Shown here piece after piece: positions 1-64,000 of a stretch of 64,000 nucleotides of DNA. The notes below the pieces were generated by a model. It ran no database searches. It had not been told where the DNA came from and saw nothing but the letters and a program-made list of their open reading frames with translations. The stretch covers positions 95,730,228 through 95,794,227 of the forward strand of contig JARDVH010000059.1 in the NCBI GenBank assembly GCA_030324005.1, read 5' to 3'. The DNA is from Negaprion brevirostris. Its lineage: Eukaryota. Numbering within the stretch: the stretch's first letter is position 1; every line of letters starts with the position of its first letter. Both the position numbers and the translations under genes were made by a program.

Positions 1-175
1 TTTAGCACCAAGAGCTATATCTAATTTCTTCCTGAAGTCACACAATGTTTTGGCCTCAACTACTTTTTGTGGTAGTGAATTCCACACATTCACCACTCTC
101 TGGGTGAAGAAATTTCTCCTCTCCTCAGTTCTAAAAGATTTGCCCCCTATCCTCAAACTATGACCCCTAACTCTA
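1..175 (-). mobile_element. CR1 (HER1-like) LINE ORF2 3' fragment
   Basis: Minus strand reads like RGHSLRIGG..FRTEERRNFFTQRVVNVWNSL, the typical CR1 ORF2 C-terminal motif. Confidence 0.8.
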
Positions 176-350
176 ACCTTGTATCTGTACATAGTTAGTT
201 CTATTCCATCCCATGTACTTGCCTACAGTTAACATCCATTTTTCACGAACTTACCCACTGCTTATTTTCATGTTTCTGTTAAGTCTTTTATTATCCCATC
301 TGTTCCAATACTAAAGGATCATCGAAAGTAGCTTGACTTATTCAGCTCAC

Positions 351-467
351 AAGTTCCAATACAATCTGCTTCCAGCTAAACTGTTTTTGAGCCTACTTAT
401 GAGGAACATGAAACTAACCCAATGACAATGTTTCGGTTAATCTTCCTTTGTCCTCTTTAAGTTTGGC
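351..467 (-). other. Putative exon of the minus-strand transcript
   Basis: Acceptor cttctgtttcacAG (AG at 469-468). Candidate donors GTGAGC at 350 or GTAAGT at 254. Non-repetitive sequence. Confidence 0.35.
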
Positions 468-480
468 CTGTGAAACAGAA

Positions 481-685
481 GTGATGCAAGTATTTCAATT
501 GGTTTTGAGATACAGAGAAAAAGTATGTACAGTGCTTCCATTACAAATTATCATTTTGTGATCATGACTTGAAATATACATGGTTGTATATCAAATGAGC
601 CACCAAACCCACAAGGTTCGACAGAATGGTGGCAAACAGAGATATCCCTTCTCATTGCCACACCATAGAAAATACTTGCATCACA
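481..685. repeat. 15-bp perfect inverted repeat enclosing ~175 bp
   Basis: gtgatgcaagtattt (481-495) is the reverse complement of aaatacttgcatcac (671-685). Confidence 0.85.
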
Positions 686-799
686 AACACTCCCATTAAT
701 CATGAGGAACTAGGCTAGATCGCCAATCAACTAACAAAAGTAATGGAAGGAAATACAATTCACATCTTTCTTGCCTTATTACAATGAATGGCTCCTCAC

Positions 800-939
800 C
801 CAGCACCCATCGTTACAAAAGGTAAGATAAGACTAAAACTTCTGACATGTCGAACGATGAATCTGTCCGGCTGTGGAGCACAGCCATGCCTGCGTGAACT
901 TTTAGGTTTGTACACCGTACTTCTGTTCACCAGATGCAT
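800..939 (-). other. Putative 140-nt exon of the minus-strand transcript
   Basis: Acceptor tcacctcccacAG (941-940) and donor TGG/GTGAGG (799). One frame is open: MHLVNRSTVYKPKSSRRHGCAPQPDRFIVRHVRSFSLILPFVTMGA. Confidence 0.4.
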
Positions 940-1269
940 CTGTGGGAGGTGACAAACACTGACGTAAAATGTTGAAACATTGTCACAGCTGTTTAAAGGG
1001 ATGATATCACCCAGTGATTGATGCTATTTTGCAGGGAGACTGCCATCATGGTTATTGTTGGATTTGTAATAAAATAAAGACATACAAGTAGCAGACAACA
1101 GATTAATATAAATGTTTTACAAACCAGGAAACTGAGTACAAAATGTATTCCTATTAAAGAGAAACCTATAATTTAAAAAAAAAATAAAGTTGAGTCCTTT
1201 TATTTCAGAAAAGAAAATTAGAATATAATTGGATGGATTTCTTGACTACGACGTAAAATGACCCCATAA

Positions 1270-1668
1270 AGTCCTCCTCATTAACATCTGGAGACTGGTG
1301 CAAAAAGATGAACAGTCTCACTAGTCAAACAACAGCCTGGCATAGGCTGTCAGAATCATACAATCAGTTAATGTTCTAGAGTCCACAATCCCCATCTCAG
1401 GGTATACTCTGTCTCATTAACAGATCTACTCCCATAATTCAGGCACACTATTATACAATGAGCAAGTGGGATGCTTAGGGCATTCCTCAACAATGACTCA
1501 GCATTGTGGCTTCAGGTCAAAAAACTGCCTACTGATTACCATCTACTCACTCAGCTGATTAATCTGTATTCCTCCATGTTTAATATCACTTGGAGGATAT
1601 ACTAAAAAGAAGCAAGAGCATAATACATACTAAGCCTGAAAGACTTCAATGTCCATCACCAAGTCATA
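1270..1668 (+). mobile_element. L2/CR1-group LINE endonuclease fragment (5' part, interrupted)
   Basis: Degenerate APE endonuclease sequence (..LINIWRL.., ..DFNVHHQ at ~1642-1662). Continues collinearly at 6208. Confidence 0.7.
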
Positions 1669-2554
1669 TGTCAAGAACTGCACGGATGTTATTTGTGAGA
1701 GGTCTCAACTTGAAAAATCATAGTTTGTTTTTAGAAGGTGTGATGAGTCACCTGAAACTCCAAATGAGAATAACCAGCCCAGTCGTCATGCAATAATTAC
1801 TAAAGACCATTTATTAAAGACAAATACACATAAAAAGGGCTACAGCACTCAAAAACAATTAAATACCTAAATTACTAAACACACACAGAGTTTATATAGA
1901 AATGACCTCTTGTTCCAAGGCATACCTATGCTCCTTGAACACCTTACAACTTTCCTGTTCCCAAACAACACCCAAATTAAATAGATCTGTAAGTCAAATC
2001 CAGTTTATTGTTACCACACAACACAAAGCGGACGATCAAATCTGGAAAACAATTTTTCCTGGTCCAGTGAAGATAATTAAACTGCCTTTGCCAAGGTTTC
2101 TGCAATACCTTGGCTAAACAACTTCTTAAATGTAAACTGCCTCTCAAACCCTGAGGTGTTAAAAATGGTCTCTCAGCTGTGAGATCTTAAACTGACCTCT
2201 CGACTCTTAGCTGTTACAATGTCTGTCTACTTCTACAGATGCTGGCAATTATATCCTGGTTCCTATTTCATTCCCCCTTCTGTGGTTTATGACTGTCTGC
2301 ATCTCTCACATTCCGTGACCCTTGAAATTTGAATCTCTATATCTCTACTCACATCTCAGTCATCTGGGTAAGCTTTTTTTCTGATGCTTGGGCTATTTAC
2401 ACCTGATTCTGTTTGGATGCCTGCTAATCTTGTTACTGGGAAAGATCTAATCTTATCCCTTTTGAATGCTGTTTTTTACCTGTTGCTGGGCAGATCATAT
2501 CCTATCATTCCTTGTTAAATTCTTGTCCCTACTGTTAATAGCCGATACATGACA
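1669..2554 (-). mobile_element. LTR (TG..CA)
   Basis: Starts tgtcaagaa and ends tacatgaca (imperfect inverted termini). AATAAA on the minus strand near 1810. Its 2102-2554 part is repeated at 5745-6207. CATA flanks the pair (1665-1668, 6208-6211). Confidence 0.6.
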
Positions 2555-2726
2555 ATTATTCCTTGTGAGAATAAGTTTGGCTATCTCACCTCTGTACGTG
2601 CAGCCAATTTTGAATGAATATATTCTAAGCTGAGCTGAGTATATCGGCATGACCTTTTAAAAATAGAGAAACTGTAAATGGTTCATGATTGACTCTCTGC
2701 AGATGTGTTTCATATTATGTTAATTG

Positions 2727-3050
2727 TGCGGCACCGTGGCACAGTGGTTAGCACTGCTGCCTCACAGCACCAGGGACCCGGGTTCAATTCCTGCGTCGAG
2801 TGACTGTCTGTGTAGAGTTTGCATATTCTCCCTGTGTCTGCATGGGTTTTCTCCAGGTGCTCCAGTTTCGTCCAAAGATGTGTGGGTTAGGTTGATTGGC
2901 CATGCTAAATTGACCCTGGTGTCAGGGGATTAGCAGGGTAAGTATGTGGGTTTATGGGCAAAGGGCCTGGGTGGGATTGTGGTCAGTGCTGACTTGATGG
3001 GCCGAAGAGCCTCATTTTGATATTGCAGTGGAGAATAGAGGTTCTATGAA
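2727..3050 (+). mobile_element. HE1-type V-SINE (tRNA head, V domain, HER1 LINE tail)
   Basis: ggcaccgtggcacagtggttagcactgctgcctcacagc head, B box gggttcaattcc, V domain and gatgggccgaa tail. Confidence 0.9.
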
Positions 3051-3379
3051 CCTTTCCCAGCACTTCATGATCTAAGTTGTTTCTACTCATTCATAGGATA
3101 TGCACATTAATGGCCAGCATATCATTCATTACACCACACTACAAATGATTGGCTTGCTTCTTGTTAAAGATTATTTAAATGTTTAATGCCCCATTCTGCC
3201 GTAACATTTTTGAGAGAAAATGTCCATAAATAATTATTCGGATGGCAGCTTCAGCTAGCATCAGTTGTGTCCATCTGTCATCATAATCTTTTTGCCTCTC
3301 GCTCAAATTCCAAAGTGCATCTCCCTCATGGGCTGGACACCTTCCCATTTTGAATGATAGATTGATTGCTGTTGAGGAG

Positions 3380-3610
3380 AGGGGCTAGTTAAGAATCAAT
3401 CAAGTTTCTGCAGATTTGGAATCACAAATAGAGCAGACTGGATAACGATGGCAGATTTCTTCCCAGAAAGGACATTAATGAACCAGACGGGTTTTATGAC
3501 AATTCATGGTTTCGTCATCATCATTACTGATACCGGCTTTTTATTCTGATTTACCTCATTATATTTAAATCTCCAGCTGCTGCGGTGAGATTTGAACTCA
3601 CCCTTCAGCA
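3380..3610 (-). mobile_element. tRNA-derived SINE / LINE 5' head fragment
   Basis: Related to the 15550-15730 head; B-box-like gagttcaaatctc on the minus strand. Confidence 0.55.
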
Positions 3611-3714
3611 TCATGTGTCCCAACAGCAATAACTGATGCATACATAGCACCTGTCACAGTATGAAAGATCCCAAGGTGCTTCACAGGAGCGTTACAAAAT
3701 ACTGTATAACACCA

Positions 3715-4015
3715 AAGTTTTTTAGTTTTTAATGTTTATTTATTTGTGTTACCAGTAGGCTTACATTAACACTGCAATGAAGCTGCTGTGAAAATCCCCT
3801 AGTCGCCACACCCGGGTGCCTGTTCAGTTACACTGAGGGAGAATTTAGCATGGCCAACGCACTTAACCAGCACGTCTTTCGGACTGTGGAAGGAAATGGG
3901 AGGAAACCCATGCAGACACGGGGAGAGTGTGCAGACTCCACATAGACAGTGACCCAAGCCGGGAATCGAACTTGGGTCTCCAGTGCAGTGCTAACCTCTG
4001 GGCCACCGCTCCACC
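3715..4015 (-). mobile_element. V-SINE, second subfamily
   Basis: ggcttacattaacactgcaatgaag tail plus V domain and tRNA head in reverse. Same family at 5325, 33820 and 50425. Confidence 0.85.
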
Positions 4016-4504
4016 CTCAACCGATAGATTCAGAATGAGTGGGCTCCTACATTGACCTGACTGGTGACAGCTGAAAGTTGTAACTTAAAAAGATAACAGA
4101 TATAACCTAATTGGATTGAAAGCTGCAGTGTGGCCTATCTGAAGCAGGGGTTTTAGTGTGCCCTGTCTCAGGTTTGCAACAATGACTGGGCTTCAAAAAT
4201 ATTCCAGTGGCTATAAGATGTTTTGGAACTGTTACGATGGCCATGGAGGGTCATCGCCAGGTCTCCCCATAGGTTCTGTGGAGTAGGAACTCTCTTAATT
4301 GAGAGTTGGGAAGTGAGCAACAGGGGTTAAAACCCATTGCTTCAACCCAGACTGACATTCTGCAGGTCCCCGGGGAATTAACTCACGTGCTGTAAGCTGT
4401 GGGTGTGGCTCCTTCTTGCGCTATCATTAAAGAGTTTTTGATGAAGGAAGACTGACCTTGATGGAATTATTACAGGAGCACCCTGGGGCCCTTGCGTATG
4501 GTGT

Positions 4505-5320
4505 GGATCGGTGCTAGGACCCCCAGCTGTTCACAACATATATGACTGATTTAGGAAGGGAACTAAATTTAATATCTTCAAATTTGCAGATGACACAAAG
4601 CGGGGTGGGAGGGTAAGCAGTGAGAAAGGTGCACAGATGTTTCAGTGTGATTTGGGCAAGCTGTGTGAGTGGACAAATACATGGCAGATGCAGTCTAATG
4701 TGGATAAATACAAGGGCAAGCATTTTGGCAGCAAAAACTGGAAAGTAGATTATTATCTGAATGGTTATAAATTAGGAGAGAGAATGTGCAACAAGACCTG
4801 GGTGCCCTCGTATACCAGTCTGCGTAAGGTAAGCATGCAGGTGTAGCAGGCAGTAATGAAGGCAAATGTTGGCCTTCACGGTGGGAGAATTTGAGTCCAG
4901 GAGCAGGGATATGTTGCTGCAATTATACATTGCCACATCTGGAATATTGTGTGTAGTTTTGGCCTCCTTATCCGAGGAAGAATGTTCTTGCTAAAGAGGG
5001 AGTATAGCAAAAATTTACCAGACTGATGCCTTGGATGTTGGGACTGGTGTATGAGGAGCAACTGTGCCGCTTAGGATTGTATTTGCTGGAGTTCAGAAGA
5101 ATGAGAGGGGAATCTCATCGAAACCTATAAACTTTTAGTGGGACCAGACAGGAAAGATGTTCCTGATGGTGGGAATATCTAGAACGAGGGATCATAGCTT
5201 AGGGATACAGGGTAAACCATGATGTGAGGAGAAATTTCTTCACCCAGAGGGTGGTGAATGTTGGAATTCACTACCATAGAAGGCAGACGAGACCAAAATA
5301 TTAATTGTTTTTGAGAAGTT
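4505..5320 (+). mobile_element. CR1 LINE RT to C-terminal fragment
   Basis: GSVLGPQLFTTYMTDL, KFADDT, WQMQSNVDK and RRNFFTQRVVN motifs with frameshifts. Confidence 0.85.
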
Positions 5321-5324
5321 CAAG

Positions 5325-5602
5325 ATTATTTCTTATTGTCACAAATAGTGACTTCATTGCAGTGTTAACGTAAGCCTATGAAAATCTCTATTTGCCACAC
5401 TCTGGCACCTATTTGGGTACATTTGAGGAAAATTTAGCATGGCCAATGCACCTAACCAGTACATCTTTCAGACCGTTCGGGAAGACCAGGGCACCCAGAG
5501 GAAACCCATGCAGGTACGGGGAGAATGCATAGAACATGCACAGATAGTGACCTAAGCCAGCAATCAAACCCAGATACCCGGCGCAGTGAAACAGCAGTGC
5601 TA
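5325..5602 (-). mobile_element. V-SINE inserted in the CR1 tail
   Basis: Same consensus as 3715-4015; CR1 sequence resumes at ~5603. Confidence 0.8.
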
Positions 5603-5744
5603 GAAAGGAGTTAGGTGTCACTTTTGGGGTGAAGGGGATCAAAGNNNNNNNNNNNNNNNNNNNNNNNNNNNNNNNNNNNNNNNNNNNNNNNNNNNNNNNN
5701 NNNNNNNNNNNNNNNNNNNNNNNNNNNNNNNNNNNNNNNNNNNN

Positions 5745-6207
5745 GCAATACCTTGGCTAAACAACTTCTTAAATGTAAACTGCCTCTCAAACCCTGAGGT
5801 GTTAAAAATGGTCTCTCAGCTATGAGATCTTAAACTGACCTCTCGACACTTAACCCTGTTACAATGTCTGCCTGCTTCTACAGATGCTGGCAATTATACC
5901 TGGCTCCTCTTTAATTCCTTCTTCAGTGTTTTGGGGCTGTCTGCATTTCTCACATTCTGTGGCTCTCAAAATTAGCATCTGTATACCTCCACTGATCTCT
6001 CAGTCACCTGGGTAAGCTGTTTCCTGATGATAGGTTTATTTACACCTGATTCTGTCTGGATGCCTGCTAAGCTTGTTACTGGAAAAGGTCACATCTCATC
6101 ATCCCTACGCTGTCTCCAGGCAGGTTTTTACCTGTTGCTGGGCAGATCATATCCTATCACTCCTTGTTAAATTCTTGTTTCTGCTGTTACTAGGCAGATT
6201 CATGATA
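5745..6207 (-). mobile_element. Partial second copy of the 1669-2554 LTR
   Basis: Direct repeat of 2102-2554. Ends ttcatgata followed by CATA. Confidence 0.7.
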
Positions 6208-6540
6208 CATACCACCCATTTAATTGCCATAGCCCTCAATAACTTAGCTGCTATGCTGGGCTTGCAGCACATGTAAGAGAACCTATATGAGGAACAGCCT
6301 ACTTGATCTCATTCTCTTGACCTACCCATCCCCATCACTGGTATGTACTCCCATGACAACATCATTAGGATAAACATAGCCCTTGTAGAGACAACGTCCC
6401 ATCTTGAAACTGAGAACAACCTTCATTGTGTTATGTGGCATGACCATAGTATTAACTGGAATAAATCAGGTATAGACTGAGCAGCTCAAACTGAACATCC
6501 ATGTGGTGCTGTGGGCCACCAGCAACAGAAGAATTATATA
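6208..6540 (+). mobile_element. L2/CR1-group LINE endonuclease fragment (3' continuation)
   Basis: Collinear continuation of 1270-1668 (LAAMLGLQH.., LDLIL.., HCVMWH..). Confidence 0.65.
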
Positions 6541-6544
6541 CCAT

Positions 6545-8083
6545 TATTAAGATGGCTGCTAGAATGGGACCAAAAATTCAAAAGGGGTTTTAGAATGGCT
6601 GAAAATGCAAGGGGCAAGGGGAATGATGCCAAGCAAATATGAAGAAAAAAGAAATCAGAGCTGTTTAAATTAATCCCCATCCTGTCTATAACAATCCACA
6701 CACNNNNNNNNNNNNNNNNNNNNNNNNNNNNNNNNNNNNNNNNNNNNNNNNNNNNNNNNNNNNNNNNNNNNNNNNNNNNNNNNNNNNNNNNNNNNNNNNN
6801 NNNAGCAAAGACATGAACAGCCTCCAAGCTTGGGTTGACAAGTTGCAAGGAATGCTCTTGCCTCAGGCAGTGAACAACTCAAGCAAGAGCATCTAATCAC
6901 TTACCCAATGACATCACCATCATCAAGTACCCCACCTTCAACATCCTGGTAACTCCATCACCACCAAACCAGATAAACATCACTGGTTCAGTGAGGACCG
7001 TAGACAAAAACACAAGAGCAACACGAGCATTTTGGAAAATAACCTGATAAAATCACAACTCAGGACTTGATGCATGATAAGCAGAAAATAATGACAGGCA
7101 GACCCAAGTGACTTTACAACAAATTAACCAGGTCAAAGTTCTGTAACCCTGTCACATTTAGTGATAAATGGTGATGTTGGAAAACAATTGTCTTACTTTC
7201 AGCACATTGCTGCAGGAGTTTCCTCATTGCAGAATCCCAGGTTTAACATTGTTTATTAATTCTTGAGATGTGGGTATCATTGGCAAGGCCAACATTTATT
7301 ACCCATCCCTAATTGTCCTGGAGAAGACAGTGGTGAGCTGCCTTCTTGAACCACTCCAGTCTGTATGGTAAAGGTAGGGTTCCAGGATTTTGATCCTGCG
7401 ACACTGAAGAGTCAGCAACATACTTTGAAGTTAGTACATTGTAAACAGTATACACAGCAGCCATGTTGCACCTGTGGTGGAAAGACTGAATGTTTAAGGT
7501 GGCAAATGGGGTGTTGAACAGGCAAGTTCTTTTGTCCTGAATGGTGTTACTGGAGCTGCACCCATTCAGTTGAAATAGCATATTCCATCACATCTCTGAC
7601 CTGTGCTTTATAAAGTGATCAATGGGCAAGGATTCTGGAAGTGAGTTGCTTGCCACAGAATTCCCAACTTTTGATGGTGGAAATACCATACATAGGCAAG
7701 GCTCCCTGATTGGAAGGCAATCTTGTATTTATGTGATTAGTCCAGTTAAGTTTCTTGTTTATAGGAACTCCAGGATGTTGAAGGTGGGGTACTTGATGAT
7801 GGTGATGTCATTGGGTAAGTGATTAGACGCTCTTGCAAGAGCTGTTCACTGCCTGAGGCAAGAGCATTCTTTGCAACTTGTCAACCCAAGCTTGGAGGCT
7901 GTCCATGTCTTTGCCNNNNNNNNNNNNNNNNNNNNNNNNNNNNNNNNNNNNNNNNNNNNNNNNNNNNNNNNNNNNNNNNNNNNNNNNNNNNNNNNNNNNN
8001 NNNNNNNNNNNNNNNNNNNTCTTTTTTCTTCATTCTAAAACCCCTTTTGAATTTTTGGTCCCATTCTAGCAGCCATCTTAATA
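6545..8083. repeat. Near-identical inverted duplication; each arm contains an N gap
   Basis: 6545-6597 is the reverse complement of 8031-8083; 6805-6949 approximates the reverse complement of 7770-7914. Confidence 0.85.
7255..7914 (-). mobile_element. L2-like LINE 3' region
   Basis: LEWFKKAAHHCLLQDN C-terminus and aataaatgttggccttgcc 3' tail on the minus strand. Confidence 0.75.
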
Positions 8084-8659
8084 TTCCAGCACTTATTTTC
8101 TGCTCCCACAAAGCCAGACTGAATGGAGACTAAACAACGATACAAATTGTTTGAAAATTCAGACAGATAGTTCACTGTGCTTTTGGCTGGCTTTACATCA
8201 ACAGCAAGTTATTCCAAGTTCCACTTAGCCAGCACTCTAAAATCTGTCCTAAAACACTGTTGAATAAAGGTTGAATAAATGTCAAAAGAAATTGAGATTC
8301 ATTACCAGAAAACTTTAATCCAGCACAAAATGTTTTTCAAGTCAGTCATAAGCATGACTATAAGCCCCGTAATCAGGCATTAAGCATGTAAATTATGCTG
8401 GAGAAATAGTAGTTTGTTTTGTTCTTCTCACAAATGGTTTTCCTATCCTATGAGGTGACAAAGCTAATGGATGATAGTAGGCTAGCTGATATTTTAATTC
8501 TTGATTTCCAGAAAGTCTTGTCAGACAGAATGCAATTGGATAACATTTTATTGTATAGGTGAAATAATTCCTCAGAGGCTGGTTCCCTTTACCGTACACA
8601 GGCGAGGATCCCTGATTGGCAGGCAATTGTGACCTCAATTATGACCTCAATTAGGGGCA

Positions 8660-8870
8660 TCTTTTTGCATTCAACTGAACAAACAAAATCAAACTAACTT
8701 AGGGACAATTCAAAAAGGGCAGCTCCCTAAAAGGAGGGAAACCGCCCGAAACAAAAAATACAAAGTAGAAACAAAACTTAAAACATCAAATTAAAATCTG
8801 ATTAAAGGGGTCAATAATACACCCCAATTCTTGTGATGCCCAGCGAGCACGGAAGACATCAACAGAGCCC
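8660..8870 (-). mobile_element. 5'-truncated Tx1-clade LINE inserted in the 3' LTR
   Basis: Minus strand encodes GSVDVFRARWASQELGCIIDPFNQILI* (Tx1-like ORF2 end) then a T-rich 3' UTR ending AAAAAGA. Flanked by duplicated ct(c/t)aattagggg. Confidence 0.75.
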
Positions 8871-9959
8871 CTTAATTAGGGGCATCTTTTGGTGGTGACC
8901 TCAATTAGGGAGTTCATACTCCAAGAGGCCAACCTCATGTGTCTCACTGAAGTCATTACACCTCTCCTCCATTAAGTCCAAGGAATCTCAGCAGTTCATA
9001 CACCTCATGGGTCTCTTGCAACGTTTCAGCACTGGGTTGGGACTTGGCATCTGATGTGGGAGGAGAGTATCTAACAGGCACCCGTCTCTTAAGGTGTAAG
9101 CATCGGAGTTCTAGTTTGCCCCCTCCCTTGGGTGGCAGAGGAGTAGCCACAGCTTTGTCTGTAGTGCCCATTTCAGACTTCAAGGTCCTAACTACAGCCA
9201 ATGGAGAAGCAGGACTGGCCAGTCTAGGAGAACACTCCTCAGTTCTTGGCCCTCTGGGCATTGTTGGCTCCAGGGCAAACTGTGATTGAAGCCCACACCT
9301 GGTTTAGATGTTTTTTCAGGATGACCTCACCACATGTAGGGTGTAGCCCCGTCTGAGATTCGATTGTTCCAGATAACCATGCTTTCTTTACCCAAACTTT
9401 TTCACTGGCCTCCAACTCTCTCCCTCCTGGCTGTTGTTGTCATGGCCTTTGCATTTGGCTTTTTGTTGCTTTTCTACCTTATGCACCAGGGTTTGGGGAT
9501 AGCCAACTTAATCTGGCATGGAGTTGGTTGTCTGCCCATGAGCAACCCGGCAGGTGCTATTACTGTAGTGGCATGGAGGGGTTATCCTATCAACAAAAAC
9601 CCTACAGGAGGGCTTGGTGTTTATTGATGCTGCTATGTTTTTCTTGATGTAGTTCAGCCAGTATGGCATAGAGGCCTTGACTCAGAACAACCACTTGTGT
9701 CCCTCATAGCAGTTTTTCGTCTTCTACCATGAGCTGTTCTCATCTACTCCAGTAAGGGTGGAATTGGGGCAGTACTGACTTTTCTGTTTCCCCCACGAGA
9801 ACTAAGTGTTTAACTTTTGCATCCAAAAACGTATATTATGTGCAGCCACTGAGAAAAAAATTCATAGGTATTACCGTCTCTTCTACTTGGGATACTATCA
9901 GTGGGGTGTCTGCTGTACTTAAGGAATCTGCGTTTGCCACTAAGCCTCCCAGCCTATGC

Positions 9960-10260
9960 TCCTAGGATCCTTACAGTGCAGAGAGAGGTAATTTGGCCCA
10001 TTGAGCCTGTACCAACAACAATCCTACCCAAGCCCCATCCCCATAATCCCACGCATTTACCCTGGTTAGTCCCGCAACACTAAGGGGCAATCAGCAAGGC
10101 AACACATCTTTTGAACTGAGAGAGGAAACTGGAGCAGTTAGAGGAATCCCACGCAGACACAGGGAAAATGTGCAAACTCCACACAGTGATCTGAGGCTAG
10201 AATTGAACCTGGGTCCCTGGCACTGTGAGGCAGCAGTGCAAACCACTATGCTGCTGTGCT
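9960..10260 (-). mobile_element. HE1-type V-SINE inserted in Gypsy pol
   Basis: Reverse SINE head (actgtgaggcagcagtgc), V domain and tail. Confidence 0.8.
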
Positions 10261-12104
10261 CCAACTGATAATTGTAAGCTGCCAATAATAATGCCCATTG
10301 CTGGATCTAAGGCAACGCTAATGGTGGCATCACTTTGTCCTCTTAGTAGTCCCATTAGCAGCTTGAAATTGGTGACAATCAGAAATTTCCACCATAAAGG
10401 TATTGATGAAACTTCTTTGCTCCAAATATTACTGCCAACCCTCTTTTTCAATATGGGCGTACTTTCTTTCTGCTATAGTCAAGGTCCTGGAGGTATGTGC
10501 TATTGGTTTTTCTCTCCATTTGGCCATCTATGTGCTGATACTGCCCTGATGCCATATGGTCACATCACAGGTTAGCACTAACTCTTTTCTAGGATCATAA
10601 TGTGCTATGACATTCAACGATGACAGGTGTTTCTTTATTTTCTTAAAAAGTCTTGACCGATGGACCATTCCCAAGCTTGATCCTTTTTTAGCAGTTGATA
10701 GCCATACTAAGATGGAGGCCCAATTTGGTATGAATTTTCTGTCGTACATCATCAGCTATAAAAATGACCTTAACTCCTGAATGGAGGTGGGAGCCCACAC
10801 TTGGTCCTCCAAAGGATGTAGACGTGACTTGTCAACTTTACAATCCAGATAGGTACTTGAGGTACCAGGAAGATGCATTTTTCCCTCCTAAAGCACATGC
10901 CGGTTCTTGAAAAACTAAGGATTTCCTCCAGACTCTAGATGTTCTACCTTTGTTTTACCTGAATTGAGAACATCATCCAAGTAAACGGTGACCTGAAGTA
11001 AATTTTGTAATGTGTTCTCCAGAAAATTGAACAGGCTGATGATACCCCAAAAGGTAACCTTGTGTTTCATCATGGAATATTCCTGAAATTCCATGATTCT
11101 ATGAATCCTCATCCAGCTGCAACTGTAAATAAGCATGACTCATATCGAATTTTGAGAATTAAGAGCTCCCTGCCAACTTTGCATATAATTTCTCAATCTG
11201 GGAATTAGGTATTTGTCCAGCTGTGAATTGCAGTTTATTGTTTGTTTCAAGTCCCCACAAAGACAGAGTCAACCATCTGGCTTCAAAAAAGGCACCACCA
11301 GTGCTACCCATTCTGCAAACTGGACAGGTTTTATGATACCTTCTAGTTCCAGTCTTCTAATTTCTATTTCCATTTTTTCCTTTAAAGCAAATGTACTGGA
11401 TGGGCCTTGCAAAATCAGAGGACTGCATCCTGGTCGGCATGTAATATTGCTTTGGCACCTTTCATGGCTCCTAGCCCTTCCAGGTATTTGAGCAGGACTT
11501 CACTCAAGCAACCATTTCCAACTGGAAGATGTTCACCCAATCCAAATGAATTTCTCTCAAACTGCTTTGCCCCATTAGGCTTGGGCCCAAGCCCACCACT
11601 ACCATTAATGGCAATCCAACCAGTTGCTTTTCGTAAGAGACAGGATCAAAGGTTACACCCGTAACTCTCAAAGGTTCCTCTGTATTAGTTCTCAGACATG
11701 CCAAATCTTTATTGAAGTCCAATGCAAGTTTAACTGACCATTGATTTTCTGACCACCAATAGGGCCGCACCTGTATTGACCTCTATTAAGCTCCATTTAA
11801 TCTTACGGTTATCTTAATTGCGTCCAATTTGGACATTGCTATGCAGTTTAATTGTTCCCCTTCGAATATAGGTGGCCCTTCCAAGGTGTGCACTCTCCTT
11901 GACACCAGCCTACGTATCGTTTTCCTAAATCTGGGTCGTGGAAGCTTACCTTGCTGCTCTGACTCCACATACCAGCAACAGTTACAATGCCTTGTCTGGC
12001 AGGATTCTGAAGGAACTGTTGACTGCCTGGTTAAAGCTTGGCTTAGTTTTGGAGCTGGGTTTAATTGTAACTGGAACCTTCCTGAGAAAGGCTGTGTAAA
12101 GGCT

Positions 12105-12337
12105 GTGGGACCTCTACAGGAGTGATGGTCTGCACCTGAATCAGAGGGGAGCCAATATCTTNNNNNNNNNNNNNNNNNNNNNNNNNNNNNNNNNNNNNNN
12201 NNNNNNNNNNNNNNNNNNNNNNNNNNNNNNNNNNNNNNNNNNNNNNNNNNNNNNNNNNNNNGGGTCATTGCTTTTTTAATTGGTCGGCGCAACATCGTGG
12301 GCCGAAGGGCCTGTTCTGCGCTGTAATGTTCTATGTA
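12105..12337 (+). mobile_element. CR1 LINE inserted in Gypsy gag, mostly hidden in an N gap
   Basis: Left of the gap: WDLYRSDGLHLNQRGANI (CR1 ORF1 SGNH esterase motif). Right of the gap: HER1-like tail gggccgaagggcctgttctgcgctgtaatgttctatg. Confidence 0.7.
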
Positions 12338-13164
12338 ATTGCCTGCACTCAAATGGTGGTCCCTGAACCCAGTCGAATTAGCGTCGATGTCCATTTCCAT
12401 TGGGATACCTTTCAATTCATATGCCCACTTGCTGCATTTTCCAAAAATAAGGCCTGATGTAGCACCTGTTTGTAGTCCAGTTTTGCTTCCACCAACAAGA
12501 ATTTTTGGATAGTTACATTATTTATCCCACATATCAAATGGTTTCTTAGCATCTCATTAAGCATTAACTCAAATTCACAAGCTTCCACCAGTCATCTCAA
12601 GCTTTTTAAGAAACCCATTACAGACTCCCCCATTTGCTGAATTGTCAAGTAAAACAGGTACCTCCTCAGATCTGACATGGTTTATATTCCCTCACGAGGT
12701 CCGCCAATTCCTCGAAGGTTCTGGTATCTGATGCTTCCGGGAAGGTTAAGCTGTGAATAACGGCAAATGCCAGCAGTTCACAAGTGGTCAGAAGAATTAC
12801 CCATTGCATTCAATCTGCCGCAATATCATTAGCCCTAAAAAAAAAGTAACACATGCTTTCCATATATTGGGCCCAGTCCTCCACAGCCAGATCTAAAGAG
12901 TCCAGTTTCCCAAACAGAGGCATGATGCCTGAAAATGGCTTATTCCCAAGCAAAGCCTGCTGTTGGTGAGCCAGGTTCCTTGTGGTCATTCTTTTTTCTC
13001 ATCACCACTGAAATAACTCCTAGAGGCCGGTGTCCTTTCACCAGGTTCCCTTTATTTGCAAACTCCATTCCACTCCTAGATCGCTTCTGGTACACAGTCA
13101 GAACACCTGACACTCACATTTTTATGTACAGGTGAAGCTCTTTAATTGGCAGGCAATTATGACC

Positions 13165-13477
13165 ACTTTTTTTTGGGCCAAGCAAGTAAGGGGATAAATT
13201 AAAAATGGGCAAGTCCCAAAAGCAAGGGAACCACCCAAAACAAAAGACAAAGTGGAAAGGAAACTAAAACAAAATGCAATTAAAGGAGTCAATAATGCAC
13301 CGCAGTCCCTGCGGTGCCCAGCGGGCATGGAAGGTGTTAACGGTGCTCTTGCACACCTCATGCTCCCTCTCCAAGGCCACCTGGCCACAAATATAGTCAT
13401 GGTAGAGGCGCAGACAGTTGGGTTGGACGACTGCCTCCGTCACCCGCTGCCGGACCTGTTTATGGCAAGTTCAGGCC
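13165..13477 (-). mobile_element. 5'-truncated Tx1-clade LINE inserted in the 5' LTR
   Basis: Minus strand encodes ..LAINRS..EAVVQPNCLRLYHDYICGQVALEREHEVCKSTVNTFHARWAPQGLRCIIDSFNCILF*, with an A-rich 3' end. TSD attatgac at 13156-13163 and 13478-13485. Confidence 0.8.
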
Positions 13478-14074
13478 ATTATGACTCAATCAGGGAGTTC
13501 AAGAGGCCAACTTCATGCACCTCATTATTACAATAGGATCAGCAGTTAGGTGTTTGGTTGGATAGCAAATTGTTGCATTCTTGCACAGCAAGTGAGTAAT
13601 AAAGAAAGTCACAATGCATGGAGCCAAATTACAAATGGAGTTCCACTTGAGGTCACTGCTCTTCACCATTCTCAAAAGTAGTCTGAATGTGGGTGTTAAC
13701 AGTACCATTCACAGGTTTGCTGATGACACAAAAAATGTGCACTGGAGTTGTGAACTGGCTGATACATTTTTGGAAGTGTATCTATTTGTGACAGATGTCC
13801 CTCTGTATGACTTTATGCAGTGTGACAGATGTGGGTCTAGGTCACTCAAGTATCTGTATAACGTGCAAGAATTCTCAATTAAAGGTTGCAGAGCAGAAGG
13901 ACTGGGCAGGGGTGTAAGGGGTTTTACAGCGGATAAAACAGTGATGGTCCATAAACTTTTGTGACTGGACTACTGACAAAGAAAATATGGTTTTAAGATA
14001 TATTGATAGAAACACTAATTGGCTTGTACAGGAGGTGGTATAGCTATATTTAGGTAACCATGTCCAACCTGAGC

Positions 14075-15730
14075 CACACTTGGAGCAAGGAATGTCAATA
14101 CCCAGAGATCTTGAGATTTGGAGGAGGCCAAAATGGATCATCCATATCTTCTGGTTGAAGACGGTTGCAACTGCTTCAGCTTTATCTTCTACACTGATGT
14201 GCTGGGCACCTCCAAGATTGAGGATGGAGACATATGTCGAGCCTGCTCCTCCAGCAAGTTGTTTAATCATCCAGCACCATTCACAACTAGATGTGGCAGG
14301 ACTGCAGAGCTTAGATCTGATCCGATGGTTGTGTGTCTGTCTACCACATTGTTTTTTCGCTCATTTGACATACGAGATGTCCTGCGTTGTAGATTCACCA
14401 AGTCGACACCTCATTTTTAGGTTTGCCTGGTGTTGCTCCTGGCATGCCCTCCTGCACTCTTCCTTGAACCAGGGTTTATTCCTTGGCTTGGGGGTAATGG
14501 TAGAGTGGGGGATATGCTAGGCCATGAGGTTACAGATTGCGGTTAAGTAAAATTCTGTTGCTGCTGATGCCCACAGCGCCTCACGGATGCCCAGTCTTGA
14601 GTTGCTAAACTTGTTCAAAGACTATCCCATTTAGCATGGTGGTAGTTCCACACAACACAATGGAGGACATCCACAATGTGAAGACAGAATGTTGTCTCCA
14701 CAAGGGCTACGCAATGGTCACTACTACTGATACCATTACGAACAGATGCATCTGTGGCATGCAGTTTGGTGAGGAAGAAGTCAAGTATGCTTTTCCCCCT
14801 TGTTGGTTTCCTCACCACTTGACACAGTCCAAGCTATGTTCTTGCCAGTGATCTGCGGTGGCAATACTGAGCACTTTGGTGATGGAAATAGAACAGACCC
14901 AGGAGTACATTCTGCACCCTTACCACCTCCAAGTGGTGTTCAACATGAGGACTACTGATTCTTCAGCTGAGGGGAGAAGGTACTTTATAATCAGTAAATT
15001 TCCTTATCCATACTTGCCCTGACACCATGAAACTTCATAGGGTTCAGAAACGATGTTGAGGACACCCAAGGCAATTCCCTTCTGATTGTATACCATTATG
15101 CCGCTATCTCTGTATGTTGGTGGAACAGGTCATACCCAGAAATGGGGTTAGTGCTGAATAGGACACTACCTATAAGGCCTGATTCTGTATGACTGTGACT
15201 CCAAAGATCTGCACGTTAAGTTGACTAGCCACACTATTGTTCACTTAGTGTCAGGGGATTAGCAGGTGAAATACATGGGGTTATGGGGATAGGGCCTGGG
15301 TGGGATTGTTGTTAGTATAGCTCCAATGGGTTGTATGACCTCATTCTGCACAGTAGGACTCTATGATTCTATGTCAGGCTGTTGCTTGACTAGTCTGTGA
15401 GATAGTTCTCCCAATTTTGGCACAAGCCCCAAGATGTTAGAAAGAGGATTTTGCAAGGTCAACACGGCTCAGTTTGCTGTTGTTTCTGATGCCTAGGTCG
15501 ATTCCAGGTGGTCCATTCCTTTTTGTTTTCTTTGTACAATAAAGTGATTTGCGAGGCCATTTAAGACTCAACCACAATTAGGTTTCATGGTCATCATTGG
15601 ACTTTTAATTACAGATGTTTAATTGAATTTCATCTGCTGTGGTGGGATTCAAACTGGGTCTCCAGAGTGTTACCCTGGATCTCTGGATTACTAGTCCAGT
15701 TACAACACCACTGTAGCAGTGCCTTTCCCT
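14075..15730 (-). mobile_element. L2-like LINE 5' half with a tRNA-derived 5' end
   Basis: Endonuclease motifs (PTRGKSILDFFLT, SSDHCVALVE) run into a 5' UTR that ends in an A/B-box tRNA-like head at ~15640-15730. Confidence 0.7.
15195..15372 (+). mobile_element. 5'-truncated HE1 SINE inside the L2-like element
   Basis: tccaaagat..gtgtcaggggattagcagg..ctatgattctatg tail. Confidence 0.75.
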
Positions 15731-16399
15731 CATTCAACTTTACAAAGTAGGTTGAGGAGTTCCTGAGGTGGGTGGTGGAGAGAAGAGAGAGAGAGAGCGA
15801 AATGGGATGTTGAACGCAGCTTTCCCTTGCCTGACATAGGCAGGATCAAGGTACCACATAGTCTTTATATCCCGCTGTTGATTTTTGCTTATACCTTTAC
15901 CACTGCCTTTTGCCATGCATTTTCATGTTGCCTGGCCTGTCTGATGTTGCTTCACCTGCTAAATATTTTCCAGTGTTTTCTGTTTAATTTCAGATTTCCA
16001 AGTTATTCAGCATTCAGATTTTGTCTCTCCTGCCCTTCTTTCTCACAACTATGTTTGTAGCTTTTCTCAGTCATTTATAATGTAAACTAGATCTTTGATT
16101 TCATATAATTTGTAACTGTATTGACCAATTTCAGCTAATTTTGTTTATAATTTTGGCTGTCTTCTTTGAACTACTATAGAGATAAATCTCACAGTAAGAT
16201 TAAAATTTAAAAATAATATAAAAATGGTTCTAAGATTAATTTCACAACTTTGATATAAAATACAAAATTTTCAAAAGGTATACTCAAGTCCCTATAAAAG
16301 GACACGTTAACACATATCATTTGAAGGCACATCATTGCACGTTTGCTGCTTGCAACTTACTCCTGTATATTCAAAAGGAGATGTTTTTACAAATATATT

Positions 16400-17330
16400 T
16401 GGCCCTGATTCTCCCATCCTACCGCACTAATATTTACAAATATATTTGGCCTGCTTCTCCCATTTTACTGCACTAATATTTTAGCACAGCGGGCCGGGTG
16501 ATTCTTGCATCAGCCAATTTGCAGAGTATGAGCAAGCTTGTATTGCCCAGCACTGGATTTGACGCCTGCCCTGCACCCGAGGTTGGCAAGGAGGTGCAAA
16601 AACCATTGATATAGTCATTTTAATATAAATTTAAATTTCATTAGTGAGCTCAGGACTGAAATCTCCAGACTTACTAGCATCTCCCACACCGCCAGAGACT
16701 TTCACTCCAGTGGTGATTACAGTAGCTCCCTGCTTTCGGGGAACTAGCAGCCCAACCAGCTGAAGTGAAGGGGGCAATCAGGGCTTCCTGGGCATTGGCA
16801 CCCTGGCAGTGCCGACCTGTGCCCCTGGTCAATGTGCCAACACCCAACGGGCACCTTAGCACTGCCCATCAGGACTGGGGCAGTACCAAGGGGTGGGGTA
16901 ATGGCAATTGGTGGGGCTGGGGTACCCAGCTGCCACTCTGCATAGGTATCTGTGGGGATAGCATGGAGGCCAGCAATCGGGGTGGGGGCTGGGCCTGGGA
17001 ATGGTTAGGGGGCCAGCGATCGGTCTGGCGGGGGCGGGGAGAGCCGATGTTATGGGATCACAGGGTTGGCCAGCATTTGAACTGGGCAATCGGGAGGCCT
17101 TCTGTGCAGGGCCGTTGCACATACGCCGATCTCGGCACTGACATTGTCAAATGTGCAGTAGCCCACTCAGTGTGCTGATTTCAGCTTCTTCAGCAGGGAT
17201 AGGCCCCACCCCCTGAACTTCAGTGATATTCACACCTCTGCAAGGAATAAGTGTGGAAAGTTCTTCTTTGAACTCCCACTGAAACAAACAGTGTGAATTA
17301 CTCCAGTTCTTGTGCAAATTCAACACTTAA
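16400..17330. mobile_element. GC-rich non-autonomous DNA transposon-like repeat
   Basis: ggccctgattctccc-type terminus and GC-rich core, similar in style to 37585-38125, 52198-53102 and 54977-55730. Family not identified. Confidence 0.45.
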
Positions 17331-18499
17331 AATAATTCCAATAGTTCCACTATTTCCAATAGTTATGTGAAAGTTATGGTTTCATGGCTAAAAGTATTTT
17401 TAAAAAATCATAATATGTATTAACATTAATAAGTGCTGCTCCAAACAAATTGCTCTATAATCTTTCAGAGGAATAAAGGGAAATGTCCATTTTATGTACT
17501 TGAAAATTAATATTTGCAATGTAATTTTAATGGGATTGATATCTGAATCAAAATAGCAGCAGCAGAATGCCGTGTGAACTACACCAATATTGCTGTTTCT
17601 TTTCTGCTTATAGCCTTTACATGCACCTTCATAACTTCCAAAACATTAATTATCAATGAAAACTTTAAAATCAATTACCATTAAATTCTGCATAGCCTCA
17701 ACTGGCTAAACTGTAATAGCTTTGGATTTCAATGCATATGTTTGCTTCAATATTTTAGCCTAGCAAAATCCTAGGAAGAATTACATGTGGTTAAGTGTAG
17801 TCAACATTAAATTTTTAGCTGCTACAGCCCTGGATTATCACTTCCGAGAGACATCCTATGAGAGGCAAAAATCTTGCCTGTACCTTGCATATTTTGAAAA
17901 GGTGTACGCTAAGTAACTTCCTCATTGCATTACATAAAATGTAAAAGGGAAATTAAGTCATGTAAATACTGTTACAAATAAAAACCCAATTATGTGTGGG
18001 TTGTATTAATAAAAAATGACCACTATGGGGCAGAGCCGCTTAAGAACTAAAATTAACAAATGGCAGGCACTGCAAAGGCAATCAAATATTGTAAAATCAC
18101 AATAATTAAACTGGAGATCATTAACTTGCTTAAATGAATATTTCTTCAGTTTTATGTGTTGCTCTGACTCTCAAGTGAATCCTACAATTGTTAAATCACA
18201 ACAGTCAGTCACACATTTTGTAGACTGTATGTGACAGATCCTAGCATTTTGAGGTCTCTAACTCCAGGCACAAAGCTTGTTGGCAAACATTGGAGGATGA
18301 AAACAATTTTAAATCTTTTGAAAGCATAAAAATGGTCCAAAACAGATTTGTAAGCAAAAATAGCTGTTAATCCAAAGAAGAGATTAGGAGTTAACATAAG
18401 CTGGAAGGTAGAATGAACATTCAGTTCAAATCTTGAAACATAAAAAGGTTCTAACGCAAGGGCCTCAACTCAAAACCTTAACACTACCTATGTGGCCCC

Positions 18500-18628
18500 C
18501 ACTCACCTGATGAAGGAGCCCAAGACTCCGAAAGCTAGTGCCAAATAAACCTGTTGGACTTTAACCTGGTGTTGTGAGACATCTTACTGTGCTTACCCCA
18601 GTCCAACGCCGACATCACCACATCATGC
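18500..18628 (+). mobile_element. Penelope-like element terminus with a minimal hammerhead ribozyme core
   Basis: cac-CTGATGA-a-GGAG..CTCC-GAAA-gcta-gtg (18504-18540), followed by aataaacctgttggactttaacctgg. Confidence 0.7.
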
Positions 18629-18699
18629 TGAAAGCTTCCAGCAGTATGAGTAGACCTGAATTGCGACATGATACATCTTGCTATCGTCCCACCCAAAGT

Positions 18700-19045
18700 A
18701 TACGCGAAGAAATCCAGGCTGACACCCCAGTGCACTGTTAGGAGGTTTTGTATTTCCGATTAGCCACTAAACTGATGCTCCATCTGCATTCTCTAATGGA
18801 TGCAAAAGAACACATGGTGAAAGGAGCAGGGGCATTCTCCCAATATCTTGATCACTATTTAACCTTCAACAAATATTATGGTTGAAGATTAAATATTGTT
18901 GGATGTGAGACTGTTATACAAACTGGCTTCCATATTTCTTACATTACAACAGTGACTACACTTCGGAAGTACTTCACTGGTTGCAAAAACCTTTTAGACC
19001 ACCTTAAGGTTGTGAAAGCACCATATACATACAAACCCTTTCCTT
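18700..19045 (+). mobile_element. Deu-domain SINE (SacSINE1/AmnSINE-like)
   Basis: aatccaggctgacacc.., acattacaacagtgactacactt..aagtacttca and gttgtgaaagcaccatata tail. Confidence 0.65.
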
Positions 19046-20269
19046 CTTGTTGCCAGGTGAAATTTGTGCTGTTTGCCTGGTGCTTCACAATTTAACACTG
19101 AGGAATCATTTGCACTTTGCACCAGCTATATGTCTCACATTAAATATTATATCTAATATTCTCAGATGGAAAAATGTGCAACCAATCCAGAGGAACTGCA
19201 CTGACTTTTCCAGCCATCAGGACCACTTAAGGGTTCAGAACATCGCCATCAGAGCAAGTTGCCTTCTGGATCAATTTTGTGAAAAGCAACAAATTAGCAG
19301 GCTGCTTCTTAGTCTATTCAATTACGGACAGTGGGTGAACTGAGAAGGAAGGAGGGCCAATCAATCGACTGGCAACTTTCATAACAACTAGAACGTCAGT
19401 GTGCCGCAAAGGGAAAGTCTCAAAGGAGAGGGGATCAACATGATAGCAACAAAAAGCTCAGAGGACCAGCAGCTATTTCTGCATGTGGAGACTGCTCTTA
19501 CAGACATTATTCAAATAGCTGTTCTTGCAGTGACGAGCCTCTGCCTGTGGATGCCCTCAGACTTACTATTTGCACCATTAAACATTAAGATTGCCTCTTA
19601 TTTTTATGTCACTCCAACCTCTTGCTGTGCAGTCACTTCATCAAAGTTGCAGAGGTTCTGGCATTGCCCAGGCAATGCTATAAAAACTGCATCACCGTTG
19701 GAAACTCACTGTTAATAACCCATTTAACAAGCTTAAATGGCCTCCTGTCACTACCAAGTGAGTTGCCATAACCATGTAGAAGCCACCTCCAGCAAAATGG
19801 GAGTAGATGGGAACATATTAGGGAACCAGCAAAATGTCTTTTTCTGCTATTTTTTCAACTTGCCCACATCCAAGTTTTAATGCTGCAGTGTCAGGAATTT
19901 GATTTTAACCATGGGCTTAATTTTATAGCTCCCCACTGTGAGGTTTGCAGCTGCTGCTGGCGCTAATAGCTGGCAGCTTTCTGAGGCAGGACTTCCTCCC
20001 GAGGCCCCACCTCCAGCCAATTAATACTCCTTGGAGTGTTAAATGGTTACAAGGCGACAAGTAGCATTAGGAATGCGTTTGCCACCAACTCTTCAGGTGG
20101 CGTAAATTCCTGCCTGTAACTCTGCTATGTTGACTGTATAACCAATCGTATAATTCATTCACTTTTAATTCATCATATTTTTCTTCAATACCATGCATCT
20201 GCACTTTTTCCCTTGAAACAAATGCATTTTTGCCACACTTTTAAAAAGCATTTTAGCTGCAGGTTCACC

Positions 20270-20460
20270 TTCAAGCCACACACCTTCCTGACTTGGACAT
20301 ACATCACTGTTCCTTCATTGTCACTGGGTTAAAATCCTGGAACTCCCTTCAGTAGGTGTACCTACACCACATGGACTTCAGTGGTTCAGGATGGCAGCTC
20401 AAATGCTGCCTCCTCAAATGCAATTAGGGTTTAATGTTGGCTTAGATAGTAACGCTGTGA
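20270..20460 (+). mobile_element. L2-like LINE 3' tail
   Basis: cttcattgtcactgggttaaaatcctggaactccc..ggttcaggatggcagctc, matching the tails at 7255 and 32325. Confidence 0.65.
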
Positions 20461-21269
20461 AAGAATTTTTTAAAAGTTTGTTGCATGCTTTAAAAACAAA
20501 ACATTGGAACTCTGCAATTTCAGGATGTGATATTTTTGGATGAATCGCAAAAACTACCAAACCTTCTGCAACAGAACCTCATAAATTCTCACCACACAGG
20601 GCAAGCACAATAGCAAGGATGCATCATCTCCAACTCACACCATCCACCCAACGCATCCTTATTGGTTTATTTACAAAAGGCATGCCAATTATGGCCAATT
20701 ATAACCATATTTTGATCACTCGATGGCGGTGGTGCGGTGTGTAATTTTGAGATGCTCTAAGAAAATTTGTTGGTCACATTATTTCTAAATCTACTATTAC
20801 AATGTTTTCTTGTGTATTAATCGTTTTATTAAGTAAAAAATATTAGCGGCAGTGGGCATTTTAGTTTGAACCATGTGATATTTTGAAACATTAGTCTTCC
20901 CTTAGCTTAGCTAGAATTTCATTACACAAGTGTAATTATTCAAGTCAGTCCTATTAAAAACATGAATTACAGTAGCTTTTACTTCCATCTGGGAATGGTA
21001 CATGGGTGGGGGGAGGTGGGGAAAAGTGACAATTGCCCAGTAGACTGCATACTTTTTACATAGTGCAGAGAGAGATCAGGGCGCATGCGCGATAGCAGTC
21101 AGAACCAGGTTCCCAAAAAGAAGATTCCATCCGCTCCCCCTACTGGTGATGATCACACCTTGTCTCTTTGATCTAAGTGTCATAAGATTCGATTTTTTTC
21201 CTCACCAAGAAAAACAGGTCTGAAACTCTCCCCTTTTCATGCTCTTTCAACACTTTGAATTTTTTTGCT

Positions 21270-21720
21270 AATACTGCCTCCACACACTTTCTTCCCCAAG
21301 TCCCCACACTCTCTCCTCTATAACGCCACACACTCACTCGCCCCAACTCCTCACACTCTCTCCCCGTCTCATTCATTCTCCTCCACACCCTCACATGCAC
21401 ATTCTCTCTTCCACCCCCTCCCCCAGCACACACTTCCTCTAGTCTCTCACACATGCTCTCTGCCCCAAGTCCCCATGCACTCTCTCCTTTGTAACTCCCA
21501 CATACTCTCTCTCCCCATCTCCTCACACACTCTCCCAACCCCCACACACACACACTCCCCTCTTCCTCATACACACACACTCCCCCATCCTTTCACACTC
21601 ACTCCTCCCAGGCCTTCAAACATACAACCTTTCCCCAATATCAACACACACACGCTCAACACCCCTTCATGCACGCAGACTCCTCTCATCCCCTCACGCA
21701 TACTCACTCACTGCTCCACT
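21270..21720. repeat. CA/CT-rich low-complexity tract
   Basis: Almost G-free plus strand (cacacactctccc-like units); produces spurious H/T/P/L-rich ORFs. Confidence 0.8.
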
Positions 21721-22479
21721 GTCTCGTCTGGGCATTGCATACCGCTTCTTGCCTCACCTGGGCCTCAAATTGTGCCACAGCTGCACCATTTTTTTTCTAA
21801 AAATATACTTTATTCATAAAAATCTCAATTAATCTATTGCAAACGTACAGGGCTTTGAATAGCAAACAATGTAGANNNNNNNNNNNNNNNNNNNNNNNNN
21901 NNNNNNNNNNNNNNNNNNNNNNNNNNNNNNNNNNNNNNNNNNNNNNNNNNNNNNNNNNNNNNNNNNNNNNNNNNNAAGGGGACAAAGGATTTGTCGGCCC
22001 AGTTCCTAAAGAACGGGGCCACAGCTACACCATTGCTCCAAATGGGGATGGTATATGGGTGGGGAAGAGTGTCAATTGCCCAATACGCCTGTGCCCTGTA
22101 TCGCTGCTCCAACTGTCTCACTTGGGCTCATACCACCACTCCAGCTGCCTCGCGTGGGCTCCGTATAGCCACTGCAGTTCTCTCACCTAGGCCTCACACT
22201 GCTGCTCAAGCTGCATTGTCGGGGCCTCTCACTGTCACACCAGGTGTTTCACATGGAGTCTGCAGTGCTGCTTCAGTTGCTGGCCTGGGTTCTGCACCAC
22301 CACTCCAGCTGCCTCTCCTGAGCTTTGTCCCAGCTGCCTTGCCTTGGAGGCAAGTATTGAAATTTGTCTTCAATACTTATCTTCCCATTCTTTGCTGCTC
22401 ATCCAATCATAGGCTGGTTGCTCCCTACATTTGCTATTGGTTAGGCTCATGATGTTATTATGAGAATATTGTCTTAGGG

Positions 22480-25005
22480 ATAATGTATTGAGAAAGAGGA
22501 GATTTTCTTATGATCAAGCAGATGAGAAATGAGTAAAATACATGAAGTAACACCATCTGGATACAGGAAGAAAATTCTGCAAGTAGCTAATGAAGTTCCA
22601 TTAGCAGGGTATTTAGGAATTTAAAAATCTCGGGCTAAAATACAGAAAGTTTTACTGGCCTGGATTGCATTAATAAGTTGTTAGGTTCTGTGAGACATGT
22701 CAAGTGATACGACAACCAAGAGCAGTAGTAAAACCTGCACCTTTCAATTCCTGTTCCAGCATTTGAGGAACTTTTTACTAGTATCTGAATAAACTATGTG
22801 GAACCTCTTTCTAAGATAAAATCAGTACTTGTTGACAATCATGGCTGTATCTGCTAGATTCTCTGAAGCAATACCATTGAAGAAACATTACAGCAAAAAG
22901 GGTTGTAGAGGAATTGACCAAATTCTTTACCAGATATGGTTTACCAAAAGAAACACAGTAGAATCAAAGGTCAGATTTCATATCACAGTTGTTCAGGGAA
23001 GTCATGAACAACCTAAAGATGAAGCAATTTAAATCGTCATCCAGAATCACAAAGGGCGTCACACTCTAAAGACTATGATGAGGACATACAGTTAAGATTA
23101 CCCACAAGACTGGGATCAAGGAATGCTATTCTCACTATTTTCCATTAAAGATGCACCTAATGACTCAATTTAAGTTTAGTCCTTTTGAATTGGTATATGG
23201 TCATGAGGTCAGAGCATCACTCAAACTAATTCAGGAGAAGTGAATAAGAATTCAGAAATCACACTTTTGGACCATGTGTCAAAAGGGAAAGATTAGATTG
23301 AGCATGTGAACTAGCAAAAGAGTATTTAAAAATATCACAGGAAGTGAGGAGAGATGAAGAGCCTTATAGCTGTGGAGAAGGTACTGGTGTTGTTGCTGTT
23401 TCTGGTCAAACCATTAAAAGCCAGGTTTAACAGGCTGTACCAAATTGAGAACTAAGTGAAGTAAACTATCTGAAAATAATTCCAAATAGAAAAACCAAGA
23501 CAGTATGTCACAAAAATATTCTCAAGAAGTATTTTGACAGGGAAGATAACTAAAGCAAGTAGTATTGGCAGTGATGAACCAAGAAAAGGAAGTTAAAAGA
23601 TTTGAAAGCGGTTTTCCTCAAATTCAACTGGAGAATGAGGAAGTGCTTAAAAATTTGAAAGTACTTCCGGATAAGAATCAAAGTGTGTGGGCAGAGTTAT
23701 TGAAGTCGTATAGAACTTTATCCAGAGACAAATTGGGAAAACTAAGGTAGCCATGCTAGGTGTAGATATGGGAAATTCTGTTCCAATCAAGCAACATCCT
23801 TATCAGCTGAAGCCAATAAAATTATCACAACTGCAAAAAGAAATTGAATTTATGCTCAAAAAGTGCATTATTAAATTGAATTGTTGTGATTGGAGCTCAC
23901 CTACCTATATGGTACCAAAGCTGGATGGAACACAAAGACAGTGTGTGGACTGGTGAATGGTGAATGCAGTAAAAGTGGATTTGTAGCCAATTCCACTTTT
24001 TGGAGGACTGCATTGAGAAAGTGGGAAAGTCAAAGTTCATTATAAAAACTGACTTGCTAAAAAAATTGACAAAGTACCTCTATCAGGAAGAGTGAAAGAG
24101 GTTTCAGTCTTTGTAACACTGAATGGGTTTTATACGTTCAGGGTCATGCTGTTCAGAATGAAAAATGCACAAGCAACTTTCCAGAGACTGATGAATAGGA
24201 TTATTAATGGACTGAAACATTGTGTTGTGTACATTGTTGATTTGGTGGTATTGGGAGGAGCACTTGCAGCATCTAAAAGAACTACTCAATCATCAACAAG
24301 AAGCTAATTTGGTGGTAACTTGGCTAAAGATTAACTTGCATATTCACAAGTCACATATTTAGGACAAACTGTTAGATGGTCAGATGCTTCGTAAGATACA
24401 AAAATAAGAGCAATGACAGAGTTCCCATAGACTTCAACAAACAGGGAGGTTCTACGATTTCCAGGCACGTGTAAATTCTTCAGGTAGGTTGTGTCAAATT
24501 TTGGCAATGTGGTTGCTCCATTAACTGAACTCCTAAAAAAGAACAAGAAGTTTAAGTGGACATTCGTGTGCCAAAATTAATTCAGAAATTTAAGCACTGT
24601 TGGCAAACAGCGCCAGTTGTAGGGCCACCAAATTATGCCAATTTAAAACGGCTTTTAGTGTTAGTGATATTGCCATTGGTGCTGTTATTACAAGACGACA
24701 CAGGTCTCAAAAAGCTTATGGGATATCTTTCAAGAAAGCTGAATGCTGATCAACAGAAATACACTATTGTTGAGGAGGAAACACTGAGTTTGGTATTGGC
24801 ATTGCAACATTTTGAAGTTTACCAAGTCAACAATTTATCATAAATCATTATCTATATGGATCATAATCCCTTGCGATCTTTGAAAAAGTTTTAAGATCGG
24901 AATAGCAGACTGTTTCAATGGAATCTGTTATTAGAACCATTTAACTTAAAAGTACACGAGGCTGGGAGACAAAACATAATTGCAGATGCATTATCAAGAA
25001 TTTAA
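22480..25005 (+). mobile_element. Decayed Gmr1-like Ty3/Gypsy pol (integrase upstream of RT and RNase H)
   Basis: IN zinc finger (PLAGYLG..FYWPG..FCETCQ) ~22600-22710; IN core (LLTIMAVSARFSEAIPL) ~22830; RT (PIKQHPY..WSSP..VPKLDG..CVD, YIVDLVV) 23780-24250; RNase H (LSRKLN..KYTIVEEETLSLVLALQHF) ~24730; ends NIIADALSRI*. Confidence 0.85.
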
Positions 25006-26736
25006 GTTGTGAATAAAATTGGGCATTTGAAGCCAATGGGAAATAAAGTGACATGGACCCTATTTTTGGGGTATATCGGCATGTTAACACATACACCTTG
25101 CAATGCAAGTTAGAAAAAAAGTAGGCTAGGGGTTCCCAAACTGGTGTCTACAGACCAGTGGAGATCCGTGACATTGGCGCTGACAGCGTGAATGGCAAAC
25201 ATCAGTTGCAGTGCTCCAGATTTAAAAATAAGCAGGAAAAATAAGCCAATCTTGGAGCACTGGGGATTGCTTGAACAGCCACCGCTGCCCCGCCTGAATT
25301 CCACCATAGGTTTCACACTGAGAATTTAGCTTATTATCATTCAGTGCTCTGATTGGCTCATTTGATTTATTTGATCTCACTGTTGCTGGGCATAAACGCC
25401 CAGGCCAGCAATAAAGATGAAAGGTGAGCTGACAGGTATAAAGACCAGACGAAAGCTAGAATCTGATGTTGATGGCAGCAGGTAAAAAGCAGCAGCAGTA
25501 GTTCAGGCAGGGGCAATGGCAACAGTTCAGGTGATGGCATGTTAGGTAGGCGTAGCAGCGGCAGTTCAGGCACCAGAAACAAAGAGGCAGCAAGGTGAGG
25601 ACAAGGAGAGTGGCGTCAATGAATACTATTTCAGACGGGCCAAGCCAGAGCAGTTAATATGAATGGTTTATGCAGCTGGCAAATGTAGTTGTGATTGTAT
25701 ACCTCTCACATCAAGCCATTGAGTGCGTAAAGGAGGCAGCATCACTCCTCTCACTGAAGACAACAGGAAGGTCAGCCTTCAGATCTTGATAATGCTTTAT
25801 TGGTGATATACGCATAGCTATAACTTGAAATGACTTATTTTACGTTTGATTTCTGTGCTTGCACCTACTTCGCGGTAAAAAAAGGGCATCGACATTATAG
25901 GAATGTCTGGGGTTCCCCACTACTCTTGAGAAATCATTGGGGGTTCTGACGTTTAGGAAATGCAGAAGTAGGGAATAACATAAAATAATTATAGAAAAGG
26001 AAACACTTTTTTCAATTATGATGGTTCTTTTCGAAAAGAGTGAAGGTGACACAAAAACATATCAGGAAAATCTAATATTTTCTGTTGGTTACATTCCGGT
26101 CATATTTTAAATTGTTGGGAAAATAATTAAGGCAAATCTAAACTATGTATTTGAAATGTTAACGAGCCAAGCAAGAATGCAGNNNNNNNNNNNNNNNNNN
26201 NNNNNNNNNGAACAAGAATAGATCTGGCTGGGTTGTCAGGATTCAAAGGATAGATATTGCAAAGTGTGAAAAAAAGATGTCATAGGCGAGGTGGATAAAG
26301 TAAGTTTACTTCTGTAAACTTCTAAAATCATGAGAAGAAGTTAATTAAATCAGAGAGAAATATTCTAAATAAATTAGGCAAGATAACGGAAAGATCAAAA
26401 GAAAAAATATATATCTGAGGGGATATTGAAACCTATGAGTGAGCTGCTTTAAATCTCAGTCAACAGCAGGAATAGTTGTTTAACTCCCAATAAGCACTGG
26501 CAAGGAAGGCAGATTTGAAAAACAAACTGCTGGTTAACTTTAGAAGGAATCCCATCTGCCTTATTTAAGCGTACTTATGTTTTTTTTATTTCTTCATAAT
26601 ATTTGTATATAAAATTATAACAATTAGTCAGGAACATCATTTCTGGATTTCAAACTTCTTTGCTTATTATACACATTGCAAACATACTTGAGGTCCCGTT
26701 GTTTCAAGTTTTCCTTCTGGGATCTGAATAACTTGG

Positions 26737-29700
26737 TGTTGAGTCTGAGACTGCCAGGCAGGTACTTCAATGAAGCCACAGGAACAATAGGGTTTATTAC
26801 AGAACTACATTTCTTGCACTCCATCCCTCAAGTGACAGTAGGGCCGGCTTCCCAGGCAGATCACCCGAAGTCTCGGGTCACCTGACCCGTCTGCTTAAAG
26901 GGGCTACGTCCCGCATACACTACACTCTTCCCTTCTAAATAGCAATCTCCATGCAGAAATAACAATTAAGTATTTACACATTACAAACAGTAATAATACT
27001 CAACGTTATACAGACACGATCAATCGGTCCGGGGGCCGACAGTACTGTAGAAGTTGTTTACTAGGAGCTGGAACCAGCCTTCGGTCTCTCTCCTGCAATC
27101 ACGGCTGTGGTGATTCTTCCATTCACACATCAGTCTCTACTACCGATGTTCCCAGTTCAGCCAAAGGTGTAGCTATGGGGTCCCTGCTCCCTTCCTCGGG
27201 AACCTTCGCCAGTTCTCGCTGAACCATCTTCATCTCCCCAGCTGCTGTTTCCACTCCTTGATTCAGTGTTGCCAGTAATTGGTCTACACATCTATGCCAC
27301 AGCAACTCGTCTTGCATCTCCACAGTGTAGGACAGCAGTCTAGTCTTGGCTAGTAATACTGCCGAAATCCACTTCTTTCCCAACACATAGTTCCCCACTT
27401 TTCATCTTTTTGAAAAGTTTTTAGTTTTGCATATTCGGCTCGCCATCCCATCTGCCTCTCTTGACTCCTCTCCAGCACTCACCCGATCTTTTCCAGCCTT
27501 AGTAAATTGAACATTGTCCGTAACTATCTTCCCATCATCAACGTCGACTGGAGGCATTTTGTCGTTGCATGTGGTGTGTTTTGATACATATTTTAAAAAC
27601 TGGTTCACTCTTTGCCTCAACGACAATTCCCCCTTTGGCGCTTCCAAGAAAGTTTCACCACCAGCTCCACTGTATCATTCAGCACTGCATAACACGATGC
27701 ACACTTTACATGCCAAATGCCATGCAGATCCATATACACTTCAAAATTGCTGCAACACAAACTGTGGTCCACTGTCACTTATCACTTCCTCCAGGTAACC
27801 GAACCTGACGAACATACCATCAAGCCTATCCAGGGTTGCCTCTGTGGTAGTTGTTTTCACGCATAGTACCTCCGGCCACTTAGAGCATATGTCCACAGCC
27901 ACTAGTATAGCTTTCCACTGGCTCAGTGAAATCGATTTGGATGCATTCCCACAATCCTTTTGGCCACACCTAAGGATATAATGGTGATGCTAATGGTGCT
28001 TTCCAAATTTGGGAGCATGCTATATACGCTCCTGTTTGCTCTTCTATGTTAGCATCAATGTTTGGCCAATAGACGCAACACCTTGCTACCTCATTCATCT
28101 GTATCACCTTTGCATGCCTTTGCTGCAGCTGTATAACATCTTCCTCAATAAAGCCTGCATGCCCCAAAACAAGTAGCCATCCTGTGCTGACATCTCTCAC
28201 TGTTGGTTCAAGCAGGACCTCAACTGGGTCCTTCTTGCGACATGTTGTTCCCCTCCAGACGAGATCTAACATCCAACTCAGTATGGGGTGTTTTTTTGTG
28301 GCTTGTTTAACATTCACAGCCTTAGAACTTTATTCCCTTGTGAAAAGTACATTATCTTTACAGTCTCCTTGGAAGCCTCCCTGTTCCCTGGTGAAGGCAG
28401 CCTCGATAATGCGTTAGCGTGTTGGTCCGAGTGGTGATAACGGATCTCATACGAATGTGCTGACAAGATCCATTTTTGCAACCTCGCAGCCGCCAATGAT
28501 GGAATACCCAAATAGGGACCCAAAATTCTTGAGTAGTCAGTGGTCTGTTAGTAGGACAAATTTCCAGTCATAAAAGAATTGGTGGAATTTTACCAGTCCA
28601 AAAATGATACTCAGTGTCTCCTTCTCAATTTGGGCATAGTTTCCCACTGCTTTGATTGCGATACGAAAGGTCAATCTTCTCTGTTGTCCACCACGAGGTG
28701 ACATGTCATATGCCAGCTGAATAAGTAATTTTGGGTTAAAGTGTACCAAAACCCAAATACCTTTAGTACCTTCTTTGCCACTTGGTATTCGACATCCACT
28801 GCCATGTCTGACCTTTTATCAGTAGTCTATGCAGAGGCTTCAATACTGTCACTAGATCCTGCACAAATTTGCCATTATAATTGAATAGTTCTAGAAAGGA
28901 CCACAATTTTGATACATTCCCTGATCTAGGGGCCTTCATAATAGCTGCCAGTTTCTTTGGAGCCGTATGCAATCCCACACAGTCTGCAGAAGTGAAGTGT
29001 CCCTTCAATAACTTCCATAACTCCATGAATGGTTTATCACCTGGTTTCTCTAGCTGCAGTAAGTTTCTCAGGATTCCGAACATTTTACTGTCCACTGTGC
29101 TCAAGAATACTGGAACAACGAGGTCACATTCAATCTTGTCTGCTGCAATAATACTGAATCTCCCTATGTCAGCNNNNNNNNNNNNNNNNNNNNNNNNNNN
29201 NNNNNNNNNNNNNNNNNNNNNNNNNNNNNNNNNNNNNNNNNNNNNNNNNNNNNNNNNNNNNNNNNNNNNNNNNNNNNNNNNNNNNNNNNNNNNNNNNNNN
29301 NNNNNNNNNNNNNNNNNNNNNNNNNNNNNNNNNNNNNNNNNNNNNNNNNNNNNNNNNNNNNNNNNNNNNNNNNNNNNNNNNNNNNNNNCAATGACTGCAG
29401 CACTCACTCACCCCGCCATCTTCAGCGATCAGCTGCGCTGTAGCAAGTAGTTCCATCACGGTACCTGAGGCCGAGGAACCGTTTCCTTTCCTCAGTCTGT
29501 CTTGTGCTTACTGTGACTGCTACGAGATTCTGAACGTGCCCCACTGCAATATATTTGCTGTGGGTTCTTCAATTGTCTGCAGTGGAGAAAAACGAAGATC
29601 CTTGCTTCCCTCATGATTGTGGAACCAAGGCACCGATGTTCATTGCCAATGTTAAGTCCGAGACTACCAGGGAGGTGGCTTCAAAGAAGTCACATGAATA

Positions 29701-29854
29701 GGCAAGCCACATGAACGATAGGGTAAATTATATAAGTGTACTTTTCACACTCCAGCCCTCAAGTGGCAGTAGGGGCGGTTTCCTGGGCAGATCACTCCAT
29801 GCTTCGGGTCACCTGACCCATCTGCTTAAAGGGGCTACACCTCGCATATATTAC
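26737..29854 (-). mobile_element. Internally deleted Ty3/Gypsy LTR retrotransposon
   Basis: LTRs at 26737-26924 and 29650-~29854. PPT at 26925-26936; PBS-like TGGCAATGA left of 29650. gag N-terminus joined to the RT thumb at ~28985, then RNase H (YAQIEKETLSIIFGLVKFHQF) and integrase remnants. Confidence 0.85.
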
Positions 29855-30264
29855 TCTCCTCCCTTCTAAATAGCAATCCCCATCCAGAAATAACAATTAA
29901 CTATTTATACATTACAAACAATAATAACACTCGACGTTATATGTGGGCCATGCACCACATACATCAGTCATTCCCTTAACACAATACAAACAGTAAATTC
30001 TATCTCATAAAAAGGGAAACGCTCATCTTCCATTATCTTTCATCCAAAATATTTCCATTATGGGGAATCCAGATTAGGGACCATGAAAGTTAGTCATTAA
30101 TAAATCCAGTAAGGAATCAAAAAGTATTTATTTATGCNNNNNNNNNNTATGCAAGAATGGTGAGACTGTGGAACTCATTGCCTCCTGAGGTGGTTGAGAC
30201 AAATAGCATAAATTGATTTCAGGAGAAGCTAGTTGAGTGCATCTCGGAGAAAGGAATATGTTAA

Positions 30265-30480
30265 TATAAATACAAAATATTGCAGACGTTTAGAATTTTG
30301 GAATAAAATCAGGAAACAATGGAAATACTCAACAGGTCAAGGCGCATCTGTGGAGCAAGAAACACAGAGTATTAACGAAACAAGCTAATTTTATCTGTTC
30401 TAATGTAAGTGCTGAAACATGAACTCTGTTCCTGTCTACATGTTGTCAACTAAGTATTTCCATCATTATCTGTTTATATT
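30265..30480. mobile_element. Degenerate palindromic Penelope-derived repeat
   Basis: ggaaatactcaacaggtc..catctgtggag..acagagt arm and its inverse. Related fragments at 31185-31380. Confidence 0.5.
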
Positions 30481-30679
30481 ATACGCTGATGGGTTTAGTG
30501 AAGTGGGAGGGGCATAAAAATCAGCATAGACTTATTCGGCTGAATGGCCTGTTTCTGCGCTATAATTGCCAATGTAATGCTAACTCTAACGGATACAAAT
30601 CACGCCCTACTCTCCCCAAGGATTAAAACAAAACGATATATCAGAAGTTGGAAATAACTATTTCCTCCAACATGCTCAC

Positions 30680-30789
30680 GTTCAACTCCAATTCAATACC
30701 TTGCATCCACCCAAGGGATGCCATAAGATGGCGGAACGACCCGTCGTCGTGTGTCCTCGCTTCGTCGGTGGAGGAGAAGGGAAAAAGAG
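30680..30789 (-). other. Putative first exon of the minus-strand transcript (5'TOP-like start)
   Basis: Begins CTCTTTTTCCCTTCTCCTCC; ATG at 30724 (MASLGWMQGIELELN); donors AAG/GTATTG at 30699 or AAC/GTGAGC at 30679. Confidence 0.55.
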
Positions 30790-30879
30790 TGACGTCACCT
30801 ACGAAGTTGTGATTGGCGGGTTTGAACGGAGGATGGATCGCGCGATCCTCAGATGGAATACATTTCGGTTGGTCTCGTG

Positions 30880-31096
30880 CTGGAGAGCGAGGCGGTATGG
30901 GGTTGGATTTGACGGCGATTCCTATTATCAACAGTGCGCTCTGTACAGTCAGTGTGAAGTGCTGCGAGTGAGTGAGTGAGGTTGTCAGCGTTGAACTCAC
31001 GGTGAGTTCATACAGCTTCCGAACTTTGTTTCAATATGTGTTTTTGTTTTAATGTTTTTTTGTTTTCAGAAGCGAATTGACGATTTTAAGCAGAAA
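30880..31096 (+). other. Putative first exons of the plus-strand transcript
   Basis: Donor ACG/GTGAGT at 31002; 68-nt T-rich intron ending ttgttttcAG (31069); 27-nt exon 31070-31096 with donor GTAAGA. The start coordinate is a guess. Confidence 0.5.
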
Positions 31097-32324
31097 GTAA
31101 GAAATTGTGGGGGGCAAACATTCTCTTGACAGGGGAAAGCTCCTCGAGGTGATTATGTCGACGTCAATCGCAGTTTTTGTATTTAACAGAAAATGCAGGT
31201 AAAATTCAGCAGGTCTGGCAGCATCTGTGGAGAGAGAGAGAGAGACCAGCAGTTAATGTTTCGAGTCCGTAGGAGCTTGCTATGTCATGTAACAATATAA
31301 AAGCAAATTACTGCGGATGGTGGAATCTGAAACCAAAAGAGAAAATAAAACCATAGCAGGTCTGGCAGTATCTGTCATGCAACAATTTTCTTTTTAAGTT
31401 TTGTTGTAATAATGTAACCTATGCAATGTATTCCGACGGGGACTTGATTTTATGAGCCAAGGGAGAAGCCCCAAGACGGACGCTGACGGTGTAGTGTAGT
31501 ATGAGGTTACTGTACGACACGTTAACCTTGTGGTAGCTTGGTGTACAAATCCCGTCTGGTTCACCAGTGTTCAGGGATGGGAAGCTGAAACTCTCTTGTC
31601 CGCTCTGGTCAGCATATGGGCTTCTAGTCCCCATGCTGGACCCAAATTCCCTCGGACTTCACATCAAGCCAGTTATTTTTCTTTTTGAAAGCCTTCACTC
31701 CAAAAGGTGGTCTTTTCAGGGTAACCAGGGATATTGGCAGGAGTGATGATGTGGTGTTTTGTGCAATTCTAGCATAATCGCTGCTCTGTCTCGGCTAATA
31801 AAGAAATGAATCTCTCGTGTCTCAATCACTGACCTAACTAATGTCTTTGGGGATGTATAAACATGCTCAAACATTGGTAGTCAGTGTGAATATTTTAAGT
31901 ACACAATTATGGGACAAAGGGATGTTTTCAAGTATGACCCATTTTAGTCTTTTAATTTTGTTTGTGATCTAATTTAAACAAAGTATAGTTCATATTTCTG
32001 ATATTGTCCACAGCATTTAAATTAAGAATAGTGGGAAGAAATCTGGATGGGTCAAGTAAGCATTACTGAATTGTCACCTGATCCCAGGTCAAAGAATGAA
32101 CTTAGGCTGTTATTGAGGAGTAGACATTTTTTTGTAGATGCCTTTGTGATATGGGGATGGAGTGGGGTTATAGGACTAGTTGGATTGCTCCACAGGCATG
32201 GTTGATTTGTACTGTAATGACTACGACTCTAAAATCACTGCAAAAGTTGCTAATATTTAGCATAGCTCTCTGAAATAGTGTGTAAAAGCTGGATGTCTCA
32301 TTTTAAATATGATTTTAGGATCGT

Positions 32325-33393
32325 TTTAATTCATTTGTGTTACATGGGTGGTATTGGCGGGCCAGCATTTATTGACTATCCCTAGTTGCACTTAAGAAGG
32401 TGATGGTAAGCTGCCTTCTTGAATTGCTGCAGTCTCCATGCTGTAGGTTGACCCCCAATGCCATTATGGAGGGAATTCCAGGATTTTGACCCAGTGACAG
32501 CAAAGGAATATTCCCAAGTCAGGATGGTGACTAGCTCGGAGCGAAACCTTGAATGTGATGTTCCCACGTGTCTGCTGCCTTCGTCCTAGATTGAAGTGGT
32601 CGTGGGTTTGGAAGGTGTTGTCTAAGGATCTTTGAATTGTTGCAAAGCACCTTGTAGATAGTACACATTTGTTGCGACTGAGCATCAGTGGTGGAGGGAA
32701 TGGATGTGGTCCAAACAAGTGGGCTGCTTTGTTCTGGATGGTGTCAAGCTTTTTGGAGCTGCACCCATCCAGGCAAGTGGGGAGTATTCCATCACACTTC
32801 TGACTTTTGTCTTGTAGATGGTGGACAGGCTTTGGGGAGTTAGGAGGTGAGTTATTTGCTGCAGTATTCCGAGCCTCTGATCTGCTCTTGTAGCCATTGT
32901 ATTTATGTGATGAGCCCAGTTGAGTTTCTGGTCAATAGTAACACCAAAGATGTTCACAGTGGTGGATTCAGTGATGATGATACCACTGAATGTCAAGGGG
33001 TGGTGGTTAGTGTCTTTTATTGGTGATGGTCATTGCTTGGCATTTGTGTGGCATGAATGTCACTTGCCACTTGTCAGTCCAAGCCTGGATATTATCCAGA
33101 TCTTATTACATTTGAACATGGACTGCTTCAGTATCTGAGGAGTCATGAATGGTGCTGAACATTGTTCACCGATGTTTGCACATCCCCACTTCTGACTTTA
33201 TGGTAGATGGAAGGTCATTGAAGCAACTGAATAGGATTGAGCTGAGGACACTACCCTGAGGAACTCCTGTAGAGATGTCCTGGAACTGAGATGACTGACC
33301 CTCCACAACCATCTTCCTATGTGCTGGGTGTGCCTCCAAACAGCAGAGAATTTGCCCCCTGACACCCTAGTTTAGCTAGAGAGCCTTGATGTC
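32325..33393 (-). mobile_element. L2-like LINE RT to 3' end
   Basis: GVPQGSVL, FGVTIDQKLNWAHHI, VRSVMEYSPLAW and QQFKKAAYHHLLK motifs. Confidence 0.85.
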
Positions 33394-34453
33394 TTTTAGA
33401 GGAAATAAAAATAGTATGGTCCTAAAAGACTAATAAGATTAGGGTAGATGAATATAGTTCAGGGAAAGTATAATGTATTTGGAATTACAAAGATTCAGTT
33501 GCATAGAAATACATAACCACTGCTAGAAAGTTTAAATATGTATTTTTGAAAGTATTCTATACACCTTGGCCAAATACAGACTGCCCAAGGTGTAATGGGT
33601 TGAAAGCTAAGTGAGATGAACTACATTCTTTAAGAAAAATATGACCACAGAGCATAGTTTTTATCAGTAAAGACATCAACTGAATGGGACAGTTTCTTTT
33701 CTACTGTTAAATGCTTAGCAGATAGTCAGAACAGGAACTCTTGAACTCTATGACTTGCATAATTGAGAGACAATAGGAAAGGTACCTTTGAATCTATTAC
33801 CAATGTAATAGAGGTTTTTAAAAATGTATTTATTAGTGTCACAAGTAGGCTTACATTAACATCTCAATGAAATTATTGTGCAAATCCCCTAATCACTACA
33901 CTCTGGCACCTGTTGGGGTATGCTGAGGCAGAATTTGCATGGTCTATGCACCTAACCAGCATGTCTTTCAGACTGTTGGAGGATACTGCAGCACCTGGAG
34001 GAAACCCATGCAGACACAGGGAGAACATGCAGTCCTCTCCACAGAGTGACCTAAGCTACGAATCCAGGTTCCTGGCACTGAGGCAGCAGTGCTAACCACT
34101 GTGCCACGGAAGCTTCTGGATCCTATGGGCCAATGAATTCTCATGTTGCCAGACAATAGGATGTAATTGGCCAAGGCAAATGATCCGTATTAACATTATT
34201 GGTCCATCCTATTAAGGTGGACAGAGTAGGCGGGCAGATGATTTCTGAAGAAGTATAACAACAATGTCTTGATAATTTAAGACAACTCAAATTAAATTAT
34301 CTCCCTTACATGGTGGAACCAGACCTGGGCAATAAAATATGTCTTCAACCAGAATTTACTTGTCTCCACGAGTTCATTTTATTTGCTGAGCTACATTAAA
34401 GAGATGCATGAAGCCAACAAAATGCATAGGCCTCTTTAAAAAAAAACCCTATA
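33394..34453 (-). mobile_element. Probable solo LTR inserted in the L2-like RT
   Basis: Splits the LINE exactly at FDRV|(W)HQG. 5-bp TSD ATGTC (33389-33393, 34454-34458). Termini are degenerate. Confidence 0.5.
33820..34107 (-). mobile_element. V-SINE
   Basis: Same family as 3715-4015; near full length. Confidence 0.85.
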
Positions 34454-35285
34454 ATGTCACACTCGGTCGAATGGAGCCTTGATGTCAAGGACTGTCACTT
34501 TCACGTCCCCTCCGGACTTCAGTTCTTTTGTCTGTGTTTGAACCAAGGCTATAATATGGTCAGGAACTGAGTGACCCAAGTGAAACCCAAACTGGGTGTC
34601 TCTGAGCAGGTGCTGCTTAATAGCACTGTTGACCCTTTCCGTCACTTTACTGATGATCAAGAGTAGACTGGATGGTAATTGGCTGGGTTGGATTTGTCCT
34701 GCTTTTTGTGTACAGGACATACCTGGGCAATTTTCCACATTGTCAGGTAGCTGTCAATGTTGTAACTGTACTGGAAGAGCTTGGCTAGGGGAGCAGCAAG
34801 TTCTGGAGCACAAGTCTTCAGTACTATTGTGGGAATGTTATCAGGGCCCTTTGCTTTTGCAGTATCCAGTGCCTCCAACAATTTCTTTATCACGTGGAGT
34901 GAATGAAATTGGCTGGAGACTAGCATCTATGATGCTGGAGACCACTGGAAGAGGCTGAGATCATCCACATGGTACTTGTGGCTGAAGATTACTGCACATG
35001 CTTCAGCCTTATCTTTTCCACTGATTGATGGAGGACCCCAACACTTGAGGATGGGGATATTTGCAGAACCTCCTCCAGTGAATTCTTTAATTGTCCGTCA
35101 CCATTCACGACTGGATGTGGTAGGATTGCAGAGCTTAGATCTGATCCATTGGTTAAGGGATCGCTTAGCTCTGTCCATCATTTGCAAGTTGTCCTGTTTG
35201 GTAACTTCACCAGGTTGACACCTCATTTTTAGATATGCCTGGTGTTGCTCCTGGCATGCCTTCCTGCACTCCCTATTGAACCAGA
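34454..35285 (-). mobile_element. L2-like LINE ORF middle fragment
   Basis: KAKGPDNIPTIVLKTCAPELAAPLAKLF, NPANYHP, QFGF and LDIKAPFDRV motifs. Confidence 0.85.
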
Positions 35286-35639
35286 AAGTGAACTAATGTA
35301 CATGAGATTTTTTTTACCTAAATTTGCATATCATGAGGGTTTGTTATGGAATAATTTGATGTATCTTTAGGTACCAGTTGTCTGCTGGGACGAGTGAATT
35401 CTCATGCCACAAGTTGAAGGTCTCTGGGTTGAAATTCTTTTCCATTGGTATATTTGCACACTGCATCAGGTAATAGGAAACTTGTATGCAGAATAAAACC
35501 TGTTTTACACATTGGGACATGGATTGGCTCAAGATATAAAATGAGGCTATTTTCCCAATTGCTGGATATTTTTGTTTAAACTAACTAGAACCCCACCATT
35601 GTCACAGAGGCACTTTACAATATTTACACTATGCATCTT

Positions 35640-36110
35640 CACAGTTCCCTGAAGATAGCAGGACAAGTAGGTTGATAATTAAGGGATACTTTCATTTGCT
35701 GAAACCTAACAGCAGGGAGATTATGCTAGAACTATATAAAACTGAGTACAAAAGGACAGCTCTGGAGCCTGAATTGCAGAATGGGTGTGACTGCAGTGAA
35801 GATGATAGAGGAGATTTCTAACAAAGTAGTGAGAACGAGAGAATTTGATAGGCTAAAATTGTTTGCTGTGTCTGAAGTTGCTGGAATTCGACGGTGAATT
35901 TTTTCTTTAGCGAGGTCAATAACCAGGGATCATATATTTAAAGTAATTGTAGATAGAGAGGGGGAGGTAGAGAACTTTTCACCCAGAGTGATGGTTTGGG
36001 GATAAAACATCGCCTTTTAAAAGGTTTTTGGCTGTGCACTAGAAGATTCATAGCCTTTGGGTTGTTTCACAAAAGACCTGAAGTGGGATTAGGCTAGATC
36101 ATTTTTTCAG
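35640..36110 (+). mobile_element. Degenerate CR1 3' fragment
   Basis: accagggatcatatatttaaagtaattg and aacttttcacccagagtg, typical of the CR1 3' region. Confidence 0.5.
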
Positions 36111-39100
36111 CTGACATAAACTTTTTTTTTACACTCAACCTTGATGCTCCTTTCTTTGCCATTGTCATACCGTTTCATAATCCTTAATCCTGTTCTGCAC
36201 TTTGTTTTCTATGGTACCATATAGTGGGTCAGTATTACAAATGAGTTGCATTCAACTATTTGGCTTAATTTCTATAACTCTTCTGTTATGCCACTGTTTA
36301 NNNNNNNNNNNNNNNNNNNNNNNNNNNNNNNNNNNNNNNNNNNNNNNNNNNNNNNNNNNNNNNNNNNNNNNNNNNNNNNNNNNNNNNNNNNNNNNNNNNN
36401 NNNNNNNNNNNNNNNNNNNNNNNNNNNNNNNNNNNNNNNNNNNNNNNNNNNNNNNNNNNNNNNNNNNNNNNNNNNNNNNNNNNNNNNNNNNNNNNNNNNN
36501 NNNNNNNNNNNNNNNNNNNNNNNNNNNNNNNNNNNNNNNNNNNNNNNNNNNNNNNNNNNNNNNNNNNNNNNNNNNNNNNNNNNNNNNNNNNNNNNNNNNN
36601 NNNNNNNNNNNNNNNNNNNNNNNNNNNNNNNNNNNNNNNNNNNNNNNNNNNNNNNNNNNNNNNNNNNNNNNNNNNNNNNNNNNNNNNNNNNNNNNNNNNN
36701 NNNNNNNNNNNNNNNNNNNNNNNNNNNNNNNNNNNNNNNNNNNNNNNNNNNNNNNNNNNNNNNNNNNNNNNNNNNNNNNNNNNNNNNNNNNNNNNNNNNN
36801 NNNNNNNNNNNNNNNNNNNNNNNNNNNNNNTTGGAAGAAATTGCAGGCAAGTCATTTCTATCCCACACTTGCACTTTTCAGAAAGTGTCTGAATAATCAG
36901 AAGCACAGGGCACATTGCCCCTTCTGGAATGCCAAAGTTAATTTTCTACTAGTGCCATGTCAGGTTATTAGTATTTTGATAGTAGTATAATCAGAACTGT
37001 AATTGGGATTAATGCCATGGGTATTATTATGCAGAGCCAGGGGTCAGAACTTGGTCTGATTGCATGATTCTATTTAGATTTAATTTATTAATGTTTATTT
37101 TAAGCAAATTCAAGGGTTTTTATATATATATTTTCTCTGCAAAGCTGAACATGAATATTATTGTATAATTCTTGTATTGGCATTCGATCTTTCAAAATAG
37201 TGCATTTATAAATGCCAATAATGTGCAGCAGTTGTTTTGCAGCAATTAGTTTTTATTGTTTGAACTAATTTCACAGGATTATTAATAGCTGCAGTTTATA
37301 ACGTGTGAACTCCAGATTCCTGCATTATACACAATTATTAGAAACATCACAGCGTTAACTATCTCAAAATCCCTTGCATTTTGCAGAAAAACAATAAATA
37401 ATTTCAATTTTGCTAGTAATTGACAAACCTTTTGCCTTCTAGCTCTGATTCTGGCCAGAATTTACTATCAGATTACCATTCTGTACATAAATCATACAGC
37501 AAACTTAAATGGGTCTAACTGCATGATCAAATACCCATCTGGTAGTTGCTATCCAAACTGTGCCATTGCACTTACAGAAACAGTGGGTGGTATTTAATGG
37601 AGTCAACAGGGGTCTGTGCTGCTATCTAGAGAGACCCCACCCACCCCTGGTGCCAATCATGCACTTAACTAGGTAGCAGCAGATCTTCCCCAGGATCAAG
37701 GGTTGCAGGCTGATGGGGAGGCGGTGGCTACTACTGGTACCACATCCAGCTGAGGCACTGGTTACTGATAGACTCAGCCACAGGTGAGTGGGCGATGGGA
37801 GTCAGCAGCAAGAGTTGGTTTTTGCAGCCCTCTCTACCCACTTTCTGACATCTTAAAGGTTCTCATCCCCTGTCCATGGAATCTGTTAACAACCCTCACA
37901 GGATTTGTATTTTTGGATTTCCACATGGATCCTGCTTGCTGGGTCAATTCTAGTGGCAACAGGAAGAGGCCTTTAAGTGGGCATTAATTGCCTTTTCACT
38001 ATAGGCAATTAACATCATTTGAGGCAGTACCGGGGGAGGGTGTGGTCCCACTCTGATCATCCTGCCTGATTAAATGCCCTCCTTCTCTAAACTCTCCATG
38101 GGGGAGGGCTGGTTCAAATTTTCTGATCATTAACAATGCAATTAGACCAATAGATTAAAGCACCAATGCCAGGTGTTCTGTGGTGAGCACTGCACTGTTT
38201 CTCACTTCCTTGTTCAGTTTGCCAGATTAAGGTTCATGGAAATTACATGGGCAAGGATTAGATGAAGAGTGCCATTTGTTCACTGGCTACGTGAAATTCT
38301 AACCCAATATTTTTAGAAATATTTTTGTAGCCTATTTCCCTCACCCTCTTGGTTTATAAACCTATTCTTACCCCATAATTATTTTTAACCTAGTTACTGG
38401 TTTTAAAGAATACATTACTTGCCTAGTTAACTTCTGCTATCTAGAGAACTGAGGGACAGGAAGGTGGATGGATAAGAATTTGGACTCTACTCAAAACTGT
38501 GCAGCCCTTAGCCCTTGAATGAGAGAACTTCAGGAAATTATAGAGGGACATCTATAATGTTCTTGCCTTGGTGGTGGGTTACTTAGGCTAGTGAGTGGGC
38601 TGCAAGATTGAAATCAGGCTTGTTCTCTAACCATGACCCCATGAATATGATTAAATACAATTAATACATGCTGAATAAATACTTCATAATAAAAGTGCTT
38701 AATTATATTAGTAGAATATCAGTGACTTCAAATGATAAAACAATGAATATTTACACTTTGGAAGAAAAGGTGCACAGTTCTTGCAGTGTGTTATGTGCAA
38801 TCAGCATACACTGCTCTTGCTTTACATGCATATCACTTCTTCAGTCATACTCTTAGGAGATGGACAAAAATTGGAATGTGGCACCCTGCAAGTAAGCAAC
38901 AGTCAACAAAATGTCTCGTGGGCTGCAAATTGCCTACCACTGTCTCTCCTTCCTCTTCATGCCCTGAAATGGAAATTGTCTGGTTTAGGGGATTTGTCAT
39001 TCTTCATCCATGTTGTTATTTTGCTTGTGTTACTTTTGGTGAGTTCCTTTGTGATTCAGCATTAGTTTCTGAGATGTCCAGCATATTTATAGTGGACGAA

Positions 39101-39681
39101 GAGGTCAGCATAGGAGAAGGATCACACAGTCCTTGCAGTGCAGAAAGAGGCCTTGGCCCATCGAGTCTGTACTGACTCTCCAACAAAGCATCTTATCCAG
39201 GCTCACTTCCCACCCTATCCCCTTAGAATCCCTGTAGTACAGAAGGAACCATTTGACCCGTCGAGCCTTCATTGACAACAATCCCAACCAGGGATGTTTT
39301 GCAATTTGTCTTCTATCAGGAAGACAGACGCAACTTATGTTTTCATGGTAGAAGACTTGATTAGCTCTAGTTGTAATGGTTTCCTTTCAAGGAATAGGCT
39401 AGGGCCTTGTAAATCTCTATGGAATGAATCTAATGGTTAAAATTTTGCAAAATGAGGCAGTACATATAGAACAGAAAGAGAATTAAAATAGTTTTAACAA
39501 CAACTTGTATGTATTCCTTTAACACAGGAAAATATTCAAACACTAGTGATTTTTTTTTTAAAAAACTAGTACTAAATCAAAGGAAGAAAAATTAGGAGTG
39601 GTGAGCAAAGGCTTGATTAGCGAGATGAGAGCTAAATTTAGGAAGAAATTCCAGGGGTGTGGGTCTGGGCTGTTGAGAGCA

Positions 39682-39989
39682 CAGTTAGCATTGGTAGATT
39701 GAAAAGAGTGATGGCGCACAAGAAGCTACAAAATGCAAAGGCTGGTTTTTCAGTGTACAATATCCTCAATCCTGATTCATTACAGTGCTTCAGTTTTGTC
39801 TCAATTTTTGCCTCAAATCTTTGGCATTATCACCTTAACAATATTGGGTGTACTGGTGATGAATTGTAATTGTAATGAATTAGCATTGTAATGAATTAGG
39901 ATTGAGGATATTGTACACTGAAAAACCAACCTTTGCATTTTGTACCTTCTTGTGCACCATCACTCCTTTCAATCTGCCATCACTAACTG
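39682..39989. repeat. ~108-bp-arm inverted repeat with a ~92-nt loop
   Basis: 39682-39789 matches the reverse complement of 39882-39989 at roughly 90% by eye. Confidence 0.9.
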
Positions 39990-40109
39990 ATCAGGTGAAG
40001 TAATCGCTGAGTATAGTTCTATTATTCCAGTAAATGTACTGTTACACTTTTCATGTGGGCCAGTGATCTTTTCACTTTCACTTCCACTCACCTGTCATTT
40101 TTTTTCTAG

Positions 40110-40600
40110 CTTGCTTAATTGCCGATGGTGAGCAGGCATGTTGCCTTTAGAACTGAGACTGATTGATTTAATCTTTCAGTCATCTAGCTGGCATAATTGC
40201 TTGTCAGTCTGGGCTAGATTTATTATTACTTTAATTTTTATATAGGTATAACCAATGATGCATACATTTGATATGTTGAATTTTAATATCAATCTGCACT
40301 TAAACTTTCTGGTTTCAAAATATGTTATTAAATTGCTTGAAGAAATTAGTCTTCTACAAATATTCTTTCCTAGTAATTGCACCATCTGGAATATAAGCAG
40401 TAAATACTTCTACGTTCATTCTTGTGGAGATTGGGTAAGTCCTAAAGACGATCATACTTTATGATGTGTGACATACCTGGATCATAATTTCTGTGTGGTT
40501 AACAAATAATATAGCTTTGGTTTTTTTTGTCCAGGTAGATGTGACCCATGGACGTGAGAAGCTTCATTTCCAGCAAGGGGATGCAAAGAANNNNNNNNNN
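40110..40600 (+). other. Cluster of putative short exons (40110-40127, 40374-40434, from 40535)
   Basis: tttttttctAG..ATG/GTGAGC; ttctttcctAG..TGG/GTAAGT; ttttttttgtccAG. No convincing long ORF. Confidence 0.45.
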
Positions 40601-42603
40601 TATGATGGCTCGTTGCAAAAACATCTCTAGTCTGCTCTTTTCCTGTCTGTGGGATAAGAAAAACTGGGACCAAGCAAACTTCTGAGCAACTCTTCATCCT
40701 AACCTATGTTGGGACATCTAAAGTATGAAGATAGTAATGTGAATCATTTATTAATTGAAGATTTGGTTTTTTTGATCCAGAATGTAGACTACTAAATCTA
40801 TGCACAATCTGGTTTGTAAGTCAGATTTATTTCAGTCATTGCTGTTCAATGCAAAATATTGTCTTTACACAGTAGCCCACATTTTAGAGTTTATTTGACT
40901 ACAATTGTACAAACGAAGCTATGTTAATTTTGAATGTGCTTTTTTGGTTTACGTGGAACCCAATCCACTTTAGTCATGTTAAGAGCACTTGATTTCTTTG
41001 TGTTGATTATCCTGTGGCTTTCAAGGATCACAGTGTTGCTATAGGAACATGAAGTGTGTTTATAAATCTTGTATTTCTCAGAAACTTGCAGGATTAAAAT
41101 GAAAATCCGGAAAATTAAATGAAACCACTTCCTTGAACTTGGTGCAGGATTTCCAAGAATAATCTTTGGCAGTAGATCTTTTGTACAATTAACCAACTCT
41201 TCCCATTTCAATGTTCCTACTATTAAACAAAATTAAAGATCAATTAGATATAATTTGATTTGATTTAGTATGTTTGATCCTGATTTGTACATCTGTGAAT
41301 TTTTATTTATGGGTGGGCATTGCTGGCTCTGCTAACATTTATTGCCTTTGAAGGTAATGGTAAGCATGCCATATAATTTAATTGTATCCTTTATTGATCC
41401 TGTTTAATTAATCATTGAGGACTGGGAGTCCTCAATATGGTGCTGTAAATGAGCTTTCTTTGAAGAATTTTAACTTTGAATAGGAAATCACTTTTAAGAT
41501 TCTTCCAAAACTACTTCAGCAAAACACATTTGTACAAAGATATATCTGAAAGCATTTTAATTCAAAGGGGGTCCATGTACATGCACAAGTAATGGCCATT
41601 TTGCAGTTAATTAGTGTTGATCGAGAAGAATTGGTTAGGGAGTCCACTATAGCCTTTGTTCTTTCAAAGCCCAGAGAAAAAGAAATATAACTGTTTAACA
41701 TCAAAAAATATTNNNNNNNNNNATGTTAACTTCTATATTGTGCAGGTTTTGATTTTAGTCATACTCATTTTTCTTTTGATCTATGTAAATTGATTATATT
41801 TGATCATAAATTCTGTTGTCTTGTATGAGACCCAGACGTCAGATCCCACAACATTTAAACAGTACTTGATGCTTCAAGGTCTTTACAATGGCTTGTAAAG
41901 ACAAACAAAGGCAAGATAGTGCTGACTTATGTCATTTGAGGTATTAACCTCATTGACATTTCATTTGCTTCATGTGACCAATTCAGACTACTATATTTGG
42001 ATCCATATAATAATGAGACAAACAGGTAGCCCTCAACAGTACTGTTACACTAAAAGAAACCTGTACCAAGAATAAAGACCTGATTCAACAGACTACATCA
42101 ATCATTCCAGATCTACATCTAGAATTGTGTGCACTTACTGTGGTTAGTCATTCACTGACATCATAATTTGGAAGTTAACTCACTTCTGGGTGTGTTGAAT
42201 GAATGATTAAGCAGGCATTGTGCAAAGCTTGCAAATAAAATATTGCCAGCAGTGTCTTTCAGAAACCCAGATCAAAGCATAAACTACTTTGGCAAATTAA
42301 CTGTACGATTAATAGAAATTCAGGTTCATCTAAAAGCAAAATTCACTTACCAGAGAACTTTATTGAATTTTAATTTATTGCAGATCATCCCACAATTTAA
42401 AACTTTTCCTAAAGTTTTGACTAAACAGAATCTGATCTTGACCCATCAATTCAAAAATCCTGCACTTTTTCCAACTGGATCATTGTAATAAATGGTAATC
42501 AATTTCCAGCAATCTGAAAGGATGTCAGATTAGGATGTTAATTGTTCTACATTGTTGTCTAGTGACACATGGCTCCCATTTCTTTGACTGTATTTAAATA
42601 CAG

Positions 42604-43078
42604 GCTCTCTCTAATGATGTGTGGTTTGGTTTTGTCGGTACTCAGCCACAGCAGGAACTCTGCCGTGGCTGAAGCCGTTGGATTCGTACCTGCTGTACAT
42701 GGTCCTGAGCGGAGTAGCTCAGTTCCTTTACTGTGTGCTGGTTGGAACTTTGCCTTTCAACTCCCTTCCTGTCTGGATTCTTTGTGTGGGGGCCTTTTGT
42801 GCCGGCAGTTTGCTTGCAGGTACAAATCAACCCTCAGAACAAAGAAGATTTCATTTGATATCTCACCAGTGTGAGCATTTGCAAACTTTTACTTTGCCAG
42901 CACCATTTTTCATCTGGTGATGACCAATTTCATAGATTGAGTATACGCATTGTCGTGCAGCAAAAATGATGAGGGGAACTGGAACTCATATTGCTGCTGT
43001 GATGGATCTGTTTGAACTCTGTTTACACTTTGTTTCATTCCATATGTATGCATAAAAATTAACTTTTTATTTAAAAAA
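42604..43078 (+). pseudogene. DAD1: Processed pseudogene of DAD1 (oligosaccharyltransferase subunit)
   Basis: Across frames 42617-42940 it reads MCGLVLSVLS../[86 protein letters not shown], collinear with DAD1. Several frameshifts, one stop, no introns, CATAAA plus an A-run, and a probable TSD ttaaatacag/ttacatacag. Confidence 0.93.
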
Positions 43079-43569
43079 TTACATACAGCATATTGTCCTG
43101 TAGAAAGAAGATCTTTTTTATGTCTAAAATCTGAAGAAACAACTAGATGTGATTTGGAGTGGGGTAGTCAGTCTACTTGCATTCAATGCAAAAACTCTCA
43201 TCTCCACATGCTGGGGCTGTCTGAAAGAGTCTTAAATCTTCTGACATTCTACCACAAAGTTCAATTTATTGTATTAAGGGACCAAATTGTATCACTGCTT
43301 AAACACTTCTATGTCTAGTGTCATCTCTGACAGATATTTAACCTTCCTCCAATTTACTTTCGTAAAATTCTCTTGCCCAACTAGTCAGTGTAAAAGAATT
43401 TGAAGCTTAAGTGAAGGTCTATTTGCACAAGTTTAACACTGGAAATACTTTGATCAGTCAACATATGGCACAGAGAACAAACAAGTTAATGTTTTAATTG
43501 TAAACCTTTGTGATAGCCACAGCATTTTGACTGGCTTACTCAGTCATAGTTTGCATAATGTAGTAGTCA

Positions 43570-43925
43570 GCTTGAATCAATGATTCAGGAGATTGAATTT
43601 AAACTCCATATTCAGAAATAAAGCACATAATCCAATCCTAACCATCAGTACTGCATTGTCTGAAGTGTTTTCCTCCTCAGATGTTAAACTGAGACCCTGC
43701 CTGTACAAGTTGTCTTAAATTTCATGGCATCATACGCAGCAAAAAAAAAACCTCTGGCTCACATTTGTCCTTCAATCAACAGGACTTCAGAGATACTGTT
43801 TGACCACTTACCTGTTTGTCGGACCTTGCTTTGTGCAAAGTAATTGCCATATCTGCATATATAACCTATAAAAGTACTCCATTTGCTGAATATTTTTGTA
43901 TAATATGAAATAATTACAAGTTTTT
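43570..43925 (+). mobile_element. Deu-domain SINE, degenerate
   Basis: gcacataatc..cagtactgcattgtc..cagatgttaaactgagacc core. Confidence 0.5.
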
Positions 43926-46094
43926 ATTTTTAGTGCTGTAGAATTTGTATATGAATATATAATATCCTATTCTTTCCACTTGCCCTTGGTACAAGCAAAG
44001 TTTCAGCTGCACCCAGCTTAAATGTGATCTTTTAAGTTTGCAATTTAAGGTATAATTCCCAACTTTGTTGCTTTGGGAGCCTTGCCATTTTGCCCATCCG
44101 TTTTGCATGTTCTTTTGTGAGGAGCAAGCCTGACATTACGGAGTATGAAGTCTGCATTGTACGCATGCATGTCCTGGTAATAAACCTAGTGTTATCTGCA
44201 TTTTTGCAATTTTAAACTAATTCTTATGAACACATTTTTCAGACTGCAAGTGACATATAAATCTTTTGATATCTTGAATGTAAAATCAACAGGCACAATC
44301 TAATAATAGTGACCAGCTATAAAAAAGAAGCATGTATGAATTGCTATTGTTGCCTTTCCCATTCTGGACAATAGACAAAACCAATTTTTTTCTGATTGTT
44401 GCTATGAGATTTTACTGCTCTGTCTTCTGGTGACATAACCTGGTACTCCATGCAGATGAGACTATAACAACGATGACTCGATTCTCCAATTTAAATGTAA
44501 CAACAACTCTGAACTAGGAACAGGGATTTGATTGGTGCTTTGCATCTGAAAATTGAATGTTGCTTCCCTGTATTGATAGCTACTAAATTACAAAATATCT
44601 CTACGAGACTTCTCCCTTACTTTACCTCCTTCCATTCATTACTTCTTTCTCCCAGTTGAGATCTCTCAAGATTTTGTTCAGTCCCTATTTATATTTGAAA
44701 ATGTACTTTTGTAGAATTATGAACAATGGTAGTATCCTAATAATCTGGATTGCAAAATAAAGGACATTCAACCCTTCTCAATTTAAGCATCCTAAGGACC
44801 TTAATTACAACCACTCAACTCTGTTCCTTAAAATGCCCAAGATTCTCTAATATTTCCTTAGGCTCAGTCCCTTAATAATGTAGATTGGCATCCAACAGTC
44901 TTCTAAGATATGGCATGACCAGAGTATTATACAGTTTAATCATAACTTCCTCCAACATGTTTTTCTATTGTTTTATTGTATAGTTGATTTTGTTCTGCAT
45001 TCGTCAGTGTTAGCATTCTCTTTTGTCTTAGTCAGAAGGTCGTTCAAACTACACTGATTTTAAGTGCACAATTCATACTGATAATTCAACGCATCATGAA
45101 GGTGTGTTGTACCATTGGCTAGACAGACGTGTTAAACAAGGCATTGAGTGTCTTCAGATGCAAAATGTCTTTTACAATAGGTTGCAGATGGGTCCTATCA
45201 AGCACAAACCAACAGTAGCACAGTAACTGAGTGACTAGAGATGTACTTACCTAGATGTTGTCTAGTTCTAGATGGCCACTATACCCCTATGAAGAATAAA
45301 AATCTGATCATGGATTCATAACTTGCACCCTACTAAACCAGAACATATCTGTCAGACTTTTCTGACTTCTCCCATTCATGAATCCTAATGTCTGTATATT
45401 TCTGACCTTCTGAGCTCTTGGTCTGTTGGAGCCAGGAAAGAGAGATCCTTGTAGTCTACAGATGTGCAAGATGGGAGAGATGACATCACTGAAGATGTGC
45501 CAGCCATGATACAATTGGCTGGATAGGGCAGAATCTAATAAAGAGCCGTCTTACTGAAATCCACAGAGGAAGATGGTGTGATTGACATGGTTGAGTGCTC
45601 CAAAGGTCAAGATAAACTGGTAGAGGTTATGTACTGTGACTTTAGGCTTCACCCCTGCTAAAATACTAATCAGAATGTTTCCAAGTGTGAAATTGTGGGC
45701 CAGATTGGCTTTGGTTTGGAGGACTTTGAACAGAAAGCTGGGATAGAGCTGCAAAGGGAGTTTGAGGGTAGCTTTTTGGTGTGGGTAAAAACAGCAGTTT
45801 TGGAAGGAAGATAAGACTGTGTCAGCTGTCAGATAACTTGTAAGTCAGGAAGGGACGTTTAGTCAGCAATTTAGTGGGATTGGGGCCAAAGGAATAGGAG
45901 GTTTTCTATTTCTCTATTGCACTTGCATTTTTCTGCCACGATTTGTAAATAAGAAAACATTCTTGAACTATTTATTCATCCATTTTTCCATTGTATTAAA
46001 AAGCCTTTTAGTTTCTTTATCATTTATCGGTCTTTTTTATGTTGACTTTGCAGGTTGCAGTATTTCAGATGTAATTCCAGTTACCTTTCTAAAT

Positions 46095-48340
46095 TAATTG
46101 AACATTTCAGCCTCAACCACCAACTTGGGCAATGGATTCCAGATGCCCACCAACCTCTGGGTGAAAAGGTTTTTCCCTGTGTCCCCTCCAATCCTTCTAC
46201 CAATCATCTTAAATCTATGCCCCCTTGTAATTGACTCCCTCAGCTAGGGGAACCAAATCTCTCCTGTATCCCCTATCTAAGCCCCTCATAATTTCATACA
46301 TTTCAATTAGATCACATCTTAGCCTTCTCCCTTCTAAAGAAAACAGTCCCAGCCTATCCAATCTCTCCACACAGCTGCAATTTTCAAGCCCTAGCAATAT
46401 TTTTAAAATTATTGTCCCAGAGCAATTTTGTCCTTTCTGTAATGTGACCTGAACTGTACACAAAATTTGAGCTGTGTCCTAAGCAGTATTGTATAGAATT
46501 TGATTATTACATCCCTGATTCTTAACGCAATAAAGGAAATAATCCAATTTGTTTTATCAACCTGTTTGCCACCTTTAAGGACCTGTGGACATGCACTCCA
46601 AGACCTTGCTTCTTCAACTCCTCTCAATATTTTCCTGATAAACGAGTATTCCATTGCTTTGTTTGCCTTCACAAATGCATTATTTCACACTTTTCCAGAT
46701 TGAATTATATTTGACACTTCTCTGTCTGCTCAATCAAATGATTAATATTGTTCTGGAGTTAACAGATATCTTCACTATCAAATACAAGACAATTTTTGTG
46801 CCATTTGCAAATTTCCCAATCATGCTTCCTGCATTTAAGTCTAAATTATTAATACAACAAACACCAAGGGACCCAACACTGGGTCCTGTGGAACACAACT
46901 GCTTTCCATTTACAAAAACATCCATCATTCATCATCCTTTCCTGGCACAGCCATTTTTTTGTTTTACCAACCTGCCACATTCCCTCTTCTGCTATGCAAT
47001 CTCACTTTTCTGACCAGTCTGTTATGTGGGACCTTATCAAATCCCTTACTGAAATCCATGTAGATAAAATCCATGGCCTTACCCTCATCAATTTTCCATG
47101 TTACTTCCTTAAAACATTCTATTAAATATGATCTTCCCCAAACAAAAGCATGCTGACTATCCCTGATCAATCTCTGCCTTTTTAAATGACAATGTATCTT
47201 GTTTCAGAATTTTCCAATAATTTGCCAATCATTGAAGTCAGATTGGCTAGCCTTTAGATTTTAGCTTATATCCCAAACCATTTTTAAATTATCAATAATT
47301 ACATGCCTCCAATTTGTTGGAACCTCGTGTATTCTAGTGATGATTAGAAAATGATCTTTAAACCATCCGCTATTTCTTCCCTCGCTTCCTTCAACAGCTT
47401 ACCATACAACCCATCAGGCGATTTATCCACCTTAAAGGATGCCAGTACCTTCAATACTTCCTGTCTTGTAGACTTACTGTATCTAATATTTCAAACTCCT
47501 ATTTAAATAGAATGATTCATCCCTGTCCTTAGAGAAGACAGACAATGTACTCATTCAGAACACTGCCTAATATTCTGAATCAACCCACAAGTTATCATGT
47601 ATGTTACTGAGGTTCTACCTTTCCCTTAGTTATTCTCTTGCTCTTCATATATTGGTAAAACATGTTAGGATTTTCTTTGATTTCCCTGTGAACATTTTCT
47701 CTTATGCTTTCTTGGTTTTTCTAATTTCCATTTTTACTTCACCTCTGTACTTTCTATACTTCTCTAGCCTCTCTACAGAATTAAGTTTTGTGACTATCAT
47801 AATTTTCTTTTTCTGCTTTATCTTGGCCTGTAAGCTTCTGGATAACAAGGGTTTTATTTTTTTGCAGTATCATCCTCTTTCTTTCAGGGAACATGTCTAC
47901 ACTGCGCCAGTAGACTTGTGTCACCCAGTGTTTTAACAGTTTTTCCTTCTAATAGTTGTATCCTGTCCACTCTTTCCAGCTCAGCTCTCAACTTTGTAAA
48001 AAATTGTCTTCTCTGTTAGGATTTTAATTTTAACTCCTGTTCGGTCCTTTTCCATAATTATGCTAAATCTAACTATGTTTTGGTCACCGTCCCCAAAATG
48101 GTCCCCCATTGCTACTTCATCCACTCACCAGGCTTCATTTCCTAAGACTAAGTCTAGAATTGCTGTCCCTCTCATTGGTCTTGGAAGTGCTAGCCAAAGA
48201 AAGTTCTCTTGACTGCAGTTCAAGAATTTTGCCCTTCACTGTTGGTATCCCAATTGATATTTGGGCAGTTGAAGTTCCCAATAATTACTGCTATACTGTT
48301 TTTGCACTTAGAAATCTGTCTACATTTTTGGTCTTCTAAC
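46095..48340 (-). mobile_element. Long degenerate CR1 ORF2 fragment (EN-RT-C-terminus)
   Basis: IGNFNCPNI, SQHAFVWGRS, YMDFSKGFDKVPH, KFANGTK and RLGLFSLEGRRLRCDLIE motifs. Confidence 0.85.
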
Positions 48341-48344
48341 ACGC

Positions 48345-48835
48345 AAGGTAGGGATCCCAGGGGAGCCAAATGGATACAAAATTGGCTTCATGACAGAAGC
48401 CAGAGGATGGTTGTAAAGGATTGTTTTTCAAACAAAGCCTGTGACCAGCAGTCTGCCTCAGTGATCAGTGCTGGGTCCACTGTTATTTGTCATTTATATT
48501 AATGATTTGGATTTTTGGGGCATGTTTAGTAAGTTTGCAGATGACACCAAGATTGGTGGACAGTGAAGAAGGTTATCTAGGATTGCAACAGGATCTTGAT
48601 CAATTGTACCAGTGGGCTGATGAATGGCAAAAGGAGTTTAATTTAGATAAATGTCAGGTGATGCACTTTTGTAGATCGAACCAGGACAGGACTTACTCCA
48701 TTTAATGGTAGGGTGTTGGAGGGATATGGGCCAAATGTGGACAATTGGGACTGTCTTAGTAGTTTAAAAAAAAGGGTGGCATGGACAAGTTGGGTTGAAG
48801 GGCATATTTCAATGCTGTAAACTTCTGATTCTATG
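48345..48835 (+). mobile_element. CR1 RT fragment plus 3' tail
   Basis: SVLGPLLFVIYINDL, KFADDTK and LQQDLDQLYQWADEWQKEFN motifs. Confidence 0.8.
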
Positions 48836-50131
48836 TGGTCATCTGGGATACCAGGAGCATCCATGACTTCCCACATACTACAAGGCAAACATTCCATAAC
48901 TGTGAGCTCTCTGCTATGACTTCAATTTGCTCCCCTTGCATTAATTTAAAATATACCTATGTAAATTTATTTACCTGGCTTCCACTTTACTCCCCTGTTC
49001 CTTGCGTTTTTCAAATTAAATTATCCCCTTATTTTAAAAATAATGTTTCCCTACTTGATAATCCTCTCTAACAGCAGTTTCTCACAAGTCAATAAACTTG
49101 TGATGTTAAGTTCTGGGTGCTAAATGCTGCTGACTGCCTGGCTCAATGGAATCCTCTCGCATTCCCCTCTGTGTTGCTGACTGCCTGGCCCAAGGTCCTC
49201 TGCTCGTACTCTCTAATTTTCATATTTTGAGTATTTCCTATTTCTGAGCCATCTTCTCATCCTTGAATTCTCCTGGGCTTGAAACTTTTTTACATTATTA
49301 CTTTTTCTGATCCACTATCCTTATCTTCAGCTCCTAAAAGCTCATCATTGTCCCATCGAAGTGAGCAATATTGAATCTAGGGAATAGAAGACTTCATTTT
49401 CAGCATCTAGTGTCATCGTCAGGGGTTCACAATTCAGCCACAGCAACAAAAGCTTTCTTGCCTTCACATTTGGGGGTAGGGTATCCTTTCAGCTTCTAAG
49501 ATTGTATGTTTAGAAGCATTTCGGGCAGGGCTTTGTGTGTTGGGCTATCGTCCAAGAGACACTTGACTGTGATTGACTGATGTACTCTATATTGTATTTC
49601 AAAATATTTGGCAAAGGTACACCACATAAATTCACCAAATTAAGCAGTTAAATTATAGTTCAATTAGCAAAGAGGTGTAATGTGATGGTTCTCAATACCA
49701 CCAAACTGATACAGCAAAAGTGAAAGTAATTGCCCTATAGGTGGCATCTATTTGTCAACTGAGATTGAAAATTTAAATGAGATTTCACACTGTTATGTGG
49801 TATGATTTATTGATTTACTGGTATGATTTGCATCAATCACAGCTTTCACAAAGACTATTCTGATGGATTTGTAAGCAGTTTTACCAATAAAAACAGGGTG
49901 CCTTGATGCTGGAAGTCACTTTGATGATGCTCAGATAATGGAGCAAAGGGACTGTCAAAGGACACTGGAAGATTCACCAAGTGTGGCAGGAAGAAGGAAG
50001 CCTGCTGAAAAGCAGAGAGGACTTGGGACTTTACCTACAAGGCTACACATCTACAAAGAGTGTGGCAGAATGTACAAACATGGCATTAAAGCATTTTCAA
50101 TTGTGTCAACTGGTTAATGGATAAACACCTC

Positions 50132-50262
50132 GGCTGGAATTTTCTGATTATTCACACCAGCAGGATTTTCCCATCTGGCAGTGAACAGAAATTTGGCCAA
50201 TCAACAAAATTTCTGTCTTCTGCAGCAGGAGCATGCTGTGAAGGGCAGTAAGATTGCACCCC
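50132..50262. mobile_element. Short palindromic MITE-like repeat
   Basis: ggctggaattttc..aagattgcaccc termini. Related copies at ~51019-51137, 54808-54943 and 63288-63490. Confidence 0.55.
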
Positions 50263-50424
50263 TTATCTGTAATTTGGTGTATTAGTTACCTATTAAGTAA
50301 TGTTTGTGATTTTAGTTGGTAAAGTGAAGTTCTTCAAACATGAAACCTTGTCACGCAATTCTTTCCATGTATCACTGATAAATTTACATTTAAAACTTAT
50401 TAGGTTCTGAACACTTGTTAACTT

Positions 50425-50682
50425 AAAGTTTATTTATTAGTCACAAGTAATGCTTACATTAACACTGCAATGAAGTTACTGTGAAGTTCCCCTAGTTGTC
50501 ATAGTCCAGCGCCTGTTCGGGTCAACGCACCTAACCAGCGTGTCTTTCAGAATGTGGAGGAAACCCACACAGACACAGGAGAATGTGCAAACTCCATACA
50601 GACTGTGGCCCAAGCCAGGAATCGAACCTGGGTCCCTGGCACTGTGAAGCAGCGATGCTAACCACTGTGCTACCATGCCACT
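50425..50682 (-). mobile_element. V-SINE
   Basis: aaagtttatttattagtcacaag tail through gctaaccactgtgctaccatgcc head. Confidence 0.88.
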
Positions 50683-51379
50683 CCACTTTGAAGCAACTGA
50701 AGGTGAATTTACAGAAGTGCGTAAAAGATAAGTGTGGGGTATTACCATCATAACACCAAGACACTAGGACAGAGTTGTTCCAGTTTGCAAGACATAGAAC
50801 AAAAGTTTTCTAGATTGAGGGGTACTGGGATCAGGAGTATCCCTTGAAGCATTTTGCAAAATTTCTTTCCGCAGGCAGTAATAGCAATACAGAATTTTGT
50901 GCCACGGATTGTTGAAGCAGACCCCACAACTTTTAACGAGGAAATAATTTCTTGAAAAAGACAATATTACAGGATATAATAAGTGCACAGAAATGTGTAC
51001 TTAGAGACAGACATAATGGGGGCATTTTTCCTGTTCCATCTGCCACAAGAATACTAACGGGCAAAGGGCAGACCAAGGTCCATTGACTTTGGGCGGGATT
51101 TACCAGCTTTGGGGCGACTGCGGCTGGAAAATCCCACTCAGTGGGTCAAATGGCCTGTTTCAGTCCTTTAACATTCTATGATTACAATCCAGTTTGACTA
51201 ATCCTCATCCCATTTCAACTTGCGGATATTGTTAAACTATTCTTATCTGAAATGATAGCAATTGCCAAAAGGCTGAAAACTACCATAACCACATTTCTTA
51301 CGTGCCCATTCAATACCCTTATCTTTAACAATCTCCCTATGTTGAACCTATAATTAAACAACTGCTTCCTCGCTGCTTA

Positions 51380-52190
51380 CTATTGTCACTCATATCAGCT
51401 CGTGATCAACCCACAGCATCTGACCATCTTCATCAAAACTTATCCAGCGAGATTGCTACTATTTTGTCCTTCTCTACCTCTCTGCTGCTTTCGACACTGT
51501 TAACCATTCCATTCTCTTCAACTACCTCTACACTGGTCCACTCTATAGCACGCTCTTGTAGTTCCATGCCAAACTGTCCCAATGCAGTCAATACATCTAC
51601 AGTAATTTCTCCTCCAGGAACCTATCCTGGTTTGCCCCAAGGATCCATCCTTGCCTCTCTTTTCATCTACAAGCAAGTGCTCTGAACCTCCTCCAAGTGT
51701 CACATGCTAAAAACATCAGACTCTCCCTCTCCACCACCAGTCACTCAACACGAGCATCTATATAAAATAAAATCTGACCCTGCCTCTCCACCTCCAGTGC
51801 TGCGGCTTTACTCTTGAGTATGTAACAGATAGTAATTGCTGAATGAGCCAGATTTTCCCACCGATCAATACTGGCAATGCGAAACATTTTGTTCAGCTGT
51901 CACTTGCCTTTGGGCTCTGATTCCATCAACAACACTTCCAAAAACTTCAAGGACCTTTTTTTGCAAATATCCCCATCCCATCACTCAAGGTCCTCCATAT
52001 CTACTAACTCGGGCCACCTTTTGCTTCACTGGTTCTTTGTGCTTCTGCAAACTATTTCACCTCACCTCTCATCACAATACTTAGGTCATTTATCTAGTAC
52101 TATGTTCTCTTGCCTTGAATCTAACTCGTTGCTGTTTTCCATACCTTCCAATCCACCATCAATCTTTCAGTCACTGTGCCTCCGCCGTCT
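51380..52190 (+). mobile_element. Degenerate L2 RT fragments
   Basis: LSAAFDTVNHSIL-like and GLPQGSILASLF motifs; C-rich L2 composition. Confidence 0.55.
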
Positions 52191-52197
52191 GAAATAC

Positions 52198-53102
52198 TGG
52201 CCATGACTCTCACAAATGCATTGAATTGGCGGGAAAACTGTTCTAAATCCCAACTGTTTTCTCAGTTTGGCTTCTCACCTGAATATCCACACTCTGTGCG
52301 CTGCAGAGGTCCCAGTCGTGAATATCATTAAAAACCCAAGGGCAGGATGGGGTCTATTCGCGCCGGAGTCTGATAGTTCTGGAACTCTGCCCATGCATAG
52401 TGTCCCCAATCTGTCAGTCTCCCCATTTGATGGCCAGCTTAATCACTGGCCAGCCCAGGACCACCACAGTGCTGCTCCTCCAGCTCCCTGCCAACCCCCC
52501 CACCCCCACCCCCATGGCCCCCACAACAATTTCTGGATCAGCCCTGATTCATCCCAGAGCGCCCTGATGCACAGCCCACACCATTCAGCAGTGGTGATTC
52601 CCCTCACCCAGGCAGACCACCGCCCCCCCNNNNNNNNNNNNNNNNNNNNNNNNNNNNNNNNNNNNNNNNNNNNNNNNNNNNNNNNNNCTGTCTACAGAGT
52701 GGCAGCAGGACCCCCCAACATCTTGGCAGTATGGATGTGCCCAGCTGTCCCCTGTCCAAAGGACTTCGATTGCCCCCCTTTATTCTGGCAGGATCTCTCG
52801 CTAGTTCCCCGAATGTGGGAAACTAGTGTAAACCCCGCCTGATGGGGTGGGAGATTCAATTGAGATCTGAAAGTTCCCGATAATCACGTTTAAAACATAT
52901 TTAAAATACATTTTAAAAAGATTCAAATTACTTACCTGCCTTCCCGCCGGTTCCCAGCATGGTCTGACCAGCGACTGTCGCCAGTTCTGGGAGTTGCACA
53001 TGCGTTCCCGGCACATGCGCAAATCTGGTACATGGCCAGTGACGCGCAGCTCCCATCGCGACCTGCCAGAAAAGTTGTGGGTTGTGGTGGGAGAATCGCA
53101 GT
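52198..53102. mobile_element. GC-rich non-autonomous DNA transposon-like repeat
   Basis: ggccatgactctc..gggagaatcgc inverted-like termini and a C-run core. Confidence 0.5.
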
Positions 53103-53799
53103 CACTGTTCCAAAATTGCTTTAACTCACTATGCCTTTCACTGGTTTGAAATGTACCTTGCATGAAGTTTCCCTTCAAATAGCTGTGAATGGTGGGTCAT
53201 TCCAAATTTTCAATATGGATCAGTAAATTTTTGCACCTCTGACTTTACAGTAATGCTTAAAGCGTATGCCTAGATTTTTGTCTCTGTCGCTAGATTTGAA
53301 CTCTCAACTTTTCGGCTTAGAGATGAGAGAACTAGCAACTCAGTCACCTGGAAAATAATGACATCTGTCCAAGTATCTGCTGATAGACCAGTTTCTGTAG
53401 TTGCACTTATAAAGTTTGAGTCATAATTCAATTGGAGGAAACCCAAGAACACTTGCCAGTACTGTAACACAGTTGATAGTCATAATCAGAAAAAAATGAA
53501 CTTTGCTACTTATTTCTAAATGAGAAAAGGCACTCTTCATACAGTCAAGTGTGCTTTTGTTTGTCTCAGCTAGTGATCTCAGGCTGAAGTGTTTGATTAC
53601 ATTAGCCATCTGCAAGATTGGTTGTTAAGGATTTTGCTTATATCTGACAACATAACTCGGGACACTGTTACACAACCTAGATACAACCAAGCACACACAA
53701 CAGCGTGAGCCATCAAAGAAAAATATTCAACCTCGATGCAGTGATTTCAGTGCCATGATTAATTGTGGACGGTGGTGTGGTCCTTTTCTGGTGTTTTTT

Positions 53800-56020
53800 A
53801 TAAGAAGGCTACTATCTTCCAATTCTCCATAAATATGGGAGCAGTGTCAAAGGATTGGAGATTTTCAGATGTCACACCTTTTTTTTTAGAAAAGTAAGAA
53901 TAACAAATAAACTGAGACAAAATTAATTTGGAAAATTGTGTGTTGTTATATTACAGCCAGGACAGATTCTTTAAAGGCAAAACATGTTGTACTGACTTGA
54001 ATGAATTCTTTCATGAAGTAACGGGCAGAGTTGATGAAGGTAGTGCGTTATGCATGGATTTTCTTGTTTGATAAGGTACCCAAAAATAGGCATGTTAGCA
54101 AAATTAAAGCCCTGAGAATTAAAGAAGCAGTGGCATTAAGGATGCAAATTTGGTTAAGGAACAGAAAGAGGAGGGTAGGGTGAATGGCTGTTTTCCAGAG
54201 TGGAGGATGTAAACAATAGCATTCCCCAGGGACTTGTTTTCAGAGCAGTGCTCATTTTCATACACATTAATAATTTGGGCTTGATTAAACAGAGTATAAT
54301 TGCAAAGTTTGCCGATGGCACAAAATCCGGAAATGTAGTAAACAATGTGGAGAGTGGGAACAGATTTCAGGATGACATAGGCAATGAACTGGATAGATAT
54401 TTAAAGCAGAGATGTGTGAAGTGATGCATTTTGGTATAAACAGAGGAGAAGCAATATAAACTAATCAGCTTTAAAGGAAGTGCAGGAACAGAGAGTCCTT
54501 TGGGTCTTATAAATCTTTGCAGGTGGCATCTTTGAAGTAGAGAAGGTTATTAATAAAGCATACAGAATCTTTCACTTTTTAAGAGTATAAATGCAAGCAA
54601 GTTCTGCTGAATCCTTCTAGAACACTGTTTCAGCCCGACCTGAAGTATTGTGGCCACACTTCAGAAAGAGTGTCAAGGTCTTAGGGAAAGTGCAGAGGAG
54701 ATTTATTAACAGAGATAAGGAATTTCAGTTATGTAGAGAAAGTAGATAATGGGGCTTTTCTTCTGAGAATCAAGGGAAGATTTAAAGGGAGTGTTCATCA
54801 TCATGAAGACCAGAATGTCACAGGCATTCACGCCAGCAGGATTTTCCCATTTGGCTGCAGTGAATAGAGATTTGGCTGGGTGCCAAATTCTCCAACTTTG
54901 CTGCTGTTGGAGCATGGCATGAACAGCTGGTAAGATCATGCCCAAAGTGTTTTAATAAAGTAAATAAAAAGAAACTGGGCATAATTCTCCCATTTTGAGA
55001 CTAAGTGCTTGGGGGGGGGGTGGGGTGGGAATGTGAAATGTTTCCTGCTGTGGCAGCCAGTGGGCAAACATGCTAAATGTTCTAGCCCCAGTCTCATTAA
55101 TTATGTAGTCAGGTGTTTTATGCTGTTTCCAGTGGTGGGGCAGGTCTGAATAGCAGGTAGTTTGCCATCATGTCTGGTGCCGTATTGAAAAGGCGCCAAA
55201 CATCACTGAACCACTATTGAAGAAAAAAGATGAATTTCTGAGAGCACTCTGAGACTGGAAAATGGATCTTCTGAGAAAGCAGATGAATGTCCAGGAACCT
55301 TCTGAGGCTGGAAGATGGACTCCTCCCCACCAGGTCACTAATTCTGGAAGGTCCAGTTGCAGATGCACCCCAACCCACTGTTGTGGTATTCCTGGGTTCA
55401 GGTTTGTAGGCAGCGTCCCCTGAAGTCCAGAGGTAACTCCGGACAATAATCACATGAAATCAAATATCTCAGACCTTATCCTTATGATTCATACCAGCAT
55501 CACCTTGAATCTGGTATGAGGAGTTGGGCCTTCATCTGCATCCATTAATGGGAATGCAAATGAAGTTTGGGTCTTCCTCTGGCAGGTTTCCAGTCCACCA
55601 TGACAGACACCAGCAGAAGATCCTGCTGTAGATTCCTGCTGGCATGAAACCAATTTCTGGCCTCTCACCATAGTCTCCCATCATACCCACCATCAAACAG
55701 GTTGCAGGGGCAAGGGACAATCCCAGCTACTGTTTCTATTAGTTAATGGGTTGGTACCAGATGATACAGGTTTAAGGTAATTGGCAAAAAGAATAGAAGT
55801 GAGTTGAGCAGACATTTTTTTATTACAATCTGGAATACACTGCATATAAAGCTGATGGAAATGGATTCAGTAATATCTTTCAAAAAGGAATTGAGTAAAT
55901 ACCCAAAGGGGAAAACTTTTCAAGACTAAAGGGTAAAGGGTGGGGGACTTAGGCTAATTAGATAGTCCTTTCAAAGAGCTGACACAAATATATGCGCCAA
56001 ATGGCCTATTTCTAGGCTGT
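53800..56020 (+). mobile_element. Degenerate CR1 ORF2 fragments with nested MITE-like inserts
   Basis: IPQGLVF..HINNL..AKFADGTK motifs and a 3' tail near 55750-56020. Inserts at ~54808-54943 and ~54977-55730. Confidence 0.7.
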
Positions 56021-56389
56021 ATCTATCTTACTGGCCTGCGGATGAATGTTATAATTCCTTTTGCAGTTTCCTTGTCACTAATTGCTTAGTTCTTCCAAAG
56101 TCCTCATCTTGGAAAGAGGTAACATCTAAGCACCACGTCATCTCCTCCCAGATGACCTTTCTGGAATGTGCATTGTTGGGGAAGGAGGTGGAAATATGAC
56201 ACAGATGAACCTTACCCTGCTTAACGTGATTTTGTTGATTACAAGGCCTCCTCACATCAGTAAAACAAAAAATGTGCATTTTTTTTCCTGAGTTGAGTTT
56301 TTTTGTCTTTTATTTTGTCTTGCCTGAAACAAGGGCTTGGCATTAGAAGTCAAACAAGCTATTTTTCAGCAGCTCAGATCAGACAGTCG

Positions 56390-56950
56390 AACTTAAGATT
56401 CTCAGAGCTATCTGTGGCCAGCATACGGGATGTTCTGTGAGCAGTTAAATTGACCAGTCATTACATTTAATCACAGAATTTTTTGCTATTATCGTAGGCT
56501 GACCATTCATTAATGTTGATGAATGGCTGCTTGATTTAATGTAATTATGAGAGATGTACATGCTGACTGCCTTTTGTTTCAATTTGGCCCTCTACCACCA
56601 TGACATGAAACAGACTGCTGTCAGCTTTTTATAATAGGGTACTGTGGCTGAGAACTTTGTGTATGGATCATGGTTATCGATTGGTTTCCAATTCTGTCTG
56701 ATAGGCAGCTTGGTGACCAGAATTCTGAAATGACAGATTACATTAGGCCACGTTTCTAATTCAAAAGTCAATCCACAATTAATGTTTGAGTGTTGCAGTT
56801 GATGGCTGAAGAGCTGTGTCCTTGAAAGTTTCAGGCCAGCTTAACAAGTGAGTTAGGCCAGAAGGAAGAGGAAGCTATGGCAAATAATCATCTGAAACGG
56901 TTATGTTGGAGGAGATAATGAAAAACGACTCTTTGATTTTCTATATCAAG
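56390..56950. promoter_or_regulatory. Candidate conserved non-coding element / enhancer
   Basis: Repeat-free, ORF-free block dense in TAAT/ATTA, TGACAG/CTGTCA and ATCGAT motifs. Conservation not tested. Confidence 0.35.
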
Positions 56951-59900
56951 GGGGATCAAATAACATACATTTCACCAAGTTTTATTGTTTCTATCTATTT
57001 ATCAGTTTGAAATAAATAAGACAACATGTTGATTGAAAATCCAAATTTCAGTCTGTTGGGAGCATGTTGTCAGTTTGCTATTGAAGAAAGCAAATAAACT
57101 TTGACACATAATAAATCTCAGTAGCGTGCAAGTGTTCTCTGTTTGAATACTGCAGTTGATCTAACTATTTAACAACAAANNNNNNNNNNAGCGGGTATTA
57201 TGTTCACTCGTGGGCAATGCTACTGGACCTGGTAAAACATCTAGTGTAAAAACTCAAAATATGACTCAGGCCGTTCCAATTAGGGTAGGCATTAAAGCTT
57301 ATTTTCTGCCCAGCAGGAATACTATTGCTTTGTGTTTAGCACAGTTCAGGGGGCTCATTTCCTGTTTATCTAGGTGCAAGCACGTGAATATTGCAGCTTT
57401 GTGCTCACAGAGTACCTCAATTTTCTGATAGTGGATAATTTCTGTCCATAGGGCTTTAAGTTTGGAAAATTATTCCCCCCCCTCATTGATCTCTAAGCTA
57501 CAGTTTTACTGCCTAAGTACAACAGTCATTTACAGTGCTCAAATCAGCACCTTATTTAATTGAGTTTACAATTCTATAAAACTTAGTTCATTCATCTAAA
57601 TTTCATATTTTGTTATTGCATTTATATTTCGATTCAAATTCCAACAAGGTGCAATTAGAATTCTACCAATGGATCGATAAAACATTCTGGAAGTATACTG
57701 TTCATACAAAATGGATACATGTAAATATCAAATCTAATTAAAACTGCAAATCAAAATAACACCTTGTGGGTAAGTGGATGGAGATATGAGTTAATGATCT
57801 GGATTTTGAAATAGAATTATAGCCAAACAGTCAAGGTTTATTGTCATTGCTTCTCTGAAAGTGATAGTAAGTTCAGGACTCTACTCAAGTGCAGTTAAAC
57901 ATGGAAATCAAGAAACTTCAATCAATAATTTTATGATTCCCAGAGTGACAAGAGTCCTTACAGACTGCNNNNNNATAGAAATCACTGAATTGACAAGAAC
58001 TTGTCATTTACACCACTGGTCTCATTGTAAAAACTTTGTTCACTGAGGTATTGCTTAGTTTTTCATAATTATTGCTGATCAGCTCATTGTCCTCGAAAAA
58101 CTAATTTTATATTTGTGGAACATCAAAGTTTGCCAGAGTGGTGAAAAAAGTAATGGATTTTTAATTATTTTAAAAATGATTGTGTATATATTTCATATTA
58201 TATTTTAACCTGTATAAGTTTTTATTTTAAATTAAAAATTAAGTGCATTTTACTTCTTGGTTTCTTGCCCATAAGAATGCTTCAGTGGACTGGCTGCTTA
58301 CCCTGCTAGCTGATATTAATGCTGTTGGATGCTGGGAGATAAACTTGATTTGGCACCAGCTTCAAAATGACATTGGGAAAGGGGAAATCCACACCACAGA
58401 TATCACTAGATTTTTACACACACTTTTCTTTGAGGTTGTTGTGGGGAAATTGTGTTTTAAACTAAGACAATTCAAAATTCACAAGGCAAATATTTTTGTG
58501 CAAAGACGTAACAAAGTTCATTGAACACAAAACCTACGAACAAGACAATACAAATGTACAGTCGACCAGAGTCTCGCAAAGGGTTAAATAACTCTGGAAC
58601 AGAATGACAGAATCTTTCCAAAAGATCTGATGTACATGGTCAAAAACAAATCAATTATAGTTTTTTCTAATCAATAATTCCACCTTTCATTAGTTTAAAA
58701 TCAATTTAATTTAATAGTGATACATTAATACAAATTTCTGCCAAGTACCTCAGCTAACCATATGATACCAAACAGCATGATGATATTTTATTCGTCCTTT
58801 TAAGTCAGAAGTAATCAGCTCTCTTGGCACTAACTGATCCCTGTTCCTTGGTAACGGCAGAAGCTCCTGTCAGGTCAGAGTGGATGCTCCCACCAGCTCA
58901 TTGCCAACTTGAATAGACATGTGTTCCTGCATCCAGGGACACGTCTATCCTTGTGTATGGGCAATGAATGCATGTATTCATTAGTCGTAACATTTGTTCC
59001 CTTATGGAATTCTCCTGATAAGACTGCTGCTGACTAACAAGTTCCCAAACCTTTGGCTTTAAACTAATGACTTTTACTATCATGCCTTTCGGTAACTTAG
59101 CTTGGCTAAAGTGAACATTACTTTTGAAATATAGAATATCATAAAATATCAGTATATTTGTTTTGAAATCGTAACTATTGTTTTGATTATCTTACTGCAT
59201 TCACATGTGAGTAAAACTGTTTGTGTTAGCTGGTCTAAGAATCATTTAACTCCTTACTAATTACTTGTCCTCTGAAAGACTGCATTCTGCCTATAAATTA
59301 GCTGGTTAGGAATCCCCTTCCATAGAGGCCAACAGTGAGCAGTTGCTTCATTACTGACCCAATAATGACGGTCCAAACATAATATTACCAATGGCCTGCC
59401 AAGTGCCACAGCTAAAGTGAGTCATGTATTCCAGTCTTCGATATATAACAGAATCCCCATATTACAACAACAAAGACAAAAACAGATTTCAATGTCACAG
59501 CAAGATACCAATAGCCTTTACACAACAAGGGTGTGGTAGCACAGTAGTTATTGGTTATGTGATTATCAGTGAATCTCAGACATCTGCTTTTTAGTGTTTA
59601 CTGTAACCTTTGGTTTGGTTTGGATGTTGCCTGTGATTGTCTTAACTGGAGTCGACGTAATGCTCTGAGGTTGACTCGGTGTTAAAGTGTTCTCAACTGA
59701 GGTCCTATCTTCCCCAATTGGTTCAGGTAGTGTTCTCAGGAAGGTCCAGGTCTTCTCCTTGCACAGATTAATGTGAACTCTGTCGATTGTGCTGAAAATT
59801 TCACCTGGTCTTTGAATTGTTCTCTCTGAGGATGTTGTCTTCATATTGGCACTTACAGGTCATTTCAAGTATATGTTGACCAAAATGAGAAATATATGCC

Positions 59901-59964
59901 CTTCAAATGGTCCAGCTAAATCTATATGTACTTTTTGCTAGGCCTTCCAGGGGTGTAATAAAAA

Positions 59965-60652
59965 CATAGAAGATAGGAGCAGAAGGAGGCCATTTGGCCT
60001 GTCTCTGCTCTGCCATTCATGGCTGATCGTCCAATCAATAATTTAAATCAATAGCCTAATTCTGTTTTCTTTCCATAATCTTTGATCTCATTTGCCTCCA
60101 AGTGCTATATCCAACCGCCTCTTGAATACATTTGGCATCAACTACATCCTGTGGTAATGAATTCCACAGGCTCACCACTCTTTGAAATGTGTCCTCACTT
60201 CTGTCCTAAATGGTCTACCCTGAATCCTCAGACTGTGACCCCTGGCTCTGGACACACCCACCATCAGGACCAAACCCCCTTCATCTACCCTGTCTAGTCC
60301 TGTTAGAATTTTATTAGTTTCTATGAGATCCCCCCTCATTCATCTGAACTTCAGCGAAAACAATCCTAACCTAGTCAATCTCTCCTCATGTGTCAGTCCC
60401 GTCATCCCCAGAATCAGCCTGGAAAACCTTTGCTGCACTCTCAAGAGAGAAAAAACATCCTTCCTCAGAAAAGGAGACCAAAACTGCCCACAATACTCTA
60501 GGTGTGGCCTCACCAAGGCTCTGTAATTGCAAAAACACATCCGTGCTTCTGTACTCAAAAGTTCTTGTAATGAAGGCCAAAATACCATTTGCCACCTTGA
60601 TCACCTGCTGCACCTGCATTCTTACCTTTGGTGACTGGTGCACAAGGACACT
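59965..60652 (-). mobile_element. CR1 LINE 3' end
   Basis: YRALVRPHLEYCGQFWSP and RLTRLGLFSLKFR motifs with a tctatgtt tail. Confidence 0.88.
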
Positions 60653-62854
60653 CTTTGCCAGTTTTCTATATGTGACGATGATTTTTCTTAATTTCTCCAG
60701 ATGTTTGCAGTGTGGACCAACTTCCTTGTGGCCAGTTTTCAATGTGGTCATTCTAAAAGATGGGCTGCAGGGCTTTAAGATTCAAACAAATGAAGAGCTT
60801 TGTTGAAAAGATTCTAACACTATAGACTGCCCATTTACCCACACAAATGGCCAATGATGTTGTCAGTGCCATAATGTGATCAGCCTCTTAAAGTGCCCCT
60901 GTTCCACTGCAAAGCTGCTAGTGAAGAAACACTAGAAATAACATGAATACACAACACTCATATTCTTCTTATAATTTGCTAGTAAACCTTTGCTTCCAAT
61001 ATCCTGGAGTGTGCTTTTTCCCGTTCAATATCTAGTTATTTGTAGTGAGCCCAGAGATTACATGGGAATCCCTTGATACAATGTTACTGGTATCATGTGA
61101 TTTTTCTCAGTTTCAGAAGGCAATAGAACAAATGTTTCACAAGATTATGACTTAAACTGTAAGTTGCCAATAACATTTAACAGGAAATGGATAAGTGAAT
61201 AGGTACACTGTAATTTTCAGTCATTACAGTTTTAACTGCCTCCCCTGCAATTAAAGAAAGTTAACAGTTACATCTGTTGCTCTGAACTGTGGTGTAAATT
61301 GAGATGGTCACAGATCTGTATATATTTTATGCACTATTTTGCTGCTGATTATCCATGGAGTTTTGCTGCCTATTATATCCCTGATGGATTGGGATGGAAT
61401 CTTCAGTTTGAACAAGACAGGTTGAAAAGTACTTCCCAAAAAACAACAAGGACAAATGAAATTTGTGCTTTGTTCCTTTTTCAGTTCCCTGGCCAGATAT
61501 AACAGCCAGGAATTACATGGAAAAGGGGCAGGGAAGCTTTCCCTCCTGTCCCTTTGCCCCCTCTTGAGCTGAGCTGATTTGCCATTTTGACAGGCTCCAA
61601 TGTGATTCCTACTTAAACTGTATTAGGCAGCCTGACTAGAGAAGGCATTGGGAATTGACATAGCTCATGGGAGCCTGCAGCCATGTAACAGGGCCAGCTA
61701 TACCTGAGATAACCAAAACAAGTCTTTAACAAAATGCTGTAGAGGAAGTTTAATAATTGAATTGGTAACACTTTCAAAGTCTCTTCCTGTACCATTGCAA
61801 CCCTGCATGTCAGGAACACACAGCATTTCCAGTGCCACTCATTTCCATGGCATTCATGAAACAAATGTTCCAATCTTTGCAATACGCCTGTCCAAGCTTT
61901 GGCTGAACACTGAATGTTGATCTTAGTTCCAGCTGCAAATCCGAGGAAGCTAATGTCACTCCAGAGAAAAATGATATCTCCAAGTCAATGTTCTAGCGAT
62001 ATTTATCAAAATAAGCTAGGCAATTTTCTGTGAACCAACCTGAGTTTGTACAATAGCAGACGGAAAGGAACCAACCCCATAATATAATGCTTCATTTTAG
62101 TCACACACTTCTCATCTGGACTTTCTATTCATGAGTGCCACTGACATGGTGCTGATGACATTTGAGGGTGCATTCATCCTAATACATTGCTGTTCTCATT
62201 TTGTAAACCATAATAACGTTAATTGATAGTGTTATGTCTTGGACAATCGTTCCATTGCACAGATGCACATTATTGTCATGAGTCAAATGCAACAGTGGTC
62301 TGTGATTGTGGTCAGAATGCAAGGTAAATATTGTCCATTACAATTACAATTCCGTCAATGAGGTACGTGATTTATCCATCAGGTACCAACATCTATGTAA
62401 CCCTTGCCTCTTGTGAGGATGGAATCTGCTAGCCATTATAATGGTGTATGCTTTTCTCATCCCAGAAGATATAAATGTATTAAGCTTCACTGGTTTAGCA
62501 AACACAGACTGTAACTGGACCCTGTCATTTAGTAGTTAGAGTCAGGTTTGGAATTATTAGAGTTCTGTCCATCCCCCTTCAGTTTTCCAAGGATCTTTTC
62601 CATGCAAGGTTTAGACATCAGGTTATGTACTCTTCGTTAACTTCTTAAAGACCTGCACCACTAGCAATGCACACAAACTCTGGGACAGCCATATATCTTT
62701 AGGTCCCAGGGAAAAAAATAGCAGAGTGGAATGGCTCAACAAAAGATGGATTGACCCTGCTGGAGTTTCCACGTCACCCAAATTAACATCATATGAGTAT
62801 GCCCCCAGAATTAGGAATGCCACCCTTTGGGAATTTGCCAATGTGAGGGAGGAA

Positions 62855-64000
62855 ACTTCCTGGTTGCTACAGGACTTATTGACAATCCTCCTACCCAGCA
62901 TTTTATCAAAGGCCTTTTGAAAATACACTTATGTAGCTTGTGTAGCATCATCTTAGTCAATACATTTCATTACCTCTTCAAAAATCTCTATTAAATTTGT
63001 CAGTTGTGACATGCCATTTACAAATTCATGCTGGTTATTCTTAATTAATTATACTTCTAAACGAATAGTATTTCTTTTTCCTTTTATATGGCTTCAAGAA
63101 GCTTACCCAGTCAGCTGCTCTGAAGTTACTACATTTATCACATTGCTCATTTCTGAATTAAGATGTCACATACTGGTAATCCTGCTGTCCTTCCATATCA
63201 AAAGTTGTCTGAAGGATTGTGGTTGAATCATTTGCTATTTTCTCTCTGACTCTCTCAGTGTTTTAGAATACATGCTGGGTGACTCTTAGCTGGGATTTCC
63301 CACCCCCCAGTGGTGGGATTTCCTATGCTGGACGCTGAGAGCCATTGGCCACCGACAGGATCTTCTGGCCCCGCCAAAGTCTATGAGCTTCACTTGGCTC
63401 ACCCATCCCACTGCTGGGGAACCCAATGTCGGGGTTAACTTCAGCAGGACTGGAAGATCCTGCCAGCAGGAGGGGGCCAAAAATTTCAGCACAAAGGTTC
63501 CATCACTTCTTCAGCTCAACTTCATTCTCTACATTCTTCCTAGCCAATGCTTCCCCTGTTTGTGCTCTCTAATTCTCACTAGTGCACTCTTTTCTGAAAA
63601 GCAAGGACCAATTCTCCATCCTCCAGAAGAAGATTTCCTTTTCTATCTGTAATTGGTTCTATATTTTCCCAAGTTAATCTTTTACATTTTATATGTTTAT
63701 AACGTTTTACTTTATGCTAAACATTACTCTTTTATTTTGCTCTACTGCTATATAATCAATATTCTGCCTGACTTGTTTATGTTATTTTTCTACTGATCCA
63801 AGAAATTCCTGCTTTTACTTCATCCCTTTGGCTTTTTTTATAGATGCATGTCTAATTTGTACCATAGTTATCTAATTTTCAATGTTTTCATTGACTTATT
63901 GCTATCAATATTTTTATTTCCAATTTATCTGGACTGGTTCCACTTTCATCTTATTGTAATTGTTTTTTCCAGTTAAGTAATTTTCTCTTTGAACCTGTCT
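62855..64000 (-). mobile_element. Degenerate CR1 ORF2 fragments (MITE-like insert at ~63288-63490)
   Basis: YFQKAFDKML and NQHEFVNGMS-like RT motifs, followed by T-rich decayed ORF2 sequence. Confidence 0.55.

Follow-up and report, generated by a model that had tools for sequence, protein, structure and literature searches.

Independent insertions of Tx1-clade LINEs in both LTRs of a decayed Gypsy element of Negaprion brevirostris

Results

A decayed Gypsy element with a LINE insert in each LTR

The window analysed here is a stretch of 64,000 nucleotides from the shark Negaprion brevirostris (assembly GCA_030324005.1, contig JARDVH010000059.1, positions 95,730,228 to 95,794,227). Within it, both LTRs of one decayed Gypsy element hold independent 5′-truncated inserts of a Tx1-clade LINE. 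The features are given below in window positions; the ATAGG duplications and the inverted-repeat arm were defined from the sequence.

8555–8559, no strand: 5-bp target duplication ATAGG, left copy, of the Gypsy element
8560–8960, minus strand: 3′ LTR, type II of a ~235-bp LTR family, with internal deletions; contains an A-type LINE insert and a stub
8610–8619, no strand: single arm of an inverted repeat whose two CCAAT-like boxes flank the target
8630–8641, no strand: 12-bp tandem repeat in the target spacer
8641–8657, no strand: 17-bp copy of the target adjoining the 3′ end of the A insert
8658–8869, minus strand: 5′-truncated Tx1 LINE of subfamily A (212 bp, covering the 3′ UTR and the last part of ORF2)
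8870–8882, no strand: 13-bp target duplication between the long A insert and the stub
8883–8894, minus strand: 12-nt Tx1 stub, the subfamily A 3′ terminus only
8895–8911, no strand: 17-bp target duplication on the 5′ side of the stub
8961–8976, minus strand: polypurine tract adjoining the 3′ LTR
8977–12161, minus strand: decayed Gypsy pol with protease-, RT- and RNase H-like parts and many stops and frameshifts
about 9960–10260: unrelated repeat within the pol region
12162–12261, no strand: assembly gap (100 N) inside the Gypsy element
12340–12997, minus strand: decayed gag-like region, without a Pfam match
12998–13007, minus strand: PBS-like sequence that begins with TGG and is separated from the 5′ LTR by one base
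13009–13532, minus strand: 5′ LTR (type II), contains a B-type LINE insert
13150–13164, no strand: copy of the target adjoining the 3′ end of the B insert
13165–13471, minus strand: 5′-truncated Tx1 LINE, subfamily B, about 307 bp
13472–13485, no strand: target duplication of 8–14 bp flanking the 5′ end of the B insert
13533–13537, no strand: 5-bp target duplication ATAGG, right copy, of the Gypsy element

The host shows the features of a Ty3/Gypsy element, namely TG...CA LTR ends, a short target duplication, a primer-binding site and a polypurine tract. Pfam searches of the decayed pol frames recovered an RNase H domain downstream of RT-like motifs (PF17919, E 7.4e-11) but matched no protease, RT or integrase, and no integrase was found upstream of the RT. 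The frames at 12340–12997 are presumably gag. Across the gap, gag and pol keep a collinear order. The two LTRs of the window are 88% alike (110/125), compared with 80.6 ± 2.9% for unrelated copies of the LTR type (105 pairs). A search of Rfam gave no match in 8000–14000, and a PDB search with the RT-region frame returned chance matches only.

Both inserts lie on the minus strand, as does the Gypsy element, and are 74% identical over 149 bp by BLAST and 78% identical by global alignment. The original prediction that they arose independently is borne out by their different subfamilies, join sites and duplications. It had placed both at one motif, with 3′ joins ~10 bp apart: the shared LTR region and the offset stand, the latter corrected to 11 bp in LTR coordinates (198 vs 187), while a single family at a single motif gives way to at least two subfamilies. 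Likewise, the stub is indeed a third, extremely truncated insertion, now delimited to 12 nt between 17-bp duplications. The duplication reported around the right insert is real, with its length revised to 8–14 bp: 13150–13164 recurs at 13472–13485 with one mismatch, and its first 5–6 bases also match the LINE (microhomology). The 12-bp repeat at 8630–8641 might be read as the scar of an empty insertion, but a contig of run X15, from a related organism, carries the LINE and the stub without it, so that a fourth insertion is not needed. Contigs of other runs bridge the junctions of the left LTR, stub included, and the left side is therefore not chimeric.

Two sister subfamilies of a Tx1-clade LINE

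A long copy (L067), tied to the window inserts through its 3′ end, contains an RT domain (RVT_1, E 4.6e-16). Its RT piece is 59% identical to Xenopus Tx1 ORF2, the only named transposon among the matches, which also include ray and shark proteins. A further piece aligns with residues 3–97 of Xenopus Tx1 ORF2 (31%, E 1e-11), pointing to an AP-type endonuclease at the start of ORF2, although the broken frame of L067 gave no Pfam match for this domain. The copies are 5′-truncated and flanked by target duplications, as expected of target-primed reverse transcription, and the matches place the LINE with the Tx1 clade of non-LTR retrotransposons.

In a tree built without the tail, all 19 copies joined at site 187, including the right window insert, fall in one group of 42 rows (91/92) that contains only 1 of the 29 site-198 copies; the left window insert lies outside it, and a second analysis agrees. 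Support for this split into subfamilies A and B is moderate (91/92, with the bootstrap unsettled; SH-aLRT 87–90), and identity between A and B (0.817) is close to that within B (0.830). The long copies examined for A and B endonucleases contained gaps, and a clear B end was missing from all of them.

Genome-wide targeting of the LTR

Copies were collected with queries free of LTR sequence. Duplicates (L056, L060, L069, L091, L097, L131 and L156) were removed before counting, as were L058, which has no junction, and seven rows whose tail could not be anchored (by eye, L012, L016 and L023 look on-target, whereas L020, L022, L032 and L044 do not). Seven rows were reassigned to tail classes by hand, and L133, with a weak LTR match, was counted as off-target.

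Among the tail-anchored copies, 66/105 abut the LTR family, as predicted for a Tx1 family that targets a Gypsy LTR rather than one with random 3′ flanks. A-tailed copies do so in 43/54 cases and B-tailed copies in 23/38; the remainder, about 20% for A and 40% for B, lie off the LTR. Both subfamilies exceed the threshold for target specificity given in the text of Kojima 2015 (PMC4494074), one repeat type in >20% of flanks; a third tail type, C, falls below it, with 0/13 copies abutting the LTR. The LTR family makes up only about 0.07% of the genome (633 exact 24-mer matches, with 4/50 copies matching exactly, give about 7,900 copies, a wide estimate), so the association is not due to chance. 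Of its complete copies, 25/45 are flanked by a 5-bp duplication that is perfect or has a single mismatch.

Subfamily A joins the LTR after AATCAGGGA, and subfamily B joins 11 bp away, one helical turn, after ATTATGACC. Joins fall at LTR position 198 in 36 copies, at position 187 in 21 and elsewhere in 3. From box labels assigned on sequence grounds, the sites lie in U3, upstream of a second CCAAT-like box and about 35–50 bp upstream of a TATA-like box; type I LTRs have no canonical TATA. At site A, AGTT or AGCT follows within one base of the join, and in some LTRs the spacer is flipped (L100 and L114 among 90). The orientation of the inserts is fixed, and target duplications measure about 13–18 bp. 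Viewed from the LTR side, 13/87 readable copies are filled, with every insert at the target site. The 49 mapped copies have 32 distinct 5′ breakpoints, and a shared breakpoint position spans different subfamilies and LTR types, contrary to the expectation of a single junction copied along with the LTRs.

Away from the LTR, A copies mostly join after GGGA-like bases, which the 5′ copy of the duplication contains as well. Another repeat, unrelated to the LTR but sharing its CAATTAGGGA decamer, accounts for 3/30 such joins despite being four times as common (5,216 vs 1,306 exact 19-mers); the LTR is thus favoured about 30-fold, a figure that would be inflated if this repeat is partly younger than the LINE, as it may be. 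Three off-target B copies (L049, L134 and L145) contain one or two extra C that are not in the target, as RNA-primer pairing predicts.

A recurrent 12-nt stub

The 12-nt stub is the commonest class at site A, with 16/30 junctions. Stubs retain the same length and the full 16–18 bp duplication on LTR types I and II and on an unrelated repeat, which disfavours an origin by later deletion between microhomologies. Off the LTR, 12-nt stubs with full duplications are joined after the same bases (L235 and L246). A 3′ RNA hairpin as the cause of the stop was also considered and is unsupported: pairing is predicted over positions 4–15 from the end in A copies, which does not mark position 12, and hairpin z-scores for five single copies range from −1.95 to +1.26.

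An LTR-derived head on near-complete copies

The original prediction missed a further feature, an LTR-derived head on near-complete copies. LTR sequence lies directly upstream, on the same strand, in 20/25 copies that keep the start of the 5′ UTR, against a background of 4/50. By sequence-assigned labels, the head is often the whole CCAAT-TATA-R-U5 downstream half of the LTR, so that a full insertion would rebuild an LTR-like promoter in front of itself; the headed LINE likely borrows the LTR promoter. One copy, L343, sits in a solo LTR with a 5-bp duplication, and the downstream half of that LTR is found both before and after the LINE. Headed copies L343, L347 and L351 group with subfamily A; no headed B copy was seen among the copies examined, and both window inserts are too short to contain a head.

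Heads follow different LTR types (I in L313 and L324; III in L314, L323 and L331) and end at different points within the last 15 LTR bases. The R-U5 part of the head is closest to the copy's own 3′ flank in L343 and L346. In L347, whose flank has a flipped spacer, the head is not closest to that flank, an outcome more in keeping with inheritance of the head than with copying from the target. The joint between head and UTR lies at a similar distance, 31–58 bp, in 14 copies. Lineage-specific R-U5 changes absent from the LTRs are found in L336 and L340, and in L315, L316, L318 and L319; in the latter four, the LTR-derived part is no more than a short piece of R-U5 that follows other conserved sequence.

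Discussion

Taken together, sister subfamilies of the LINE inserted independently at two LTR sites 11 bp apart, and the LTR-headed family is, on balance, likely a promoter parasite of the LTR. We propose that the AP-type endonuclease of the LINE would nick the antisense strand of the LTR by reading its sequence, with a YAATYA core 6–7 nt before each nick; the LTR contains two such cores, 11 bp apart. Next, a few bases at the RNA end would pair with the nicked primer, followed by target-primed reverse transcription, and most events would truncate, many after exactly 12 nt. More tentatively, since the second CCAAT-like box and the TATA-like box are both downstream of the site, insertion would separate the LINE from its promoter, and the head would restore it: the LINE RNA would start in R, and the end of the cDNA would switch to the strand of the target LTR, copying TATA and CCAAT back to the second nick.

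Extended in full, this would describe an autonomous LINE that lives off the LTR promoter, cutting U3 just upstream of the core promoter and recopying the target TATA and CCAAT at every full-length insertion, with subfamilies that diversify alongside the LTR types and move their cut from one repeated core to another, by one helical turn, and with the fixed 12-nt abortive product as a discrete early step of target-primed reverse transcription. We regard this complete account as possible, at somewhat less than even chances. The promoter-parasite reading as a whole is weighed against sequence-specific targeting by a LINE whose LTR-like head is simply fixed in its 5′ UTR, having been captured once or a few times and passed on through RNA as an internal promoter or a passenger. 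The R-U5 changes shared among copies and absent from LTRs, the similar position of the head-to-UTR joint and the mismatch between the L347 head and its own flank all fit such inheritance. Heads of LTR types I and III with varied ends would nevertheless require repeated capture or renewal, and an RNA containing CCAAT and TATA has to begin before them, on a side where the LTR extends for just about 60 bp; a head that is never rebuilt is rather unlikely on balance.

Tethering to, or open chromatin at, the active LTR promoter (for example through CCAAT-binding factors), or a hairpin of the inverted arms, could also guide insertion with sequence playing a minor part. The position of the site between two inverted CCAAT-like arms, the occasional flipped spacer, the preference for the LTR over another repeat with the same decamer and the helical-turn spacing of the sites agree with this. 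Against it stand the base-precise joins in a fixed orientation and the joins outside the LTR, which follow the same bases and show full duplications and 12-nt stubs; in addition, the Xenopus Tx1L endonuclease is described as sequence-specific in vitro in the text of PMC1950540. We consider this explanation improbable as the main cause, although tethering and sequence reading can be additive. Hitch-hiking or artefact, that is, one U3 insertion copied into both LTRs and then eroded, or a scaffold that joins two elements, is hardly credible. Gypsy replication does copy an insertion in the U3 of the 3′ LTR into both LTRs, and the element contains an N gap. A single ancestral insertion is rejected by the differences in subfamily, join site and duplication between the two LTRs and by the many breakpoints genome-wide, and a false join is opposed by the matching 5-bp duplication, the collinear genes and the contigs from other runs that bridge the left junctions.

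The original prediction knew of no earlier description of a Tx1 lineage that targets an LTR, but the kind is already known: Tx1-8_Crp and Tx1-4_AMi are crocodilian Tx1 families that prefer LTR retrotransposons, a fact given as one sentence in the text of PMC4494074 (Kojima 2015). They resemble the shark LINE in clade and in type of target; the passages on them in that paper give no site, LTR superfamily, paired cuts, stubs or LTR head for them, although its supplement may hold site details. In a literature search with most subscription papers and Repbase reports outside its scope, these were the only LTR-targeting Tx1 families named, in the text of PMC4494074, and no shark case, LTR-headed LINE or 12-nt stub was found. 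The closest named protein, Tx1L of Xenopus laevis, shares the AP-type endonuclease and the use of another transposon as target, and its nick is followed by AGTT (text of PMC1950540), in line with the AGTT or AGCT of shark site A. The Tx1L target is the DNA transposon Tx1D and not an LTR, however, and that text describes no target-derived promoter head. SART1Bm and R1Bm are likewise AP-endonuclease LINEs whose start of reverse transcription has been proposed to depend on a short pairing between RNA and target, but they belong to the R1 clade and use telomeric and rDNA targets (as described in PMC7265360).

For the head, the nearest parallels in the text of PMC4494074 are SINEU-2B_Crp, with a 5′ extension from Mariner-N4_AMi, and R2, co-transcribed with 28S rRNA. 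Both are also target-specific, are thought to be transcribed from the target and have target sequence at their 5′ end. They carry the upstream flank, whereas the shark head is the part of the target downstream of the insertion; unlike these examples as presented there, it belongs to an autonomous LINE and includes the presumed core promoter.

What is added here is a base-level anatomy, in which sister subfamilies would nick 11 bp apart on one target while a third has left that target. Subfamilies A, B and C form a natural series in which to study the roles of an AP-type endonuclease and of the RNA 3′ end in setting specificity, a matter of relevance to site-specific LINEs used as insertion tools. 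That stubs retain full duplications suggests that one turn of cDNA can be enough for second nicking and closure. The head also suggests why this target is chosen, other than as a safe haven: the LINE may depend on the LTR promoter. It would then illustrate how a LINE can cope with losing an upstream promoter every time it is copied. Since about 15% of several thousand LTRs carry an insert in their promoter region, the LINE may also have damped the Gypsy family.

LINE insertions in both LTRs of a Gypsy element

Both LTRs of the Gypsy element in the window are interrupted by same-strand LINE 3′ ends, as originally predicted, and the stub in the left LTR, a 12-nt piece of LINE 3′ terminus between target copies, is indeed an extra tiny insertion.

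Features of the element (window coordinates)
8560–13532, minus strand: decayed LTR retrotransposon, ATAGG flanking each side
8658–8869, minus strand, same strand as Gypsy: LINE 3′ end in left LTR
8883–8894: 12-nt stub in left LTR
13165–13471, minus strand, same strand as Gypsy: LINE 3′ end in right LTR

The left (3′) LTR is bordered by a purine tract and the right (5′) LTR by a PBS-like sequence starting TGG. In the Gypsy frames, translated with X at stops, the RNase H family PF17919 (E 7.4e-11; a second analysis agrees) lies behind RT-like motifs, an arrangement consistent with Ty3/Gypsy; protease, RT, and integrase gave zero Pfam matches in these frames. The genes are collinear across a 100-N gap, and the two LTRs share 88% identity where they align, vs. 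80.6% for unrelated copies. Abundant short repeats are inserted in the interior (9960–10260 and 12262–12335), the first presumably resembling a shark/ray SINE. Inside other repeat sequence, positions 7684–7725 match the CCAAT-like arm region of the LTR over 38–42 bp (82–87%), with no LTR ends around.

The left LTR reads target (17 bases), long insert, target (13), stub, target (17). Because the last target copy equals LTR sequence over all 17 bases, the order is best read as stub first and long insert second. Regarding local chimerism, these left junctions are bridged by contigs from other runs; a contig pair from sequencing run X15, ~4–6% diverged, has the insert and stub and lacks the 12-bp repeat at 8630–8641. 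The presence of the LINE within the LTRs is well supported as real.

Genome searches with the two window inserts gave 2,216 and 2,159 candidates, 40 of which were scored from each. The RT piece of a 5.9-kb copy (L067) matches RVT_1 (E 4.6e-16), with Xenopus Tx1 ORF2 as its sole named transposon match (59%), and the endonuclease piece matches residues 3–97 of that ORF2 (E 1e-11). These matches identify the LINE, at the level of sequence, as Tx1-clade, in agreement with the prediction.

Two subfamilies join at two LTR sites

Four LINE-anchored searches yielded 120 loci, reduced to 112 by removing duplicates and one locus without a junction, and 105 with an anchored tail were sorted into tail types A, B, and C, some rows being reassigned by hand. 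The 3′ flanks are non-random, with 43/54 A, 23/38 B, and 0/13 C copies at the target LTR. Joins fall at LTR position 198 (site A) in 36 copies (27 type I and 9 type II LTRs), at position 187 (site B) in 21 (20 type II, 1 type I), and elsewhere in 3; in L257, a B and an A insert share a single LTR. Target duplications span ~12–19 bp for A and 9–18 bp for B, and both nicks are therefore displaced by ~11 bp from A to B.

A single ancestral junction copied by LTR replication is at odds with these two sites and with the 5′ breakpoints, which occupy 32 positions among 49 mapped copies. Copies of different subfamilies and LTR types share the breakpoint cluster at 402, so the insertions are independent events with some truncation hotspots. 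In a tree of 91 copies built without the tail, one 42-row group (support 91/92, bootstrap unsettled) includes all 19 site-187 copies and only 1/29 site-198 copies. The right window insert (identity 0.825 to B, 0.809 to A) falls inside this group and the left (0.844 to A, 0.795 to B) outside, a second tree agreeing; the two thus arose independently. The one short motif proposed for both holds as a shared LTR region and gives way, in detail, to two join sites and two subfamilies.

C-tailed copies (L129, L130, L137, L140, L147, L152–L155, L158, L051, L052, L054) join mostly after TC; from this and their absence from the LTR, C would be a sister lineage that lost the target or never had it. A third LTR type (L288, L295, L298, L300, L067) occurs with a further LINE subfamily, which has a distinct tail as well as stubs and multi-copy stacks and forms a separate group (SH-aLRT 97).

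Target LTR family and occupancy

The genome contains 633 exact matches to a 24-base LTR pattern that occurs exactly in 4/50 LTR halves adjoining LINE copies; from these counts we estimate, within wide bounds, roughly 7,900 LTRs, or about 0.07% of 2.69 Gb. Complete copies are ~235 bp and mostly solo, with a 5-bp duplication (≤1 mismatch) in 25/45. This sample comprises types I and II, the LTRs in the window being type II; type III was found beside long LINE copies. Among the first 90 LTR matches in contig order, 3 were unreadable and 13/87 were filled (3 calls by eye), 8 with a longer LINE piece and 5 with a stub, every one at the target site. Since ~15% filling per LTR predicts ~2% doubly filled elements, the window's element is what this system would ordinarily produce.

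The spacer between inverted CCAAT-like arms is flipped in L100 and L114, in the LTR beside the LINE in L065, and in the 3′ flank of L347, and head-to-head duplications of the LTR start lie at the same place in L190 and L210; the arms look recombinogenic. L099 has an inverted-end element in the same target region.

Site recognition and 12-nt stubs

A YAATYA core occurs twice in the LTR at 11 bp spacing, each 6–7 nt before one nick. Off-LTR A joins mostly follow GGGA-like bases, found in both duplication copies, and B copies join after CC. An abundant repeat unrelated to the LTR (L235, L246, L250, L073, L071) contains CAATTAGGGA and serves as a secondary target, also bearing stubs. Of 30 A joins matching this decamer, 24 lie in the LTR and 3 in the other repeat (by eye), despite 1,306 exact 19-mers for the LTR site vs. 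5,216 for that repeat; sequence therefore matters, with a further gain of about 30-fold from the LTR context. In three off-target B copies there are one or two extra C that the target lacks, as expected if the RNA end pairs with the primer, a model proposed for SART1Bm and R1Bm (PMC7265360). AGTT follows the nick made by Tx1L (PMC1950540), and AGTT or AGCT follows site A within one base of the join, offered as a lead only. In L183 and L169 the 17-bp target is tandemly duplicated with no insert between copies, possibly through nicks repaired without cDNA.

Exact A joins number 166; the first 30 comprise 16 stubs of 11–14 nt, mostly 12 (12 called by script and 4 by eye, the window's own included), 11 longer inserts, and 3 ambiguous cases, while 13 B joins include one 12-nt stub and one of ~20 nt. 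Stubs retain 16–18 bp duplications and can follow one another two or three in a row; no microhomology was seen at the sampled joins. They may be read as reverse transcription ended after about one turn; an RNA hairpin failed as an explanation of the 12-nt stop.

An LTR-derived head

In two long copies, a whole LTR is fused to the LINE 5′ UTR. Searching with only the start of the UTR yielded 32 matches; 30 loci were taken, 25 of them with a UTR anchor. LTR sequence lies directly upstream on the same strand in 20/25 (the query's own locus included) vs. 4/50 random stretches, with the U5 motif 31–58 bp before the anchor in 14 copies. The other five comprise one truncated in the UTR and abutting the LTR start with a duplication, two more truncated in the UTR, one misplaced anchor with the U5 motif detected, and one partial LTR piece. 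L343 is one solo LTR with a 5-bp duplication and LINE material inside, ordered LTR start, short LINE piece, LTR downstream half minus its last 12 bases, LINE (5′ UTR to 3′ end, with gaps), and downstream half again.

The LTR type represented in a head is I or III. Three headed copies (L343, L347, L351) fall with subfamily A, and no headed B copy was seen among those examined. In L315, L316, L318, and L319, a short R-U5 piece is preceded by ~250 bp of other shared sequence, conserved and in part repeated; these copies may form a lineage that has its own promoter. Upstream of the head in L317, L321, and L329, the AT-rich 3′ end of a different retroelement is joined at the same target bases within the head, apparently a second user of the site.

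Beyond the observed targeting, paired sites, subfamilies, stubs, and head, we propose that the endonuclease reads sequence while the RNA end pairs with the primer, that the LINE would use the LTR promoter, and that the cDNA end may switch onto the target LTR, renewing the CCAAT-TATA part of the head. The main rival would keep the targeting and treat the head as a constant component of the LINE UTR, passed down by inheritance. Of three testable loci, two have an R-U5 part that resembles their own flank most closely; L347 does not.

Tx1 is one of three groups rich in target-specific LINEs (PMC4640811). LTR targeting by Tx1 was at first not known to have been described; according to Kojima 2015 (PMC4494074), two crocodilian Tx1 families, like this LINE, already prefer LTR retrotransposons, and transcription from the target is discussed for SINEU and R2. 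The literature searched, with limited coverage, yielded no shark LTR-targeting Tx1, LTR-headed LINE, or 12-nt stub. LTR targeting is thus a known habit of Tx1, and the paired sites, fixed stub, and promoter-like head set this case apart.
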